Notes under the pieces: model-generated
Database searches by the model: none
The model's input: the letters and a program-made list of their open reading frames with translations, nothing else
Told to the model about the DNA's origin: nothing
Assembly (NCBI GenBank): GCA_027317865.1
Contig: DAHVQG010000001.1
Location: 256,001-320,000 of the forward strand
DNA: 64,000 nucleotides
Source: Bdellovibrionales bacterium
GTDB taxonomy: Bacteria > Bdellovibrionota > Bdellovibrionia > Bdellovibrionales > UBA1609
Reading direction: 5' to 3'
Position numbers and translations under genes: made by a program
In this document: piece after piece, positions 1 to 64,000 of the stretch
How the letters are laid out: every line of letters starts with the position of its first letter
Position numbering within the stretch: position 1 is the first letter of the stretch

Positions 1-1
1 G

Positions 2-2860
2 ATCCCGAACAAAAAGCCACGTGTCGGCGGGAGCTTTTTCGCCATGAAGTTTAGATCGGCTGAGAAGCGGAGATAGAGCCTTCCAACTTTTTTGTTCATT
101 GCCCAGCCAAAAATAAATTTTAGCGAGCAAGAGCTGTTGTTGCGTTGTTGGGTGGGGGCTGAGTGACTTCCATTTTCTCAACTCAGAAGCAAAGTTTTTT
201 TGATCGTAATAAGCGCCAAATCCAGTGAGGGCTTGCCAGCGCAGAATTTTTGCCTGATCGGAATCCAGATAACCGGCCGCGTGCGAAAGAGCTTTGAAAC
301 TTGCGTCCATTTGCAAGCGATTGCGAAAAAAAGCGGCCGCGAATTCGTAAGTTTCAGCGCAAAGAGCCTTTTCGCTATAACTTAATTTTGTGGCATCAAA
401 ATCTTGCTGAACAAACTTCTTGTAATCGGAAACAAAATTGGTAGCTTTTTTCGCGGCTTTGTATGTCAGAAGCAAATTATGCCAAGATTTTATGATGACA
501 CTTTGGTGGACACCAACGCGAACAGCCGTACGGTACCATTTGCGCGCCATTTTAATGGATTTTTTATTATCTTGAAATGCGACTTGAAAAGCACTTTCGC
601 CGCGAAAATCTCTGAGCAGCTTGTCATGAGCTGCATTTTTGTTCGGAAGCTTTAAAAGAGTTTCTGCCAAATCAAACGCCTGTTGCCAGCGGTTCGCATT
701 GTACAATTCGTCGTTTAAATAAAGATAGTTCTGCCACTCGCGTTGGTCGGCCGGGTTTTGGGTGATAACCGTTTTGATGCGCGCAACCGCGGCGCTATAT
801 TGTTTCAAATTCAATAGACCCTCTAAATAAAGATGGTCACAACTTGCGATTTCATGACTATGGCCAAAGTGATCAATATACCATTTTGACCATTTCACGA
901 TTGTTTGCTGAATGCTGGGAGTCGGCGGACCTGTTACGCCGTCGTGAGACTCCATCGTATTGAGGATGCGCAAAATTGTAAGAGCGGCATCGTTTGCATT
1001 TTCGTAATTAGAGATCAAAGCCGCTTTTGCATACCACTTGAGCGCCTCTTTGGTATTGCCCATTTGCTGTTTTCTTTGCGCCCCAAAATACCAGAAATTG
1101 CCCGATTGCAAGTTTGGAAAATGTTGCGACATTGACGAATACAGAGCGTCGGTCGCGGCCCAAATAGTTGGATCCCCGGTTTTATTACCTTCTTGATGAA
1201 TCGTAAGCTGAATGTTCACGGCTATTTTTAAAAAGCCAGACGGTACAGGTAAACTGGGCTTAATGAATTCATTCAGTGATTTTGCAAGAGCCCGACTTTG
1301 ACCGGCCGCCAGTTCGGTTTCTAAAAGTGTTCCCAACCACGTGTAATAATGTTTGTCGCGTGGATAGGTTTTTAATAGCGTCTTGTAGACTAGAATGCTG
1401 TCGTTAAATTTGCCGGCTTTTCGATAATCAGACGCGACGTCGGTTTGAACAGACATCAGCTTTGCATGGTTAAATCTGAAAATCTGCAGTTCGTGAAGTG
1501 AGGCTTGAGCCGGTAGAAGTTCTGTTAACATAAAAATCATATCGTGTAACGATTCCGCCTGCAGACCAGCCACGTCTTTTACCATTGGATTTTTTTGATA
1601 ATAGAGAACAAGGCGCTCAAGTTGGCGAAGCGCTTTAAACTTCTCTTTCAAATTGTAAAACGCCCATGCGGCTTTATATATTCCGTAGCCAGCTTTTTCG
1701 ACGTCGCCGGTTTGGGCCAAAAGACGGTATGCATTGATCGCCTGATGAAATTCTTGATGATTGTAGTAGTAATCGCCGATGAGTTGGTAAATATCAGCTC
1801 GATATTGCGTGCTCGGATAAAAGTGAATGGTAAGCATCAACCGTGGGATTGCGGTTTCGTATTTTTTTTGCTCCCACAGAACGATTGAGGCGAGAAACAT
1901 AGCTTCTTCAGGGAGCAGCGGCCGCTTTAATTGCACTGATTTTTTGAGCCAAGGGGTAAGCCAATGGTTAGCAATGTCGAGTTGCTCGTCGGCCTTTTGA
2001 GCATAATTAACCGGGTCTTTGATTTGATAGACATTTGCCAAATGCCATTCCACATCAGCCATGAAGTAAGCTAGGTTAGCGTCGCGATCATTGGGCGTGA
2101 TTTGATTGATCATGTTGATGACTTCATTAAGTCTTCGTTTCGATTCGTTGAATTTTAGATTGATTTTGGCGACGTAAATTCGAAACAACGACTCGGCCAA
2201 GACGCGCAGACGGGTATCTTCTAACGTCGAATGTGAAAACGTAATCGATTTGGCTTCGCGGATCGCGGTCGCATATCGATGCATGCGTGTGGCAATTACT
2301 GCGCTTTGCAAAATAAATTCTTTACGCAAACGACGTGTCGATGCCGTGTTGCTGTGGGCCGCGATTTGTAATTCGGATTGAGCTTTTGTCAACTGGCCAA
2401 GTTTAATGAGTGCCCAGATTTTTTGTGCGCGAGCTAATTCGATAAACGGCGAAGTTTTGGGGATTGCGTTCAGATACGACAGCGATACGGAGGGTTGATT
2501 TTTTTCATAATACGCGCGCGCAATGATGAGATAGGCGAGGTCGCGCCAAGTCCCGTAACTTTCAACCAGCCGATGCGAACCTTGAAACTGCATTGGCCCC
2601 TGAAATTGCGATTTTTGAAAAAGCGACTTAAGCGTGGCAATCGTTTGCGAATCATCGCGGTTTTGATCCTCTTGAAATGCTTTTAATATTTGAACAATCG
2701 GGTACCGGGCATCAGTCGCGGATACCTTTGCCATCTTATTGACGGTATCTGAGTTCAAATAAGTTTGTATCTGTTGAAGAAAAGACGCTTGTGCGAGACA
2801 CGGGCGCGCAAATACGAAAGTTGATGCAAAAAATAGAATAAATTGCAAAAGCCTGTTCAT
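2..2860 (-). CDS. Large exported tetratricopeptide-repeat protein, partial (3' end beyond window edge); plausibly a Glt gliding-complex TPR subunit
   Basis: Absent from ORF track, consistent with no stop in the window. ATG at 2860 overlaps TGA of upstream gene (ATGA). Manual translation of the N-terminal part: MNRLLQFILFFASTFVFARPCLAQ signal peptide and TPR-like helices (YQLIGDYYYNHQEFHQAINAYR, YGIYKAAWAFYNL). Same frame is also open over the first ~230 nt of the window. Confidence 0.85.
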   Translation of the reverse strand, partial: MNRLLQFILFFASTFVFARPCLAQASFLQQIQTYLNSDTVNKMAKVSATDARYPIVQILKAFQEDQNRDDSQTIATLKSLFQKSQFQGPMQFQGSHRLVESYGTWRDLAYLIIARAYYEKNQPSVSLSYLNAIPKTSPFIELARAQKIWALIKLGQLTKAQSELQIAAHSNTASTRRLRKEFILQSAVIATRMHRYATAIREAKSITFSHSTLEDTRLRVLAESLFRIYVAKINLKFNESKRRLNEVINMINQITPNDRDANLAYFMADVEWHLANVYQIKDPVNYAQKADEQLDIANHWLTPWLKKSVQLKRPLLPEEAMFLASIVLWEQKKYETAIPRLMLTIHFYPSTQYRADIYQLIGDYYYNHQEFHQAINAYRLLAQTGDVEKAGYGIYKAAWAFYNLKEKFKALRQLERLVLYYQKNPMVKDVAGLQAESLHDMIFMLTELLPAQASLHELQIFRFNHAKLMSVQTDVASDYRKAGKFNDSILVYKTLLKTYPRDKHYYTWLGTLLETELAAGQSRALAKSLNEFIKPSLPVPSGFLKIAVNIQLTIHQEGNKTGDPTIWAATDALYSSMSQHFPNLQSGNFWYFGAQRKQQMGNTKEALKWYAKAALISNYENANDAALTILRILNTMESHDGVTGPPTPSIQQTIVKWSKWYIDHFGHSHEIASCDHLYLEGLLNLKQYSAAVARIKTVITQNPADQREWQNYLYLNDELYNANRWQQAFDLAETLLKLPNKNAAHDKLLRDFRGESAFQVAFQDNKKSIKMARKWYRTAVRVGVHQSVIIKSWHNLLLTYKAAKKATNFVSDYKKFVQQDFDATKLSYSEKALCAETYEFAAAFFRNRLQMDASFKALSHAAGYLDSDQAKILRWQALTGFGAYYDQKNFASELRKWKSLSPHPTTQQQLLLAKIYFWLGNEQKSWKALSPLLSRSKLHGEKAPADTWLFVRD

Positions 2861-3522
2861 AGAACCTTTTTTTCGCTTCCGCTTTTGTCGATGGAGCGCA
2901 ACTCCAGCTGATCAATAACGTAATTGGCGATACGGCGGCGTACGTTCGGGTTAAGGCTTAAAAAGTAAAGACCCATCTGGGCACCGCTCGTATGTTCACG
3001 TTCGAAAATGTGAATGATAACGGCGCGGCAAGTGAACGTTCCGATCTTTTCTTCGGACCGCATCGTAACCGAAACCTCGGCGCCTTTTTGAAAAATAAAC
3101 TTTTCGGATTGAACGGAAATGCCGCGTTCACTGATGTCGACCGTCTGGCAGAAGAGAATATCATTCTCGTCGTGAACAATAGCTTCAACTTCGATCGGCG
3201 CACGCGGAAAGCGCCGGTACATATTTTCAATTCCATAGTGACCGGCGCGGTTTGCGAATATTTCGGTATCGGGTTTTATGACCTTTTGGCCGCGACTTAG
3301 ATTTTGCGGTAAAAATGTAATCGGTTTGGGGCGCATCCGAGTATTGAACACATTGATTTCGTACAAACGGTACCAGCGTTTTTCCGCTAAATCGTGCGAC
3401 CAAATAAAATCTTGAAAATCGAGCGTTTGATCGGCGAGTTTCTGTAAAATTTCGTCCGTGCTAAAGGGACCTTCGGCCCGCAAAGTTTGATCGTTTGGCA
3501 AAAACCATTTGGCATCTGACAT
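2857..3522 (-). CDS. GYF_2/DUF4339 + PilZ domain protein (c-di-GMP receptor)
   Basis: N-terminal WF...EGPFS...DFIW...W GYF_2-like pattern; PilZ motifs RRFPR and DISERG. Confidence 0.85.
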   Translation of the reverse strand: MSDAKWFLPNDQTLRAEGPFSTDEILQKLADQTLDFQDFIWSHDLAEKRWYRLYEINVFNTRMRPKPITFLPQNLSRGQKVIKPDTEIFANRAGHYGIENMYRRFPRAPIEVEAIVHDENDILFCQTVDISERGISVQSEKFIFQKGAEVSVTMRSEEKIGTFTCRAVIIHIFEREHTSGAQMGLYFLSLNPNVRRRIANYVIDQLELRSIDKSGSEKKVL

Positions 3523-3691
3523 TATATATAGACCCTCGCCATTGCCGTTTCGGAGTCTTACTGTCGCGAGTTAAGAGGTGAGACGTTGCGCGACAAACCT
3601 TTTCAATATCTTTTGCAATTACCTTTTCTGGACTCGAACTCGGCACGCGTTGACCGATTGGTCTCATTGAAATTTTAGCAAAGAGGGGCGT

Positions 3692-5281
3692 ATGTTATTG
3701 CGAACAGTTATCTGTAGCGTTCTGGTGTTTTCGGTTACGGCTTTTGCGCGCGGCAACAGCGCCAGTCCAACGACGGGTCAAGGATTTTACTACGACGCCG
3801 CAACGAACAAGTACTTCACCAATGGTCAGCCCACGTTTTCAATTCAACCTCTTGGTAATGCGAAATATCTAGAGAGTATCGACGTCAGCGTCGATAACGG
3901 TAGTTTTAAACCTTACACGGGCAAGCTCAGCTTTCAAACGCAAGGGTTACATACGATTCGGTTTCGCGCAGTTGATCCGGTTTTAAATTGGAGCCCGGTT
4001 CAAGTCTTTCGGCTGTATGTCGACCTAACTCCGCCAACAAGTAAGATATCGTGGAAGGGTCCGTCGTACTTGCGTGACCACGAACTCTATGTCACCCCCA
4101 AAACGAAAATGACTATAGCGGCTGAAGACAATTTGTCAGGCGCTAAAGTAACGTATATTCAAATCGGAAACAGCCCTAAGCAAATCTATAATGGACCGAT
4201 TTCATTTACTCACGACGGAACTGTTAATGTTAAAGTTTCGTCCGTCGACCGAGTTGGCAACAAAGAGCCGTGGCGAAAAATTACTTTTGTCGTCGATAGT
4301 CAGCCGCCGGTAACAACCGCTAAAATTGAAGGGGTCCACTATAAGTCGGGCTCAACATACTATGTAAATTACGGCAGCCAAATTGCCTTGGCTTCGCATG
4401 ATGGCGGCGTTGGTCTCGACAAAATTGAATATCAGATAAATAAAGGCGGTGTGTTGACGTACACAGGCCCTATTGCCCTCGATCAGAAGTATGTTCACCT
4501 CAAATATCGTGGGGTCGATTATCTCGGTAACACCGAACAATGGAAGACACTGTCTTTAGTTCAAGATTCGCAACCGCCGGTCTTAAACGTCACCGAAATG
4601 GGTAAATATATTCATGTCGGAGGTAAAACGTTTGCAAAGCCAGGTTACGTGATTCATGTAGTGGCTCAAGATCGTGATAGCGGTGTTCAAAGCGTACAGT
4701 ACTCAACAGATAATGTTCATTTTAAGCCGCTGACCGGAAATGAAATTGTCGTCCCGTCGACGGGTAGGTTTACATACAACATTCGTGCCGTTGATAACGT
4801 CGGGAATGTCGCCGAGGCCAACCCAATTACGGTTGTCATGGATAACACACCACCGACAACGAATGCGCAATTTGCAGAAAAGGTAGTGAAAAAGGGGAGT
4901 TTGATTTTAACTTCGCTCCCGAATGAACTTTCATTAGTGAGTTCAGACAGTGGCTCGGGGGTCGATCATGTCGAATATTCGTACGACGGCACGCACTTTA
5001 AATATTTAAAAGGTTCCATCGATCTTGCAACGTGGCGACATTCGCTTCGCACCGTCTATTACCGTGCGGTCGATCGTTTAGGTAACGTTGAACCCACTCA
5101 AAAATTAAATGTGCAGGTGCTTACGCACGGCCCGCGCGTGGGTTTATTTGTTGAATCCGGTAATTCACCACGCGTCCCGTTGTCGGCGATTATCGCGCGT
5201 CAGAATTCGCAGAAACCGAACCGTTACCATCGTCGTGCTCGACGGCATGTCGCCTCGGTGCCTAAAAAGCATGGAGGTTAA
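3692..5281 (+). CDS. Secreted protein with tandem Ig-like (OmpL47-type) beta-sandwich repeats
   Basis: Signal peptide; about five repeats of D-x-x-P-P...D..SGV..I.Y...Y(R)AVD..GN.E; basic C-terminal tail. Confidence 0.75.
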   Translation: MLLRTVICSVLVFSVTAFARGNSASPTTGQGFYYDAATNKYFTNGQPTFSIQPLGNAKYLESIDVSVDNGSFKPYTGKLSFQTQGLHTIRFRAVDPVLNWSPVQVFRLYVDLTPPTSKISWKGPSYLRDHELYVTPKTKMTIAAEDNLSGAKVTYIQIGNSPKQIYNGPISFTHDGTVNVKVSSVDRVGNKEPWRKITFVVDSQPPVTTAKIEGVHYKSGSTYYVNYGSQIALASHDGGVGLDKIEYQINKGGVLTYTGPIALDQKYVHLKYRGVDYLGNTEQWKTLSLVQDSQPPVLNVTEMGKYIHVGGKTFAKPGYVIHVVAQDRDSGVQSVQYSTDNVHFKPLTGNEIVVPSTGRFTYNIRAVDNVGNVAEANPITVVMDNTPPTTNAQFAEKVVKKGSLILTSLPNELSLVSSDSGSGVDHVEYSYDGTHFKYLKGSIDLATWRHSLRTVYYRAVDRLGNVEPTQKLNVQVLTHGPRVGLFVESGNSPRVPLSAIIARQNSQKPNRYHRRARRHVASVPKKHGG

Positions 5282-5283
5282 TC

Positions 5284-5592
5284 ATGTTCAAATGGCCGTT
5301 AAAGCGGCTTGCGATTTTAGCATTAAGTTCCGGGTGGCTGATTGTAACGGCTGCCATTTTTGCGAGTATTTCGGCGCGTGCTAAAAACGTCACGGTAATT
5401 AAAAAGATCGAATACAAAAAGCACACCGAATTGGATTTCACTGGCTCGTCCGTTGAGGGCAAAGCGCATACCCCCGAAGTTTTTTATATTTTTCAAAGCC
5501 GTTGGTCGCAAGGTCCCAATATCGCGCGCGCGCCGAGCTCCATGAATTATGACCGGCCGATTACGCGAAAAGTGTTAGAAGGTGAATTGTGA
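5284..5592 (+). CDS. cglF: Adventurous gliding motility protein CglF/GltF-like
   Basis: Small exported protein with YKKHTELDFTGSSVEGK..P motif typical of CglF/GltF; directly upstream of gltG-like gene. Confidence 0.7.
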   Translation: MFKWPLKRLAILALSSGWLIVTAAIFASISARAKNVTVIKKIEYKKHTELDFTGSSVEGKAHTPEVFYIFQSRWSQGPNIARAPSSMNYDRPITRKVLEGEL

Positions 5593-7328
5593 GCCGTACC
5601 TTTGGCCTTTTTCGCATTGAAAAAAACAAGCAGGATCTCGTCGGCGTTCTTGATGGCCGCGCAATAATTGGTAAAAACGTAAAATCAAACGTAGTTTTAG
5701 ACGACTCGCGGGTGGATGCGTTTCATGCGCTAATTGAAAAAAATGACGACGGCACCTTTACCGTCATTGATTTGGGTAGTTTCTATGGCATTTATAAAAA
5801 CGGCCGGCGTATTGAACAGTCGCGGATCAAGACAAAAGAGCGTTTGGTCATCGGTTCGCACTCGTACTGTTTGGATTTTGTAGATGCCGACCAAAAAAGA
5901 GCTTCGCTTACGGTCGTACCACCTGAAAAAGACGATAGTGAAAAACTAAATCGAAAGGTACGAAGCGCTCCCGAACTTGTAACAAATTTAAATGTGTTAG
6001 AAGTGACGCTTGTTTGGGGCGAAAGGACGCTCGAGGTCCGAACGTTTCGAGAAGGAGCGGTCATTACAATTGGACCGCAACAAGACGCAACATTTACAAT
6101 TGCGCTTCGTGGTGAAAAACTCCAGCGAACACCCGTGCGTCTTGCCCAATATGAAAAAGGTTTCGTCGCGTTTCATTTGCCGGTTGAAGCAAGTGGATTG
6201 ATTTGGCAAGGTGCTGAAACGATTTCGATAGATAATTTACGGCATCAAGACAAATCCAAAACTGAATTTTCGGATTTAAATTTAAAAATCAGAGTAGGCG
6301 ATCGCGCGCATATCGAGTTTGGCGAGCTAAGCCTCAATTTTCGATTTGTTGCGAAAGTTAGACAGGAGATACGCCCGTTTTGGAAGGACCTCGATGCGAC
6401 ATTCGTGAAAATCGGTGTTGCCACTGTCGCTTTCTTTTTACTCGTTGCCGGTCTTTTGTCGATTCACGAGAAGCCGCCAGCCCCGCCGACCCTAGCGCAA
6501 ATTCCTGCGCAGTTGAAGCGCGTGCTATACAACGCAGGAATCGAAAACGCGCTTAGAAAACAGCAAGCGGCAATCGGTCAATTGGCGCAAAATCTCGAAG
6601 GGGGACGAGCCAAAGGCACAGAAGGCAAGGTGAGTGGTCAGTTTGATCGGCGTAAAGTCGTACAGCACAAAGCCGCCTTACGTCATCGTATGAACGCCGT
6701 CGCTCAGAGTGAATCCGCTGCTATACAAAAAGAGTTGAATACCGCGTTTTCAGCCGGCTCAACTACAGAGACGAATCCGACGGCCAAAGCGGTTGTGATG
6801 GAGGGCTCGCCGCACGCGGGTAATGCCGCAGCCGCAATTATTAACGGCGGTTTTGCGCGTGGCACTCAGGGCCTTGGCCCTGGCGGTGGCGGTCAAAGTG
6901 TCGGCATCGGTTCGCTCGAAGGCTATTCGACGGGCGGTGGCTTAGGTGCCGGTGACTTCGGGCTTTCGCCGTCAAAAGGTCGCGCAATACATATCGGTGA
7001 TTTGCAACAAACGGACATCGAAGTTTTGGGTGGACTTGACCCGAGCGTGATAGCAGCCATTATCCGCCGCTATTTGGCGCAAATTCAAAATTGTTACGAG
7101 CAACAACTCACGCTGCACCCGAATCTAAGAGGGAAGGTAACGGTTGCGTTTATTATTGGCCCGAACGGCGGGGTCGAGAAGGCAAATATTTTCGAAAGTA
7201 CTTTAAACAATTTGCCGACAGAGGAATGTATTGTTCACCACGTCGAGGGCTGGAAATTCCCAAGACCAAGGGGTGGCGGGACAGTCGGCGTTAAATATCC
7301 GTTCTTGTTGATGTCGAACGGAAATTAA
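5589..7328 (+). CDS. gltG: GltG/PglI-like protein: FHA domain, TM helix, Gly-rich linker, TonB_C-like (AgmX/PglI) C-terminal domain
   Basis: FHA (IIGK...HALI...DLGS.YG...NG), single TM, C-terminal IQNCYEQQL...GKVTVAFIIGPNG...WKFPRPRGGG.V.VKYPF. Confidence 0.8.
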   Translation: MSRTFGLFRIEKNKQDLVGVLDGRAIIGKNVKSNVVLDDSRVDAFHALIEKNDDGTFTVIDLGSFYGIYKNGRRIEQSRIKTKERLVIGSHSYCLDFVDADQKRASLTVVPPEKDDSEKLNRKVRSAPELVTNLNVLEVTLVWGERTLEVRTFREGAVITIGPQQDATFTIALRGEKLQRTPVRLAQYEKGFVAFHLPVEASGLIWQGAETISIDNLRHQDKSKTEFSDLNLKIRVGDRAHIEFGELSLNFRFVAKVRQEIRPFWKDLDATFVKIGVATVAFFLLVAGLLSIHEKPPAPPTLAQIPAQLKRVLYNAGIENALRKQQAAIGQLAQNLEGGRAKGTEGKVSGQFDRRKVVQHKAALRHRMNAVAQSESAAIQKELNTAFSAGSTTETNPTAKAVVMEGSPHAGNAAAAIINGGFARGTQGLGPGGGGQSVGIGSLEGYSTGGGLGAGDFGLSPSKGRAIHIGDLQQTDIEVLGGLDPSVIAAIIRRYLAQIQNCYEQQLTLHPNLRGKVTVAFIIGPNGGVEKANIFESTLNNLPTEECIVHHVEGWKFPRPRGGGTVGVKYPFLLMSNGN

Positions 7329-7339
7329 GGGGAGCCTAT

Positions 7340-8032
7340 ATGAGTCATCTACTTGAACTATTTAAACAGGGCGGATGGGCAATGTATCCGATTGCATGCT
7401 TGCTCGTCGTCAGTACGACTGTCATGCTCGAACGCATTTACAAAATTATATTTATTTATGACGCCAATGGCGCGGATCTCATGCAAAAAGTGCAGCGGCA
7501 CGTTCTCGAGAACAATGTCGAAGAAGCAATCAAAATCTGCAATCAGAAAAAGGATGCAGCGGTTTATCAAATTTTTAAAGCTGCGCTTATGAATGCCAAT
7601 CGTCCTTTTGATGAAATTCAAGATCAAGTTGAAGTGACAAAGCTTGGAATTGTTCCGAAATTGCAAGTGCGACTCCCATATCTCTTTACGATTGCCAATA
7701 CCGCAACACTGATGGGTCTTCTCGGCACCGTACTCGGGCTCATCCGCACTTTTCACGCGATCGGCGCGGTCGAAGGGTCGCAAAAGCAATTGCTCCTCTC
7801 GGCCGGCATTGCCGAGGCTATGAACTGTACGGCGTTTGCGTTGATGGTCGCCGTGCCCACGATGCTCGTTTATGGATTTCTGTACAACCGCATCACCGTT
7901 TTGACCGACAGTCTCGACCATTATTCGGCTCAACTTTTGGTCTTGCTTCGTACGGGTAGTCAATATTTCGATCGGTTTAAATCGGACACGGCGGTGAGTA
8001 CGCAGCAAACGCCTAAGAAAAAATCAGCTTGA
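7340..8032 (+). CDS. aglR: MotA/TolQ/ExbB proton channel protein (AglR-like)
   Basis: GGWAMYPI, TLMGLLGTVLGLI, GIAEAMNCTAFAL motifs; context with two ExbD genes. Confidence 0.85.
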   Translation: MSHLLELFKQGGWAMYPIACLLVVSTTVMLERIYKIIFIYDANGADLMQKVQRHVLENNVEEAIKICNQKKDAAVYQIFKAALMNANRPFDEIQDQVEVTKLGIVPKLQVRLPYLFTIANTATLMGLLGTVLGLIRTFHAIGAVEGSQKQLLLSAGIAEAMNCTAFALMVAVPTMLVYGFLYNRITVLTDSLDHYSAQLLVLLRTGSQYFDRFKSDTAVSTQQTPKKKSA

Positions 8033-8067
8033 AACTGCGCTCGACGGCTGAGCGAGAGTAAAAATAT

Positions 8068-8709
8068 ATGGCGCTCAAATACCAACGGATGCGAAAAAGT
8101 CAGTTGCCTAACGGCGAATTGAACATCACTTCGCTAATGGATATTCTCACGACGCTTATATTTTTTATCGTGCTTTTAGCGGGATTTAACAATTTTTTTG
8201 AAATTCCCGCGAATCCGCTTTCAATGGGCCGCAGTACAACAGCGCAGAAGAAAGCGGCTTTTACTCTTGAGGTGACTGTTGAAAAGCCAACCGTACTGAA
8301 AATTTGGTTAGGACCGATCAATGGTCTCAATATTACCAATGGTAGCCGTCTCAGAAATTTTTTGCGGCGAAATTTCAGAGGTAACGACGCCGTTGGGTTC
8401 ACGCGAATTGTTGAAAATCGCAATCCAAAGGTTGCACTACAATCGATGCAAAAGCTTTTGATTCAAATTAAAAAAGGGTTTCCAAACAAATATCGGGCGG
8501 TTGTCGCTTTTGATGGCGGAATATCATATCAAACAATGATTAACGCAATCTCGGCTGTGCGCAGTTATCGTGATAGATCGGCGACTCCAGAACCGGACTT
8601 AGGCACTTCGCGAATGCCGTCGTCGACAACGGCAAATAACCAAATTGCCGAGCAGGGTATTGCATTATTCCCAGAGGTTGTAATTTCGGAGTGGAGCAAA
8701 GGTAAGTAG
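8068..8709 (+). CDS. ExbD/TolR family protein (AglQ-like)
   Basis: ELNITSLMDILTTLIFF TM with conserved Asp; C-terminal ISYQTMINAISAVR. Confidence 0.8.
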   Translation: MALKYQRMRKSQLPNGELNITSLMDILTTLIFFIVLLAGFNNFFEIPANPLSMGRSTTAQKKAAFTLEVTVEKPTVLKIWLGPINGLNITNGSRLRNFLRRNFRGNDAVGFTRIVENRNPKVALQSMQKLLIQIKKGFPNKYRAVVAFDGGISYQTMINAISAVRSYRDRSATPEPDLGTSRMPSSTTANNQIAEQGIALFPEVVISEWSKGK

Positions 8710-8713
8710 AGAT

Positions 8714-9244
8714 ATGGCATTGGTGAGAAAGAAAAAGCGGCACATGCTCGAAATGGGGCTCAACATTACCTCCCTCATCGACGTGCTCACGGTTATTTTG
8801 TTTTTTCTTGTTAAAAGTATGAGTGTCACAACAGCAGCCGTTAAACCGCCGCCGGATATACGATTGCCGGCTGCCGTAAGTAATTCGAAGGTAGTCGAAG
8901 CGACGTCGGTCGCGCTTTCACTTCGCGATTTGCGAGTAAATGGCCAGGTCATTCTTACGTTAAAAAATGGTAAGTTTGCGGCGGCGCAATTGAGCCGTGA
9001 CGGGCAAGAAATTAAAGTACTCCAGACGGCTCTGACAAAAGAACGGCAGAAAAAGCTTGCGTTGTTTAAGGGCGTGTCGGGCAAAAAATTTTTAGCTCCT
9101 CGAAAAATTCTAATTCAAGCTGACAAGGATTTGCCGTTTGATACGATAAAATATGTTCTGCACACGGCAGCTGTAGCCGGTTATACTGATTATCAATTTG
9201 TAGTGATTCAAAAGTCTGCGCGCGCACCCGCCTCGACGCCGTAG
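8714..9244 (+). CDS. ExbD/TolR family protein (AglS-like)
   Basis: LNITSLIDVLTVILFFLV TM; ILIQADKDLPFDTIKYVLHTAAVAGY. Confidence 0.85.
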   Translation: MALVRKKKRHMLEMGLNITSLIDVLTVILFFLVKSMSVTTAAVKPPPDIRLPAAVSNSKVVEATSVALSLRDLRVNGQVILTLKNGKFAAAQLSRDGQEIKVLQTALTKERQKKLALFKGVSGKKFLAPRKILIQADKDLPFDTIKYVLHTAAVAGYTDYQFVVIQKSARAPASTP

Positions 9245-9265
9245 CTGTCAATAATCGGAGGACAA

Positions 9266-11389
9266 ATGAAATCACCAGCGAATAACATCTTACGCCTATT
9301 TGTTTATTGCGGCCTCTTTCTTGGCGTCTTCAGCACAATGAGTTGTGCAACTAAAAAAGTAAATCCAAATGCGGTTCAATCGTATCGTTGGCTAGAAAAA
9401 GTTCACAGTAAAAAAGCACTGGCGTGGGTGAAAGGTCAGGACGCGAAGACGTGGGCGGTGCTTGCGCATGACCCGCGCTATCCAAAAATGTTAAAAGAAG
9501 TGACAGCCCTTTTAACCAACAAAAATCGCATACCCTTTATCGACATGTACAACAATACATATCGCAATTTTTGGGAGGGCAAAAAACACGTTTGGGGGAT
9601 TTGGCGTTGGACAACTGACCGTGAATATAGAAAGAAGCACATTGTTTGGCGAACTCTTCTCGATTTAGATGCGTATAACAAAGCGACGCACAAGCACTGG
9701 GTTTTCGAAGGTTCGAACTGTTTGCCGCCGTCTTACAATGATTGTCTTGTGAGTTTGTCAAATGGTGGCAACGACAAATTTGTAGTTCGTGAATTTAATA
9801 TTGCCAAAGCCAGTTTTGTGAAAAATGGTTTTTTTATCCCGGCAGCGAAAACAACGGTCAATTGGGTGAATCAAAATACGCTTTTAGTCAGCACCGATTG
9901 GGGACCGGGTTCGTTAACTACATCGGGTTATCCGCGTGAGGTACGCGTCTGGAAGCGCGGCGAGCCCCTCAATAAAGCTAAAATAATTTTTCAGGGCAAG
10001 ACGTCGGATGTGGATTCATCGGGATGGACGAGTTTTCATCCCAAGTCCAAAATGGAGTTTGTCGAACGTGACATTACTTTTTATAGAGCGATCGATTATG
10101 TCCTGACCCCGAAGGGTAAGCTAGAAAAAATACCCTTCCCCGAGTCTGCAAATTTTGAAGGTGATTTTCACGGCTTTTTGTTGGCGTCGATACGCCACAC
10201 GTGGGATTTGAATCACAAAAAGATCAAGGCGGGCTCGGTTGTTACATTGCCGATAACCGATATGAATCGCCGTGATTCCGCAAAATATATTAAAATTCTG
10301 TATACCCCCGACAACCGTTCGGCATTCGAACATTTGGCTGCGAACAGAAGTTCGCTCTATTTGACAATCTTGCACGACGTACGTGGTCAAGTGTACCAAG
10401 TGCAGCGCATTGGTAGTCGTTGGGTTTGGCATCGGTTGCCTTTTCCAGACAACGGTATGCCGCACATTTACGACACCACGCCGTTTTCTAATCGGGCACT
10501 CGCTTATTACCAAAGTTTCACTGTGCCGACGTCGCTTTATCTCATTCGCGGGCGCAGTTTAACAAAATTGAAATCACGCCCACCGGAGTACAACGCTCGC
10601 GGAGTTGTAGTGCATCAGTATTGGGCGACAAGTCGAGACGGAACAAAAGTCCCTTACTTTGTCATTGAAAAGGCGGATACAAAATACAACGGTAAAAACC
10701 CGACTTTACTGTACGGTTATGGCGGCTTTGGAATTTCAGAAACGCCGTTTTACCTCGGCTCGATCGGTAAGATTTGGATTGATCATGGCGGAGTGTACGT
10801 ACTGGCAAATATTCGGGGCGGTGGTGAATTTGGCCCCGCCTGGCATGACGCCGCAATTAGACAACATCGAATGAAAGCGTTTCAAGATTTTGCGGCAATC
10901 ACGCGTAATTTGTTTCAACGAAAGATTACTTCGCCTCATCATTTAGCCATCGAAGGCGGCAGTAACGGGGGTTTGCTTGTTGGCGTCGCCTTCACCCGGC
11001 ACCCAAGTTATTATAAAGCGGTGGTTTGTGAATCGGCTTTGTTGGATATGATGAGATATACCAAAATGCCGCCCGGTGCGAGTTGGATTGGTGAATACGG
11101 TAACCCCGCAAACCCGAAAATGGCAAAAATTATTATGAGCTATTCGCCCTATCAAAATGTGAGACCGGGAGTTCATTATCCGAAAGTATTTTTTTACACG
11201 TCGACCAATGACGATCGCGTTCAACCCGGTCACTCGCGTAAAATGGTTGCACGGATGGAGCAATATCATGACTCAGTTTTGCTTTACGAAAACACCGAAG
11301 GCGGTCATGGCGCGGCGGCGAACATTAAAGAAGAAGCTAAACAGCTCGCATTGAAGTACACCTTTCTCTATCAAGAACTGATGAACTGA
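9266..11389 (+). CDS. Prolyl oligopeptidase (S9A), probable lipoprotein
   Basis: YRWLE, LLYGYGGF, NIRGGGEFG, GGSNGGLL (Ser), DDRV (Asp), GGH (His); lipobox-like TMSC. Confidence 0.93.
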   Translation: MKSPANNILRLFVYCGLFLGVFSTMSCATKKVNPNAVQSYRWLEKVHSKKALAWVKGQDAKTWAVLAHDPRYPKMLKEVTALLTNKNRIPFIDMYNNTYRNFWEGKKHVWGIWRWTTDREYRKKHIVWRTLLDLDAYNKATHKHWVFEGSNCLPPSYNDCLVSLSNGGNDKFVVREFNIAKASFVKNGFFIPAAKTTVNWVNQNTLLVSTDWGPGSLTTSGYPREVRVWKRGEPLNKAKIIFQGKTSDVDSSGWTSFHPKSKMEFVERDITFYRAIDYVLTPKGKLEKIPFPESANFEGDFHGFLLASIRHTWDLNHKKIKAGSVVTLPITDMNRRDSAKYIKILYTPDNRSAFEHLAANRSSLYLTILHDVRGQVYQVQRIGSRWVWHRLPFPDNGMPHIYDTTPFSNRALAYYQSFTVPTSLYLIRGRSLTKLKSRPPEYNARGVVVHQYWATSRDGTKVPYFVIEKADTKYNGKNPTLLYGYGGFGISETPFYLGSIGKIWIDHGGVYVLANIRGGGEFGPAWHDAAIRQHRMKAFQDFAAITRNLFQRKITSPHHLAIEGGSNGGLLVGVAFTRHPSYYKAVVCESALLDMMRYTKMPPGASWIGEYGNPANPKMAKIIMSYSPYQNVRPGVHYPKVFFYTSTNDDRVQPGHSRKMVARMEQYHDSVLLYENTEGGHGAAANIKEEAKQLALKYTFLYQELMN

Positions 11390-11398
11390 CAGAAAGTC

Positions 11399-11414
11399 CG
11401 GCACTTATATTGCA
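11399..11414 (+). promoter_or_regulatory. Putative sigma54 (-24/-12) promoter
   Basis: CGGCACTTATATTGCA = GG-N10-GC with CAC and TTGCA consensus, just upstream of 11427. Confidence 0.6.
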
Positions 11415-11426
11415 AAATATTGTAGA

Positions 11427-12335
11427 ATGGCAAAACCCGCGTGTTTACGCCATTTAGGTATTGCCCTAGTGGCAATTATTGTTAGTTTTTTGCCGTTTTT
11501 TGGCTATGCCGATAATTCACAAGCGCAAAATTATTCATTAATTCACTCCCAAGGGATGGCGGCTCTTGCACGCCTGCAATTCTTAAACGGTTTAAGTAAG
11601 ACGGATCCGCTTAATATTTCACCAAAAGAACTCCGCGAAAAAGTATTGCTCGCATTGGCTGCAAATCAACAGGTTATCGAATATACGGAGCATGAGAAAT
11701 TAACACCGAGTGAGTTGGCAAAATTGGTGTCCATTGAAAAGCGAATTGCTGGTTCGCTCAGTGATAAAATGTTTATTGCACTTACCGACTATAACGATAC
11801 GAAAGATCACAAGGCTAAATTGCGAGCTGAGGCGTTCTGGGCGGCATTTGAAAACTATCTTATGGGGCGGGCAAAGCAAGTTGCGACGGCTCATGAGTTC
11901 CAAGATATACAGCCGGGTACGCGTCGTCGAAAGCGAGTCGGCGCGATAATGGCCATTGCAGCTCGAGATCGTGCGTTTTATTTTAATTTAAATATCTTGT
12001 ACAAGTTTTTTATACAGTTTGATCACCGTTCAATCGAGCTTGATAAAACAAACGGATTTTATCATTTTATTTCGGTAGGATGTGCAGCCGGCGTTCTGGC
12101 GTCTGGCTATTTGAGTTGTTATACTCATGACCCGACTGCCGCGGCTGTTCTGGCGCCATTTTTGGGCGTAGTTTACACGGGGTACACTTACAGCCAAAGT
12201 AATGCTCAGCGCCCGGCCTATGGGTTTTTGTATAAAAAGCGGAGTTATTTTTTCAGTCAAATTATACCGGTAAACAAAGTCGCTGAGTTTAAAAGTTTGG
12301 GCGGCAATTGTGCCGCCCTTCTAAATACACAATAG
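11427..12335 (+). CDS. Hypothetical exported protein with C-terminal hydrophobic hairpin and terminal CxxLL motif
   Basis: Signal-like N-terminus, two hydrophobic segments near the C-terminus, ends GGNCAALLNTQ. Confidence 0.65.
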   Translation: MAKPACLRHLGIALVAIIVSFLPFFGYADNSQAQNYSLIHSQGMAALARLQFLNGLSKTDPLNISPKELREKVLLALAANQQVIEYTEHEKLTPSELAKLVSIEKRIAGSLSDKMFIALTDYNDTKDHKAKLRAEAFWAAFENYLMGRAKQVATAHEFQDIQPGTRRRKRVGAIMAIAARDRAFYFNLNILYKFFIQFDHRSIELDKTNGFYHFISVGCAAGVLASGYLSCYTHDPTAAAVLAPFLGVVYTGYTYSQSNAQRPAYGFLYKKRSYFFSQIIPVNKVAEFKSLGGNCAALLNTQ

Positions 12336-12349
12336 TCTACAGTCTGTTG

Positions 12350-12877
12350 CTAAGCTTGTTTTACAAATTGGATGTCGAGAGAAATGTTCACGTCATCGCC
12401 CACAAGAACGCCTCCCGTTTCTAAAGCTGCATTCCAAGTCAGACCAAAGTCTTTGCGTTTAATTTTGGTTGTTCCCGATACGGCCATTTTGATGTTGCCC
12501 CACGGATCTTTGACCTCTTCGCTTGGGCTCTCCATTTCAAGCGTGACTTGTTTCGAAACTCCATGAATCGCAAGATCACCTATCACTTTAAAGCCATCGC
12601 CTGATTTTTCAAGTTTCTGCGATTTAAAGGTGATGAAAGGATATTTTTCGACGTCGAAGAAATCCGCACTCTTTAGATGGGCATCGCGCTTTTCTTCGCG
12701 TGAGTTAATACTGTTGGCTTCAATTTTGACGTCGATGTTGAATTTGCCTGGGTTGGCCGGATCAAAAACCAACGTACCGCTCATTTTTTCAAAACCACCG
12801 TGTACTTTCGCAATCATCATGTGTTTGACGCTAAAAGATGCGCTCGAGTGCGATGGATCAATTTGATATTTGCTCAT
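12350..12877 (-). CDS. yceI: YceI family protein
   Basis: IDPSHSSASFSVKHMMIAKVHGGF, RDAHLKSADFFDVEKYP, RKDFGLTWN. Confidence 0.95.
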   Translation of the reverse strand: MSKYQIDPSHSSASFSVKHMMIAKVHGGFEKMSGTLVFDPANPGKFNIDVKIEANSINSREEKRDAHLKSADFFDVEKYPFITFKSQKLEKSGDGFKVIGDLAIHGVSKQVTLEMESPSEEVKDPWGNIKMAVSGTTKIKRKDFGLTWNAALETGGVLVGDDVNISLDIQFVKQA

Positions 12878-12989
12878 GTGGCCTCCTTATTGGCTATCGC
12901 TATGTTTCATATACATTATCGGTGTTTTTGATTTTATATTAGATGGATTAATATAGAAATACTTTTCAATGTAATGCATAATAAAACCG

Positions 12990-13901
12990 GTGGATCTCAA
13001 TGAAATTGTAATATTCATTAAAGTTGTACAGGCGGGCAGTTTCACAGAAGCGGCAAAGCAGTTGGCTATGCCGAATTCAACTGTTAGCAGCAAAATCTCG
13101 TCGCTTGAAAAGAGACTCGGTACAACCCTCATTCGACGGACCACGCGCCGTTTAAGTATTACACCAGCCGGAGACGCCTACTTTAAAAAATGTTTAACCG
13201 GATTTGAAGAAATTAAATCCGGCGAAGACGAAATCGTGGCCATTCAAAGTGAGCCACATGGGCTATTGCGCATAACGGCTCCGGTGGAGCTGGGGTCAAA
13301 CGTATTGCCCTCCGTGGTTGCCGACTATTCCCGGCGTTATCCAAAAGTTTCTGTTGAAGTCATTTTAACCGATCGGCGGGTTGAGTTGCTTGCAGAAAAT
13401 GTCGATTTAGCTGTTCGCGCCGGGCGCATGAAAGACTCCAGTCTTATAGTTAAAAAATTGGGTCAATCCATTTTTGTCCCTTTTGCATCACCCAAGTACC
13501 TCAAACGAGCCGGCAAAATTGAGCACCCACGCGATTTGCGCCAGCATGATTGCTTACACTTTACCCCACTTGGCTCCGAAATGTGGCAGTTAGTCGGATC
13601 GCATGGCACCCTTCATATTTTGGTGCCCGGCCGAGTTGTGATCAATGACCTCAATATGATCAAAAGTTTAGCCGTTTCAGGCGCGGGTATTGCGCTTTTG
13701 CCCCCGTATATTTGCCGCAATGAATTGGCGTCAAATAAACTTGTACCGGTTTTGCCGGGATGGACAACGGTACCATCGCCAGTTCATTTCGTATACCCAG
13801 CGCAAAGATTCGTAAGCGCAAAACTCAGCGCTTTTGTCGCCCTTGCGACTGATCCGATTCGCGAGGCATTGGCAATTAGCGATTCAGTTTGCGGTAGGTG
13901 A
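12990..13901 (+). CDS. LysR family transcriptional regulator, divergent from yceI
   Basis: N-terminal HTH GSFTEAAKQL...LEKRLGTTLIRRTTRRL; substrate-binding domain. Confidence 0.95.
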   Translation: MDLNEIVIFIKVVQAGSFTEAAKQLAMPNSTVSSKISSLEKRLGTTLIRRTTRRLSITPAGDAYFKKCLTGFEEIKSGEDEIVAIQSEPHGLLRITAPVELGSNVLPSVVADYSRRYPKVSVEVILTDRRVELLAENVDLAVRAGRMKDSSLIVKKLGQSIFVPFASPKYLKRAGKIEHPRDLRQHDCLHFTPLGSEMWQLVGSHGTLHILVPGRVVINDLNMIKSLAVSGAGIALLPPYICRNELASNKLVPVLPGWTTVPSPVHFVYPAQRFVSAKLSAFVALATDPIREALAISDSVCGR

Positions 13902-15420
13902 GCCGGTAAAGCGGAATAAAAACTAACGCGATAATTACCATCATGACGTACATGATTTGCAAGAACGTCAGCATAAATGATTGGTTGAGTACGCGAAATC
14001 GCAGAACTTCAAGCGTGGCGCGGTTAAACGCGGACCAACCAACGAGACGGCTCATACGTGATGCGAGCATTTCCTTTGTTTGAAAATACGCACTTCGTCC
14101 CGCCATGCTCAGCAATGAAACATGCGATGCCAAGTTCGAATAGTTTTGCCGCATGCGCGACGACATGAGCGTGGCAATAAAAGCGATACCCATGCTGCCG
14201 CCGACTTGCCGAAAAAAGTTGAGAAGGCCGGCGACTTCACCCATTTCTGGTGAAACGAATTGGCTAAGAATTGAGGAGTTGATTGGAACAAACAAAAACG
14301 CAAGGGCGAAACCGCGAACAAACAGCATGATGAGCATATCCCATTCGGATGTCATTGGCGAAAATTGCGTGATGAGTAACAGGCAGATCTCGAGCGAAAA
14401 GAATCCGATGAAAATTAAAATTTTAGGATTGACTCGCGCGCGCATCATGCGGCCGACAAAGGGCATTATCGCCATTGTTAACAATGAGCCGGGAATAAAT
14501 AGCACGCCGATTTGAGTGGCATCGTAATGAAAGGCACGAGTGAGAAATACGGGTAAGATAAATACAAGGCCGTAAAGAAAAAATCCAAGAAGCCCCGAAA
14601 GAAAAACCCCATTGTGCACTGTGGAGTGTTTGAATAACCGAATATTGATTATGGGGTGCTTTGCGCGCCACTCCCACCACACAAAAACGGGGATACTGAT
14701 GGCGGAGACGATGGCGCATATCACGATTCTTGTTGACGAAAACCAATCGTCGGCTTGACCGCGCTCAAGTAAAAACTGTAAGCAGCCGATGCCGGCAATC
14801 AATAGAGCCAGGCCAATGGAATCGAGTGCGCCCGGTTCACGTTTTGAGCCTTTTTGTTCGCGGTCAAAAATACAGGTTAGACCGACAAAAAATGCCATAA
14901 TTCCGAGCGGCAAATTAATATTAAAAATCGCGCGCCAGCCAAAGGTATCGGTCAAATACCCGCCAAGTACGGGCCCCAACGCGGGGCCGACCGAAACGCT
15001 CATGCCAAAAATTGCGGCGGCGATGCCGGCGTCTTCGACCGGAAATTGTTCAAAAATCAAAGTCTGCGATGTCGGCAAAAGCGCTCCACCAGCCAAGCCC
15101 TGAAAGATTCGAAAAATGACCAGCAAAATGAGATTTGGTGCGAGCCCGCAAGCAACAGATGCGGCGGTAAAAATCAAAATGCAGCCGAGAAAATAGCGCC
15201 GGCGCCCGAATCGTTCACCAAGCCAAGCTGAAGCCGGTAAAACAATTGCGTTGGCAATGGCATAGCCCGCCACCACCATGCTGATTTCACCAAGCGTAGC
15301 GCCGAGGTTGCCCATCATATCGGGGAGCGCAACGTTGACAATCGAGACGTCGATAATTTCAAGAAGTGACGCCACGATGGCCACAAACACGATGAGTTTC
15401 GATTGGCGGCTTAAACCCAT
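13876..15420 (-). CDS. DHA2 family MFS efflux permease (EmrB/QacA-like)
   Basis: D.SIVNVALP, RFGRRR, FRIFQGLAGG, GPALGPVLGG, WRAIFNINLP motifs. Confidence 0.93.
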   Translation of the reverse strand: MGLSRQSKLIVFVAIVASLLEIIDVSIVNVALPDMMGNLGATLGEISMVVAGYAIANAIVLPASAWLGERFGRRRYFLGCILIFTAASVACGLAPNLILLVIFRIFQGLAGGALLPTSQTLIFEQFPVEDAGIAAAIFGMSVSVGPALGPVLGGYLTDTFGWRAIFNINLPLGIMAFFVGLTCIFDREQKGSKREPGALDSIGLALLIAGIGCLQFLLERGQADDWFSSTRIVICAIVSAISIPVFVWWEWRAKHPIINIRLFKHSTVHNGVFLSGLLGFFLYGLVFILPVFLTRAFHYDATQIGVLFIPGSLLTMAIMPFVGRMMRARVNPKILIFIGFFSLEICLLLITQFSPMTSEWDMLIMLFVRGFALAFLFVPINSSILSQFVSPEMGEVAGLLNFFRQVGGSMGIAFIATLMSSRMRQNYSNLASHVSLLSMAGRSAYFQTKEMLASRMSRLVGWSAFNRATLEVLRFRVLNQSFMLTFLQIMYVMMVIIALVFIPLYRLTYRKLNR

Positions 15421-15433
15421 ACGATTTGATCCA

Positions 15434-16282
15434 CTAATGTTTATGTACTTTTACGTCCGCTGAAAGTCCGACACGCAATTCGTCAATTTCGTGGCTTGTG
15501 AGGTTTGGCAATTCGATTCTAACGGGCACTCGTTGCACGACTTTCGTGAAATTTCCGGTTGCATTATCCGGTGGCAAAAGACTAAACGTTGCTCCTGTGG
15601 CGGAACTTATAGATTCGACTCGGCCTTCAAAATTTTGCGACGGAACGGCGTCGACGGAGATGTCGGTTTTGGCTCCAATATGAATCCCCGCCAGATCTGT
15701 CTCTTTAAAATTTGCAATGATCCATCGGTCGGCAGAAGAAACAAAACCGATAAGCGGTACTCCGGGGCTGGCTAACTGGCCGACCTCAACCGAAGTTCTA
15801 GCGATCTCTCCGTTTTCTGGTGCGACTATTTGTGTGTCTTCTAAATTTAATTGCGCTTGCGCGACCCTTGCTGAAATGGTTTGTAATTTCGCTTTCGTAC
15901 TCAGATACATTGTCGAAGCAATATCGTATTGTTGGCGAGATGCGGCCCCATTCTTAAACAATTCAGACAAACGGTCAAAATTTCGCTTCGCCTGTTGTTC
16001 GTTCGCTTGAATACTGCTGAGTTCACCTTGGGCCTGAGCCAATGCGTTTTTATAATCGCGATCGTCGATTTGTACGAGCAATTGCCCCTTCTGCACTTTT
16101 TGCCCTTCGATAACGAAAACAGCCTTTACAAAACCGCCAACTTTAGGGGCGAGTAATACCGCGTGCCCCTCAACTTGCGCGTCGTCGGTTGCGGCGTACA
16201 TTATTTCTTGATAACCGAAATAAATAATAATTATTGATAAAAGCACGCCAAGGGCGATAAATATCCGCTTACGTTTGTTCAT
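15434..16282 (-). CDS. HlyD/EmrA family efflux membrane fusion protein
   Basis: TDDAQVEG, ANFKET, FSLLPPDNATGNFTKVVQRVPVRI; likely start MNKRKR at 16282 rather than 16414. Confidence 0.93.
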   Translation of the reverse strand: MNKRKRIFIALGVLLSIIIIYFGYQEIMYAATDDAQVEGHAVLLAPKVGGFVKAVFVIEGQKVQKGQLLVQIDDRDYKNALAQAQGELSSIQANEQQAKRNFDRLSELFKNGAASRQQYDIASTMYLSTKAKLQTISARVAQAQLNLEDTQIVAPENGEIARTSVEVGQLASPGVPLIGFVSSADRWIIANFKETDLAGIHIGAKTDISVDAVPSQNFEGRVESISSATGATFSLLPPDNATGNFTKVVQRVPVRIELPNLTSHEIDELRVGLSADVKVHKH

Positions 16283-16939
16283 AGTACAAGCATATATTGT
16301 GAATCGGGTCGGGGACAAATGAATCTGAATTTCGCTTGCAGCGATGTGGAGTTTTTTGGCTCGACATGATAACTCAGGGTACACTCCATTCGGTAAGAGT
16401 GGCGATTTCGTCAACCGCGCTTAACGTTTTTGACCTCCGTTGGCAGTTGATTCTTGACTTTTCTTGGAATTTTTTAGCTTTGCACGCTTGAGTCAGATTG
16501 TGGTACTTCGGTTTAAAATCCCGCCATCCAACCTGCGTTTGGGGCAAAATCGTTAAATCCAAAGTCGCGATAGAGTGATTCCGAATCAACGTTTTTAAAA
16601 GCCACTTCAAGCCGGTTGGTTTTGGCTGATTAAGCAACGGTTCAATTTGACGTCATGGTACTTGCCTAAGCAAAACGAATTACGAATACTCTTTTCGACA
16701 GTTGCAAGGCATATGACACTCTGCCCGAAGTTCCCATAGATAATAACATTTCAATCGTGGCTTCGAGCTTATCGGCGGATTGAATTGCGCAAAAATTTGC
16801 AATTGATTCCAATTTCTGAGATTGGTTCGAGGTACGTAAGCGCATCTCTGCCGCGTAATTCAATATACTTCATGATTGAACCATATTTGACGAGTGGGCC
16901 ATTTGTCAGCCGAAATTTGTGTTTTTGTCTGAGTTAGGC

Positions 16940-18766
16940 TCATTCAATAATAATCGGAATTTGGTTCGCCATGGTCTTCGGAATTATTTTTATTCCCAGT
17001 CGAGCCGACCGATCACGAATCGCAGCTTCTTCATAGTGACTTGTAACCATAAACGACCGGCTAGCGATATTGAGACTCTCGATTAGATCTATTCCGGTTT
17101 CTTTTGCGCCCAAAAATTCATAGTCGATGAGGAACAAGTCGGCTTGTCGAGCGTCTTCTGCGCACCAGATTCGGAATTTATGCGGCGAGGTAAAATTTAT
17201 AATTCGAATACTATTGCCACCATTGGAATTTCGAATTCTGTCCTGCCAAATGTTATGAATGCTTGTATCGTCGTCGACCACAACTATGGTGCCCTCGGAT
17301 TTAATAGCAATCCGATCGACAAACCAGCTTGGTGAATTCGCGCGCGGAAGAGTAATCGTGACGATGGTGCCTTGTCCGATTTTGCTATCGAATCTAATAG
17401 ATCCACCCATCGCTTCAATTGCGCCTTTTGCGTGCAAAACGCCTAACCCTGAGCCGCTTTGCGATTGTTCTTTTCCCCATGTGATACTTTTTTTACCTAA
17501 TACGGATAACACCTCATAAGGCATTCCCTTGCCGTTATCCTGAATGGCAATCACGATTTCATTTTTGTAGATTCTTAGCCGCACGCTTATTTCGCCAACC
17601 TCGTCGATTGCCTCGACGGCATTGTTGATTAGGTTAGACAGAACACGTTTCAACTCAACAGCGTCAATGTTTGCAAACGCATCGTAGGCGTTTTGAAAGT
17701 CGGTGGTGATATTGATTTTGAATTTTTCACGAAACTGCGTGCGCTTTTCAGAAACTAAACCGTCGATGATAGCCGGGATCAGTTCAACCGTAACATGGCC
17801 ACTCAATTTCTTCTGGCTAACAAGTGTATTTGCAATGTCTTGGATTCTATTTACGGAATTTCGGATTAATACACGTTTATCTTCAGAAATGTTTTCTAAG
17901 CCTGTAAGAGCCAAATTCAGGGCCGAAAGTGGCGATCGAATATCATGCGACACTTGCCGAGCGAGCTCCGCCGTTGCAACAGCCCTCTGCTTTTCAACGA
18001 CTGCTTTGTTGGACTGCTCGACACTTTGAATATACGGCACAAGAATGCGGTCAAAGAGAAGACGTATACCAATAAATAGCGCACCAAAAAGAAGAATGGA
18101 AATCGCGGTGATATAATACAATACGGATTTTGACGTCGATTTTTCGGTCCGTAGTTTAATAGAAATTCCTTGAATGTCGTCCGAAGATCTTGGTAATGCC
18201 AGCAGGGTTGTTACGCTTGGCACGCGCGATAAGAACTTTGCTTTATTGATTTCGACAAGTAATAAACCTTGGGGGATTGCCGAGGGACTGCTTTGGGCCT
18301 GGTCGTCAAATAATAATTCTTTAAAGTAGTAGATATATGGCGCGCCAGTTTCATAGGCGAAATGCGTTCCGGCTTCAACGGGAGGCAATGGCGTGCCGTT
18401 GAGGTTGAAAAGAACAGCTCCAGAATTTTTGAGGATGGCGACGTTCGAGATTTCATGAAGCCTTTGTATCATCCCCAACATTTTGCCTATAAGTAGAATC
18501 TGAGTATATTTGCGCAGCTGTACGGGTGAGCGTATATAACTTGAGATTTCCGAGCTTTGCTCTAGAACCTCAGCAAAAGATTCAATTTGATTCATCTGCA
18601 ACGACAACGCGTACTGAGCCTGTTGCTTGGCGTTGGATTGTAATCTTGCAAGTTGCAAATGCTGCTGCTCGACATTTTTTAAGAGCAAAACCAGAGACAC
18701 GGCGGTCGGGATAAGGGCCGTAAAAACCAGTACAACTAAAATGTCCTTTCTGAGTCTACTTTTCAT
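16940..18766 (-). CDS. Membrane sensor histidine kinase with C-terminal receiver-like domain
   Basis: Two TMs; H-box QVSHDIRSPL; N-box NLINNAVEA; DNGKGM; GSGLG; C-terminal VVVDDD...LIDYEF. Confidence 0.9.
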   Translation of the reverse strand: MKSRLRKDILVVLVFTALIPTAVSLVLLLKNVEQQHLQLARLQSNAKQQAQYALSLQMNQIESFAEVLEQSSEISSYIRSPVQLRKYTQILLIGKMLGMIQRLHEISNVAILKNSGAVLFNLNGTPLPPVEAGTHFAYETGAPYIYYFKELLFDDQAQSSPSAIPQGLLLVEINKAKFLSRVPSVTTLLALPRSSDDIQGISIKLRTEKSTSKSVLYYITAISILLFGALFIGIRLLFDRILVPYIQSVEQSNKAVVEKQRAVATAELARQVSHDIRSPLSALNLALTGLENISEDKRVLIRNSVNRIQDIANTLVSQKKLSGHVTVELIPAIIDGLVSEKRTQFREKFKINITTDFQNAYDAFANIDAVELKRVLSNLINNAVEAIDEVGEISVRLRIYKNEIVIAIQDNGKGMPYEVLSVLGKKSITWGKEQSQSGSGLGVLHAKGAIEAMGGSIRFDSKIGQGTIVTITLPRANSPSWFVDRIAIKSEGTIVVVDDDTSIHNIWQDRIRNSNGGNSIRIINFTSPHKFRIWCAEDARQADLFLIDYEFLGAKETGIDLIESLNIASRSFMVTSHYEEAAIRDRSARLGIKIIPKTMANQIPIIIE

Positions 18767-19724
18767 ACCGAACCGTTCGCCACCATGACGAAACCTGCGC
18801 GTCTTTACGGGGCGGCAAAGGTGAAATTACAACTGGTGGCTCTGTTTTATTTCGCTCTAAAAGTCGTGCCCGCAATTTGGCGAACTGCGAATTTAAGCCG
18901 CGAGTATCGTTAACGTAAGGCGAGAAATATTGCGAGTATTTAGCCGACATAGCCGTATTTTTGTGGTCGGTAAATTTTTTGACGAATGCAACAAGACTTT
19001 TCAGTTTCATGCGAGACATTTTATTGTTTACCAAACAAACCGTATCGTAGCCTTCTATAATTCGCCCCTTGGGGAGTTGCATTTCTACATGTAATGATCG
19101 TGTCACTGCCGGCTCAATCGCGCCGTCCCAACCGTAAGCGGCGCTCCCGGGCCGAGTTAGGATTTCTCCAGTGGAAGATGTAAAACTTTGCAGCGGCGGA
19201 TGAAAATCGGTCGTAGGTAAATGGTCTTGAACGAGACGGTCGTATACTTCGAGTTTGTCGTCAATAACGCCAATCTTATATCCATGGGCCGATAATGCTA
19301 GTAATTGGTCAAGACTGTGAACCTTCGGATGGTCGTGGGGTTTCGGAATAACCGAAAATATTGTTGCGCTCCACAAATAAGGTAGGCAATCGTGGGCATA
19401 TTTCGTGGTAAATGATAAATAATTGCGATTTAATCCAATAAATTGATCTTTTATAAGCATGTGCGCGCTCAACAAATCGGGGAGAACTTGGTTAGAGACA
19501 ATCGCGACGTCAAATCCGGCCCTGTTATTGATTAGTTTTGAAACAACGACGTTATTCGACTTATACGTTTCGAGTTCAATATTATAACCAAGCCGTTTCA
19601 TTTTAGCGACAAGCTTTGGCGACGTGTAGTCCCACCAATTGAGTAACCGAATTTGTTGGCGTGACGGTTTGGCAACTGCCGAAATAGCAAATAAGAGTAA
19701 TACAATTATCTGAACTAGACGCAA
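18756..19724 (-). CDS. Extracellular solute-binding protein (PotD/PotF-like)
   Basis: Signal peptide; LLNWWDY, Y.SN, FDVAIVS, PYLW motifs of polyamine-type SBPs; overlaps kinase start. Confidence 0.7.
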   Translation of the reverse strand: MRLVQIIVLLLFAISAVAKPSRQQIRLLNWWDYTSPKLVAKMKRLGYNIELETYKSNNVVVSKLINNRAGFDVAIVSNQVLPDLLSAHMLIKDQFIGLNRNYLSFTTKYAHDCLPYLWSATIFSVIPKPHDHPKVHSLDQLLALSAHGYKIGVIDDKLEVYDRLVQDHLPTTDFHPPLQSFTSSTGEILTRPGSAAYGWDGAIEPAVTRSLHVEMQLPKGRIIEGYDTVCLVNNKMSRMKLKSLVAFVKKFTDHKNTAMSAKYSQYFSPYVNDTRGLNSQFAKLRARLLERNKTEPPVVISPLPPRKDAQVSSWWRTVRYEK

Positions 19725-20260
19725 TGAAACTCCGATGCATGAGAATTAGGCACGACACCCTGTGATTTCCTTTTATTATTCGTCGTGAGGGAAGTGCGGG
19801 CAATCAAATCTTGGTGTATTCACAAAGCGCATTTTTAAAAATAGCCCATAGGTGACAAGGTTTAAGATACAAAGAATTTTTCCCCGCGAGGGGCCTGTAG
19901 GCGGGAGCACAGTCAAAATTTATCAACTACCAGAAGCAGGTGATTAGTTGTTTAATTACGTGGATTTTGGTCCAGGAGTCCCGGCACAATGCTGCTGGAC
20001 AGGTCATGGTGGCAGCAGTCATTGTGTTACGCGTCTGTTTGTTGGGGAGCAGTCGTACACTTTGTGTGAGAATATCCGGTGTGGTGAGTGTTGATTTGGC
20101 AAAAGCGGTGAAAGGCACGATCGAGCGACCGGAATTGTTGACCAGATGGAACCTACAAAATTTAACGGAATGCTGTCTCGCAGGATAAAAATGCAAAGCA
20201 TTGTGGCTGGCGTGATCGTTGAGCGCACATGAAAGATATAATTTAAAAACCGCCTTCTAA

Positions 20261-21619
20261 TTACGGGTGCAAATTCAACACGGCGGTATTTGAAAATTGG
20301 CCCACAGCGGTTTGTCCCGTACTGTTAAGAGGTATCACACGAAAATAGTACGTTCCCCAACCCGGTAAACTTCGTGCTGGCATAAAATAGAATCCACCCT
20401 TGGTAATCGGTAATATGGTGCCGGCAAGATGGCGAGGATCGGGCATGATACCATTTTGCTGTGAAAAATTAATGTTTGGACCAATCACTTCGTAGTAGGT
20501 CGCGGCCGCATTCGGAAAGTTCGACACGTCAAAACTAAACGTAATTGTTTGGTAAGGGTTCGTTACGTTGAGCGTACTTTGGCCATTGAGGCTCGGTGTC
20601 GATGCCACTGAAGGTGCTGGTTGTGGTGGCGGATTCGGTGGCGGATTCGGTGATGGTGAAGGCGGCGGTGGTGGAGGCGGATTTGGTGACGAGGCGACAT
20701 CAAAATATAGGGCATCGGTTGCGACACTGTTGCAACGGTTGCCGTTTTGGTCGGTGGCTTTTGTTGTGATGTAACCATGATCGCCCCATGACGTTCCCCA
20801 AGAGTTGCGAATGATCCAATAGCCAACTCCCGGTGGGAGGTTTCCGTTGGTATCAAACACGCAATTTCCGTTCGAATCGACGCTCGATTCACAGCTATAA
20901 CCTTCAATTGAAACCATATGGTTGATGTCGTTTGGATTTTCATCGTCGCAACCGTTGTACACTCCACCAGAATAGCTTTGCCAAAGGTTAGTAGCTGTGA
21001 CATCGACTGAGACGGGCCGATGCAAAACGCCGACGACGTAGGCGATGTCTTTGAATGAAGGGCTGCCATTTGTGCCCAGCATGTGATACGCGGTCGCCAT
21101 TGCTATGGGACTCGAAGGTGTGCAAGCGGCTTGTTGCCCGGTGTATTGGCCATCTGTTCCGTAAGCAGGTGGTCCGTCGGGGCTAACGAGCATTTGCGCG
21201 GCGGAAAAATTACCGCCGTTGCAACCTTGCATTTGCGTATCGCAGTCGAGTAAATAATTGAACGACAAACGTCCAGGGTCGTGCCCAGCCATCATGAGCG
21301 TGCCCCGTAAAACCGAGGTGAGAGAAAAATCCCAACAGCTGCCACATTGGCCTTGGTTCTCAACTGGACCGGCTTGATTGCGCATGCTGTAGTTGCCGGG
21401 TATAGGCGTGGTTGCCATGAGAAACGATTGCTTTTGCGACTGCGCCATGAATCGCGCATTTTGAACATTACGTAAAAAGCCGAGAGCGAAATGGCCTGAA
21501 TATTTTTTGGTGGTAAACGTTTGCGTCCAAACTTGTTGCGTCTCTGAAGGGCTAGAAATAAAACTTAACGCTAAAACAGCTAACGCCAGCATGCAGATTT
21601 GTTTGAAATAGAATTTCAT
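20261..21619 (-). CDS. Secreted C1A (papain-like) cysteine peptidase with Pro-rich linker and C-terminal beta-sandwich
   Basis: NQGQCGSCWDFS (Cys), INHMV (His), IRNSWGTSWG (Asn); poly-Pro linker; YYFRVIPLN FN3-like end. Confidence 0.9.
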   Translation of the reverse strand: MKFYFKQICMLALAVLALSFISSPSETQQVWTQTFTTKKYSGHFALGFLRNVQNARFMAQSQKQSFLMATTPIPGNYSMRNQAGPVENQGQCGSCWDFSLTSVLRGTLMMAGHDPGRLSFNYLLDCDTQMQGCNGGNFSAAQMLVSPDGPPAYGTDGQYTGQQAACTPSSPIAMATAYHMLGTNGSPSFKDIAYVVGVLHRPVSVDVTATNLWQSYSGGVYNGCDDENPNDINHMVSIEGYSCESSVDSNGNCVFDTNGNLPPGVGYWIIRNSWGTSWGDHGYITTKATDQNGNRCNSVATDALYFDVASSPNPPPPPPPSPSPNPPPNPPPQPAPSVASTPSLNGQSTLNVTNPYQTITFSFDVSNFPNAAATYYEVIGPNINFSQQNGIMPDPRHLAGTILPITKGGFYFMPARSLPGWGTYYFRVIPLNSTGQTAVGQFSNTAVLNLHP

Positions 21620-21815
21620 CTGTCATCCTTTTGACGCGACATATGTCGCAGTCATCTAAATGACTTCTCGACGGGATACGGCTTTTCTTTAATCGAATTT
21701 GGTCAGATTGAATTTGGCAGAAAAATCTAGTTGATTGTCTCGCCCGTGCCATTCCAAAGTGTGCCGCCTGATGGAGTCAAAATATCGAAAACTATACGCC
21801 AACACGGTTGAAAGC

Positions 21816-22952
21816 CTAAAACGCAACAAATCCTGGTGAATTTGCGCCGCGGTCGAGGCCGAAGAAGACTCTCTTGCCGTAGAAAAATGGCATACCCATT
21901 AAAAATGGGCTGCCAAGAAGCAAATTCGCCATATCAGGGACGACTTGTACATTACTGTCGTTCAAAATTTCTTCCGGGCTGGTGATTTCAATATTAAAAG
22001 GGTTGATTTTGTCGCCGGTTAAAACGCTCAGATGAATCGTTGTCGGTTGGTCGGGACATAAATAATCGCACATTGGTAGGCCAAATTTCGCCGGAAAGTC
22101 GTAAGTGTCAGCACCCGTATCGAACCGCGATGGGTAAATTTGGCCGTGATACTTCAAATGAAACCATCCGTTCGCGGGTACGGGCAACTCATGAGCGGCA
22201 GCGGGTCCAAGTTCGTTATCCTTTCGCGAGTTTAAACCAAATGCAATTGTTCCAACGATGCTATTTCGCGGGGCCGGCACGGCCGGGAAATCAATTACGT
22301 AACCGTTATTGTCATGAGGCAGACCAAGTACGGGATTGCTCACTGCGAGTGAGGTTGCGTTGTTCAACGGCGAACACCGAGAGCCAATGCATTTATAGTA
22401 GTGAAAGGCAGCGTTTTCTCCGCAATTTTTATCGGTGCCAACGTCGGCGCAATCGTCGTGCGCAAAACTAACGCCAAGTATGCCGTTAATTTGACCGGCT
22501 TCGGGTTGTGCCGCCATGATCGGACATGAAACTCCGTTTGGCACATTTTGCCATGTTTGAATTCTTACGTTGCTGGCGACTTCTTGCCCGAGCTTCACGT
22601 CAGCTCGGCGAATCGGCCCCCAATAAGAATCGCCCCCGCCATAAGAAGTGCACTCAAATATATTTTGGTTCGCGGGTCCTTTTATGGCTGGCAAATTCAG
22701 CTTCTTTGTTAGCGAAGAGAACAGTCGCAAACCGACGCTCCCCGTATCAAGTTCAATGCGATTTACAGTTTGGCAATTATCGGTACCGGGCTGGCAGATT
22801 GTGACTGAAACCAATGGAATATTTGAGTAATTCTCGATCGCGCCACCGCCCACGTCAATTCGCATTTGATTGGGCTTTAAGCGCGAAATGCGCGCGTGCG
22901 CGTTCAAACAAAAACAAAATAACAAGAGTGTGCTACCAAGCCATAACTTCAT
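21816..22952 (-). CDS. DUF3443-like secreted protein (aspartyl-protease-like DTG motifs)
   Basis: PLVSVTICQPGT.NCQT..I.LDTGSVGLR, NGILGV, DTGAD, MGMPFFYGKRVF; start MKLWLG at 22952. Confidence 0.8.
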   Translation of the reverse strand: MKLWLGSTLLLFCFCLNAHARISRLKPNQMRIDVGGGAIENYSNIPLVSVTICQPGTDNCQTVNRIELDTGSVGLRLFSSLTKKLNLPAIKGPANQNIFECTSYGGGDSYWGPIRRADVKLGQEVASNVRIQTWQNVPNGVSCPIMAAQPEAGQINGILGVSFAHDDCADVGTDKNCGENAAFHYYKCIGSRCSPLNNATSLAVSNPVLGLPHDNNGYVIDFPAVPAPRNSIVGTIAFGLNSRKDNELGPAAAHELPVPANGWFHLKYHGQIYPSRFDTGADTYDFPAKFGLPMCDYLCPDQPTTIHLSVLTGDKINPFNIEITSPEEILNDSNVQVVPDMANLLLGSPFLMGMPFFYGKRVFFGLDRGANSPGFVAF

Positions 22953-23130
22953 CAGATCCCGCCTTGTCGCAGCAGTTATACCATAGTGGATCACACGAAA
23001 AAAGCCGGTGTGAAAATATGAAATGGGCCTTGTCGGCGCAGACGTTTTTCGAGGCCACTTTCGGCAAAATAATATGTAAATGACCAAAAAGGGGCAAGGT
23101 GGCGACGGCCGGATTCTAGTTCAACGGCTG

Positions 23131-24045
23131 TTACTTACTTGACTGATAAGGCCCTGTTGAACAGGCATTGGTTCGATCATCAAACAATGTCGTCACGGCA
23201 TAAGAGCGGCCTGACTTTGTGTTCAGTGTCGTAGGGCTGTTGTTTTCGCAAAGATCGGCGATCTCGTAACCATTGCTGGTATTCCAAGCTTGTGGGTAGG
23301 CCGGATTACTTCCGGGTGTGGGGAACGGATCGGTGATGGCTTCTAAAAGTTCGTGAGATGAATCGAAAGTTAGCGCTGAGAAACCGCTCCCGCACCCAAA
23401 CGAACAGCTGCCGGTGAGCGAAGGCATAACGCCATAAAAGATGTTGCCATATTTGGTGCTTTTAAAACCATCGTGGTACGCGCAGAAGTCGACACACGAC
23501 TGGCCTCCGGCAATTGAAATGGAATATCCAGCGGGGAAGTACGTCATATAGATGGTGTTATTGTTGGGCTTTGGCAAATTTCCTGCCGCTATTTGCGCTT
23601 GCAATTCAGTCTGTATGTCAGCATCCGTAAGGTTCGTGTTTTTATTATTCGGAGTAATTGTGTAGGTACCTACGAATTTACCACGTGTTATTGTTTGATT
23701 GGTCCCGGCACGGCCATCGACTGCTTTAATATTTGTGTCATAAATTTTGAGCCAATCGATGTAATTGCTATTTACGAGCGCATTAAAAAATGGACCAATA
23801 TTTTTCTGTGTTTGCGCTGCGACCGCCGAAGTCCAATTCACAACGATCACGTTTGCGGAGTGAACAACCGGTCCGCCATAATATAGAAGTTGTGTGCCGG
23901 CAAAAGTTTGCACGTTGGTTGGGGCCTGCATGCTGCTAAAAAGTTGAAGCGCATCTCTTTTTTGTCGCGTTAAAAACACTCCGTGTGGTTCAGCTAGGGC
24001 AATCTGAGTAAACAACAGAGTCAAAATAACCAAAAAACCTTTCAT
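23131..24045 (-). CDS. Secreted phosphate-induced protein 1 (Phi-1/EXORDIUM)-like protein
   Basis: LLYYGGPV, FCAYH, SHELLEAITDP, GYEIADLC motifs; signal peptide. Confidence 0.7.
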   Translation of the reverse strand: MKGFLVILTLLFTQIALAEPHGVFLTRQKRDALQLFSSMQAPTNVQTFAGTQLLYYGGPVVHSANVIVVNWTSAVAAQTQKNIGPFFNALVNSNYIDWLKIYDTNIKAVDGRAGTNQTITRGKFVGTYTITPNNKNTNLTDADIQTELQAQIAAGNLPKPNNNTIYMTYFPAGYSISIAGGQSCVDFCAYHDGFKSTKYGNIFYGVMPSLTGSCSFGCGSGFSALTFDSSHELLEAITDPFPTPGSNPAYPQAWNTSNGYEIADLCENNSPTTLNTKSGRSYAVTTLFDDRTNACSTGPYQSSK

Positions 24046-24557
24046 GAATCCCCCTTTTACTGCGCGACGTGACTTTTTAACGAGTTGCTAAACGGCGCGG
24101 TAGCCCCCTTGAAACTGTTAAGTAACCGCAAGGCTGAGTCAAACTGTTTTAGCCGGGAGTTCACCAAGTGATACGCAATGAATTGCTGGCCACGATCCGC
24201 ATAAATAGGATAAATTTCAGGCGCAATTCAAAAAATAGCTCCTTGCGCGGGCGGACGCGAAAGAAATAATCGCGATACTAGCTGCACGTGCCAGGCTCAA
24301 CGTCACTGACCATGCAATTCAAAGTGACATCAATTATAGGATCAGCGGTTACGAAAAATATTTTTAAAAAGTTCAAGATTGGTTAAAGTTGAAGAATGAG
24401 TTGAACCAAACCTATACAAATATTTTAGCTACGCTACTGACAGTGATGGCGGGTTTAGATTTAAATCTTTAATCGTATTTGAGGAGTGAGCTTCAAGCGC
24501 TGACTCGTCAATTTTTCTGACTTTTTCTTTTCAATTACTGAGGTGCAAAAAGAATTG

Positions 24558-24599
24558 TGGTGCCGATTTCTGGATCTGAACTGGGAATCTGCATTACAA
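24558..24599 (-). mobile_element. Degenerate tRNA-Thr 3' fragment (old att-like site)
   Basis: TGGTGCCGATTTCTGGATCTGAACTGGGAATCTGCATTACAA aligns with the reverse complement of the 44668-44712 fragment (TGGAGCCGACGGCCGGAATCGAACCGGCGACCTACGCATTACGAA) with many substitutions. Confidence 0.45.
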
Positions 24600-25168
24600 A
24601 GAATTCGGGGCCAACAAATTTAACTTATTAATAGCGCTTTGTTTTGTCCCCACTATCCCCATGTGCCACCGGAGTGACGGCAGTAGTACCAGAGGCAAAT
24701 TTGGCACCAAGGTAGTATTAGGTTTTGGACTTTGGTCCGAATTACTGGACAAAATGACTGTTAATGGATCTGAGAGCGAATTGGTTGCCAGCTAGCAGCG
24801 CAAATGCATGCCCATGCGTTGGCTCCGCCATGAAAGTTTTGAGCATAGTTGGGATTGCTATCCGTTTGGTAAAGGCGGTCATACGCACAGGACAATATTT
24901 TTTTTGAAGTATTCACCTAGTGGATTTCATCTTTTTGATAGTTCCCGGTAATCCAGTTTAAATCGAATTGAATTTGAGCAAATTCTATGTTTTGCCACCA
25001 ATACTGCCCCCGGGGGTTTTGATAGCGTAGTCAGTTTCGGAACTAGAATCCCAATTCCAAAATCTATTTTCCAATTCTCAAATTCCCAATTCTTGGTCCG
25101 AAAACTGGGACAGCCAAACCTTAAATCGAAAATAGGGCTACTGGGATGATTTCCTCACGGTATACGAA

Positions 25169-25184
25169 TGGCATAAGGGTTGCT
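25169..25184 (+). promoter_or_regulatory. Putative sigma54 promoter of the secreted-protein operon
   Basis: TGGCATAAGGGTTGCT (GG-N10-GC), followed by RBS TAAGGAGG and ATG 25218; CCAATTC repeats at 25051, 25071, 25086 upstream. Confidence 0.7.
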
Positions 25185-25217
25185 TTCGTCACATGTCGAA
25201 TCGTAAGGAGGCTTGTA

Positions 25218-26639
25218 ATGAAATCTTGGTTGCAACTGTTTGTTCTAGGAATTGCAACGTGGAGTTTTGCTCAATCTGTACAGGCTTTGCCGTATTATGG
25301 GCCGAGTCTAAAGAAGCCATGTCAGGTCAACCGACCGGATTCAAAAAAATACCGCGACATTGATGCCGGTTATTTAACAAACGAAGACTGCACCACAATT
25401 TATGTAAAGCCACCGCTTGTCGGTTCAATGGTAATGAACGCGCCGAACTTCATGTTTCCTGAGCAACGCGGCGACTGCGAGGCTATGGACGCCGGTCTTA
25501 AATATCTTCAACGGTGGTATGAGCGGGAACTTCGGGATCGTCACCAAAACCCGGCAGCCATTAATCGCGAATACAATAATCAGTTAACCGACATCGTTAA
25601 TTACGGTTCGAATGACGCGTACTCGAGAATAACCGGACAAATCTCGCTGCAATGGTCGAACTTGGTTCAAGCGTACCGAGATGCCAATGTCGGCAGCCAT
25701 AAAACAGTTAAACAATTGCCGATACTCATCGGCGTTTTAACCGGTACCGAAGACGGTGTCGCGGGCTACGGTTCGATGGTTAATATTACAGACCTGGTGG
25801 ACGCGACAAAAACAAGTATCGTAAGTCAAAAATTTTTCGGGCTCCAATTGCCGAATGACCTCATATCGTCAGATCGCTTTCCAATCCCGCCCGAGTTAGA
25901 AAACTACGGTGGGCACGACGATCCGATCATCATGGGGCAGTCATTGGCTTTTGAATTGGAACTCAATCGCTCAGGTACCTGTGCGCTATTAAATGGTGAA
26001 ACAAGATTGGCGCAAGACCCAATGGGCGACTTTGCGGCAACCTATACCTATTTTTATCCGCTTCAAACCGACGCGCTACTCAGTGTAACTTACAACTCAT
26101 CTCATCTGCAAAAAAAGTTGGCTGCTATTCTTAAAGAATATAATGGGCACATCGACGTCGCTGAACTACAAGCCGCTTTCAAGAAATCTGATCCGATCAC
26201 CATCAATTTAAATCCGGGGCTTTTTAAAGCAGACCCTAATTTTGAACATGAATACCTCTCGACAATGGAGCACTATGTTTTGGATGGAATGTTATCTAGC
26301 ATAAGCAATGAGGTTGATCTCGCGGTAGACGGTGCCAAGTACAACACACAACAGACGTTGAACGATCGCACCTGCCATCATTCATTTGGGATCGGGCCGA
26401 TTTTTTGTCACAATCACTATTACACCGTAAACACCCAACATATTGACTGGGCAAAGGTCGATAAATTCTTGGCATCATATGCGCTGTCTAGTTCCGGCGA
26501 GGTCAAACAATTCCATAACCTTGTTTGGTACGACACTACGACCTTCAGGCCGAAAATTCTTCGGGACACATCAATTAAATCTTTTGAAAATTTACGCGGC
26601 TACAAAAGCCTTGCAATCAAACGTGGAGGCCTTAAATGA
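25218..26639 (+). CDS. Exported hypothetical protein, Cys-containing; paralog of 27645-29351
   Basis: Start reassigned to ATG 25218 (RBS AAGGAGG, signal peptide ending VQA); motif YLTNEDCTTIYVKPP. Confidence 0.85.
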   Translation: MKSWLQLFVLGIATWSFAQSVQALPYYGPSLKKPCQVNRPDSKKYRDIDAGYLTNEDCTTIYVKPPLVGSMVMNAPNFMFPEQRGDCEAMDAGLKYLQRWYERELRDRHQNPAAINREYNNQLTDIVNYGSNDAYSRITGQISLQWSNLVQAYRDANVGSHKTVKQLPILIGVLTGTEDGVAGYGSMVNITDLVDATKTSIVSQKFFGLQLPNDLISSDRFPIPPELENYGGHDDPIIMGQSLAFELELNRSGTCALLNGETRLAQDPMGDFAATYTYFYPLQTDALLSVTYNSSHLQKKLAAILKEYNGHIDVAELQAAFKKSDPITINLNPGLFKADPNFEHEYLSTMEHYVLDGMLSSISNEVDLAVDGAKYNTQQTLNDRTCHHSFGIGPIFCHNHYYTVNTQHIDWAKVDKFLASYALSSSGEVKQFHNLVWYDTTTFRPKILRDTSIKSFENLRGYKSLAIKRGGLK

Positions 26640-27643
26640 AAATGCAAACCTTAAATTCGATTTTAGCGACAACTATTATCGGCTTGTCTTTAAAAGTAAG
26701 AGCAAATCAAGTTACGGGAGTCGTCAGCATCGACGGCGGTAAGAAGGGGTTGACCTATACAGTTGATACGAGATCGGGTGACTACGAGCTCAAGCTACCA
26801 GCTGTTATTAATCCGCAGTTTGTGATCAGCCAAAGCGAATATAAACAGTGGAATTGTGGAGCGCTCGATAAACTTATAGATGAGTCGGCGCCTCTTCACA
26901 AATTTCAATATATTGTAAATCCGCAGCCCGTTTACTTTCACGTTGCGAATTATAATTTAAGTACCGTCGAAGCTGAAATCAGTCAGCAACTCGCGCAAGA
27001 CGGATATAGCGTCCCGAAGTTAAAGAATAAAACAATAGTGGTAATAAATCCCATAAGTGTGAAATTTGTTTGGGATAATTCTTCGGATACCGTGCGTTCT
27101 GGAGCTGAATCGATGAGCATAGCCGAACAGCACTTAAGAGCACTGTTGAATCAACCCATTGTTGAATATAGCTTAGCTAGTGCAAAAGGGGTGCGCCTCG
27201 ACGTTGAGCACCTGCCACTGCTGTGCGATATAGCACAAAAGAAAGTCCAATTGGATCTCACTCTTCACGGCGGTCAATACGCGGAACTCAGGCAGTGGAC
27301 TTCAATCACTCCGGCACAAATTAGATTAGCTGACAATACGCTACTACAACTTGATTCGAACATGCGGACAGACAAGACTTCTGGCTACGCAACTTCTTAC
27401 AGTAATCGAAGCGTCGTGATTCCGGTTCTTCTTGGGATTTCGATTGCAAAAGCTCACCTCGTCGCGCAGATACGGACTGCCGACGATATACAATCCATTG
27501 CGTCGGCCATGATTAATCAAAACTATAATCCGGTGCAGATGACTCTCGAAAACGTAAATGCGCTTATTAAAAGTTTGTCTCAGCCAGACGGTAACCTGAA
27601 ACAATTCAATGTAACCAAACGCGTAAAAGTTGAGTTAGAGTAA
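26636..27643 (+). CDS. Exported hypothetical protein
   Basis: ATGA overlap with upstream gene; signal-peptide-like N-terminus (..VRA). Confidence 0.8.
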   Translation: MKMQTLNSILATTIIGLSLKVRANQVTGVVSIDGGKKGLTYTVDTRSGDYELKLPAVINPQFVISQSEYKQWNCGALDKLIDESAPLHKFQYIVNPQPVYFHVANYNLSTVEAEISQQLAQDGYSVPKLKNKTIVVINPISVKFVWDNSSDTVRSGAESMSIAEQHLRALLNQPIVEYSLASAKGVRLDVEHLPLLCDIAQKKVQLDLTLHGGQYAELRQWTSITPAQIRLADNTLLQLDSNMRTDKTSGYATSYSNRSVVIPVLLGISIAKAHLVAQIRTADDIQSIASAMINQNYNPVQMTLENVNALIKSLSQPDGNLKQFNVTKRVKVELE

Positions 27644-27644
27644 G

Positions 27645-29351
27645 ATGCGAACGTTATTTTTATTTGTACTTTTGACACTTATTTCGGGGTTGGCATTCGG
27701 CCAAGCGGTAGAATTCACGCCCAATTGCCGATATATAAAAACTCAAATTCAAGATCCAAATAATTCAAACGGATATTATTTTAGCCGCGATTGTCATACC
27801 GTCTATGTTTTGCCACCCACAATCGGGCAGATAAAAATTCGCGGTGTGCAAGATCAATTCGATGCTGAAACGTGCAGGGCATACACCACGCCTCTCGATA
27901 TTTTGCAACGCCATGAAGATGCCCTCAACCAAGCGTCGCGCGAACTTGCAAGAGCTGCTCGCGAAGTTCAGGCCCGACACGGTGTTATCAATACTTTAAA
28001 GAAAAGCTGCGACCAAATTGACGGAGAAGTTGATCAGCTTCAAAAAACGAGCGATGAACTAACCAGCATGAAGACCGCTTATCAGGACGATAAGCAGGCG
28101 CTAAAATCGCAAATTGCGAGTTGTTTAAAGAAGAACGGTGGAGAGAGTGTTGAATGCGAACGGCTTCAGCAAACACTAACCACGATCAACGATGTGCTAG
28201 ATAAAATGGACAATGCAATTTATCGGGTTGCCCCGGCGCTTGCGCTCGCCAAGGTGGACTCGGCTTCTTGCGCGAATGACCGCGACAAAAGAATACGCAA
28301 AATCGTTAATCAAGATTCACAGTTTCAGGCGGCAAGTAACAAATTCGAAACAGAAAGCCAGAATTTAGAAAAGGCACTTGATAGTGAACTTTCAGGCTTG
28401 ATTCGGTCACCAGGCGGCAATATGTCCGTTACCGTTGAATCTAACCAATATAATATGGTTCAACAATATAAAACTTTAAACAGCAAATTGGCCGCGGCCG
28501 CCGACTTGACGTTTGTACCCATGCCCATAAACAAGGGCGTTATCAGTTTCGATTGGATAACCGACGGGTTGACAGCCAATATTCCTACGATTATTCGTTC
28601 GGACGTTTTCGGTCTCTCTGCAACAAACGGTGAGCGTTCCAGTTTGGGTGCGCAAATGATGACGAAGGGCGATGCCAATATGAATGTCCTGTTTGGCAAT
28701 GCCGCTGGCGCCGAACTGCAGTTCAACCTGTATACGGCGTGCCGACTTTTGCAAGCAACGCCAGGTGAAGATATGAACGACCTTCTTAAGAATATAGCGT
28801 CAGAGCTATCGATGACTATGACATTTAGATACGCTTTGCAGGCTCATGAAACGCTCCACGTTAGGTACAGCGAAAGCGAACTCTACAAACTGATGAAAGA
28901 AAGTTCGACAAGTTCAGGGCTATTTACAAGCTCGACCGCGACCTCGCTGACTGAGTCGTCTAATGCCTCACAGTGGATAATTGTGCATGTAACTTCTGAC
29001 GATCCCAAAGCGGAGTGGCCGCATCCTGAAAAGATGGCGCTTGATATCAGACAACAATATCTGAATCGCGCGCTTATGAAGGTAGCGACATCTTACCTGA
29101 CTTCACAACAAGCCCAACAGCTTGAACCTGGAGCCGACGGAGCCGCAAAGGCATCTCAAGTTTTGCATAAATGTACGTATCTCTACTGCCAATATGCGGC
29201 TTTCGGGCTCGATCTCGGCAACGCATTGTTCGGTGGTTCTGATTCAAGCGCATCAACGACTAGAGCGGCATCGGCAGTGGCTGAGCAAGTCGTAAAAATC
29301 ACACAACCGGTTCAGCACACTGGCACGCAAGCCTATGAAGTGAAACTGTAA
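27645..29351 (+). CDS. Exported hypothetical protein with long coiled-coil insertion; paralog of 25218-26639
   Basis: Signal peptide (LAFG); motif YYFSRDCHTVYVLPP; heptad-rich region about aa 85-250; Ser/Thr-rich SSTSSGLFTSS; C-terminal amphipathic segment. Confidence 0.85.
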   Translation: MRTLFLFVLLTLISGLAFGQAVEFTPNCRYIKTQIQDPNNSNGYYFSRDCHTVYVLPPTIGQIKIRGVQDQFDAETCRAYTTPLDILQRHEDALNQASRELARAAREVQARHGVINTLKKSCDQIDGEVDQLQKTSDELTSMKTAYQDDKQALKSQIASCLKKNGGESVECERLQQTLTTINDVLDKMDNAIYRVAPALALAKVDSASCANDRDKRIRKIVNQDSQFQAASNKFETESQNLEKALDSELSGLIRSPGGNMSVTVESNQYNMVQQYKTLNSKLAAAADLTFVPMPINKGVISFDWITDGLTANIPTIIRSDVFGLSATNGERSSLGAQMMTKGDANMNVLFGNAAGAELQFNLYTACRLLQATPGEDMNDLLKNIASELSMTMTFRYALQAHETLHVRYSESELYKLMKESSTSSGLFTSSTATSLTESSNASQWIIVHVTSDDPKAEWPHPEKMALDIRQQYLNRALMKVATSYLTSQQAQQLEPGADGAAKASQVLHKCTYLYCQYAAFGLDLGNALFGGSDSSASTTRAASAVAEQVVKITQPVQHTGTQAYEVKL

Positions 29352-30085
29352 TGAGAAAACTTTTTACGCTTGCCTCATTCATCATGATTTCAAGTCTGGG
29401 TTTAGCCCAGCCACGCACAAAAATGATGCGCCTTAAAATCGAAGGCGCGCCGGTTCGGCAGCTTGTCGGCTATTCGAATGAAATGTCGTGCGTGCACCTT
29501 AAGAAGAGTTTGGCTAAGCAAAAATCGGCTGTGGCTGCAATCATAGGCATCGAAAAAGCGTGCGCCGACGGTATGTATAGTCGTGACGTCGTTGATGACG
29601 GTGTTACGTACTATTTGCCTGATTACAGTTTCGACAACGCAAAAATGGCGAGTTTAGAAAGTTTAATCGTTAAATGGCAAATTCCAGCGGGAACAGTTAA
29701 ATCTCTGAGGCTCAATTCGTCAGACGCCATTTTCATGGTCGGTCTCGGCCACGACGACTTAAGCGATTTGTCGTATAATTTTGCAAACAAAAGATATCGA
29801 ATCGTTCGAAATTCGGCAGGGTGGTCGATTCGCGCCAGAGTCCGAGCCCTCGACATATGTTTGCCAAGGCAAATCGAAATGGTGTCGCTCACTCATTGTT
29901 CCATCGATAAGACCAAATTTTCAGGCTGCAAGTCATCGCAGTGTATCGAGCCCTTGCCGGTCATCAACCTACAGACCTGTAACAAAACGATAATACCACT
30001 TAGTTTAAGCGCAATCGCTCGCAACTATCCATGGAAGGTTAAACAGTTGCGACGGCCGCATCCGTGGGAGACTTCAAATGACTAA
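29351..30085 (+). CDS. Exported Cys-rich hypothetical protein
   Basis: TAATG overlap; signal peptide (GLA); several Cys. Confidence 0.8.
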   Translation: MRKLFTLASFIMISSLGLAQPRTKMMRLKIEGAPVRQLVGYSNEMSCVHLKKSLAKQKSAVAAIIGIEKACADGMYSRDVVDDGVTYYLPDYSFDNAKMASLESLIVKWQIPAGTVKSLRLNSSDAIFMVGLGHDDLSDLSYNFANKRYRIVRNSAGWSIRARVRALDICLPRQIEMVSLTHCSIDKTKFSGCKSSQCIEPLPVINLQTCNKTIIPLSLSAIARNYPWKVKQLRRPHPWETSND

Positions 30086-30551
30086 AATCTGGTTGATCAT
30101 AATCATAATTCTAAGCACATCGGCGGCGTTTTCAAAATCGATTTGTAATCCAAACCTAAGCGCACTCGCTGGCGATCTTCAGCGCCTTGTTGATGTGACC
30201 CAGCTCAACGATTGTCAAATTGATTTAGTCGTACAGTTGGTCGGTAACGAGAGACAATACTCACTCTGCGCTCGCGATTTGTTTTTATGTTCGATCAACA
30301 AGGCTTATTGTCAGCCAAGGGCGTTTGTCTTCGACTTACCTAAGTCATGCCCGGTTGCAAGGTCGCTTCAAACGGCACGGTATCAAAGCTCATTCAAACA
30401 TCCGGGTGGAGTGTTAAACAGTTTTATCGAATTTCACGTTAACGCTCGTCACTCGATCATGGCGCTTCGATTTGGAGAGATGCAATTCAAGCCTTTTCAA
30501 TTGCGCCACTACGTCGATTGCACAGCGAACCCGACAGGAGAACCACAATGA
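30078..30551 (+). CDS. Exported Cys-rich hypothetical protein
   Basis: Overlaps upstream gene; signal peptide (AFS); 7 Cys in 157 aa. Confidence 0.75.
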   Translation: MTKIWLIIIIILSTSAAFSKSICNPNLSALAGDLQRLVDVTQLNDCQIDLVVQLVGNERQYSLCARDLFLCSINKAYCQPRAFVFDLPKSCPVARSLQTARYQSSFKHPGGVLNSFIEFHVNARHSIMALRFGEMQFKPFQLRHYVDCTANPTGEPQ

Positions 30552-30955
30552 GGAAAATATTTTGCATACTGCTATTACCACTAGCGCTTTCGGCCTGCGG
30601 TCGCTCAAACAATGGCAAAGTCGCTGTTCGAAAACCCTCGCCCACCGCTTGTGCATTTTCGCACGTTAGCCGCGCGACGTTGTCGGCCGCCATAGCGAGC
30701 GTCTATGCCGAAAGTAAAACCCAACTGTGGAGCACGAATGACTGCAATGCCAGAATTGCGGCAGCCTCAATGATATTTTTCAGATCTCTCATCAGTAGCG
30801 GATTATCTGTAGAAGGTACCATAAACGAAAAATCCGCAATGCCGATTACCAATCTTTTTGACTACGAATGCAACTTAGTAAAGCCATCAAATCAACTCGT
30901 AGATGAATTCCTGAAGTGTCAAGTAAACAGCGAATTAACCGGTGAGGGACAATGA
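30548..30955 (+). CDS. Hypothetical lipoprotein
   Basis: Start at ATG 30548 (ATGA overlap); MRKIFCILLLPLALSAC lipobox. Confidence 0.8.
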   Translation: MRKIFCILLLPLALSACGRSNNGKVAVRKPSPTACAFSHVSRATLSAAIASVYAESKTQLWSTNDCNARIAAASMIFFRSLISSGLSVEGTINEKSAMPITNLFDYECNLVKPSNQLVDEFLKCQVNSELTGEGQ

Positions 30956-31761
30956 AATACTCAATAATCGTATGCTGCGCCTTTTTGGCGGCACAAGCTC
31001 TTGCTGCGCCGGTAACCAACATGACTCAAATTGCAAGCAACCGGCAATCGGTGGCTTTGCAAGTGACAAACAGTCAGCGAACAGATGAACTTTGTGACGC
31101 TAAAGTCAACGTCGTCGTTTCGCAAGACGCATTTGACGACATCGCCGGAGAGTTTTCTGTAGTAACGCAACCGTTTTATTTAACTGCAGGTTCCAGTACA
31201 ACTATAAGTGGCATCGGGTATGCACAGTTAAAATTATACGGCCCAAAGCCTCCGCCGTGGATTTCGCGGGCAAATGCGCAGGTCGATTGCAAATCGGCAA
31301 GCTTTGCCGACTATTGCGATTACGCTCCGAAAAGCGCAAACGACAATTACACCATTCAGAAGATTCTTGATCGCGCCGGCAAGAACGATTGCGGCCTTGC
31401 CGAAAATGAAATCGGCAAGAATCTCGATCTGAGCGGTCAAAACATCGTGAGTTTGAAACCGGTCGGATTTTTAAAAGATCTTCGCTGGTTAAACTTAAGC
31501 AATAATAAAATTCAAGATCTGGGGCCGCTAAGGGGCCTAATGAATTTGCAGCGACTCAATGTGAGCTCAAATCCGATCGTCGACATTCGGCCTCTGCTTG
31601 AAATGGCGAGCATTCGATCTATCAAGGCAAACCGTACCGACGTTTGTTACGATCCGACATTGACTCGCGCGCCAAATCTCAAACGTGTCGAGTTAATAGA
31701 TACCCCATACGCAAAAAAGATAAAATGCGCGGTCGGAGATTTAGCCGGGAATTTGAAATGA
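30952..31761 (+). CDS. Exported leucine-rich-repeat (internalin-type) protein
   Basis: Signal peptide (ALA); LRRs LDLSGQNIVSL, LRWLNLSNNKIQDLGPL, LQRLNVSSNPIVDIRPL. Confidence 0.85.
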   Translation: MKYSIIVCCAFLAAQALAAPVTNMTQIASNRQSVALQVTNSQRTDELCDAKVNVVVSQDAFDDIAGEFSVVTQPFYLTAGSSTTISGIGYAQLKLYGPKPPPWISRANAQVDCKSASFADYCDYAPKSANDNYTIQKILDRAGKNDCGLAENEIGKNLDLSGQNIVSLKPVGFLKDLRWLNLSNNKIQDLGPLRGLMNLQRLNVSSNPIVDIRPLLEMASIRSIKANRTDVCYDPTLTRAPNLKRVELIDTPYAKKIKCAVGDLAGNLK

Positions 31762-32255
31762 AAGTTCTTCTAGCATTGATTTTAATTACATGTGTGGCTG
31801 CCCCAGCATGGGCCAAACTCAGCGTCTGTTTTTTAGGTGTCACGCCAGCCGCTCAAAATCAATCTTTCAAATCATTTCGCCAAGCCGTCTTTCTGAACGG
31901 CTACGGAGGACAGTTTTATGACACGGACGACTTGTCATGCCAAGAAGTTCATCAGATTGAAGACGGTATCGAAACTGTGGTCTTTTCGTTATCTGTCGGC
32001 GAAGCAGTTACAACAGCTTCGGGAATTGGGGTTCCCGTTTCAGCAGGGTTGGCAATTTCGGCAGCAGGGTTAAGTTACGCAAGTTTTTGGATTTCCGGCA
32101 TTAGGTGCGGCTCTGACAAAGTCAAACTTCAAGAGCAAATCAAAACCGCCGTATGTGACGCGTTCGCGGACAGTCCAAACGTCAGTTGTAATCCAGTTGA
32201 TATCCAGACGCAGAGCCAAAATCATTCAGTTCTCAGTTGCCAACAGGTTCCATAG
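31758..32255 (+). CDS. Exported hypothetical protein with internal Gly/Ala-rich hydrophobic hairpin
   Basis: Start ATG 31758 (ATGA overlap); signal peptide AWA; TTASGIGVPVSAGLAISAAGLSYASFWI segment. Confidence 0.75.
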   Translation: MKVLLALILITCVAAPAWAKLSVCFLGVTPAAQNQSFKSFRQAVFLNGYGGQFYDTDDLSCQEVHQIEDGIETVVFSLSVGEAVTTASGIGVPVSAGLAISAAGLSYASFWISGIRCGSDKVKLQEQIKTAVCDAFADSPNVSCNPVDIQTQSQNHSVLSCQQVP

Positions 32256-32331
32256 GCAGCGAAATTATTATCGTCAAATAAGTGCGACAAATACTCCACA
32301 GACATGCGGAGAGTGCCATAAGAGGTTCATA

Positions 32332-32520
32332 ATGAAAAGATCGACGACAAAGGGGTTTTTGTTTTCTCTTTGGATACTGATTGTTGGCCTTTTCCCAGTG
32401 TACTTGTGGCAAAAGGGCGAGCTGTCAAAAATAGCGGTTTACATTTTGTTTGGCGTCGTGTTGCTAGGCGCCATACCTATTGGTTTCAAATTACACAGAA
32501 TTGTTGAGTTTCATGATTAG
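32332..32520 (+). CDS. Small two-TM membrane protein
   Basis: RBS-like AGAGG then ATG 32332; 62 aa with two hydrophobic helices. Confidence 0.55.
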   Translation: MKRSTTKGFLFSLWILIVGLFPVYLWQKGELSKIAVYILFGVVLLGAIPIGFKLHRIVEFHD

Positions 32521-32574
32521 CGGCGCATGCGCCGCGTCTCTATGCAAAAGCATGCCAAGGAATTGAATCGGCAA

Positions 32575-32979
32575 TTAGGCCGCTTCAATTCTCAATGAAT
32601 AGGGGTGTTCAGGCAGTTGCACAATAATGCGATCGTAATTGAAGCTTAGCTTTGGAACAATGGCGCCACGTCCGCCTTTTTCTTTATTAAATTTTATGAA
32701 GCCACTTCTTTCAAGCATCTGACAATCTTTTTGAACTGCGGCCAAAGCACGATTGACCATTTTAGCAAGGTCATAAATTGATTTCGGTTCAGCATAGGCA
32801 ATCAGTCCCAAAAGTTCTAACTTTTGCAGCGTCATGAAGTTGCGAAATGATTGAGGAGTATCAAAGTAAATAGCATTCTTCGGCTGGATACTCTTTTTAC
32901 CCTTCACAGCTGTCATTAAATCAATTTTCAAATCACTTAGACCTTTAAACGACACAACCATCGCCTTATTAAGATTCAT
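32575..32979 (-). CDS. Winged-HTH antitoxin-like protein (HVO_A0114-like)
   Basis: MTLQKLELLGLI...PKSIYDLAKMVNR...VQKDCQMLE..G; overlaps upstream toxin-like gene. Confidence 0.8.
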   Translation of the reverse strand: MNLNKAMVVSFKGLSDLKIDLMTAVKGKKSIQPKNAIYFDTPQSFRNFMTLQKLELLGLIAYAEPKSIYDLAKMVNRALAAVQKDCQMLERSGFIKFNKEKGGRGAIVPKLSFNYDRIIVQLPEHPYSLRIEAA

Positions 32980-33283
32980 AATTCACCAACCTTTCAACCT
33001 CATTCAAAAATAATTCGATTGCCTCGTCGTAATTCGCAATCTCAATAGACGCTCTGTAATCGGGGTCATCCGGCAATCGTGTGTGCATGTGGTACCCAAA
33101 GGGCGCATGGTTATCTAGAACCAAAATCGGAACTCCATATTCTTAATCTACCAGTGTGCACCGAACTTTAAGCCCATCCGGAAACTTCTTAGTCTTAGTC
33201 ACCCGAAAAACTTTAATGTAGGCGACGAATCTCCCATCTTTAATATTGAGCATTTGGTCAACTACAACTTCAGCCTTCGGCAT
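32969..33283 (-). pseudogene. DUF6516/TumE-like toxin gene with in-frame premature stop
   Basis: MPKAEVVVDQ...KKFPDGLKVRCTLVD*EYGVPILVLDNHAPFGYHMH...; TAA at 33143-33145 (codon 47), frame continues to TAA 32969. Confidence 0.75.
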
Positions 33284-33361
33284 CTATATACATTATATGA
33301 TAGTATATTGAAAAGCAAGATATTTGAACGACAGGAAGGCCGGAGCACATGCTTTGACTGT

Positions 33362-33384
33362 TGTGGCAAAGTGGGGCAAAAAAT
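33362..33384. repeat. Integrase arm-type repeat copy 1 (degenerate)
   Basis: TGTGGCAAAGTGGGGCAAAAAAT, similar to 34445-34464 and the reverse complement of 44521-44543. Confidence 0.6.
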
Positions 33385-33422
33385 CAGTCGGCAATTATGT
33401 GGCTTCAATCCGGGCCTCTCGA

Positions 33423-33974
33423 TCACGAGCGCGTCTTATCTTTTCGCGACCGCTTAAGCTCGGCAACAAACTCGTTAAACTTGTCAGTTTCACCCTCAGA
33501 CTCAGCCCATTTCTTAATGGCAGATAGTTTTACATTCTGTGCCTCTGCAATCCAAACCGCCTGATCGAGACCTTGGCGATCATTCCAAAAGAAGAAAGCA
33601 CATAGCCGATCCATTACGGCTTGAGTGGGCGATAAAAGTCTCAGCTTGTTGCCCTTTATGTTTATTTGACTGCCGGGTTTAATGATTGTGCCACCAACAG
33701 CGAGTGGTCCCGATGGGAACTCAACATAGAACTTTGAATCGGGATGAATAAAGTCTTTTCCGCTCTTTTTAAATCCCAAATTTGTCATTGCGATTTCAAT
33801 CTGTTTGCTTTCTTGTGGACTGATAAAGTCGGCATCAAGCGACTGGTACATATTTTTCGTGTAGATCGAAACTACGGCGCCTCCGGTAAGCGTCGTTTCA
33901 ATACCATGTTTTAGGAGGTTCGTTGCAACGAGTGCCGCAAATTCTCCTATTGTTAGCTTAGGTGAGATTTTCAT
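33423..33974 (-). CDS. Nucleotidyltransferase-fold protein (putative toxin)
   Basis: LTGGAVVSIY...SLDADF = GG...DxD Pol-beta superfamily motif. Confidence 0.7.
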   Translation of the reverse strand: MKISPKLTIGEFAALVATNLLKHGIETTLTGGAVVSIYTKNMYQSLDADFISPQESKQIEIAMTNLGFKKSGKDFIHPDSKFYVEFPSGPLAVGGTIIKPGSQINIKGNKLRLLSPTQAVMDRLCAFFFWNDRQGLDQAVWIAEAQNVKLSAIKKWAESEGETDKFNEFVAELKRSRKDKTRS

Positions 33975-34300
33975 AACTTTTTACCGGTACGGCGCGGGCG
34001 ACGGCGTTGCCGATAGTATTTTTCAATTTCATGGCGCGGCAATAGTGAAAGAACCCGATTCGTAAGCGCGAGAAGTTCAGATTTAAACGGGCATCTTGGA
34101 TTAAATTGAAAAACGCGGGCATTTGCCTTCGACTGGGCAACAACAATTCCACCGTTTTCTAGACGCATAAGCTGTTTACGGACCTGCGATTTCGGCAGAT
34201 GAAACGTCTCGGCGATTCCTGAGATGTAACCTTCACCATAACTCGTTAGGTAGAGTAGGACCTTTTCAGACGTTGAGTTGCCCACTAGACTTTCGAGCAT
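33971..34300 (-). CDS. Winged helix-turn-helix protein (putative antitoxin/regulator)
   Basis: EKVLLYL...GYISGIAETF...VRKQLMRLENGGIVV; ATGA coupling to NTase gene. Confidence 0.8.
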   Translation of the reverse strand: MLESLVGNSTSEKVLLYLTSYGEGYISGIAETFHLPKSQVRKQLMRLENGGIVVAQSKANARVFQFNPRCPFKSELLALTNRVLSLLPRHEIEKYYRQRRRPRRTGKKL

Positions 34301-34320
34301 ATTTTACTCCTTTTTAATCA

Positions 34321-34341
34321 TTGTACTATAAAATAGTACAA
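34321..34341. promoter_or_regulatory. Palindromic operator upstream of wHTH-NTase pair
   Basis: TTGTACTAT-AAA-ATAGTACAA perfect inverted repeat; extra half-site AAAATAGTAC downstream. Confidence 0.6.
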
Positions 34342-34444
34342 ATGATCTACAAAATAGTACGAGCCTCGATTATTTACTCCGCCATCTTCGCGTGATTGAT
34401 GGAGCATAAACAGCTGGGGGTGTGAGTGGAATTGAGCCGAATCT

Positions 34445-34464
34445 GTGGCAAAAGTGTGGCAAAA
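34445..34464. repeat. Integrase arm-type repeat copy 2
   Basis: GTGGCAAAAGTGTGGCAAAA, exact reverse complement of 44524-44543; extra inverted TTTTTGCCACA nearby. Confidence 0.7.
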
Positions 34465-34655
34465 CTTAAATTGGCTTATAAGTTTTTGCCACAGAGTTGT
34501 GCGTAGGTCAGAGCCAACTTCATGAAATAAAAAATGATTTGCGCGCGCGAAACTGGAGCCGCTTTGGGCTTTTTCACGAAATCACGTAGTTAGATATTGC
34601 GAGTAGGTTAAGGCAACTTACGACGTCAAATCGAATAAACCGCGTGGGTTTACGG

Positions 34656-34883
34656 TCACGCCGACCGCTTTTTCCAGTTCGTATGCGGTTTCAAACCCTC
34701 TTCTTTGCAATAACGCAAAAACATATTCATGAGAGTTTGATAGGGGAGACCTTCCTTATCGCTTAACGCCTTAAAATACTCAATCACGTCTTCGTCAAAG
34801 CGAATCGTAACCGGTTTCTTAAGAAGCTTAAGGTAAGGGTTAGGTTCCCAGTTCAGTTTCTTGAGATCGTAATTCTTTTTCAT
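34656..34883 (-). CDS. brnA: BrnA antitoxin family protein
   Basis: KKPVTIRFDEDVIEYFK...PYQTLMN. Confidence 0.9.
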   Translation of the reverse strand: MKKNYDLKKLNWEPNPYLKLLKKPVTIRFDEDVIEYFKALSDKEGLPYQTLMNMFLRYCKEEGLKPHTNWKKRSA

Positions 34884-35161
34884 AAACCATCCTCATACTG
34901 TTTTCGCTCTGAGGGGGTTAACTTTCTTGCGCTGATAATTCGTATCAGCTCGTCCTCTCGACAAAAACAATGAACGACTAATAGCGCCCTGTGCTTTGAG
35001 CTGTGTCCTATCGCCAAATATCGATCCTCTGCTTTTGAATGCTCGGGATCAGGGGCGACCAGAGTTAGCGGATCAAAAAACACAGTCTGGGCTTCCTCGA
35101 ATGAGACGCCGTGTTTACGAATATTAGTCTGATTCTTCTTTTCGTCCCACTCGAACTGCAC
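34880..35161 (-). CDS. brnT: BrnT ribonuclease toxin
   Basis: FEWDEKKNQTNIRKHGVSFEEA...EDR...IRIISARK. Confidence 0.93.
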   Translation of the reverse strand: MQFEWDEKKNQTNIRKHGVSFEEAQTVFFDPLTLVAPDPEHSKAEDRYLAIGHSSKHRALLVVHCFCREDELIRIISARKLTPSERKQYEDGL

Positions 35162-35170
35162 ACAATCTAT

Positions 35171-35191
35171 TGTACATATATTTTATGTACA
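35171..35191. promoter_or_regulatory. Palindromic operator of brnTA
   Basis: TGTACATA-TATTT-TATGTACA immediately upstream of brnT. Confidence 0.6.
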
Positions 35192-35246
35192 GTCAAGATT
35201 TTGTTATCAGCTCGACGGGATGTCTTATTTATGAGACACTGCATTT

Positions 35247-35531
35247 ATGAAAAGAAAAAGCACTTCTCAAGAAATCGCAGAGCTTGTTGGAGTTTCGCAC
35301 AGCCGAGGTGTTGAGGCCGTTTTAAAGGCCCAACTGATCACGGCCGTGATTAAAGAAGTCGAAACTCAACATCTCACGCATGCAGAACTGGCCAAGCGTT
35401 CGAAGCTACCCCGATCTGCCGTTACCGGAATCATCTCGGGGAGCCTTCAAAAGGTGACCATCGATCGCATCCTCAAGCTTGTCGATGCGGTTGGGTTAGT
35501 CCCACGCGTCAAGTTGACGAAAGTCGCCTAA
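35247..35531 (+). CDS. XRE-family HTH protein (HigA-like, no cognate toxin seen)
   Basis: LTHAELAKRSKLPRSAVTGIISG...TIDRIL. Confidence 0.8.
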   Translation: MKRKSTSQEIAELVGVSHSRGVEAVLKAQLITAVIKEVETQHLTHAELAKRSKLPRSAVTGIISGSLQKVTIDRILKLVDAVGLVPRVKLTKVA

Positions 35532-35561
35532 GCCGCAAATTTGCCTGCGCCTGAAAGTCGC

Positions 35562-36713
35562 CTAAGACTTTCGCTCCGCAATCGGGATGATATCTGCCTC
35601 GCTGTCTTGCGGCACCACGAGTTTGAGCCCGTCGGTTTGGCCTCGCATGTTGATGCCGGCCGAACGAAAGTACAAATCGGTGGTGCTAAGCTTTGCATGT
35701 CCCACGTTTTCTTTGACGACCCCGAGCGGGATTCCATCGACAAGTGCTAGCGTAATATGCGTTGCCCGCAGTTGGTGATGGGTGACCTCTTTGATTCCGA
35801 TCTCTCGACAGAACTCGCGAAGTACTCCGGCTTGATATCCCTTCTTCCAGCTGTCGCATTCGACCTCGATGACGAATTCGGTTTTTGCTTTCAGCTTCAT
35901 CTCTATCAAAACCGGGATGATGTGCGCGGGTATTGCAACCACGCGCTCTTCGCGATCTTTGAGAAATGGCACCAAGCCTTCGCCTGGAATAAACTGCCGT
36001 TGCAAATAGACAAGGTGCTGATCGAAATCAACGTCGGTCCATTTGAGTCCGGCGAGCTCACTTCGTCGTAAGCCAAGAGCGAGCGTGATCAGCCAAATGT
36101 AATAATACGGATGGCCTCGACGTTTCGCTTCGGCAACGAGCTTGTTGGCTTCGTCATGGGTGAGTGCCTCTTTGCGTTTCTTCGGCATTCGTCGCTCTTT
36201 CATTCCGGCAAACGGGTTTGATTTGATCGCACCCATTTGCAAAGCGAAAGAGAACATGCACTTAACCTCTTTGAGCACTTTATTCGAATGACTTCGACTG
36301 TGCCCTTCGCGTTCGAGCTTATCGAGATGCTCGTTCACGAATAGGGGAGTGATCAACTCGATGTGCACGTCATCCCACATTCGGGTCTGCCTGAGTATCG
36401 CCCATTTGGTTTCAATGGTGCCAGGACTAAACCCAAGTGGGTTTTCTGCCGAGCGAACTTTGCTGTCGAGATAGCCGATGTATTTATCAAGCAACTCGAC
36501 CCATTTTTTCAGGCTCGCTCCATCGGGACGCTCTTCGCGGCACATGCTCCAAAGCTCTTTATAAAGTAATTGAGCTTTTGCTAGTGACGGAACATTCAGT
36601 CGTTTCTTTTGGACTCGTTTGCCGGTGTATCGGTTGATGGCATCTGCCGTGACTCTGTAGACCGTTTTCTTAACACCGGGTTCAACTTCTTTTTCGTATG
36701 GAGTTATTGCCAT
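35562..36713 (-). CDS. Tyrosine recombinase/integrase
   Basis: GLRRSEL (R), LKDRE (K), HQLRAT (HxxR), VGHAKLSTTDLY (H,Y). Confidence 0.93.
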   Translation of the reverse strand: MAITPYEKEVEPGVKKTVYRVTADAINRYTGKRVQKKRLNVPSLAKAQLLYKELWSMCREERPDGASLKKWVELLDKYIGYLDSKVRSAENPLGFSPGTIETKWAILRQTRMWDDVHIELITPLFVNEHLDKLEREGHSRSHSNKVLKEVKCMFSFALQMGAIKSNPFAGMKERRMPKKRKEALTHDEANKLVAEAKRRGHPYYYIWLITLALGLRRSELAGLKWTDVDFDQHLVYLQRQFIPGEGLVPFLKDREERVVAIPAHIIPVLIEMKLKAKTEFVIEVECDSWKKGYQAGVLREFCREIGIKEVTHHQLRATHITLALVDGIPLGVVKENVGHAKLSTTDLYFRSAGINMRGQTDGLKLVVPQDSEADIIPIAERKS

Positions 36714-36979
36714 ACATGACCTCCTTTAATTAGAAGGCCGAGTTCGCTTGCTTTAAATCGCAAACTCTTGCCAAGAAGTTTGTAGGCTTTCACTTTGCCC
36801 TGGTACACCCAATTTCGTAATTGCTTGGGTGACGTCCTTAAATATTCCGCCGCTTCCTTTGTTGTTAATAATATCTCTAAACTACTGATTCGGTTTTCAA
36901 AGAGCTGACTAACTTGATTCGTATTTATAGCTGACTGAGTAGGACATACAAACATTTTTGTAGTTCCTGTCCGCTTCAT
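36704..36979 (-). CDS. Excisionase-like HTH DNA-binding protein
   Basis: LLTTKEAAEYLRTSPKQLRNWVYQGKV...LRF; overlaps integrase start. Confidence 0.85.
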   Translation of the reverse strand: MKRTGTTKMFVCPTQSAINTNQVSQLFENRISSLEILLTTKEAAEYLRTSPKQLRNWVYQGKVKAYKLLGKSLRFKASELGLLIKGGHVWQ

Positions 36980-37003
36980 TTTTTTGATTCCTTTTTATTT
37001 TTC

Positions 37004-37134
37004 TTCCCGCCCTTTGCCGCTTGCCCCGTCTACGTGACCCCTTTCCACCGGTGCATACCATGCAACATTACTTTAGTAATGTAGGGGGAGAGGGGTCACG
37101 TAGCTTTAGAGGGGCAAAAGGCAAAGGGCGGGAA
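37004..37134. repeat. Long branched inverted repeat between xis and Replic_Relax gene
   Basis: TTCCCGCCCTTTGCC/GGCAAAGGGCGGGAA, TTGCCCC/GGGGCAA, CTACGTGACCCCT/AGGGGTCACGTAG stems; inner hairpins TGCAT-ACC-ATGCA and ACATTAC-TTTA-GTAATGT. Confidence 0.85.
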
Positions 37135-37182
37135 TTAGTTAAACATCTAAACTTCTTTTACTTTTTTTGTAGCCGAGTCGAT

Positions 37183-38091
37183 TTACGCGTTTTGTAATTG
37201 TGGAGCGCCAGGGTACCCGACATCAAAGTTGGCATCCCGACGTTCTAGTGGCGAAAAGGTCAAAAGCGTATTCATCCAGTGGATAATCTTAACCTCTTTG
37301 TTTGCCGCATTTCGGAGGTTAAGATTTGGTTTTAATGAGTAAAGATCACCCTCGTGAAATAGCATAAAGTTATGGCCGTAGTTATTAATCCGATCCGCTC
37401 TTGGCATTACACGTTTTGTGTAAAGCTGCTTTAAGCGGTCGGCTACGCCGTCAACATCACAGAGCCAAATCACTCCATCAACATCAGATGAGCAGCTAAA
37501 TTTTTTGAGTTCTTCTATTGTGCGCTCGTCTGACTTTGCATATTCCTCGACGTTGATGGCTAATGAGATGTGTCCCTTGCCGCTATTACTGGGTTGAATA
37601 AGGAATATGTCAGGCAGTAGGTATGGCGGATCATTATGGGCTTGTAGCAGCTCACTTGCTAGCGGCAGGCGGCGTATTTGAAACTTTCTGACGGCAATAC
37701 TATTCGGAAATAGCCGTTCAAAATGATTGGCCCAAACGGCACAAGTTTCTAGGTGAAGCAGGTTAACTGGACGAACTGGCGGCTCAAAATTAGTTTTCGG
37801 GTGCTGGCCTATTACGAGCGCGACATCCGGCCAATACTTTTCAAGCTTCGTGATTCGGTAAAAGACAGCGGCACCACGAAACATACGATCATAAAATCTT
37901 TCGATAAGCCGTCTTTTATAAAGTCGCGTGATTGCTATCTGAAGCCTTCGCCTTTCAATCTTTGGCTCCATCATAGCCGTGAGTCCACGAACTGACAGTG
38001 GGCCATGTCGATTGAGTAACTTTAGTATTTGTGGAGCTCGTCCATGCGGGCGGTTCGCGCAACGCGGACGATCGGGTGCCTTTTCACACAT
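37183..38091 (-). CDS. Replication-relaxation (Replic_Relax)-like protein: wHTH + PD-(D/E)xK-like domain
   Basis: N-terminal wHTH; LLHLETCA...LLPDIFLI...LAINVEEYAKS pattern. Confidence 0.6.
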   Translation of the reverse strand: MCEKAPDRPRCANRPHGRAPQILKLLNRHGPLSVRGLTAMMEPKIERRRLQIAITRLYKRRLIERFYDRMFRGAAVFYRITKLEKYWPDVALVIGQHPKTNFEPPVRPVNLLHLETCAVWANHFERLFPNSIAVRKFQIRRLPLASELLQAHNDPPYLLPDIFLIQPSNSGKGHISLAINVEEYAKSDERTIEELKKFSCSSDVDGVIWLCDVDGVADRLKQLYTKRVMPRADRINNYGHNFMLFHEGDLYSLKPNLNLRNAANKEVKIIHWMNTLLTFSPLERRDANFDVGYPGAPQLQNA

Positions 38092-38448
38092 TGTGTGATC
38101 TCCTTTCTTTTAGTTTTGAAAAAGCAGAGTCAGCTAAAAAGTAACGAGGTAGAGCCGTTGATCAATTCATCAACAAATTGCGTGCCAGCGGGTTAAGCGT
38201 GCGAGCGAGCCGTAATTCGCATCTTATTGTTCGAAAAAGTAAAAAAGTTTTTACATGTAAAAAAATTTTTTTTACCCGCACCGCGGCGAGGGAACTAGTT
38301 ACCTCCTTTTGCCAGCGTGAGTATTTGCACGCCATTGCATGTCCTCTCACCTTTTAAAATTGCAAGATTGGGGTGCCGGTTTGCCAACTTATTGTCCGAG
38401 GCTAACTAATTGTGATTTATGAGAAAGTTCATTTTTGAAACACGCGAC

Positions 38449-38486
38449 GTTTCAGATTTGAAACAAAACCGTTTCAAATCTGAAAC
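38449..38486. repeat. Perfect 16-bp inverted repeat
   Basis: GTTTCAGATTTGAAAC-AAAACC-GTTTCAAATCTGAAAC. Confidence 0.8.
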
Positions 38487-38986
38487 CAAAAATGGAACGG
38501 AGGTCCCTGAGACAGAGCGCAGCGAGGTAATGACGGATAAGGCCGATCTATAGGGGCACCTTAAATTTAATGGTCTCAGTCAGACTTTATTAAGTTTTAA
38601 AATTCGAGGCTTTCCAAATCCAAGTTGGATTAGTCGGTTCTCTGACGCGTCGTAATTTACATTTACAGGAAGCTTGTCGAGAGCTCGATTCTGATCTGTA
38701 GCTAGCCATGAAATTCGCTCTCCATGTGAGAGCCGGGGTAACTTGCCATCCAGAGCCCAATAAATAAGAATCGCAGCTCAGGATCATATTTTCTCGTATG
38801 TGATAAAGCGACTATAAGCTCATATGTCCATGTGGCAAAACCCTCAAATATGGAAAAGGATGTCCAAGAAATGCTCTTAAAAATTGGTCGCTGATGCGAG
38901 AACCACGCTTCACCTTTAAGCAATCGAACCAAGCACGTGAGGCGAAGGGCAATTTTCTGGCCTGTGCATTGCAGGAACACATGTTC

Positions 38987-39562
38987 ATGGATCTTCTCAC
39001 GAAGAGTGTATTTGCGATTTTTCAAGGGCAAAATGAGGCCCGATTGGCGGTTGAAAACCTCGAACGCGCAGGATTCCCTCGTTCAAACATCTCGGTCTTA
39101 GGCGCCGACCGTTTTAAATTTATTTCTGCGGACGCAAAGTTTGAGCTGCATACTTATCTTCTGAGAGGAGTGAAAATCGGTGTTATCTTAGGATCCAGTT
39201 TCGGTTTGGTATTTGGATTTATTGTATATTATCTAGCTTCACCAGCCGTTGTTAATATTCATCCTATTTTTTTGTTACTATTTTTCGGGTTTTTTGGCGC
39301 GCTCATTGGGACGGGCATTGGGGCTCTTATTGGTAGTGGTGTTCCTGAAACGCGATACAAGCGTTATGCACGATATTTGGGTGAGGGAGGGAGTTTGATC
39401 GCTGTCCACTATCAGGACAATTCGCAGAAAGATCGCGCTTTGCAAATACTCGCCTCGGCGGGCGGCTTTGAATTTACCTCTGACTTCGAGGGAGATACAA
39501 TCCGCCGCATTGCCTACTACTGGAATCAGCTCTCGTCGGCCGCTGGGAAACAGAGTACATAA
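38987..39562 (+). CDS. General-stress-protein-like membrane protein (DUF3341/YflT-like)
   Basis: VFAIF...AVENLERAGF..SNISVL, Gly-rich TMs, GVPE...Y...L.EGG.LIAVH; start uncertain (38981/38987). Confidence 0.7.
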   Translation: MDLLTKSVFAIFQGQNEARLAVENLERAGFPRSNISVLGADRFKFISADAKFELHTYLLRGVKIGVILGSSFGLVFGFIVYYLASPAVVNIHPIFLLLFFGFFGALIGTGIGALIGSGVPETRYKRYARYLGEGGSLIAVHYQDNSQKDRALQILASAGGFEFTSDFEGDTIRRIAYYWNQLSSAAGKQST

Positions 39563-39791
39563 TCGCATTCGAGAAATTAGATTAAATAATCTTTGTATCC
39601 CAAGTCGTCTGAGATCAATACAAATTCTGTCTAATCAGCGGTGGTCGAACTCGCAAATTGTCATCTCGTGTACAAAATCTCTTCGCATGAGAGGTGACCG
39701 ATTATATTGCGTAAAACAAAAATGAATGTTAACCTTGCTGTAAGTGCAGCTTTATTCGAGGGGTGTAACGTTTGTAGCCTGAAAGGCAATT

Positions 39792-40235
39792 ATGGGAGCA
39801 CCCCGCAAATTTATTAGCCCTCCGCCAAATGGGGCCGATCCAAGCTCTTCTAAAATTTTAGCAGTTCTCCTAGTAGACGATACTATCGACCATTTAACTC
39901 TAAATAAGGCTATCCTTGAAAGTGAACGCTACAAAGTTTTTACGGCCCCAAGCGGCCGCACAGCGCTCGGCATACTGTCGGAAATCGCTCAACCAGACTT
40001 AATACTTCTTGATATGCAAATGGCTGAAATGTCAGGTTTAGAGTTCATAACCGAACTTGAGAACACACGCCCCAGTATTTTAAAAAATGTTCCAATTGTT
40101 TTTCTTACCGGGATGAATGAGGTGCCTGAAAGCAAAGCAACTGGAGTCATTAAAAAGCCGGTGGACATCGAAAACCTTTTAGTTTCAGTTCGCCGATTCA
40201 TCGAACAGGGTCCGAAGCACCAAAACTCGCATTGA
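39792..40235 (+). CDS. Single-domain response regulator
   Basis: LLVDD, PDLILLDMQM, FLTG, KKP. Confidence 0.9.
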   Translation: MGAPRKFISPPPNGADPSSSKILAVLLVDDTIDHLTLNKAILESERYKVFTAPSGRTALGILSEIAQPDLILLDMQMAEMSGLEFITELENTRPSILKNVPIVFLTGMNEVPESKATGVIKKPVDIENLLVSVRRFIEQGPKHQNSH

Positions 40236-40271
40236 TTGAGATCAGTCCGTCAAAACTTTAAGGCCCCCAGA

Positions 40272-43200
40272 ATGAGCAAGAGTAAGAAATCAAAGCAACA
40301 ACGCAGACGAATTCCTATTGTTGGCATCGGCGCTTCGGCGGGCGGACTTGCCGCCATTATCGAAGTACTTCACTCTTTGCCACGGGACTCGAACGTTGCA
40401 ATCGTACTCATCCAGCATCTTGCTCGTGACCACGAAAGTCTTGGGCCCGAGATCTTATCGCGTAACACCAAGATACCTGTGCTCGTAGCTGAAAATAATA
40501 TGATGGTTGAAGTAAACCATGTGTATTTGATTCCACCAAATTTCGAAATGACCCTGTTACGCGGTAGATTGAAATTAAACCCGCTAGAAAAGAAACGTAT
40601 AGGCCACCAATTGGTGATCGATTCGTTTTTTCGATCGCTTGCAAATGATCAAAAGCAGCTCGCAATTGGAGTTGTCTTATCCGGAACCGCGACAGACGGA
40701 ACTCAAGGACTTCAGGCAATAAAATCCGTCGGCGGACTGACAATAGTCCAAGACCCCAACACGGCCGAATATCGCGGAATGCCTGAAAGCGCGATCGCTT
40801 CAGCGGCTGTCGACTTAGTTTTATCCCCACAAAAAATTGCTAGCGAGTTGGTTAGATTTGCGAAAAAACCTCATAAGAAACGTATAGACGGCGCCACAGA
40901 TTCACCCGAAGGCAGGGCACTACAAACAATATATTCGGTGTTAAAATCACAGATGCATATTGATTTTGCCGATTATAAACAATCGACCTTAGTCAGGCGC
41001 ATTAAACGGCGAATGATGACGAAGCGACATCGTGACTTTGCTGCCTATGCTAAATTTTTAAGAAAAAATCCCAAAGAGGTTAAAGATCTCTACGCCGACA
41101 TTTTCATTCATGTGACCCAGTTTTTTCGCGATCCGAAGTCGTTTGAAAAGCTTCGAACCGTCGTCTTTCCGCAAGTTGTAAAAAACAAGAGTGCAACAAA
41201 AGCGGTACGAATTTGGGTTCCGGGTTGTTCGACAGGCGAAGAAGTTTATTCAATTGCAATTATGCTGATAGAATTTTTAACCCGTACTAAACTTTCAATT
41301 CCGATTCAGATATTTGCGACGGATATCAGTGAACCCGCAATACGAAAGGCAAGATTGGGGGAATATTCGAGTGATATAGAACATTCAGTTAGCAAAGACC
41401 GGCTTCGAAAGTTTTTCGAAAAGACCGAAAAAGGCTATCAGGTCAATCAGACCCTGCGCGACATGTGTCTGTTTACAAAACATGACGTATCTGTTGATCC
41501 GCCATTTTCAAAGCTCGATCTCATTTCTTGCCGCAACGTTTTGATTTATTTTGCGACCGACTTACAAAAACGGGTTATACCTCTGTTTCACTACGCATTG
41601 AATCCGAACGGGTTTCTATTTTTGGGTGGCTCTGAAAGTCTGGGGAGATATTCAAACCTCTTCACCCCTGCCGACAAAGCTTCAAAGCTCTATATGAAAA
41701 AAAACGTACCAACACCTGCCCTGCATCAAGCTCTGTTGGCCATAGGCGAAAAAGCGGTGCGTATACCGCGCTTACCATTTGCGAAAATGGCCCGCGCTAG
41801 TGATAACCAAAGATACGCCGACAAGATCGCGATATCGAGGTATGCCCCGCCCTCGGTTACGGTTAGTTCTGACTTGGAGATTCTGCAGTTTCAAGGACGA
41901 ACCGCCCCATATCTCGAACCGAACACTGGCCCGCCAACCAATAATCTATTCAAGATGGTTCGCCCCGAACTTCTGCACAACCTTCGCTCTGCCGTTCATT
42001 CGGCCATCAAAAGAAATAGGTCTGTTCGATTAGCGAATTTATCGGTCGAATTCGAGGGCGATCGCAAATATCTCAATATTGAGGTGGTACCAGCAAACCC
42101 GGCGGCTCCCCCAAAGCTTCGTAATTATGTGATCTTTTTCGAGGATGAAACCCTCCAACACGTTAAAGTTAAGGACAGCCAAAAAAGACGTCCCGCGAGA
42201 AAAACAATTCGTGAGAGCCGTAAAGACCGCATCGACCAATTGGAACAACAGCTGTTTGATAGTCGGCGCGCAAATAGTGATTTAGCCAAAGAGTTCGAGA
42301 CAGTTCAAGAAGAGCTGACTGATCTGAACGAAGAGTTACAAAGCACGAATGAAGATTTGCAAAGTACGAATGAAGAGGTTGAGACGTCCAAAGAAGAACT
42401 GCAATCATCTAATGAAGAACTGACCACAATCAATGATGAGCTGCAAAGTCGAAACGCCGATTTAGTGCTGCTCAGTAGTGACCTGAACAACGTTCTGAAC
42501 AGTGTTGAGATACCGATTGTCATTGTCGGCAAATCGTGTCGAATTCGACGCTTTACGCCGCCCGCGCAATTTTTATTTAACTTAATTCCTGGCGACATCG
42601 GTCGGCCGCTCAGTGACATTAATCGTAGTTTCGATCTCAATTTAGAAGCTCTCGTAAAAAAGGCCATGAAGGCTCGTAGCCAACAAGAATGCGAGATTCA
42701 AATCCGGTCGGGCAAGTGGATGCGCCTTCAAGTTCGCCCAATTAAAACCGTTGAAAATCGGGTTGATGGCGCGGTTATTTCATTGATTGATATCACATTT
42801 CTAAAAGAAAATCTTATCGAAAGCCAATCGGCCCTAGAATATGCCAAAGCCGTTGCTGATACGCTTCCGCTACCTTTGCTTGTTATTGACGAAAATCTTC
42901 ACTTATTGTCGGCAAATAAGAGCTTCGAAAAATTATTCAAAATAGATCTAAGCAAAAACACCGGAGTTAATATTGTAAGATTACTAGGTCAGTATTCTGA
43001 TAAACTCAAAAGTATCAAAAAGCATCTCAACGATGTGATTCACAAGAACCGCGAATTTACCGGTCACGAAGTCTCGATCGAGGTGCCTGGTTTAGGAAAT
43101 CGACAGTTCTCGCTCACCGCAAATTTAATTAGATGGCGAACGTCGATGCCGAGAGCTCTTCTGTTGTCGATTGAAGACGTTACGGAACGCAATCGCTTGT

Positions 43201-44441
43201 TAAAAAATGAAAAAAAGGCTCGCGCGCTGGCCGATCAGGCTCTAAGGGATGCGAAGCTCGCCAGTGAAACCAAAGATCTTTTTCTCGCGACCTTATCTCA
43301 TGAATTGAGAACACCGCTATCTTCCATTTTGTCTTGGGCTCAATTAATTCAAAGATCGGATTTAGATCCTGAGAAGCTAAAGCACGGACTTGAAACAATT
43401 GAACGGTCGGCGAAAGCTCAAGGTCAATTGATCGAAGATCTTCTCGATATTGCACGAATTCAATCGGGTAAACTCAAGATGAACTTTAAAGACGTCAATC
43501 CATTTGAGCCGGTTAACTCCACTATTACGGCTCTACGCCCAGTAGCGGAAAAAGCCGGTATCAAGATTAATTTTGAATCAAATCTGAAATCAGAGATAAT
43601 TTCGGGCGCCCCAGAACGCATTCAACAAATGGTATGGAATCTTCTCAGCAACGCGATTAAATTTTCGCCGGGCGGCTCTACAATTGATGTCGCTCTTGGC
43701 GTCAGTTATGAAGGCACCAGAAAATTCGTTTCGATTAAAGTGATCGATCATGGCAAGGGCATAAAACCTGATTTTTTGCCTAGGCTTTTTGAACGATTTT
43801 CGCAGGCCGATAACAGTTCCATTCGATTGCATGGCGGACTGGGATTGGGATTGGCGCTTGTTCGCGAGCTATCGGAGCTTCAAGGCGGTAAAGTGAGAGC
43901 CGAAAGTGCCGGACTGAATCAAGGTGCGACTTTCACGATCCTTCTGCCGGTGAAATCAACGGTTGCGAGCAGTTCGGGCAATATTGCACCTGATGACAAA
44001 GATTCTATCGAGCCAAGCATACCTCCGAGCCTCTCTGGCATCTGCGTGATGGTTGTCGAAGACGACGTCAACACGTTAGATGCGTTAACAGAAACGCTGA
44101 TTTCATTTGGTGCAAAAGTTATTCAACATTCAAACGCTCCGGCAGCGCTTAACGATTTTCCGATAAGCAAACCAGACTTACTGGTGAGTGATATCGGACT
44201 ACCTGGTGAGGACGGTTATAGTCTTATTCGCAAAATTCGAAGCCTTAAACCTGAACAAAATAACAATATCCCAGCGCTGGCTCTGACCGCTTACGCGAAA
44301 CAGGTCGACATCAATCGCGCTCTAGATGCTGGTTTTGATGATCATATGTCTAAGCCATTTGATACTCACAAACTCGGCAATGCCATTGCAAAACTCGCTC
44401 GATCATTACCACGCTTAAAAAGCGCAGTCGACATTCCTTAA
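40272..44441 (+). CDS. CheB-CheR fusion hybrid sensor histidine kinase/response regulator with PAS domains
   Basis: CheB GASAGG/QH/DG; CheR VTQFFRD, PGCSTGEEVYS, CRNVLIYF; (EELQSTN)n coiled coil; SHELRTPL; GGLGLGL; receiver VSDIGLP; start ATG 40272. Confidence 0.93.
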   Translation: MSKSKKSKQQRRRIPIVGIGASAGGLAAIIEVLHSLPRDSNVAIVLIQHLARDHESLGPEILSRNTKIPVLVAENNMMVEVNHVYLIPPNFEMTLLRGRLKLNPLEKKRIGHQLVIDSFFRSLANDQKQLAIGVVLSGTATDGTQGLQAIKSVGGLTIVQDPNTAEYRGMPESAIASAAVDLVLSPQKIASELVRFAKKPHKKRIDGATDSPEGRALQTIYSVLKSQMHIDFADYKQSTLVRRIKRRMMTKRHRDFAAYAKFLRKNPKEVKDLYADIFIHVTQFFRDPKSFEKLRTVVFPQVVKNKSATKAVRIWVPGCSTGEEVYSIAIMLIEFLTRTKLSIPIQIFATDISEPAIRKARLGEYSSDIEHSVSKDRLRKFFEKTEKGYQVNQTLRDMCLFTKHDVSVDPPFSKLDLISCRNVLIYFATDLQKRVIPLFHYALNPNGFLFLGGSESLGRYSNLFTPADKASKLYMKKNVPTPALHQALLAIGEKAVRIPRLPFAKMARASDNQRYADKIAISRYAPPSVTVSSDLEILQFQGRTAPYLEPNTGPPTNNLFKMVRPELLHNLRSAVHSAIKRNRSVRLANLSVEFEGDRKYLNIEVVPANPAAPPKLRNYVIFFEDETLQHVKVKDSQKRRPARKTIRESRKDRIDQLEQQLFDSRRANSDLAKEFETVQEELTDLNEELQSTNEDLQSTNEEVETSKEELQSSNEELTTINDELQSRNADLVLLSSDLNNVLNSVEIPIVIVGKSCRIRRFTPPAQFLFNLIPGDIGRPLSDINRSFDLNLEALVKKAMKARSQQECEIQIRSGKWMRLQVRPIKTVENRVDGAVISLIDITFLKENLIESQSALEYAKAVADTLPLPLLVIDENLHLLSANKSFEKLFKIDLSKNTGVNIVRLLGQYSDKLKSIKKHLNDVIHKNREFTGHEVSIEVPGLGNRQFSLTANLIRWRTSMPRALLLSIEDVTERNRLLKNEKKARALADQALRDAKLASETKDLFLATLSHELRTPLSSILSWAQLIQRSDLDPEKLKHGLETIERSAKAQGQLIEDLLDIARIQSGKLKMNFKDVNPFEPVNSTITALRPVAEKAGIKINFESNLKSEIISGAPERIQQMVWNLLSNAIKFSPGGSTIDVALGVSYEGTRKFVSIKVIDHGKGIKPDFLPRLFERFSQADNSSIRLHGGLGLGLALVRELSELQGGKVRAESAGLNQGATFTILLPVKSTVASSSGNIAPDDKDSIEPSIPPSLSGICVMVVEDDVNTLDALTETLISFGAKVIQHSNAPAALNDFPISKPDLLVSDIGLPGEDGYSLIRKIRSLKPEQNNNIPALALTAYAKQVDINRALDAGFDDHMSKPFDTHKLGNAIAKLARSLPRLKSAVDIP

Positions 44442-44523
44442 TTGCTGCCCGGGCGCTGCCGTTAAGAAACGCGCTTGTGGGGCCTCCGAGAGCGAGATAC
44501 TTGCCAACTACGCCGAATCGATT

Positions 44524-44543
44524 TTTTGCCACACTTTTGCCAC
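44524..44543. repeat. Integrase arm-type repeat copy 3 (inverted)
   Basis: TTTTGCCACACTTTTGCCAC about 125 bp before the tRNA fragment. Confidence 0.7.
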
Positions 44544-44667
44544 GAAATGGGCTCAAAAGTGCTCAACTCGGATAAAATTCGATAAACTCTAGACAACGTG
44601 GGTAAGCTCTCGTGGTTATTTGTTTTTTGCCGCTAACTCAACTACTTATGTTTACTCGCTTCGCCAG

Positions 44668-44712
44668 TTCGTAATGCGTAGGTCGCCGGTTCGATTCCGG
44701 CCGTCGGCTCCA
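44668..44712 (+). mobile_element. att site: 3' half of tRNA-Thr(CGT)
   Basis: TTCGTAATGCGTAGGTCGCCGGTTCGATTCCGGCCGTCGGCTCCA = anticodon loop, T-arm, acceptor 3' strand and CCA; the 5' half (acceptor 5' strand, D-arm) is absent upstream. Confidence 0.85.
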
Positions 44713-44889
44713 CAAAATCACAGTTAGATTTCGCCCGTCTCACGCAAAGCTAGAAAAGTTCAAACGCAACAAGTAGTTGAAATTACTGGGGGCCGATTTC
44801 GTTCCTTTTCGCAAACAACAGCCAAGAACAGCGCAAACCAGTCACGTTCCCTGCTGATATGTAGTGCTCCCCGGATTTCAACACTAATT

Positions 44890-45711
44890 TTACGCAATTT
44901 TTTGGATGGTTTGCCTCCTTTCGTAGTACTGAACGGGCGTTAAATAGTTTAACGACTGATGGGGCCGGTCGTTGTTGTACTTTGAGATCCATTCGTCGAC
45001 CGCGGCCTTGGCTTCGACAAAGTTTTCGAAGCGATGTTGCCAGACGCATTCTTCTTTGAGTGATCTAAAGAACCTCTCGACAACGGCGTTGCCTTTTGGC
45101 GTGTTAACCATCGTTCGCGTGTGATTGATTCCAAGGCGCCTAATTTCATCTTTGAAGATCCTCGCGCCGTAGTGGCAACCATTATCAGAGCGAAGCTCAA
45201 GACTCTCTACGGGCCTTGCGCTTGCCGCTTCAGCCAGTGCCATCACACCACCAAGAGCCGAGCAGCTTTGACTGAAGTGATATCCAAGTAAATTTTTATC
45301 ATGGTGGTCGATGACCGCATGAAGGTAGCACCAGGCATCTTTGCCGCACCAAATGTAGGTCATGTCGATTCCCCACAGTACATTCGATCGTTCGGCTTGT
45401 GTTTTGTGTGCAAACGGCACACCCTTAAACATTTTCTTGTGCGAGTGCGATGGTGGCATCAGCAATCCCTTTTGTCGCATGATCCTGTAGACGCGTTTTC
45501 GACTGATCGTTAAGCCGTATTTCGCTCTTAAAACAGCCGTGACTCGACGATAACCGTAAACCGGTAATTCTCGTGCGATCTCTTCAATATTTTTTAGCAC
45601 TTGTTCGTCGCTTTTCATTTTTTTATTTCTCCGTTTCTTTTTTATTTTGTTTTTCAGAATAAAATAAACCCTTTGGCGTGAGAGCCCGAGTGCCTGAGCA
45701 AGGGTTCGCAC
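44890..45711 (-). CDS. IS3-family transposase OrfB (DDE integrase core)
   Basis: YGYRRV, WGIDMTY, LRSDNGCHY, NAVVERFFRSLKEE, YNNDRPHQSLNY. Confidence 0.93.
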   Translation of the reverse strand: MRTLAQALGLSRQRVYFILKNKIKKKRRNKKMKSDEQVLKNIEEIARELPVYGYRRVTAVLRAKYGLTISRKRVYRIMRQKGLLMPPSHSHKKMFKGVPFAHKTQAERSNVLWGIDMTYIWCGKDAWCYLHAVIDHHDKNLLGYHFSQSCSALGGVMALAEAASARPVESLELRSDNGCHYGARIFKDEIRRLGINHTRTMVNTPKGNAVVERFFRSLKEECVWQHRFENFVEAKAAVDEWISKYNNDRPHQSLNYLTPVQYYERRQTIQKIA

Positions 45712-45757
45712 GTCATACTGATCTCGATATTTTTCGATGATCTGGCGGGTTTTAGAT

Positions 45758-46129
45758 TTACTCGTCGCTGATTTTTTTTAAGAGCTCTTTTTCAAGAGTC
45801 AGCTCACCAATGCAACGTTCGAGAACTCGAATTTTTTTCTCGAGTTCACCTTCGCGTTGGGTTTTGCCACCGTTGGCCATGAGCCCTTCTTTGCCCGAAG
45901 CCAAAAACTTCTCTCGCCACTCGTAATAGAGCGACGGGGTCACATTATTAAGCTTACAAAGAGTCGTAACTGGCACTTTGCCGTGCATTCCATTAAGTAC
46001 CAGTTGAACCTTTTCATCAGCTCGCCAGTAGTCTTCTAGTTGCCTCTTAACTACATAGCTTGAATAGTCGGGGGTATTAGCCATTTGCTGCTCCATAAGA
46101 TACTCCATATCTAACATAAGTTGGGTCAA
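45758..46129 (-). CDS. IS3-family transposase OrfA (HTH + leucine zipper)
   Basis: EKVQLVL...LCKLNNVTPSLYYEWREKF...LERCIGELTLEKELLKK; true start probably a downstream ATG. Confidence 0.85.
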   Translation of the reverse strand: MTQLMLDMEYLMEQQMANTPDYSSYVVKRQLEDYWRADEKVQLVLNGMHGKVPVTTLCKLNNVTPSLYYEWREKFLASGKEGLMANGGKTQREGELEKKIRVLERCIGELTLEKELLKKISDE

Positions 46130-46195
46130 GGGTTCGCAATATTGCTGACAGACTCTCCGGATGATACTGTCAACGACTTATCGGGGAGCAGTATA

Positions 46196-47226
46196 AAAAC
46201 CTGACTTAAGTTAATCTTTCGTTTGTTGAAGCAAATACGTCCACAGCAGGTGACTGTGATTGTCTTGTCGTGCATTGGGTATTCGACGTTTGGCAGGCCG
46301 TTGTATTTGCGATTTGAAGTTGTGTAGTGATCAGCTGGGCACTTCATCTCAAGTGCCTGGTGTGGACGTTCGTGGTTAAACTCTTGTTTAAAGGCATCGA
46401 ACTTTTCTTGCTGCTGTAAAAGGTTTTGTCCCGGTGGTCTGGTGGTTTCTTTTTTGAGTGTTAAATGCATGCGCTCATGCCGGCCGTTTTGTTCGGGGTG
46501 ACCTGGTTTTATGCGCTCGATTTCGATGCCAAGGCGAAGCCACCAGACCGATAGTTTGCTTAAACCAAAGATCGAATGAGCGCTGGCAAACGGTACTCCG
46601 TTGTCTGTTCGTATCGCCTTTGGCAACCCATACTCTTTGAAGGTATTTTCAAAAACTGTGAACGCAAATTGTTCTTTTGTTGTCTCAAGCGCTTCGCAAC
46701 AGATGAGATAGCGGCTGCTAAAATCAGTTATTGTCAGTGGGTAACAGTAGATCTTATTGCCCATCATAAACTCACCCTTGTAATCTGCGCACCAGAGATC
46801 ATTTGCCTGATTTGTGTAAGACAGTGCTGTACCTTCAGCCCTATACCGTCTGCGCTTTCGTTTTGTGACAAGACCGTGACGATCAAGCACCGCATGTACA
46901 GTACTTGTGGCAGGCACCGGAATTTCGGGGTACTTTTTAATTAAGCGCTCACGGATTTTTGGTGCTCCCCAATTTGGTTTGTCGTTTTTTAAATGCACAA
47001 TGAGATTTTCAACTTGAATCGGCAAACGATTGGCTAATTTGTAAGGTCGACGGCTACGATCAGACAGAGCCTGAAGCCCTGTTGCATGGTATCGACTCCA
47101 AATCTTGTATCCAGTTTTTCGAGAAATCCCGAACTCGCGGCACACTACCGCCATTTTCTCGCCATCTAGTAACCGAGCGACAAACTTCAGCTTTTCATCC
47201 ATGACACTTAGCTCCCTCCAAGGCAT
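46196..47226 (-). pseudogene. IS481-family transposase truncated at its C-terminus by the IS3 element
   Basis: MPWRELSVMDEKLKFV, WCADYKG, IRTDNGVPF, QNGRHERMH; homology ends at INLSQVF where the IS3 IR begins. Confidence 0.85.
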
Positions 47227-47303
47227 AAGGCTCCCCCCTATGCCAAAAAAGTGTAACCTATGTCTCCGGAATAAAGTGTTACCTATGTGTCGGGAAGCTC
47301 ACA
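46196..47303 (-). mobile_element. Partial IS481-family element (one end retained)
   Basis: End 5'-TGT (47303) with tandem subterminal repeats AAAGTGTAACCTATGTCTCCGGA / AAAGTGTTACCTATGTGTCGGGA. Confidence 0.8.
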
Positions 47304-47395
47304 CTACACGAACCAGCAGTATACTAATCGGATTTTCGTTGCGTGTAGTTCAGCGAATTTTGACTTAATTTATTCACTAGGTTAGTTGGAAGCAC

Positions 47396-47869
47396 ATGAA
47401 GTATTTGATGGTCCTACTTTTGTGTTCGGCAGTGAGCGCTTGTTCAACAAGCACAGAAACTCGTGAGGCGCCTCGAATGGCACTTACAGCTCTAGATGCC
47501 GTTGCGGGGGGCAACGAAATTGTATTTAGTAAGCCCGGTGGCGTCGGTCCATACGACATAGACAACAAAACTCAAATTACGGTTCGAAGTCAAATTCCAA
47601 TGGATTTATCGTGCGTCTCATTAATGAACCATTTGGCCGTTGAGGTAATTGGCCCGTTGCCGACTTCGCATTTAGTCGCAACCGGAAAATTCAACAAAAT
47701 TGGCAAATCAACTCTAATTACCCTAGCCAAGCGCGGAACGTACGATTTGACCCTGATTGATTCAAAAGGGGATCGAAAAATTCAATCAATTGCGTTTAGA
47801 TCGACCATAGACGACGACCGCTTCAATCTTTATTTTCAGACTTGTACTAAGGCCCCGCGTCGTCGATAA
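47396..47869 (+). CDS. Hypothetical lipoprotein
   Basis: MKYLMVLLLCSAVSAC lipobox. Confidence 0.7.
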   Translation: MKYLMVLLLCSAVSACSTSTETREAPRMALTALDAVAGGNEIVFSKPGGVGPYDIDNKTQITVRSQIPMDLSCVSLMNHLAVEVIGPLPTSHLVATGKFNKIGKSTLITLAKRGTYDLTLIDSKGDRKIQSIAFRSTIDDDRFNLYFQTCTKAPRRR

Positions 47870-47873
47870 CCTC

Positions 47874-48659
47874 TCAGCCGAGTTCAATTGGGGCATTGTT
47901 TGTCGCGCACCATTCGCTCCACGAGCCAGGGTATAGTTCAGACGGCATTTCTAATTCGGCTGCTATTAGAAGTAAAACGGCTGCGGTCACGCCAGATCCA
48001 CAGTAGAAGACCGGATGTTCAAAATTCAGTAGAGTTCGTAACTCGTTTAAAGGCAGAAATTTTCCGTCATTCGACATTGCACGCTTATAGTACAAGTTCA
48101 CAGCGCCAGGGATGTGGCCCGCCTTCGGATCGATGGGCTCAACTTCACCGCGATATCGTTCGGGTGCCCTTGCGTCCACCAATTGACGCCCAAGAATCTG
48201 TTCTTTAGAAACAAAATTTATTAAAGGCGGGCGTTTGGTGAAGTTCTTTGCCTGAGGTTTTGTCGTTTCACCGCTTTCGATTGCCTTACCCGCTCGCCGC
48301 CAGGCCGACAAACCACCATTCAAAACATAAACTTTTTCGTGCCCCATCCAACGCAACAACATCCATAAACGAGCCGCGCCGGAATGGTCGGTATCATCGT
48401 AAGCAACTACCGGGGTGTCTTGATCAATGCCCAAGCGACAAAATAATCTGATAAGATCGGGCTCTGAGGGTAGCGGATGCCTTCCGTTTTGACCCGTTTT
48501 ACGGCCAGAAAGATCAGACTCCAAGTCAACAAAAGTCGCTCCCGGGATGTGCGCCTCTTTGTATAGATTCACTGCTAATTTTGGGTCGCTTAATCGAAAA
48601 CGAGCATCAATTAACCGCGCGTTGGGCGGAATATCTTCTATTTCAATTATATTTGTCAT
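47874..48659 (-). CDS. sseA: Tandem rhodanese sulfurtransferase (SseA/MST-like)
   Basis: HIPGA, GRHPLP, AARLW, YCGSGVTA, LYPGSWSEW. Confidence 0.92.
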   Translation of the reverse strand: MTNIIEIEDIPPNARLIDARFRLSDPKLAVNLYKEAHIPGATFVDLESDLSGRKTGQNGRHPLPSEPDLIRLFCRLGIDQDTPVVAYDDTDHSGAARLWMLLRWMGHEKVYVLNGGLSAWRRAGKAIESGETTKPQAKNFTKRPPLINFVSKEQILGRQLVDARAPERYRGEVEPIDPKAGHIPGAVNLYYKRAMSNDGKFLPLNELRTLLNFEHPVFYCGSGVTAAVLLLIAAELEMPSELYPGSWSEWCATNNAPIELG

Positions 48660-48697
48660 GTCGACAGTGTAGCTTCTTTAGGCTGGCAACGGTAGTT

Positions 48698-49681
48698 TTA
48701 TGCCGCCTCAACCAATTTATGGCTGTAATGCGGGCGCACACGATCACGGAGAATTTCGTAAAGCTCCTCGCGCGATTGACCATTTGGATGAAGCCAACGA
48801 TCGATATTGTTTGGCTTTAAAAAAACGGGGCAACGTTCGTGGCCGGTTTCGGCAATTTCTTTTGGTGGATCATCCGTGATGATCGCGCAAGAATATAAAT
48901 CAGGTTTGCCTTTTTGCTTATTCACATCCCAGATCGTCGGGATGATCATGTAATCGGTATTGTCAGGTTCAAAAGAAAGAATCACACTTTTTCGCTCACG
49001 AAGTTCAGGGGCTAGCGAAAACTTCTCTAAATACTTTTCGGTAGGGACATGTTCATAAAATTTAGATACGATGACGATGCCGTGCTGCGTGCCGAAGACG
49101 GGCCGCCAAAATGGGTTCTCGAGATTATCGAGACGGGCATTGTAGCAACCGCTAAATTTGCGATCGAAACTTTCGGCTTTGCCGCGCGGGCGCATGTGGT
49201 ACCGAAATGGGGCCACAATTTTTTCGCCGGTTTCATCAACTGTAATCATTGAAAGATAACTCAATGGGAAAACGCTTTTTTCATCTTCAGAAATGTAGTC
49301 GGACGTATTGAATTTTTTAAGTTTAAATTTGATTTGGTCAATTTTATTTGTGGCAATTCGTTTTTCTTCAAGCGCTTTCTTCGTCGATTTTGCGCTCAAG
49401 CTGCGTTCGGCCAGCGTGAGTCGCGCTTGTTGTTTGAAAAGCTCTTCTTCAAGGAGGGTAATCTGATCTTTTCGCCATTTCAAAATCATCTCGGCGATAT
49501 GCTTTTCTTGCGCTGATTTGGGGGCAACGAGAAACGGGTTCTCCATCGCTTTGTTGATCGTAAGTTTTTCGCCCTTTGCCCGCCGGGTAAAAATGTCCTC
49601 GTACATGTCGAGTTGCACACGAACGCCGAATTTCATTCCGATTTCTTTTGCGTCTTGTTGGACCATCGCCGAGTAGCACAT
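48698..49681 (-). CDS. SOS response-associated peptidase (SRAP/HMCES-like)
   Basis: Start MCYSAM (Cys2) at 49681; YNAR.DNL, FYE, AIITD.PP, GHERCP. Confidence 0.88.
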   Translation of the reverse strand: MCYSAMVQQDAKEIGMKFGVRVQLDMYEDIFTRRAKGEKLTINKAMENPFLVAPKSAQEKHIAEMILKWRKDQITLLEEELFKQQARLTLAERSLSAKSTKKALEEKRIATNKIDQIKFKLKKFNTSDYISEDEKSVFPLSYLSMITVDETGEKIVAPFRYHMRPRGKAESFDRKFSGCYNARLDNLENPFWRPVFGTQHGIVIVSKFYEHVPTEKYLEKFSLAPELRERKSVILSFEPDNTDYMIIPTIWDVNKQKGKPDLYSCAIITDDPPKEIAETGHERCPVFLKPNNIDRWLHPNGQSREELYEILRDRVRPHYSHKLVEAA

Positions 49682-49933
49682 GAACGGCATTATAGCGCTC
49701 GACGAAGAAATGCACAAATCTTCGAGCGGGAGGTTTTAAAAGCCATTAGCGTTGTCACACTCCTCCATCATTGTGGCTAGATGGTCTGTATCCATATCTA
49801 AACTCAGTTGAAATTTCACCTTGATACGCGCGGCAATTTTTAACTCGAATCGACCGGCTCGGTGTCTATTTTTTATTCACTTGGGGGATTTGGACCAAAG
49901 TGTTGGCCCCCTAAGGCTGAATAATCGGGGGAA

Positions 49934-51754
49934 ATGAAAATGAGGCTAATTCAAAAACTCGCGCTGATTGTGATTGCAACGGCCGTGTCAATTTCAGCTC
50001 AATCCATGACAATGAAAGTGCTGGGGGAGCATGTACCTTACTCCGCCATGGCGAGTGCAGTGCGCGTGGGGCAACTCGCCGCCAACACGCCGATGAATCT
50101 CACTGTGGTTTTGAATTTGCGAAATACGCAAGCGCTGCAAACTCTGGTTAGCCGCCTATATAACCCGAATGACCCAATGTACGAGCATTATTTGACTCCC
50201 CAAGAGTTTCGCGCCGAATTTGGTCCGACCCGTCAGGATTTTGCGCAAGTTGAACAATATCTGAATTCACACAATTTGCGAATCATTCGCGAGACGACAA
50301 ACACAGTTCAATTTCAAGGCACATCGGCTGATGTTGAAAGCGCATTCGGCGTGCAGATGCAGAATTATTTGCAACCAAATGGCACGTTGGCCTACGCGCC
50401 CAGCGGTAACCCGCAGGTGGCAAGTCAAATTGCACCTGAAATTGCTGGCGTATTAGGGCTTAACACCTTCTCGCATTTTGTCGCTCACTATATCAAACGT
50501 CAAAATACCGAGCTGTCGCAATTTCAACCATTTGGCAGCGGACCTAACGGCGGTCTCTCACCGTCAGATATACAAACGGCTTACTCATTGGCAAATACGG
50601 GCGCAACCGGTGCGGGTCAAACGCTCGCGTTGATGGAGCTTGACGGTTACAATCCATCAGACATTTCAACTTACGCACAGACCTTTAATATTGGCTCGAC
50701 GCCGGCATTGCAGAATATTTTGGTCGATGGTTATAACGGTTCAGCCGGGTCTGGTGCTGACGAAGTGACTCTGGATATTGAACTTATGATTGCCGTCGCG
50801 CACAGCGCCTCTAAAATTTTGGTTTACGAAGGGCCCAATACCGAAACGGGGCCCATCGACGTTTACAGTAAAATTGCGGATGACGACATCGCAAAAGAAA
50901 TCAGTACTTCATGGGGCAGCCCTGAATCGCAAAATACTCAGGCGTTTTTGAACTCCGAAAATACAATATTTGAGCAAATGGCCGCGCAAGGGCAAACCAT
51001 TTATGCCGCTTCAGGCGACTCGGGAGCGTACGACAACGGTTCAACTTTGGGCGTGGACGATCCCGCATCGCAACCCTACGTGGTTGCGGCCGGCGGCACG
51101 ACACTCAATACGGCGACAAACGGATCTTATATCAGTGAAAGCAGTTGGGGAATTCCAGCCAGCCCACAAAACCAATTACAAGGAGGCGGCGGCGGAATCA
51201 GTAGTGTATGGTCGATACCGAGTTGGCAGACTGGTGTCGCGAATAGCTTGAACAAGGGTTCAACAACAATGCGAATGGTTCCGGATGTTTCAGTCGAAGC
51301 CAACCCGCAAACTGGATACGCAATCTACGTCGGCGGAAGTTGGGGCGTCTTCGGTGGGACAAGTTGTGCTGCGCCTATTTGGGCGGGATTTACGGCGCTG
51401 GTTAACCAAGCTCGTGCGAGCAAGGGTTTGAGTCCTCTCGGCTTTGCCGACCCTGCACTCTATAAATTGGGCGAGAGCTCAGCATACACAACTCTGTTTC
51501 ATGACATCGCCGACGATTCGACCAATTTATTTTACCCTGCCGTGAGCGGATATGATTTGTCGACGGGTTGGGGTTCAATGGTGGGGCCAAATTTATTATC
51601 GGCTCTCGTTGGTTCATCGGTAACGCCAGCACCCACACCGACACCCACACCGACTCCCACGCCGACACCCACACCGACACCGACACCAACGCCAGCGCCG
51701 AGTGTGCCGCCGACACCAACAAATTTAACGGTCGTTTCGGTTACGCCGAACTAA
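49934..51754 (+). CDS. S53 family (sedolisin/kumamolisin) serine protease with pro-domain and PT linker
   Basis: Pro-domain YLTPQEFRAEFGP; EVTLDIE (E,D), SGDSG, GGTSCAAP (Ser), GYDLSTGWGS; (PT)n linker. Confidence 0.93.
   Translation: MKMRLIQKLALIVIATAVSISAQSMTMKVLGEHVPYSAMASAVRVGQLAANTPMNLTVVLNLRNTQALQTLVSRLYNPNDPMYEHYLTPQEFRAEFGPTRQDFAQVEQYLNSHNLRIIRETTNTVQFQGTSADVESAFGVQMQNYLQPNGTLAYAPSGNPQVASQIAPEIAGVLGLNTFSHFVAHYIKRQNTELSQFQPFGSGPNGGLSPSDIQTAYSLANTGATGAGQTLALMELDGYNPSDISTYAQTFNIGSTPALQNILVDGYNGSAGSGADEVTLDIELMIAVAHSASKILVYEGPNTETGPIDVYSKIADDDIAKEISTSWGSPESQNTQAFLNSENTIFEQMAAQGQTIYAASGDSGAYDNGSTLGVDDPASQPYVVAAGGTTLNTATNGSYISESSWGIPASPQNQLQGGGGGISSVWSIPSWQTGVANSLNKGSTTMRMVPDVSVEANPQTGYAIYVGGSWGVFGGTSCAAPIWAGFTALVNQARASKGLSPLGFADPALYKLGESSAYTTLFHDIADDSTNLFYPAVSGYDLSTGWGSMVGPNLLSALVGSSVTPAPTPTPTPTPTPTPTPTPTPTPAPSVPPTPTNLTVVSVTPN
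51623..51700 (+). repeat. Pro-Thr coding tandem repeat (ACNCCN)n
   Basis: TPAPTPTPTPTPTPTPTPTPTPTPAP. Confidence 0.85.
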
Positions 51755-51766
51755 AGGAGTAAAGAC

Positions 51767-52087
51767 GTGAAAAAAATACTTCTGATCGCCTTTTTCGGAC
51801 TTCTAATAGTGGGTTGTAATTCGCACATACCGTCACAGAGTTCAATGCGTGCGGGCGCAACGATGAACGTCAACTTGGCTTGGCAATCGGTGCCCGGCGC
51901 TCAACTCGGTTTTGACATTGAAGAGTCTGTCGACGGCAAAAACTTTATGCAAATTTTGACCGTGCCCGATGGAGTCAACTTTGCTAGTATTCCGGTTACA
52001 TCGGGCTCGACCTATTACTTTCGCATGCGCAGCTTTAACTCGGTTGGTACTTCAAATTACACTCCGGTAGTTACCGTTAGGCTGTAG
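51767..52087 (+). CDS. Lipoprotein with fibronectin type III domain apparently lacking strand A
   Basis: RBS AGGAG, GTG start, lipobox IVGC; VNLAW...GFDIEES.DG..F...TYYFRMRSFNSVGTS.Y. Confidence 0.85.
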   Translation: MKKILLIAFFGLLIVGCNSHIPSQSSMRAGATMNVNLAWQSVPGAQLGFDIEESVDGKNFMQILTVPDGVNFASIPVTSGSTYYFRMRSFNSVGTSNYTPVVTVRL

Positions 52088-52124
52088 TGCTTGTTTGAAA
52101 TTGTGGTCCAGCGGCAAACCATGA

Positions 52125-52715
52125 TTACTGTGAGTTGCTAAGAAACGGGATGAGCATCGGAACGCGCTGTTTGTAGTCCTCATAAACGTGGGCACCCAAT
52201 TCGCTTGCCAGCCATTGTTCTTCAAGACGCGCTTTGAGCCAAAAGCTAAAGATGATTAATATTCCGCCGATTACCGCGTTAATCGTCCCGTACTGTATTA
52301 CAGTCGCCACAATCGCGAAGCTCACACCCGTGTAAATGGGATGTCGGACAATTTGGTACGGGCCCGTGTCAATTATATGGTGATTTTCTTTGTGTGTAAT
52401 TGAACCGGACCACAATCGTCCAATGTGTATACGTGCCCACCAGGCAAACGCGAATCCGACGGCAACAAGCCCTAAGCAAAGCCACGCAATCGCATTGTTG
52501 ACACTCCATAAATGCCACGAAGCTTTCGTGCTTTGAGCGGGTAAAACAAAGAGTAAAAACAGACCAAAAAACGTAACAGCCCGATATTTAAGTTCAGCGC
52601 GCAAGTTTAGACGCCTTACGGTTTTGTTGGTCCAAAAGGAAGCGGCAATCCACGAAGCAAACCAGGCGATCCACAATAAACCGGTCAAAAAAATAGTTTT
52701 CATGCGCTTATACAA
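52125..52715 (-). CDS. Isoprenylcysteine carboxylmethyltransferase family membrane protein
   Basis: HIGRLWS, IIDTGPYQIVRHPIYTG, EEQWL, Y.DYKQRVP. Confidence 0.9.
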   Translation of the reverse strand: MYKRMKTIFLTGLLWIAWFASWIAASFWTNKTVRRLNLRAELKYRAVTFFGLFLLFVLPAQSTKASWHLWSVNNAIAWLCLGLVAVGFAFAWWARIHIGRLWSGSITHKENHHIIDTGPYQIVRHPIYTGVSFAIVATVIQYGTINAVIGGILIIFSFWLKARLEEQWLASELGAHVYEDYKQRVPMLIPFLSNSQ

Positions 52716-52818
52716 TACTTCTTTTTACACTTGAGCGGAAGGGGCTGTGCAAGTTTTAGCATCGTCAAAATCTTGATGGTTACGTGCGGATCTGTTAAAA
52801 ATCGCGCAGGGAGGGCTC

Positions 52819-53211
52819 ATGCGGTTGCTCGGAAACCTGATTTGGTTTATTTTTGGCGGCTTTTTCATGGGGCTTGCGTGGTGGTTAGCCGGATTGTTGG
52901 CTGCTCTTACGATTATTGGCATTCCATTTGCTATTGCCGCGTTTCGTATCGGCACGTTTTCATTTTGGCCGTTTGGCCGCCAAATTGTGCCGCAACCGAA
53001 CAGAGGTGAAGTCCATGAGCTACTCGATTTTCTAGCCAATATTTTGTGGATCATCTTCGGCGGTTTGTGGCTGGCCATCGGGCATCTTGTTTGGGCACTG
53101 ATTTTCACCATCACGATAATTGGAGTACCGTTTGCCGTTCAGCATTTGAAATTAGCCCGTCTTTCTTTCACGCCGTACGGCAAACGGATCGTGGCAGCGG
53201 CACAGGTGTAA
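52819..53211 (+). CDS. yccF: YccF-domain inner membrane protein
   Basis: Duplicated NLIWFIFGG...TIIGIPF...WPFG. Confidence 0.92.
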   Translation: MRLLGNLIWFIFGGFFMGLAWWLAGLLAALTIIGIPFAIAAFRIGTFSFWPFGRQIVPQPNRGEVHELLDFLANILWIIFGGLWLAIGHLVWALIFTITIIGVPFAVQHLKLARLSFTPYGKRIVAAAQV

Positions 53212-53384
53212 TGACATTTTCGCTCGCCCGGTTCAACTGTCAGAATTTTTGACAATCAAGAACATTGTTCATGCGAATCAATTGGGCGTGTTTGATGCTG
53301 CAAGATGTGGCTGTCAAAAATAATAACATCTTTTTACTGAATTTCGTTCATGGCATATTGACGTGTGTGAAAGCTAGGGTTCGG

Positions 53385-54437
53385 ATGATTTCGCGAATCA
53401 TGTTTATTTCTTTTCTTATATTATCATCGGTAAGTTACGCGAGTAATTTCGACAGTGGTGTGCCGTTAAAAAACCGGTACAGTAGTTATTTCGACCAATT
53501 CGACGAATTGGATCCGAAGCCTTCGCAATTTCTGGCGCCAAATGAAACGCAGCCTAAAGATTTGCTGCCGATTTTAGTCAATGCGCAAAAGGGCGTGTAT
53601 GTCAGTGTGGGGACAGAACGCGGTTTTATGGCCGCGGGTCTATCAGGCGCGATCACAGATCTTGTGCTTGTTGATCTTGATCCAAGCATCGCGTTCTACA
53701 ATACGATAAACATCGAATTGCTAAAGGCGGCTAAAAATAGGGAGCAATACGTTTACTTGCGTACGAAGGCTACCGAGAGCGACTGGCAAACCGCGCTGAA
53801 CGGTCTAGTGGCACATGATCAGATCGCGAAACAGTGGGAGTGGTGGCGCGACGCCGTTTTGCCAGAAGCTCGAATGGATGTTTTTCATATTGACCCGACA
53901 AAATCGAAATATCCAAATCCGTCGTTTGAAGATGCGAATTACTTGTACCTCGAGAAAAACTTCAAGCGGGTGAAACGACTGGCGGACCACGATCGCATTC
54001 AAGTGCTAGAGGCCGATATAAAAAACAGTAAAGTCTTGAATTTGTTTGAGCGGTTTAAAAAATCCGGACAACAAATTTCAGTTATCGATATCAGTAATTT
54101 GTATGGCCCGGGTCACGCCGGGGCAAAATATACCGCTGCATTTTTAGAAAGCATAAGGTCTGTTGTTGATGAAAAAACTATTTTGGTTTACACAATCGGG
54201 CGCGGAGATTCTTCGGGTGAATGGTTCTACGTTGGGTTTCGTTTCGGCAAAATTTGGCATGAGGGTGTTTATAAATTTGTCGATGAGAACCTAAAACAGC
54301 GCCCACCATATTTGAATCGCTACAATCACTCTACGTTTTTCGAAGGCGAACCTGCCTATGTGAATGTAAAACCCCAGAATCAATCCTGTGGCCGCATTTT
54401 GCGTTCAACTGGACCAAGGTATAGTCCCACTATTTGA
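53385..54437 (+). CDS. Exported hypothetical protein with SAM-methyltransferase-like Rossmann motifs
   Basis: Start probably ATG 53385 (signal peptide ending SYA); GVYVSVGTERGF, LVLVDLDP, VIDISN; near-terminal SCGRIL. Confidence 0.6.
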   Translation: MISRIMFISFLILSSVSYASNFDSGVPLKNRYSSYFDQFDELDPKPSQFLAPNETQPKDLLPILVNAQKGVYVSVGTERGFMAAGLSGAITDLVLVDLDPSIAFYNTINIELLKAAKNREQYVYLRTKATESDWQTALNGLVAHDQIAKQWEWWRDAVLPEARMDVFHIDPTKSKYPNPSFEDANYLYLEKNFKRVKRLADHDRIQVLEADIKNSKVLNLFERFKKSGQQISVIDISNLYGPGHAGAKYTAAFLESIRSVVDEKTILVYTIGRGDSSGEWFYVGFRFGKIWHEGVYKFVDENLKQRPPYLNRYNHSTFFEGEPAYVNVKPQNQSCGRILRSTGPRYSPTI

Positions 54438-54533
54438 CAACCGATTGCCCTACTTGTTTCAATTACCTATGACTTTTGTCGAGTAGCCGCGAGCAGTACG
54501 CGAAATGGCTGCATCGACTTCAAGGAGGGGACA

Positions 54534-56000
54534 ATGGGTAAGCGTGGACTTTTATTTTTAGCGATCAGTATCGTTGCGATGACCGCTACGGCGGCAGTGG
54601 TTGGATTTGAATTGACCACTGAGATCAGTGCCGATCCTTATACGCAGCAACCGATAAAAACTGAAGTTGAGCCCGATACGTATTCGTTCGGTTCAACAAT
54701 TGTCGGCGCGTTTCAAGTCGGCCGTTTTGCCGACGGCGGAGCGCTCGACATTGGTTGGGCGACGTCAAACGATAACGGCAAAACGTGGCACCATGGTTTT
54801 CTGCCCGGGATAACCAAATATCAAAATAATGGCCCGTATGATCGCGTGAGCGATGCGTCGGTAGCCTATGATGCCAAACATAAGGTTTGGATGGTTTCTT
54901 CTCTTGCGATTTATGATTTAAACGGCAACATTACGAGCCCGGCGATTATCGTCAGCCGCTCCACCGACGGCGGTCTCACGTGGCAAAATCCGGTGACCAT
55001 TCATGGCGAAGCTAAAACTGCGGGCCTCGATAAAAATTGGACCACTTGCGATGACTGGAAAACATCGCCCTATTATGGTCATTGCTACACCGAATGGGAT
55101 GCTCCCGAAAATTTCAACGAAATTTTTATGAGTACATCTACCGATGGCGGTCTCACGTGGAGTGCGCCGCAAACAACCGGCGATCAGGCGAGCGGTCTTG
55201 GAGGGCAACCGGTCGTTCAACCTAACGGCACAGTAATAGTTCCGATTGGCGACGCCGACGTGGGTAATCTCCTGTCGTTCGTGTCTCGTGATGGTGGTCA
55301 AACGTGGAGTGCTACGACAACCGTCACCGCACTGACTGTTCACACCGTGGGCAATAATCTTCGTACAGCACCCCTGCCTAGCGCGGCAGTGGATAATACG
55401 GGCAAAGTATATGTTGTGTGGCAAGATTGTCGGTTTGAATCGAATTGTTCAGCCAATGACATTGTCATGTCGACGACAACTGATGGTATAAATTGGTCGC
55501 CTGTGGTACGTATTCCAACTGATTCTGTTGGGAGCAATGTCGATCATTTTCTTCCCGCTATTGCCATTGATCGCAATACCGGGGGTGCAACGGCGCACTT
55601 AAGTTTGACCTATTACTATTATCCAAACGCAAATTGCTCCGGTACAAGCTGTGAGTTGCGTGTGGCGACTGATCAATCGACCGACGGAGGCGCCAGTTGG
55701 ACCCAGCCCATGGAGATCGGCTCTAAACCTGTCAATTGGAATACTGTCCCCGAAACCGATATGGGTCCGATGGTTGGCGATTATATATCAGCGTCATTTG
55801 TTGACGGTGTTTCAATCCCGATATTTGCAATGAGTTCGTCACTCGATGGCTTAACTATGAATTCAATTTCAGCAAATTTGAATTCGGTTCGCGAACTGGA
55901 ACTTTCAAGCTTCGCTCTCCCGCGTGAAAATGTGAGCTACGGGCCGATTTTAAGTGTGCCATCAGGACACGTTGAACCGCATTGGACGCGTTTATTTTAA
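54534..56000 (+). CDS. Secreted sialidase-family (BNR/Asp-box) beta-propeller protein
   Basis: Repeated S.D.G.TW Asp boxes; DKNW; GDYI. Confidence 0.85.
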   Translation: MGKRGLLFLAISIVAMTATAAVVGFELTTEISADPYTQQPIKTEVEPDTYSFGSTIVGAFQVGRFADGGALDIGWATSNDNGKTWHHGFLPGITKYQNNGPYDRVSDASVAYDAKHKVWMVSSLAIYDLNGNITSPAIIVSRSTDGGLTWQNPVTIHGEAKTAGLDKNWTTCDDWKTSPYYGHCYTEWDAPENFNEIFMSTSTDGGLTWSAPQTTGDQASGLGGQPVVQPNGTVIVPIGDADVGNLLSFVSRDGGQTWSATTTVTALTVHTVGNNLRTAPLPSAAVDNTGKVYVVWQDCRFESNCSANDIVMSTTTDGINWSPVVRIPTDSVGSNVDHFLPAIAIDRNTGGATAHLSLTYYYYPNANCSGTSCELRVATDQSTDGGASWTQPMEIGSKPVNWNTVPETDMGPMVGDYISASFVDGVSIPIFAMSSSLDGLTMNSISANLNSVRELELSSFALPRENVSYGPILSVPSGHVEPHWTRLF

Positions 56001-56018
56001 ACACAGGTTTCGCGCTTT

Positions 56019-56570
56019 TCAGCTGAGCGATTTAACAATATCGCTCTCTGAAATGCCAGTCGCATCGGCCATTCGTTTAATCCGACCTTTTGACCGGCGC
56101 TCATAAGTGCCGGTGATGTGTGCGGTCGCTATGGTATAACCGCGCATGGCCTTCATTAGCGCTTTTTTGTCAGCGCCAGGTTCGAGTTTTAACTTTCCGC
56201 CTAGGGCGTAAATTGTAAACACATAATGGTGAACTCCCGAGTCGACGGGTGGCATTGGCCCATAGTAACCGATTTTGCCAAAAGAATTTAAACCCTGTGC
56301 CGCCGCCACAGGAGATCGCATCTGCGTTTCTAGCGGAATCCGCTCGGGCAGCGATGTCACATTAAACGGAATATTGTAGATTAGCCAATGAGTAAAAGGA
56401 TGGTCTTGGCCAGCCGTTTTCGGAGCATCAGGATCTTCGCAAATAATAGCAAATTCTTTGCAACCGGCGGGTACAGACCAGCTCAGCGCCGGCGAGATGT
56501 TTTCTCCTTCGAGCGCATGTCGTTTGGGGATTGGCTCGTGATCTTCAAAAGTATGAATACGAAATTCCAT
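56019..56570 (-). CDS. YbhB/YbcL (PEBP) family protein
   Basis: SPALSW, EDPDAP, THWLIYNIP, YYGPMPP, HHYVF. Confidence 0.93.
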   Translation of the reverse strand: MEFRIHTFEDHEPIPKRHALEGENISPALSWSVPAGCKEFAIICEDPDAPKTAGQDHPFTHWLIYNIPFNVTSLPERIPLETQMRSPVAAAQGLNSFGKIGYYGPMPPVDSGVHHYVFTIYALGGKLKLEPGADKKALMKAMRGYTIATAHITGTYERRSKGRIKRMADATGISESDIVKSLS

Positions 56571-56585
56571 TTTGCCTTTTCTAGT

Positions 56586-56601
56586 TGCAATTCAAGGGCC
56601 G
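56586..56601 (-). promoter_or_regulatory. Putative sigma54 promoter
   Basis: Minus strand CGGCCCTTGAATTGCA (GG-N10-GC) just upstream of the YbhB-family gene. Confidence 0.45.
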
Positions 56602-56653
56602 ACTTCCACGAAAAATAACGGACAACCTTGCACATTGAGGCGGAAAAATTCCA

Positions 56654-57241
56654 CTAAATTGGAGTCCGCAAATGACCCGAACGCCCAACACGAATCATCG
56701 ATGTGACTTGCGGCCCCTTTTCACCAATCTCTTCGGAAAACCGGACTTCATCGCCAATTTCTAATTTATCAAATTCGTTGTTTAAAACGGAATTCTTATG
56801 AAAATATAATTCGCGGCGATCGGGCGTAGTAATGAATCCACAATCTTCATTCGGAAAAATGCGCTTCACCTTGCCATGCATGGGTACGTTTTTTGTTTTT
56901 ACAAAATGCCGCTTTTTTCGAGTTAAATCTTCAAGTTTTCGTTTGGCGGCTTCAAAGGCGTCACGGATGGCGACATACACGTCTTTGTGGGCGGGATTGT
57001 ATTTGTGTTCGTTCGTAATATTGAGATCTTCGCCCGGAAGACGCAAATCGATTTGCACGACGTAGACATTTCCGTTTCGGCGATGGTGGTGTGGCGCCGA
57101 AATAGTCACCCGGCACGACATGATCCGGTCAAAAAATCTTTGTAGCTTTTCGGTATGGTCCCAAACGTCATTCCAAACGAAATCGGAATGTGTCATGTTG
57201 CGAAAAAGTATTTCAATCGGAAAGGTCATGGCGTCCCTCAC
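56654..57241 (-). CDS. HPF/RaiA ribosome-associated protein fused to cold-shock domain
   Basis: RIMSCRVTI, DVYVAIRDAFEAAKRKL; GFI...LYFHKNSV...GPQ. Confidence 0.9.
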   Translation of the reverse strand: MRDAMTFPIEILFRNMTHSDFVWNDVWDHTEKLQRFFDRIMSCRVTISAPHHHRRNGNVYVVQIDLRLPGEDLNITNEHKYNPAHKDVYVAIRDAFEAAKRKLEDLTRKKRHFVKTKNVPMHGKVKRIFPNEDCGFITTPDRRELYFHKNSVLNNEFDKLEIGDEVRFSEEIGEKGPQVTSMIRVGRSGHLRTPI

Positions 57242-57246
57242 AGTCT

Positions 57247-59640
57247 CTAAGGTTCAACAAGTGCGGCGTCAATGCCTTGGCGAATTTCGTCGACAAACAA
57301 AATCTCCATTTCTTTAAGCGCTTCAGCAGGCAAGTCGGATAAGTCTTTTTTATTTGGGCGCGGCAAAATGACTCGGCGGATCCCGGCCCGACGGGCCGCG
57401 AGAAGTTTTTCTTTAATTCCACCAACCGGCAATACCAAACCGCTCAGGGTAATTTCGCCAGTCATCGCCGTATCAGTACGCATTGGGCGGCGGGTATACA
57501 GCGATGCGATGGCGGTCGCAATGGCAAGACCGGCCGATGGCCCGTCTTTGGGTATCGCGCCAGAAGGGACGTGAACGTGAATTCCGCTTTTAGGTGGAAT
57601 ATCCATTGTGCCGAGTTCGCCAGAAGACACATAGCTCAGAGCAGCTTGAATCGATTCGCGCATTACGTTGCCCAATTGGCCGGTCATAGTAAGACCTTCG
57701 TGGTCTTTGATTAATTTTGTTTCAATGTATAAAACTTCGCCGCCATATTCCGTCCATGCGAGTCCTGTAGCGACGCCGATACGGGCTTTTTCACGGGCGG
57801 TTTCTTCGAAAAAGTGTTCGGGGCCCAAGTAATCAGACAAATTTTCAATATGAATTTCAATCGATTTTACCTGGCCGTGCGCAATCTGCACCGCAACTTT
57901 TCGGCAGACGCGTCCAAGCGTTCGCTCAAGTTCGCGCAGTCCCGCTTCGCGCGTATACCGGCGGATAATACTTTTAACGGCGTCGTCGTCAATTTTCAAA
58001 TTCACCTGCGACAAGCCCGAAAGTTCAAGTTGCCGGGGCCAAAGATATTTTTTGGCGATGACGAGTTTTTCTTCTTCGGTATATCCTGAAAGCCGCAGAA
58101 CCTCCATGCGATCGAGCAGCGGAGCGGGGACAGTTTCAAGCGAATTTGCCGTTGCAATAAAAAACACTTTTGATAAATCAAAATTTAAATCCAAATAGTT
58201 ATCGCGAAACGTGACATTTTGAACTGGGTCGAGAACTTCCATTAAAGCGGCGGCGGGGTCGCCTCTAAAATCGCGCCCCAACTTGTCGATTTCATCGAGC
58301 ATAAAAAGCGGATTATTCACTCCTGCACGCCGGATGCCCTGAATGATTCGGCCGGGCATTGCACCCACGTAAGTTCGCCGGTGACCGCGAAGTTCCGCTT
58401 CGTCGTGCATGCCGCCGAGACTGATGCGCTCGAAAACACGCCCAAGAGCTTTTGCGATTGATTGGCCAAGCGAAGTTTTACCCGTACCAGGCGGGCCAAC
58501 AAAACAAAGGATCGGCGATTTAGCCTTTGGGTTGAGTTTCAAAACGGCAAGCTGTTCGATAATTCGATCTTTTACTTCTCTAAGATTGTGGTGATCGGTA
58601 TCAAGAATTTCGCGAGCACGGTCGAGATCGAGATTGTCGGTCGTCGATTTGCTCCACGGCAATTCTAAGATTAAATCAATATAGGAGCGAATGACCTGAT
58701 ATTCGGAGGCTGAAGGGGGCAATGCAGTCAAACGATTAATTTCACGTTCAACTTCGGGTAGAACTTCTGGCGGGAGTCGAGCGTCGTCGATTCGTTCTTT
58801 TAGGGCTTCAACGTCGGCTTCTCCGCTGCTTTCTTCACCGAGTTCGGCTTGAATTGCGCGCAATTGCTGGCGAAGGACGTACTGACGCTGCTCTTTGCTC
58901 ATTTCACTGCTGGTTCGCGATGCGATCTGCTTTCTTACTTCCAATACCTGCTGCTCGTGAGTGAGATGCTCAATCATAAGTTTTAGCGTACCAGTTGCCG
59001 ATTTCGTTTCGAGCAAAGCTTGCTCTTTTTCATAATCAAGCCCGATGAGCGTCGCAAGCAAATAAGCCTTAGCCACGGGATCCTTGATACTTGCGACAAT
59101 GTCAGGGATTGAAATTTGAGTTTCGGACTCGCTAACCGTACCGTCGCGCTTGTCCGCGCCAAAAGACAGCTTGGCTCGGCCGAGCATTTGAATGTTAGTA
59201 GCTATCTCAAGCATATTGGCTTCGAGTGCTTCTACTTGAACCGGATCGTCGGGAGACATCAAAAAAGGTTTATACTCAGCAAGCAGATAACCATCTTTCG
59301 TGGTCAAACTCGTAATTTCGACCCGTTCGATTCCGCTGACTAAAATAGTGACGACGTTGTGGGATTGTGTAATTTGCTTTATTGACGAACGCGTCCCCAC
59401 TTTAAATATATTGTCAAATGTCACATCTTCGTCTTCGATGCGTCTCTGCGTAACCGTAATGAGCGATTTATCTTCACTTGCTAAAGCGGTGTCGATCGCC
59501 GCTCGAGACAAGTGGCGTGCAGCTGATATCGGGAAGAACAAGTGCGGAAATACCACCGTGTTTTTAAGCGGCAATAACGGTAATTGACGGAGAAGCTTCG
59601 AAGTGGCCATGCTGAATTTATCCAGCAAGAAGTGCACCAA
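57247..59640 (-). CDS. lon: ATP-dependent Lon protease
   Basis: [48 protein letters not shown]. Confidence 0.96.
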
Positions 59641-59741
59641 TCAACAGTGCGAACAGTATAATGGGTTATAAGCCGGGCTACGTGGCAAATTGGGGATTTG
59701 ACGTGGCCCATCTGGACATTGTGGTTTTGCAGTTGAACCGC

Positions 59742-60224
59742 TCAATGGCGAGTTTCGCGTTCTTTTTTGTGTTGTAAATCAGTGAGCGATGCAAGGTCGT
59801 CGAGGGTTTTTGTAAGTGTTTTAAAAATATCTTGTGCGGAAACAAAACCCGTTAAACTTCCAGATTTATCAACAACGGGCAGGCGGCCGATCCCGTGGTT
59901 TTTCATTTTATTTACAAGCGCAAAAACATCGTCTGTTTCATGGGCCACATCAACCGGCTTGGTCATAATGTCACCGACGAGTATTTTATCGGTAGGCACA
60001 TCTTGTGCACATGTTTCAATGGTAATGTCACGGTCTGTGATAATGCCTACTGGAATCATTTTACCGTTGCGTTTATCCACGACAACAACGTCGCCAATAT
60101 GATTTTCGCGCATCAATTTTGCGGCATCCGTTACCGTAGCCATTGTATCGATGCAGACGACATTCGCGGATTGAATAAATTTTGACTGATTCGATTTCTG
60201 ATAAGATTTTTGAACTGGTTCCAT
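59742..60224 (-). CDS. CBS-domain pair protein
   Basis: AAKLMRENHIG, GIITDRDI, RLPVVD; start after AGGAG at 60224. Confidence 0.9.
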   Translation of the reverse strand: MEPVQKSYQKSNQSKFIQSANVVCIDTMATVTDAAKLMRENHIGDVVVVDKRNGKMIPVGIITDRDITIETCAQDVPTDKILVGDIMTKPVDVAHETDDVFALVNKMKNHGIGRLPVVDKSGSLTGFVSAQDIFKTLTKTLDDLASLTDLQHKKERETRH

Positions 60225-60319
60225 ATTTTGCTCCTTTTGAATACTGTTGTTCAAAAAAAGCAAAAAATGTTCCACTTAGAAATGAAGTGGCTCGGCTATA
60301 TTAAAGCATAATGAAGCAA

Positions 60320-61162
60320 TTAACCGGCGCGGCGTACCGCTGGACGGGCGATAAGACGTCGCGAATTTGTATTTCGGTTTAGAATTTCAGAACAGTTGGT
60401 CTCAGCATCAGGGGATGAAGCCTCGCGAATCAAGTCTTCAATATCCATGGATAATTGAATCTCCCAAGCAGTAGCGCCGGTCTTCGATAAAAGCTGAGCT
60501 GCCGCGTAACGCGGTGTTGGGCCAGCTAGGCCAAGTTCTCGCCATCGAAAAATTTTGGTCACAGTCCAATCGACGATGCGTTCAAGAATTTCCAATTGTT
60601 TACGTGTTCGCGATATTTGTTCACCCGCAGCTAAACGTGCTTGTAGGTGGGCCATTTCACTCGGCATAGTTTTGCGCAGTGCTTGCAAGCGATTCTTATA
60701 TAAGACCTGATAAAGTTGTTTATAGAAAGTGTTTTGTTTGTATATTCCTTCGATGCGATTGGTTTCGTCGCGTGTATTAATAAAGTTGTTTCGTTCGGCT
60801 CCTTGCAACTTGCTACCGTCAATTCCGTCAAATCGCGCCAGGCGCGTCGCGAGATCTTCCGGTCCGTTGTAGCCATATTTTTGCAGTGATTCGATTTGCT
60901 GCAGTTTTGGCCAATCATGAAGTGCTGCATATTGTTCGACGAGTCTCAAATTTAAATCCGGGAATACTTTCATAACGCGAAACGATCGGTCTTGCGCAAT
61001 TAAGTAAGCGATAGGCATGTACAGCTTAACCAATTCGATGTGCTCGATCGTATGAGAGCGAAATTCGTTCGCGGTGAGCGCTACAGCGTATCGGCCAGTG
61101 CCCGCGCTCAGTACAATTATAGACGTTAAAACGAAAAGTTGACCCTTCAGTTTCAAAAACAT
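60320..61162 (-). CDS. Exported hypothetical protein with HD-domain-like residues
   Basis: Signal peptide (AVA); H(TIE)H...LHDWPK...IVD pattern; NCSEIL near the C-terminus. Confidence 0.6.
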   Translation of the reverse strand: MFLKLKGQLFVLTSIIVLSAGTGRYAVALTANEFRSHTIEHIELVKLYMPIAYLIAQDRSFRVMKVFPDLNLRLVEQYAALHDWPKLQQIESLQKYGYNGPEDLATRLARFDGIDGSKLQGAERNNFINTRDETNRIEGIYKQNTFYKQLYQVLYKNRLQALRKTMPSEMAHLQARLAAGEQISRTRKQLEILERIVDWTVTKIFRWRELGLAGPTPRYAAAQLLSKTGATAWEIQLSMDIEDLIREASSPDAETNCSEILNRNTNSRRLIARPAVRRAG

Positions 61163-61302
61163 AACAGTTGCATACTATCACGAGTCAGTTTTCGATAAGA
61201 AAAAATTAATCACCAGCCTCAAAACTTAATGACACCGCGCTGAACCGACAAAATCCGGCGCGTGTAAAAAAGTTCGACAAAAAATTCAAGTAACAATATT
61301 AA

Positions 61303-63666
61303 TTAAAGTTTTGCCGAACGCAGGCGCAATGCATTTGATATGACCGAGACCGAGCTAAAACTCATCGCCGCCGCAGCGATGATGGGGCTTAGTAGAAGTC
61401 CAAAAAACGGGTAGAGCACACCTGCCGCAATCGGAATTCCAATTGAGTTGTAGACGAAAGCAAAAAATAAATTTTGCCGAATATTTGAAAGCGTGCGTTC
61501 ACTTAAGCTTCGCGCTTTTAAAATTCCTGAAAGGTCGCCTTTGACGAGTGTGACGTCCGCCGATTGAATGGCGACGTCCGTGCCGGTTCCCATTGCGATG
61601 CCTACCTGGGCTTGCGCCAAAGCTGGAGCATCGTTTACGCCGTCACCAGCGACAGCGACGATTCGACCTTGATTTTGCAAATCGCGTACAACGTCACGCT
61701 TTTGCTTTGGCAATACTCCGGCAAAAACGCGCGGAATGTTCAGCTTTTTCGCGACCACTTGAGCCGACACATTGTGGTCGCCTGTAACCATAATGATTTC
61801 GACGCCATGATCTTGCAAACTACGAATGACTGCAGTCGCGGAATCTTTAATAGGGTCGGTAATCGATAAAATACCAGCTAATTGTTTGTCGATGGCAAGA
61901 TAAACTACAGTTGCGCCGCTTTCTCGCCATATATTGACGGCGCTTTCGGCAAGTGAAACGTCAATATTTTGTTTATTCATGTAGGTGACGTTGCCCACGT
62001 CTGTTTGATGAGTCGTGGTCGAGTTTGGGGCGTGTACAACAGCTGTTGCTCCCATGCCGGTTTCGGAGCGAAAATCGGTAACGGGCAAGATCACGGTGCC
62101 TGAGGTTTTTGCGGCTGCGACGACCGCTGCGGCTAGAGGATGTTCGCTTGCTGCTTCTACGCTAGCTGCAAATTGCAAAGCCGTTCGTTCGTCAAACGAT
62201 TGAAAAGTTTTAAGCGCTGAAAATGTAGGCTTGCCCGTCGTTAACGTGCCAGTTTTATCGACAACAAGGGTATTAACTTTTCGAAGGTGTTCAATCGCTT
62301 CGGCGTTACGAAACAAAACGCCCATGGTCGCACCTCGGCCCATTGCAACAGTAATAGAAACCGGTGTCGCAAGACCTAAAGCGCACGGGCACGCAATAAT
62401 AAGGACGGCAACGGCGTTAACAAGCGCGTGCGCGAATCGCGGCTCCGGTCCCCACACGAACCAAACGACAGCCGTGACAATAGCGCACAGTACAACGGCA
62501 GGAACAAAATAACCGGCCACCGTATCGGCGAGCTTTTGAATAGGTGCGCGCGATCTTTGCGCTTCAGAAACCATCTGTACGATTTGCGAAAGGAGGGTGT
62601 CGCGCCCGACGTGTTCGGCACGAATCAAAAGTGAGCCGGTGCCATTGATTGTGCCGGCAATAACTTTGGCGCTTACAGCTTTTTCGATAGGAATCGATTC
62701 GCCCGTTACCATCGACTCGTCTACTGATGAGGCTCCTTCAAGCACCACGCCATCAACGGGAATTTTTTCGCCAGGTCGAATGCGCAGGCGGTCACCGACA
62801 ATAACGCTTTCGATAGGTACATCGTTTTCTGCGCCATTGAGCTCAATTCGCCGTGCTGTTTTGGGTGAAAGTCCCAAAAGTGATTTAATGGCGGAGGTTG
62901 TGCGGTTACGCGCCCGCAGCTCAAGCACTTGGCCGAGAAGCACAAGGGTGACGATCATCGATGCCGCTTCAAAATAGGTGGCCACACCACCCGTGCGCGG
63001 ATCGTGAAATGACGGCGGGAATAACCCGGGCAACAAAACCGCGACTAAACTGTATACATAAGCGACAAGTACGCCAAGGCCGATCAAAGTAAACATATTG
63101 AGGTTTCGGTGCTTGAGAGACGCCCAAAAGCGAACAAAGAACGGGAACCCCGCCCACACCACGACCGGCGTTGAAAGAACCAGCTCAATCCATTTTGAAC
63201 TGCGAGCTAAGAACCCGTGCAAATCGTGTGCGCTCATGGCCAAGAACATGGCCGGTACACTTAAAGCAACTCCAAACCAAAACCGTTTCGACATATCTTT
63301 AAGTTCCGAATCGTCTTCAGGTGCATCCGTGATCAAAATGGGCTCAAGGGCCATGCCGCAAATCGGGCAGGCTCCTGGGCCTATCTGCTTTATCTCGGGA
63401 TGCATGGGGCACGTGTATTCAGCATTCGAAGCGTGAATTATTTGCGTTGAATGCGCGTGATCGGAGTGTGCGTGGTTTGGTTGCGAATGATGTGAGTGAG
63501 AATGATTTGTCGTTTTGTTTAAATACGACTCGGGATTCTGCTCGAATTTTGCTTTACATTTGGGATTACAAAAATAGTACGTTTGCCCATTGTAGTCTGT
63601 GTGACCGCCTTTTGCAGTTTGTGGATTGACGGTCATACCGCAAACAGGATCTTTAACTGAGTCCAA
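61303..63666 (-). CDS. copA: Cu(I)-type heavy-metal P1B ATPase with YHS and heavy-metal-binding N-terminal domains
   Basis: DPVCGM...[45 protein letters not shown]...P, MSFSS; likely TTG start at 63666 after AGGAG. Confidence 0.93.
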
Positions 63667-63868
63667 GATGTGCTCCTCGCAAACAAGTACGTCTAACACG
63701 AAACATTGCTGTTGTACCGACGTGCAGGGTAAAGAAAAAAATTCACCCACGACGACGCTTTTTGTTTATCTCTCATATTCAGGGGTCGAAGTGGCCCTTA
63801 ACGGGTCGGAATTGTCTCTTTAACCGTAAGATTGCCTATTACGCAACTGTAATTTAAAGCTGATCTGC

Positions 63869-63884
63869 TGGCATAGATACTGCT
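63869..63884 (+). promoter_or_regulatory. Putative sigma54 promoter
   Basis: TGGCATAGATACTGCT (GG-N10-GC) upstream of RBS GGAGG and ATG 63931. Confidence 0.55.
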
Positions 63885-63930
63885 AACCCTCCCATTAAGT
63901 GCTTTAAGAAACTTACGGCGGAGGTGTGCG

Positions 63931-63999
63931 ATGTGGTCTTGTGTCCCCAGTCGGGTGGTCATGGTAGACGATGACGCAGATGACTTTCATCTTGTGCGC
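63931..63999 (+). CDS. Response-regulator receiver domain protein, partial (runs off window)
   Basis: MWSCVPSRVVMVDDDADDFHLVR receiver N-terminus. Confidence 0.6.
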   Translation, partial: MWSCVPSRVVMVDDDADDFHLVR

Positions 64000-64000
64000 A

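Follow-up and report, generated by a model that had tools for sequence, protein, structure and literature searches.

In the man-made SpyTag/SpyCatcher and split GFP (strand 11) systems, a single strand carried by one partner completes the beta-sandwich or barrel of the other, and SpyCatcher locks its tag by an isopeptide bond. In the cohesin-dockerin system of the cellulosome, secreted enzymes carry a short module at their C-terminus by which they attach to a receptor module on the cell; the dockerin is a folded calcium-binding module that sits on the face of an intact cohesin and is not a completing strand. In chaperone-usher pili, an Ig-like fold lacks one edge strand as encoded and receives it in trans from another polypeptide, which contributes a terminal extension (see also PMC5954841). 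The strand missing there is the C-terminal G strand of the pilin, it is donated by the chaperone or by the N-terminal extension of the next pilin, and a polymer results. Type V pili of Bacteroidota (FimA/Mfa1), as outlined in passages of PMC5954841, are made of lipoprotein subunits whose groove is filled by the C-terminal beta-strand of another subunit; the protease Rgp opens that groove by cutting off an N-terminal strand, and the subunits polymerise. For FN3 domains themselves, the title of PDB entry 4m6a, the FN3 scaffold Tencon, reports swapped N-terminal strands, so that these strands are exchangeable between molecules. According to passages of PMC4330816, strands B, C, E and F make up the core through which FN3 folding proceeds, and A and G pack last; this order lends plausibility to complementation by strand A. 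S53 proteases with a fused FN3 domain are also known, in which the FN3 is complete and covalently attached. A literature search at the level of titles and abstracts found no description of an FN3 domain split between a protease and a lipoprotein.

The window, which is the whole 64,000-nucleotide stretch of DNA analysed here, holds a protease gene followed by a small lipoprotein gene. Together they appear to form a module that encodes a single FN3 domain in two polypeptides, split at the A/B turn. The features of the locus are as follows.

49934..51754, + strand, gene for an S53 (kumamolisin-like) pre-pro serine-carboxyl protease (606-aa ORF, Pfam, PDB match, AF2)
49934..50005, + strand, putative Sec signal peptide of the protease (~24 residues, boundary approximate, read from the translation)
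51620..51706, + strand, Pro-Thr-rich linker of the protease (residues about 563-591; translation, AF2 pLDDT <50)
51707..51751, + strand, C-terminal tail PPTPTNLTVVSVTPN, a putative FN3 strand-A-like 'tag' (HMM, codon comparison, AF2)
51752..51766, + strand, junction with TAA stop (51752-51754), AGGAG RBS (51755-51759) and 7-nt spacer
51767..51817, + strand, lipoprotein signal peptide with lipobox L-I-V-G-C (residues 13-17; Cys17 codon at 51815-51817)
51818..51859, + strand, predicted disordered tether of the mature lipoprotein, NSHIPSQSSMRAGA (AF2 coil)
51860..52087, + strand, FN3 domain predicted to have only strands B to G (the 'catcher'), and stop codon (AF2, Foldseek, HMM)

We lean towards the reading, which we hold to be slightly on the probable side, that an ancestral second FN3 domain was split at the A/B turn and that the protease tail docks in trans on the lipoprotein, binding that would tether the protease to the membrane. 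The exported S53 pro-protease would bear strand A as a C-terminal tag of 12-15 residues on a flexible Pro-Thr linker, and the lipoprotein gene would be translationally coupled to the protease gene. Both proteins would be exported by presumed routes, and the lipoprotein, after lipidation at Cys17, would consist of a short disordered tether and FN3 strands B to G. Its six-stranded domain would fold with the edge next to strand B exposed, the tail of the protease would fill this strand A slot by beta-strand complementation in trans, and the protease would be held non-covalently at the lipoprotein-bearing membrane, whichever membrane or leaflet that may be.

Such a module would differ from chaperone-usher pili on three counts: it would be the N-terminal A strand of an FN3 domain that is absent, an enzyme would donate its C-terminus to replace it, and a 1:1 tether would result. 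Near the protease-lipoprotein pair, no gene for an usher or a chaperone was found. With Type V pili, as described in PMC5954841, it would share a lipoprotein acceptor, a C-terminal donor strand and a protease in the system, but here the protease itself would donate the strand and the groove would be open as encoded. In contrast to the engineered tags, the split is natural and spread over two neighbouring genes, with no sign of a covalent lock. The proposed tether would follow the same logic of use as cohesin-dockerin. With the fused S53-FN3 proteases the module shares the protease family and the kind of appended domain, whereas in its last FN3 only strand A stays on the protease and the remainder appears to be lipid-anchored.

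At the junction, the protease ORF (606 aa, 49934..51754) ends in ...PTPAPSVPPTPTNLTVVSVTPN, and the lipoprotein ORF (106 aa, 51767..52087) starts with GTG at 51767 and has the N-terminus MKKILLIAFFGLLIVGC. The protease stop and this GTG are 12 bases apart, and the two ORFs share one frame, divided by a single TAA. The AGGAG RBS, GTG start and lipobox of the second gene, which the original prediction had read from the letters, were confirmed at 51755-51759, 51767 and Cys17, respectively. The stretch from tail over stop to start is spanned by contigs of runs X2 and X4 (another sample, another study) with no listed difference. A promoter and terminator scan of 49600-52300 gave nothing above shuffled expectation, and no terminator was found between the two genes.

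Pfam searches matched Pro-kuma_activ (PF09286) to protease residues 42-179 (E 2e-30) and Peptidase_S8 (PF00082) to the same protein (E 2.2e-8), and PDB pro-kumamolisin 1t1e matched residues 29-562 (E 6.5e-66). Residues E277 and D281 (EVTLDIEL), D362 (SGDSGAYD) and S477 (GGTSCAAP) were invariant in 50 aligned homologs, and their motifs aligned with the matching kumamolisin motifs in the 1t1e comparison; we take these residues to be the Ser-Glu-Asp triad and the oxyanion Asp. By these matches the protease is assigned to S53, a family also characterised by proteolysis at acidic pH, with a predicted subtilisin-like catalytic domain preceded by a pro-kumamolisin activation domain. The signal peptide has a basic start, a hydrophobic run and the end ...SISAQS, with an AF2 pLDDT of 45-51 at residues 1-20. 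The AF2 model (pLDDT 88.7) is folded to about residue 560, and residues 563-606 are unstructured and undocked, leaving the tail free with no docking in cis. An NCBIfam search assigned neither the protease nor the lipoprotein nor the C40 protein to a family.

All 13 aligned members of the lipoprotein family have a Cys in a similar signal-peptide setting, and together with the lipobox this invariant Cys identifies the window protein as a bacterial lipoprotein whose lipidation is putative. The Pfam fn3 model (PF00041) scored 13.6 bits against the window protein (E 0.08, cut-off 25) and matched at E <=0.01 in 9 of 13 family members (best 7.7e-10). An HMM of the complete FN3 domain, built from 47 complete FN3 domains of the same subtype, gave 73.8 bits against the window FN3 domain, and in a Foldseek search of the AF2 model every match listed was an FN3-type domain, for example 4m6a (TM 0.72, rmsd 1.9). 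The AF2 model of the mature protein, computed from an alignment of 11 sequences only, has a pLDDT of 87.3 and six strands, B to G (mature residues 15-21, 31-37, 44-50, 55-61, 65-73 and 85-88; pLDDT 87-97 per block). As modelled, the domain is an FN3 encoded without strand A, with six of the seven strands A-B-C-C'-E-F-G, bearing out the earlier claim of an A-less domain. The putative acceptor fold is, as modelled, encoded without one edge strand, as is characteristic of donor-strand complementation.

The protease was claimed to end, after a Pro-Thr linker, in an FN3 opening motif, and the 15-residue tail does resemble strand A: it aligned to positions 4-17 (strand A) of the complete-FN3 HMM with 5.4 bits, tail scores being necessarily small because the queries are 16-mers. 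The same HMM was used to score the last 16 residues of each of 4,618 open frames (>=100 aa) of the genome; 2 of the 4,618 reached a strand-A score of >=5 bits, namely the protease (5.4) and one small secreted FN3-like protein (5.7). Comparison of the tail codons between this genome (G000) and G006 showed synonymous differences in 9/15 and replacements in 2/15, placing the constraint on the tail at the protein level. The tail pattern, a terminal extension of one partner that appears to resemble the strand missing from the other, is that expected of a donor strand.

A tail-bearing S53 gene followed by a lipoprotein gene was found at 12 distinct loci (the window, L029, L108, L033, L109, L046, L186, L187, L188, L189, L221 and L260), with protease identity down to about 45-50%; the 12 are mutually related and therefore do not count as 12 independent events. 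The two genes range from a 4-base overlap to 15 bases apart (40 under one start choice). The tails of 10 of the 12 loci mapped to strand-A positions 3-17 of the complete-FN3 HMM with 1.0-5.4 bits; the tails of L221 (-0.6 bits) and L260 (-0.1 bits) are weak. No third gene was common to the 12 loci. The lipoprotein HMM, searched against 158 S53 loci (9,356 open frames), gave small standalone lipoprotein matches at 10 loci, each directly after a tail-bearing protease, and at none of the other 148; the arrangement that had been named as a check, a homologous protease lacking the tail but keeping the lipoprotein, was absent from these 148 tail-less loci. The tail-less S53 paralogs in G000 and G006 likewise lack linker and tail, and no lipoprotein gene lies beside them. 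In a reverse scan of species-representative genomes, small lipoprotein genes lay directly after a tail-bearing S53 protease in 5 of 5 cases, and contig scans with the L221-like and L260-like lipoprotein subfamilies found ordinary FN3 domains in large proteins only and no small lipoprotein genes. In a family of 47 small lipoproteins, for a minority of whose clusters gene context was read, the FN3 match starts at HMM position 11-22 in 43 of 47, and in non-lipoprotein matches it starts at position 2-5 in 19 of 21.

The proteases themselves indicate where the divided domain came from. Among the best 120 protease homologs, many carry a C-terminal PF00041 or FN3-like PF16656 domain, and most relatives in the tail clade consist of a catalytic domain, a complete FN3 and the tail; several lineages, including that of the window, have lost the complete FN3 and kept the tail. 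In a FastTree tree of 118 S53 rows, the tail rows, defined by a regular expression, fell in one clade (31/118 rows, support 99; the one exception, P0086, is a frameshift artefact), and tail-only forms stood at at least three separate places among FN3+tail forms. The tail is old in this clade of catalytic domain, complete FN3 and tail; therefore the split FN3 is an ancestral second FN3, and in the window genus the first FN3 was replaced by the Pro-Thr linker. The interpretation in the original prediction is partly supported: two of its own refuting conditions, an own strand A in the lipoprotein and a lipoprotein kept beside a tail-less protease, were looked for and neither was seen, and docking of the tail stays a proposal. 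The tail is not peculiar to the window protease, being an old feature of an S53 clade.

The tail might instead have another role, as a sorting or secretion signal, a cis element in maturation or autoinhibition, or a ligand of some other partner, with the lipoprotein a separate accessory such as a substrate binder or pilot; we regard this as unlikely. Tails of like shape occur elsewhere. The same genome encodes two enzymes with Tat signals, from an unrelated family, that have the C-terminus ...TPM(A/P)PTLLKV(V/A); 53 of the best 150 representatives of this second exported enzyme family end in a similar ...P.(A/P)P.L(S/T)V(S/T), and the small secreted FN3-like protein has a similar tail with no adjacent lipoprotein, all of which would fit a general signal. 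The second (C39) family was found neither in 40 relatives nor in 400 genomes of the phylum outside G000. Against such a role, the next gene after the two Tat-signal enzymes, in the one gene context read for that family, encodes an FN3 protein in which the Pfam match begins at profile position 12. Around the S53 pair no further gene is conserved, the tail lies undocked on the protease in AF2 (weak evidence), and it matches, in register, exactly the part of FN3 that is absent from the neighbour.

Still less probable, in our view, is that the pair is a relic of fission, in which a two-FN3 protease broke, the lipoprotein acquired a separate function and a tail with no binding function was left over. 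Derivation from a fused ancestor type is clear, because many S53 relatives carry C-terminal FN3 domains, and the six-stranded AF2 model is confident alone, so that a seventh strand may be unnecessary. However, a useless leftover of 12-15 residues should decay, whereas this tail is kept down to the lowest protease identities, has survived the separate losses of the adjacent FN3 seen in the tree, and changes its codons mostly synonymously, and its absence coincides exactly with that of the lipoprotein.

That the lipoprotein's own linker gives strand A, making the domain complete by itself, is very improbable. The window linker PSQSSMRAGATM aligns gapless to the strand-A region of the complete-FN3 HMM, so that a degenerate own strand A is possible by sequence; the local alignment extends through the linker to HMM positions 6-13 in 4 of 11 lipoproteins, the window's included, and begins at positions 16-19 in the other 7/11. 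In the L221-like and L260-like subfamilies, conserved linker motifs might form such a strand. But orthologous linkers are 16-27 aa long, variable in sequence and rich in Ser, Thr, Gly and Pro. Scored alone, linkers gave -2.1 to +1.2 bits, 0 of 9 exceeding 1.2 bits and 1 of 9 lying on strand-A positions, and two further linkers gave no alignment; the window linker gave -0.8 bits, off strand-A positions. The check on the protein's own N-terminus came out the same way: AF2 forms no strand there, mature residues 1-14 being coil with an average pLDDT of 49 over the first ten.

An artefact (assembly error, pseudogene with in-frame stop, or programmed read-through to a fused protein) is barely credible: the single TAA in one frame would suit it, and broken FN3 domains do occur in other metagenomic S53 genes (L226 frameshift, L246 in-frame TAG), but junctions are in frame at only 5 of the 12 loci, which rules out read-through or frameshift, two overlap as TTGA, a lipobox signal peptide and RBS stand between tail and domain at all loci, and the junction is identical in contigs of other samples, so that the earlier view of the split as no simple frameshift artefact stands, with conservation in 12 loci.

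If the tail docks as in the split-domain reading that we prefer, the pair would be a naturally evolved tag and catcher made from an FN3 cut between two genes, a clear example of selection preserving a domain fission, and a new way for Gram-negative bacteria to retain a secreted enzyme at the cell. Protein engineers would gain a small, ready-made peptide tag of 12-15 residues that binds its 8-kDa partner non-covalently. Docking would also explain the orphan 'P..P.NL.V' motif at the C-terminus of numerous predicted proteins from at least two enzyme families, a motif that annotation pipelines ignore and that would flag neighbouring small 'hypothetical' FN3 lipoproteins as receptors. A more tentative idea, possible though on the doubtful side, is that exported proteins in general may dock by a natural system of strand-A tags and A-less FN3 'catchers', of which this protease would be one instance; if true, split FN3 domains would be modular plug-and-socket connectors that display or assemble extracytoplasmic enzymes in bacteria.

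The length of the protease linker varies. One contig of run X2 carries a 6-nt linker length variant, and P0006, a protein 97%-identical to the protease, has 590 aa and a shorter linker. In the same genome, the small secreted FN3-like protein carries a conserved tail, and further FN3-like lipoproteins are present.

The reading best supported by the gene pair is strand complementation in trans, a putative binding of the C-terminal tail of the S53 protease to the small fibronectin III (FN3) lipoprotein encoded next to it. The tail would fill the strand-A position of a lipid-anchored six-stranded FN3 domain and, in that position, would tether the protease. The features concerned are as follows:

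49934..51754, plus strand, S53 protease ORF of 606 aa (ORF reading)
51620-51706, plus strand, Pro-Thr linker of variable length
51767..52087, plus strand, lipoprotein ORF of 106 aa, 12 bases past the protease TAA
47874-49717 and 52125-56000, neighbours: rhodanese-like ORF (by eye), SRAP-domain protein and convergent ICMT/PEMT-family membrane methyltransferase
the same two spans, further neighbours: small membrane protein, DUF7790 protein and BNR-repeat protein

In the window both ORFs are in one frame, and an AGGAG sits 7 nt ahead of the lipoprotein GTG start. The gene after the lipoprotein, for the ICMT-family methyltransferase, is convergent on the minus strand, so the unit consists of two genes; the neighbours on either side seem unrelated to it. 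A contig from sequencing run X2 (a second sample, from the probable source study) covers 51508-52120 in one piece and one from run X4 (another study) spans 51672-52120. Both bridge the tail, stop, ribosome-binding site and start with no difference listed there, and the X2 contig has a 6-base deletion at 51653, in the Pro-Thr repeat. The runs containing at least half of the words sampled from 51300-52100 are, apart from one without a label, metagenomes labelled as mine drainage (one study), wastewater or sediment; an S53 enzyme would be well suited to acidic surroundings.

The first ORF encodes a pre-pro S53 protease (Pfam Pro-kuma_activ, E 2e-30), and pro-kumamolisin 1t1e matches its residues 29-562 (E 6.5e-66). 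Residues E277, D281, D362 and S477, which we take to be the Ser-Glu-Asp triad and the oxyanion Asp, are invariant across 50 protease homologs. The catalytic domain is followed by the Pro-Thr linker and then by the final 15 residues, PPTPTNLTVVSVTPN. P0006, a protein 97% identical to the window protease, has 590 aa vs 606 and an unchanged tail. In the AlphaFold2 model of the whole protease (50 sequences; pLDDT 88.7), the chain was folded to about residue 560 and residues 563-606 were unstructured (pLDDT <50), so docking of the tail on its own protease is not predicted.

A complete-FN3 HMM of 94 positions was derived from 47 complete FN3 domains of the same sequence subtype, located inside large proteins and retrieved with the lipoprotein as query; its consensus opens ..APAAPSNLTATAVSSSQINLSW. 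The window tail corresponded to positions 4-17 (5.4 bits), and only two C-terminal 16-mers among 4,618 open frames of the genome, that of the protease being one, scored at least 5 bits on strand-A positions, in agreement with the original prediction that the tail resembles FN3 strand A. The lipoprotein has a signal peptide ending L-I-V-G-C and a short Ser-rich stretch, followed by NVNLAWQS...GFDIEES.DG...YYFRMRSFNS.G.S.Y. It aligned to the HMM up to position 91 (73.8 bits). The local alignment reached back across the linker as far as position 8; scored alone, the linker gave -0.8 bits, off the strand-A positions. AlphaFold2 modelling of the mature lipoprotein (11-sequence alignment) gave six strands (pLDDT 87.3) and a coil at residues 1-14, the first ten averaging pLDDT 49; the proposed lack of an own strand A was thus borne out in the model, whose Foldseek matches were FN3-type domains throughout. 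In PMC4330816, strands B, C, E and F are reported to form the folding core of FN3 domains and strands A and G to pack on last, which makes a stable B-to-G module with late addition of strand A plausible. The pair would be alike in logic to donor-strand complementation in pili and to engineered tag/catcher pairs, and alike in use to cohesin-dockerin anchoring, but it is a member of none of these families. No description of an FN3 domain split between a protease and a lipoprotein was found in literature listings and the opening parts of abstracts.

The pair is also carried by two other species of the genus, G006 (tail PPTPTNLTVVSITPA) and G005 (tail PPPPTNLIVISVTTY), whose lipoproteins share 75% and 68% identity with that of the window, respectively, conservation being lowest in the region from the Cys to the first strand. 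It was further found in species-representative genomes (L033, L109 and L046) and in metagenomes (L186, L187, L188, L189, L221 and L260), giving 12 distinct loci; L212 and L046 are one contig. When flanking open frames were compared all against all by BLAST, only the protease and lipoprotein proved common to the 12 loci; a further shared cluster was discarded as antisense frames within the protease gene. Two loci show a 4-base overlap of the genes (TTGA) and nine a spacing of 0-15 bases, the gap at one more being 1 or 40 bases by start choice, and the genes share a frame at only 5/12. This arrangement fits translational coupling and disfavours read-through, and the frame count upholds the view that the split is not a simple frameshift artefact.

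A lipoprotein HMM was run on 9,356 open frames from 158 S53 loci. Small standalone matches occurred at 10 loci, each directly behind a tail-bearing protease, and at none of the other 148; the remaining matches were FN3 domains within large proteins. A tail-less protease retaining the lipoprotein was not seen among the 158 loci, nine of which are uninformative because the protease frame leaves its contig. The window genome encodes an S53 paralog (G000:C11:336546-338237, minus strand, L024), about 16.5 kb past the window end, which is 68% identical to the window protease and its sister in the tree (support 99). It stops at ...LFTALTSK, directly after the catalytic domain, with neither linker nor tail; its G006 ortholog terminates likewise, and neither has an FN3 lipoprotein neighbour.

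Most tail-bearing relatives combine a catalytic domain, an FN3 that is complete, strand A included, and a tail, e.g. ...VSVTPTLMVPQAPGNLSVNIGGQ; in the window genus, the variable Pro-Thr linker replaces the complete FN3. Of the 118 catalytic cores placed in a tree with FastTree, 31 formed one clade (SH-like support 99) that held all tail rows defined by regex except P0086, which was rejected because its locus, L226, shows a frameshifted ordinary FN3. Within this clade, tail-only forms are scattered among FN3+tail forms at at least three separate places (the window with P0006; P0021 with P0026; P0045; and P0013 by eye), a distribution indicating that the complete FN3 was lost repeatedly and the tail retained. 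Between G000 (the window genome) and G006, 9/15 tail codons differ only synonymously and 2/15 change the residue, an indication that the peptide and not the nucleotide sequence is under constraint. The simplest history would be a two-FN3 ancestor whose second FN3 was cut at the A/B turn, the cut being made by a stop, a start and the lipoprotein signal peptide; the uncut form was not seen among the 120 best homologs. At L246, like L226 a metagenome S53 locus, an apparent short tail is a fused FN3 broken by an in-frame TAG. L226 and L246 were accordingly rejected as two-gene modules, and broken domains of this kind can mislead regex-based tail counts.

A profile search limited to 58-214 aa gave 69 proteins, one a fragment of the window's protein. 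Forty-seven, each 99-130 aa long, have both a signal peptide and the Cys (regex identified 41, inspection by eye six more); their match to the complete-FN3 HMM starts within positions 11-22 for 43 of them and within 3-6 for four. The remaining 21 are parts of larger proteins and have no lipobox, and for 19 of these the match starts at 2-5. Residue +2 after the Cys is N, S, G or Q, and D at one locus. Conserved motifs occur in the linkers of the L221 (K.EDPVVTTTG.VP.P) and L260 (TPS...VNNRALLSW) subfamilies, and these two loci also have the weakest tails; such branches may work differently, and their lipoproteins may supply part of strand A themselves. Further FN3-like lipoproteins occur at G000:C37:20991-21239 (minus), G000:C8:2972-3232 (minus) and G006 locus L351 (lipoboxes VIALAGC, SLLVGC and SFLLGC), with a Ser/Gly linker and a domain opening near ...TW.APT.NTDGS; the genes upstream of the C37 and C8 lipoproteins carry no tail.

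Tails at two other sites of the genome suggest that the strand-A tag principle may reach beyond the S53 protease. At G000:C39:161415-165625 (L352:2416..6625), outside the window, two adjacent Tat-signal paralogs of 568 and 610 aa, 34% identical to each other, without a Pfam match and unrelated to the S53 family, terminate in ...TPMAPTLLKVV and ...TPMPPTLLKVA. Nineteen bases past them begins a 151-aa FN3 protein with a signal peptide and a Ser/Gly linker; its fn3 match begins only at position 12 of the 84 in the profile, so strand A is lacking. A search of 40 relatives and of 400 genomes of the phylum did not turn up this module. The enzyme family's best 150 representatives include 53 whose C-terminus is a ...P.(A/P)P.L(S/T)V(S/T)-like tail and 64 that stop at the conserved motif before it. 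The second site (G000:C40:32479-32877, minus strand; L014:1405..1872) encodes a small Sec-signal FN3-like protein (fn3 profile 10-82) ending ...VIPSPPTNLTLTAQ, with no adjoining lipoprotein gene. Its G006 ortholog retains the tail ...PPTNVTLTAQ, the joint pattern being ...VIPSPPTN(L/V)TLTAQ, and the protein might serve as a second catcher client (a catcher being a B-to-G lipoprotein domain) or as a self-complementing or polymerising unit.
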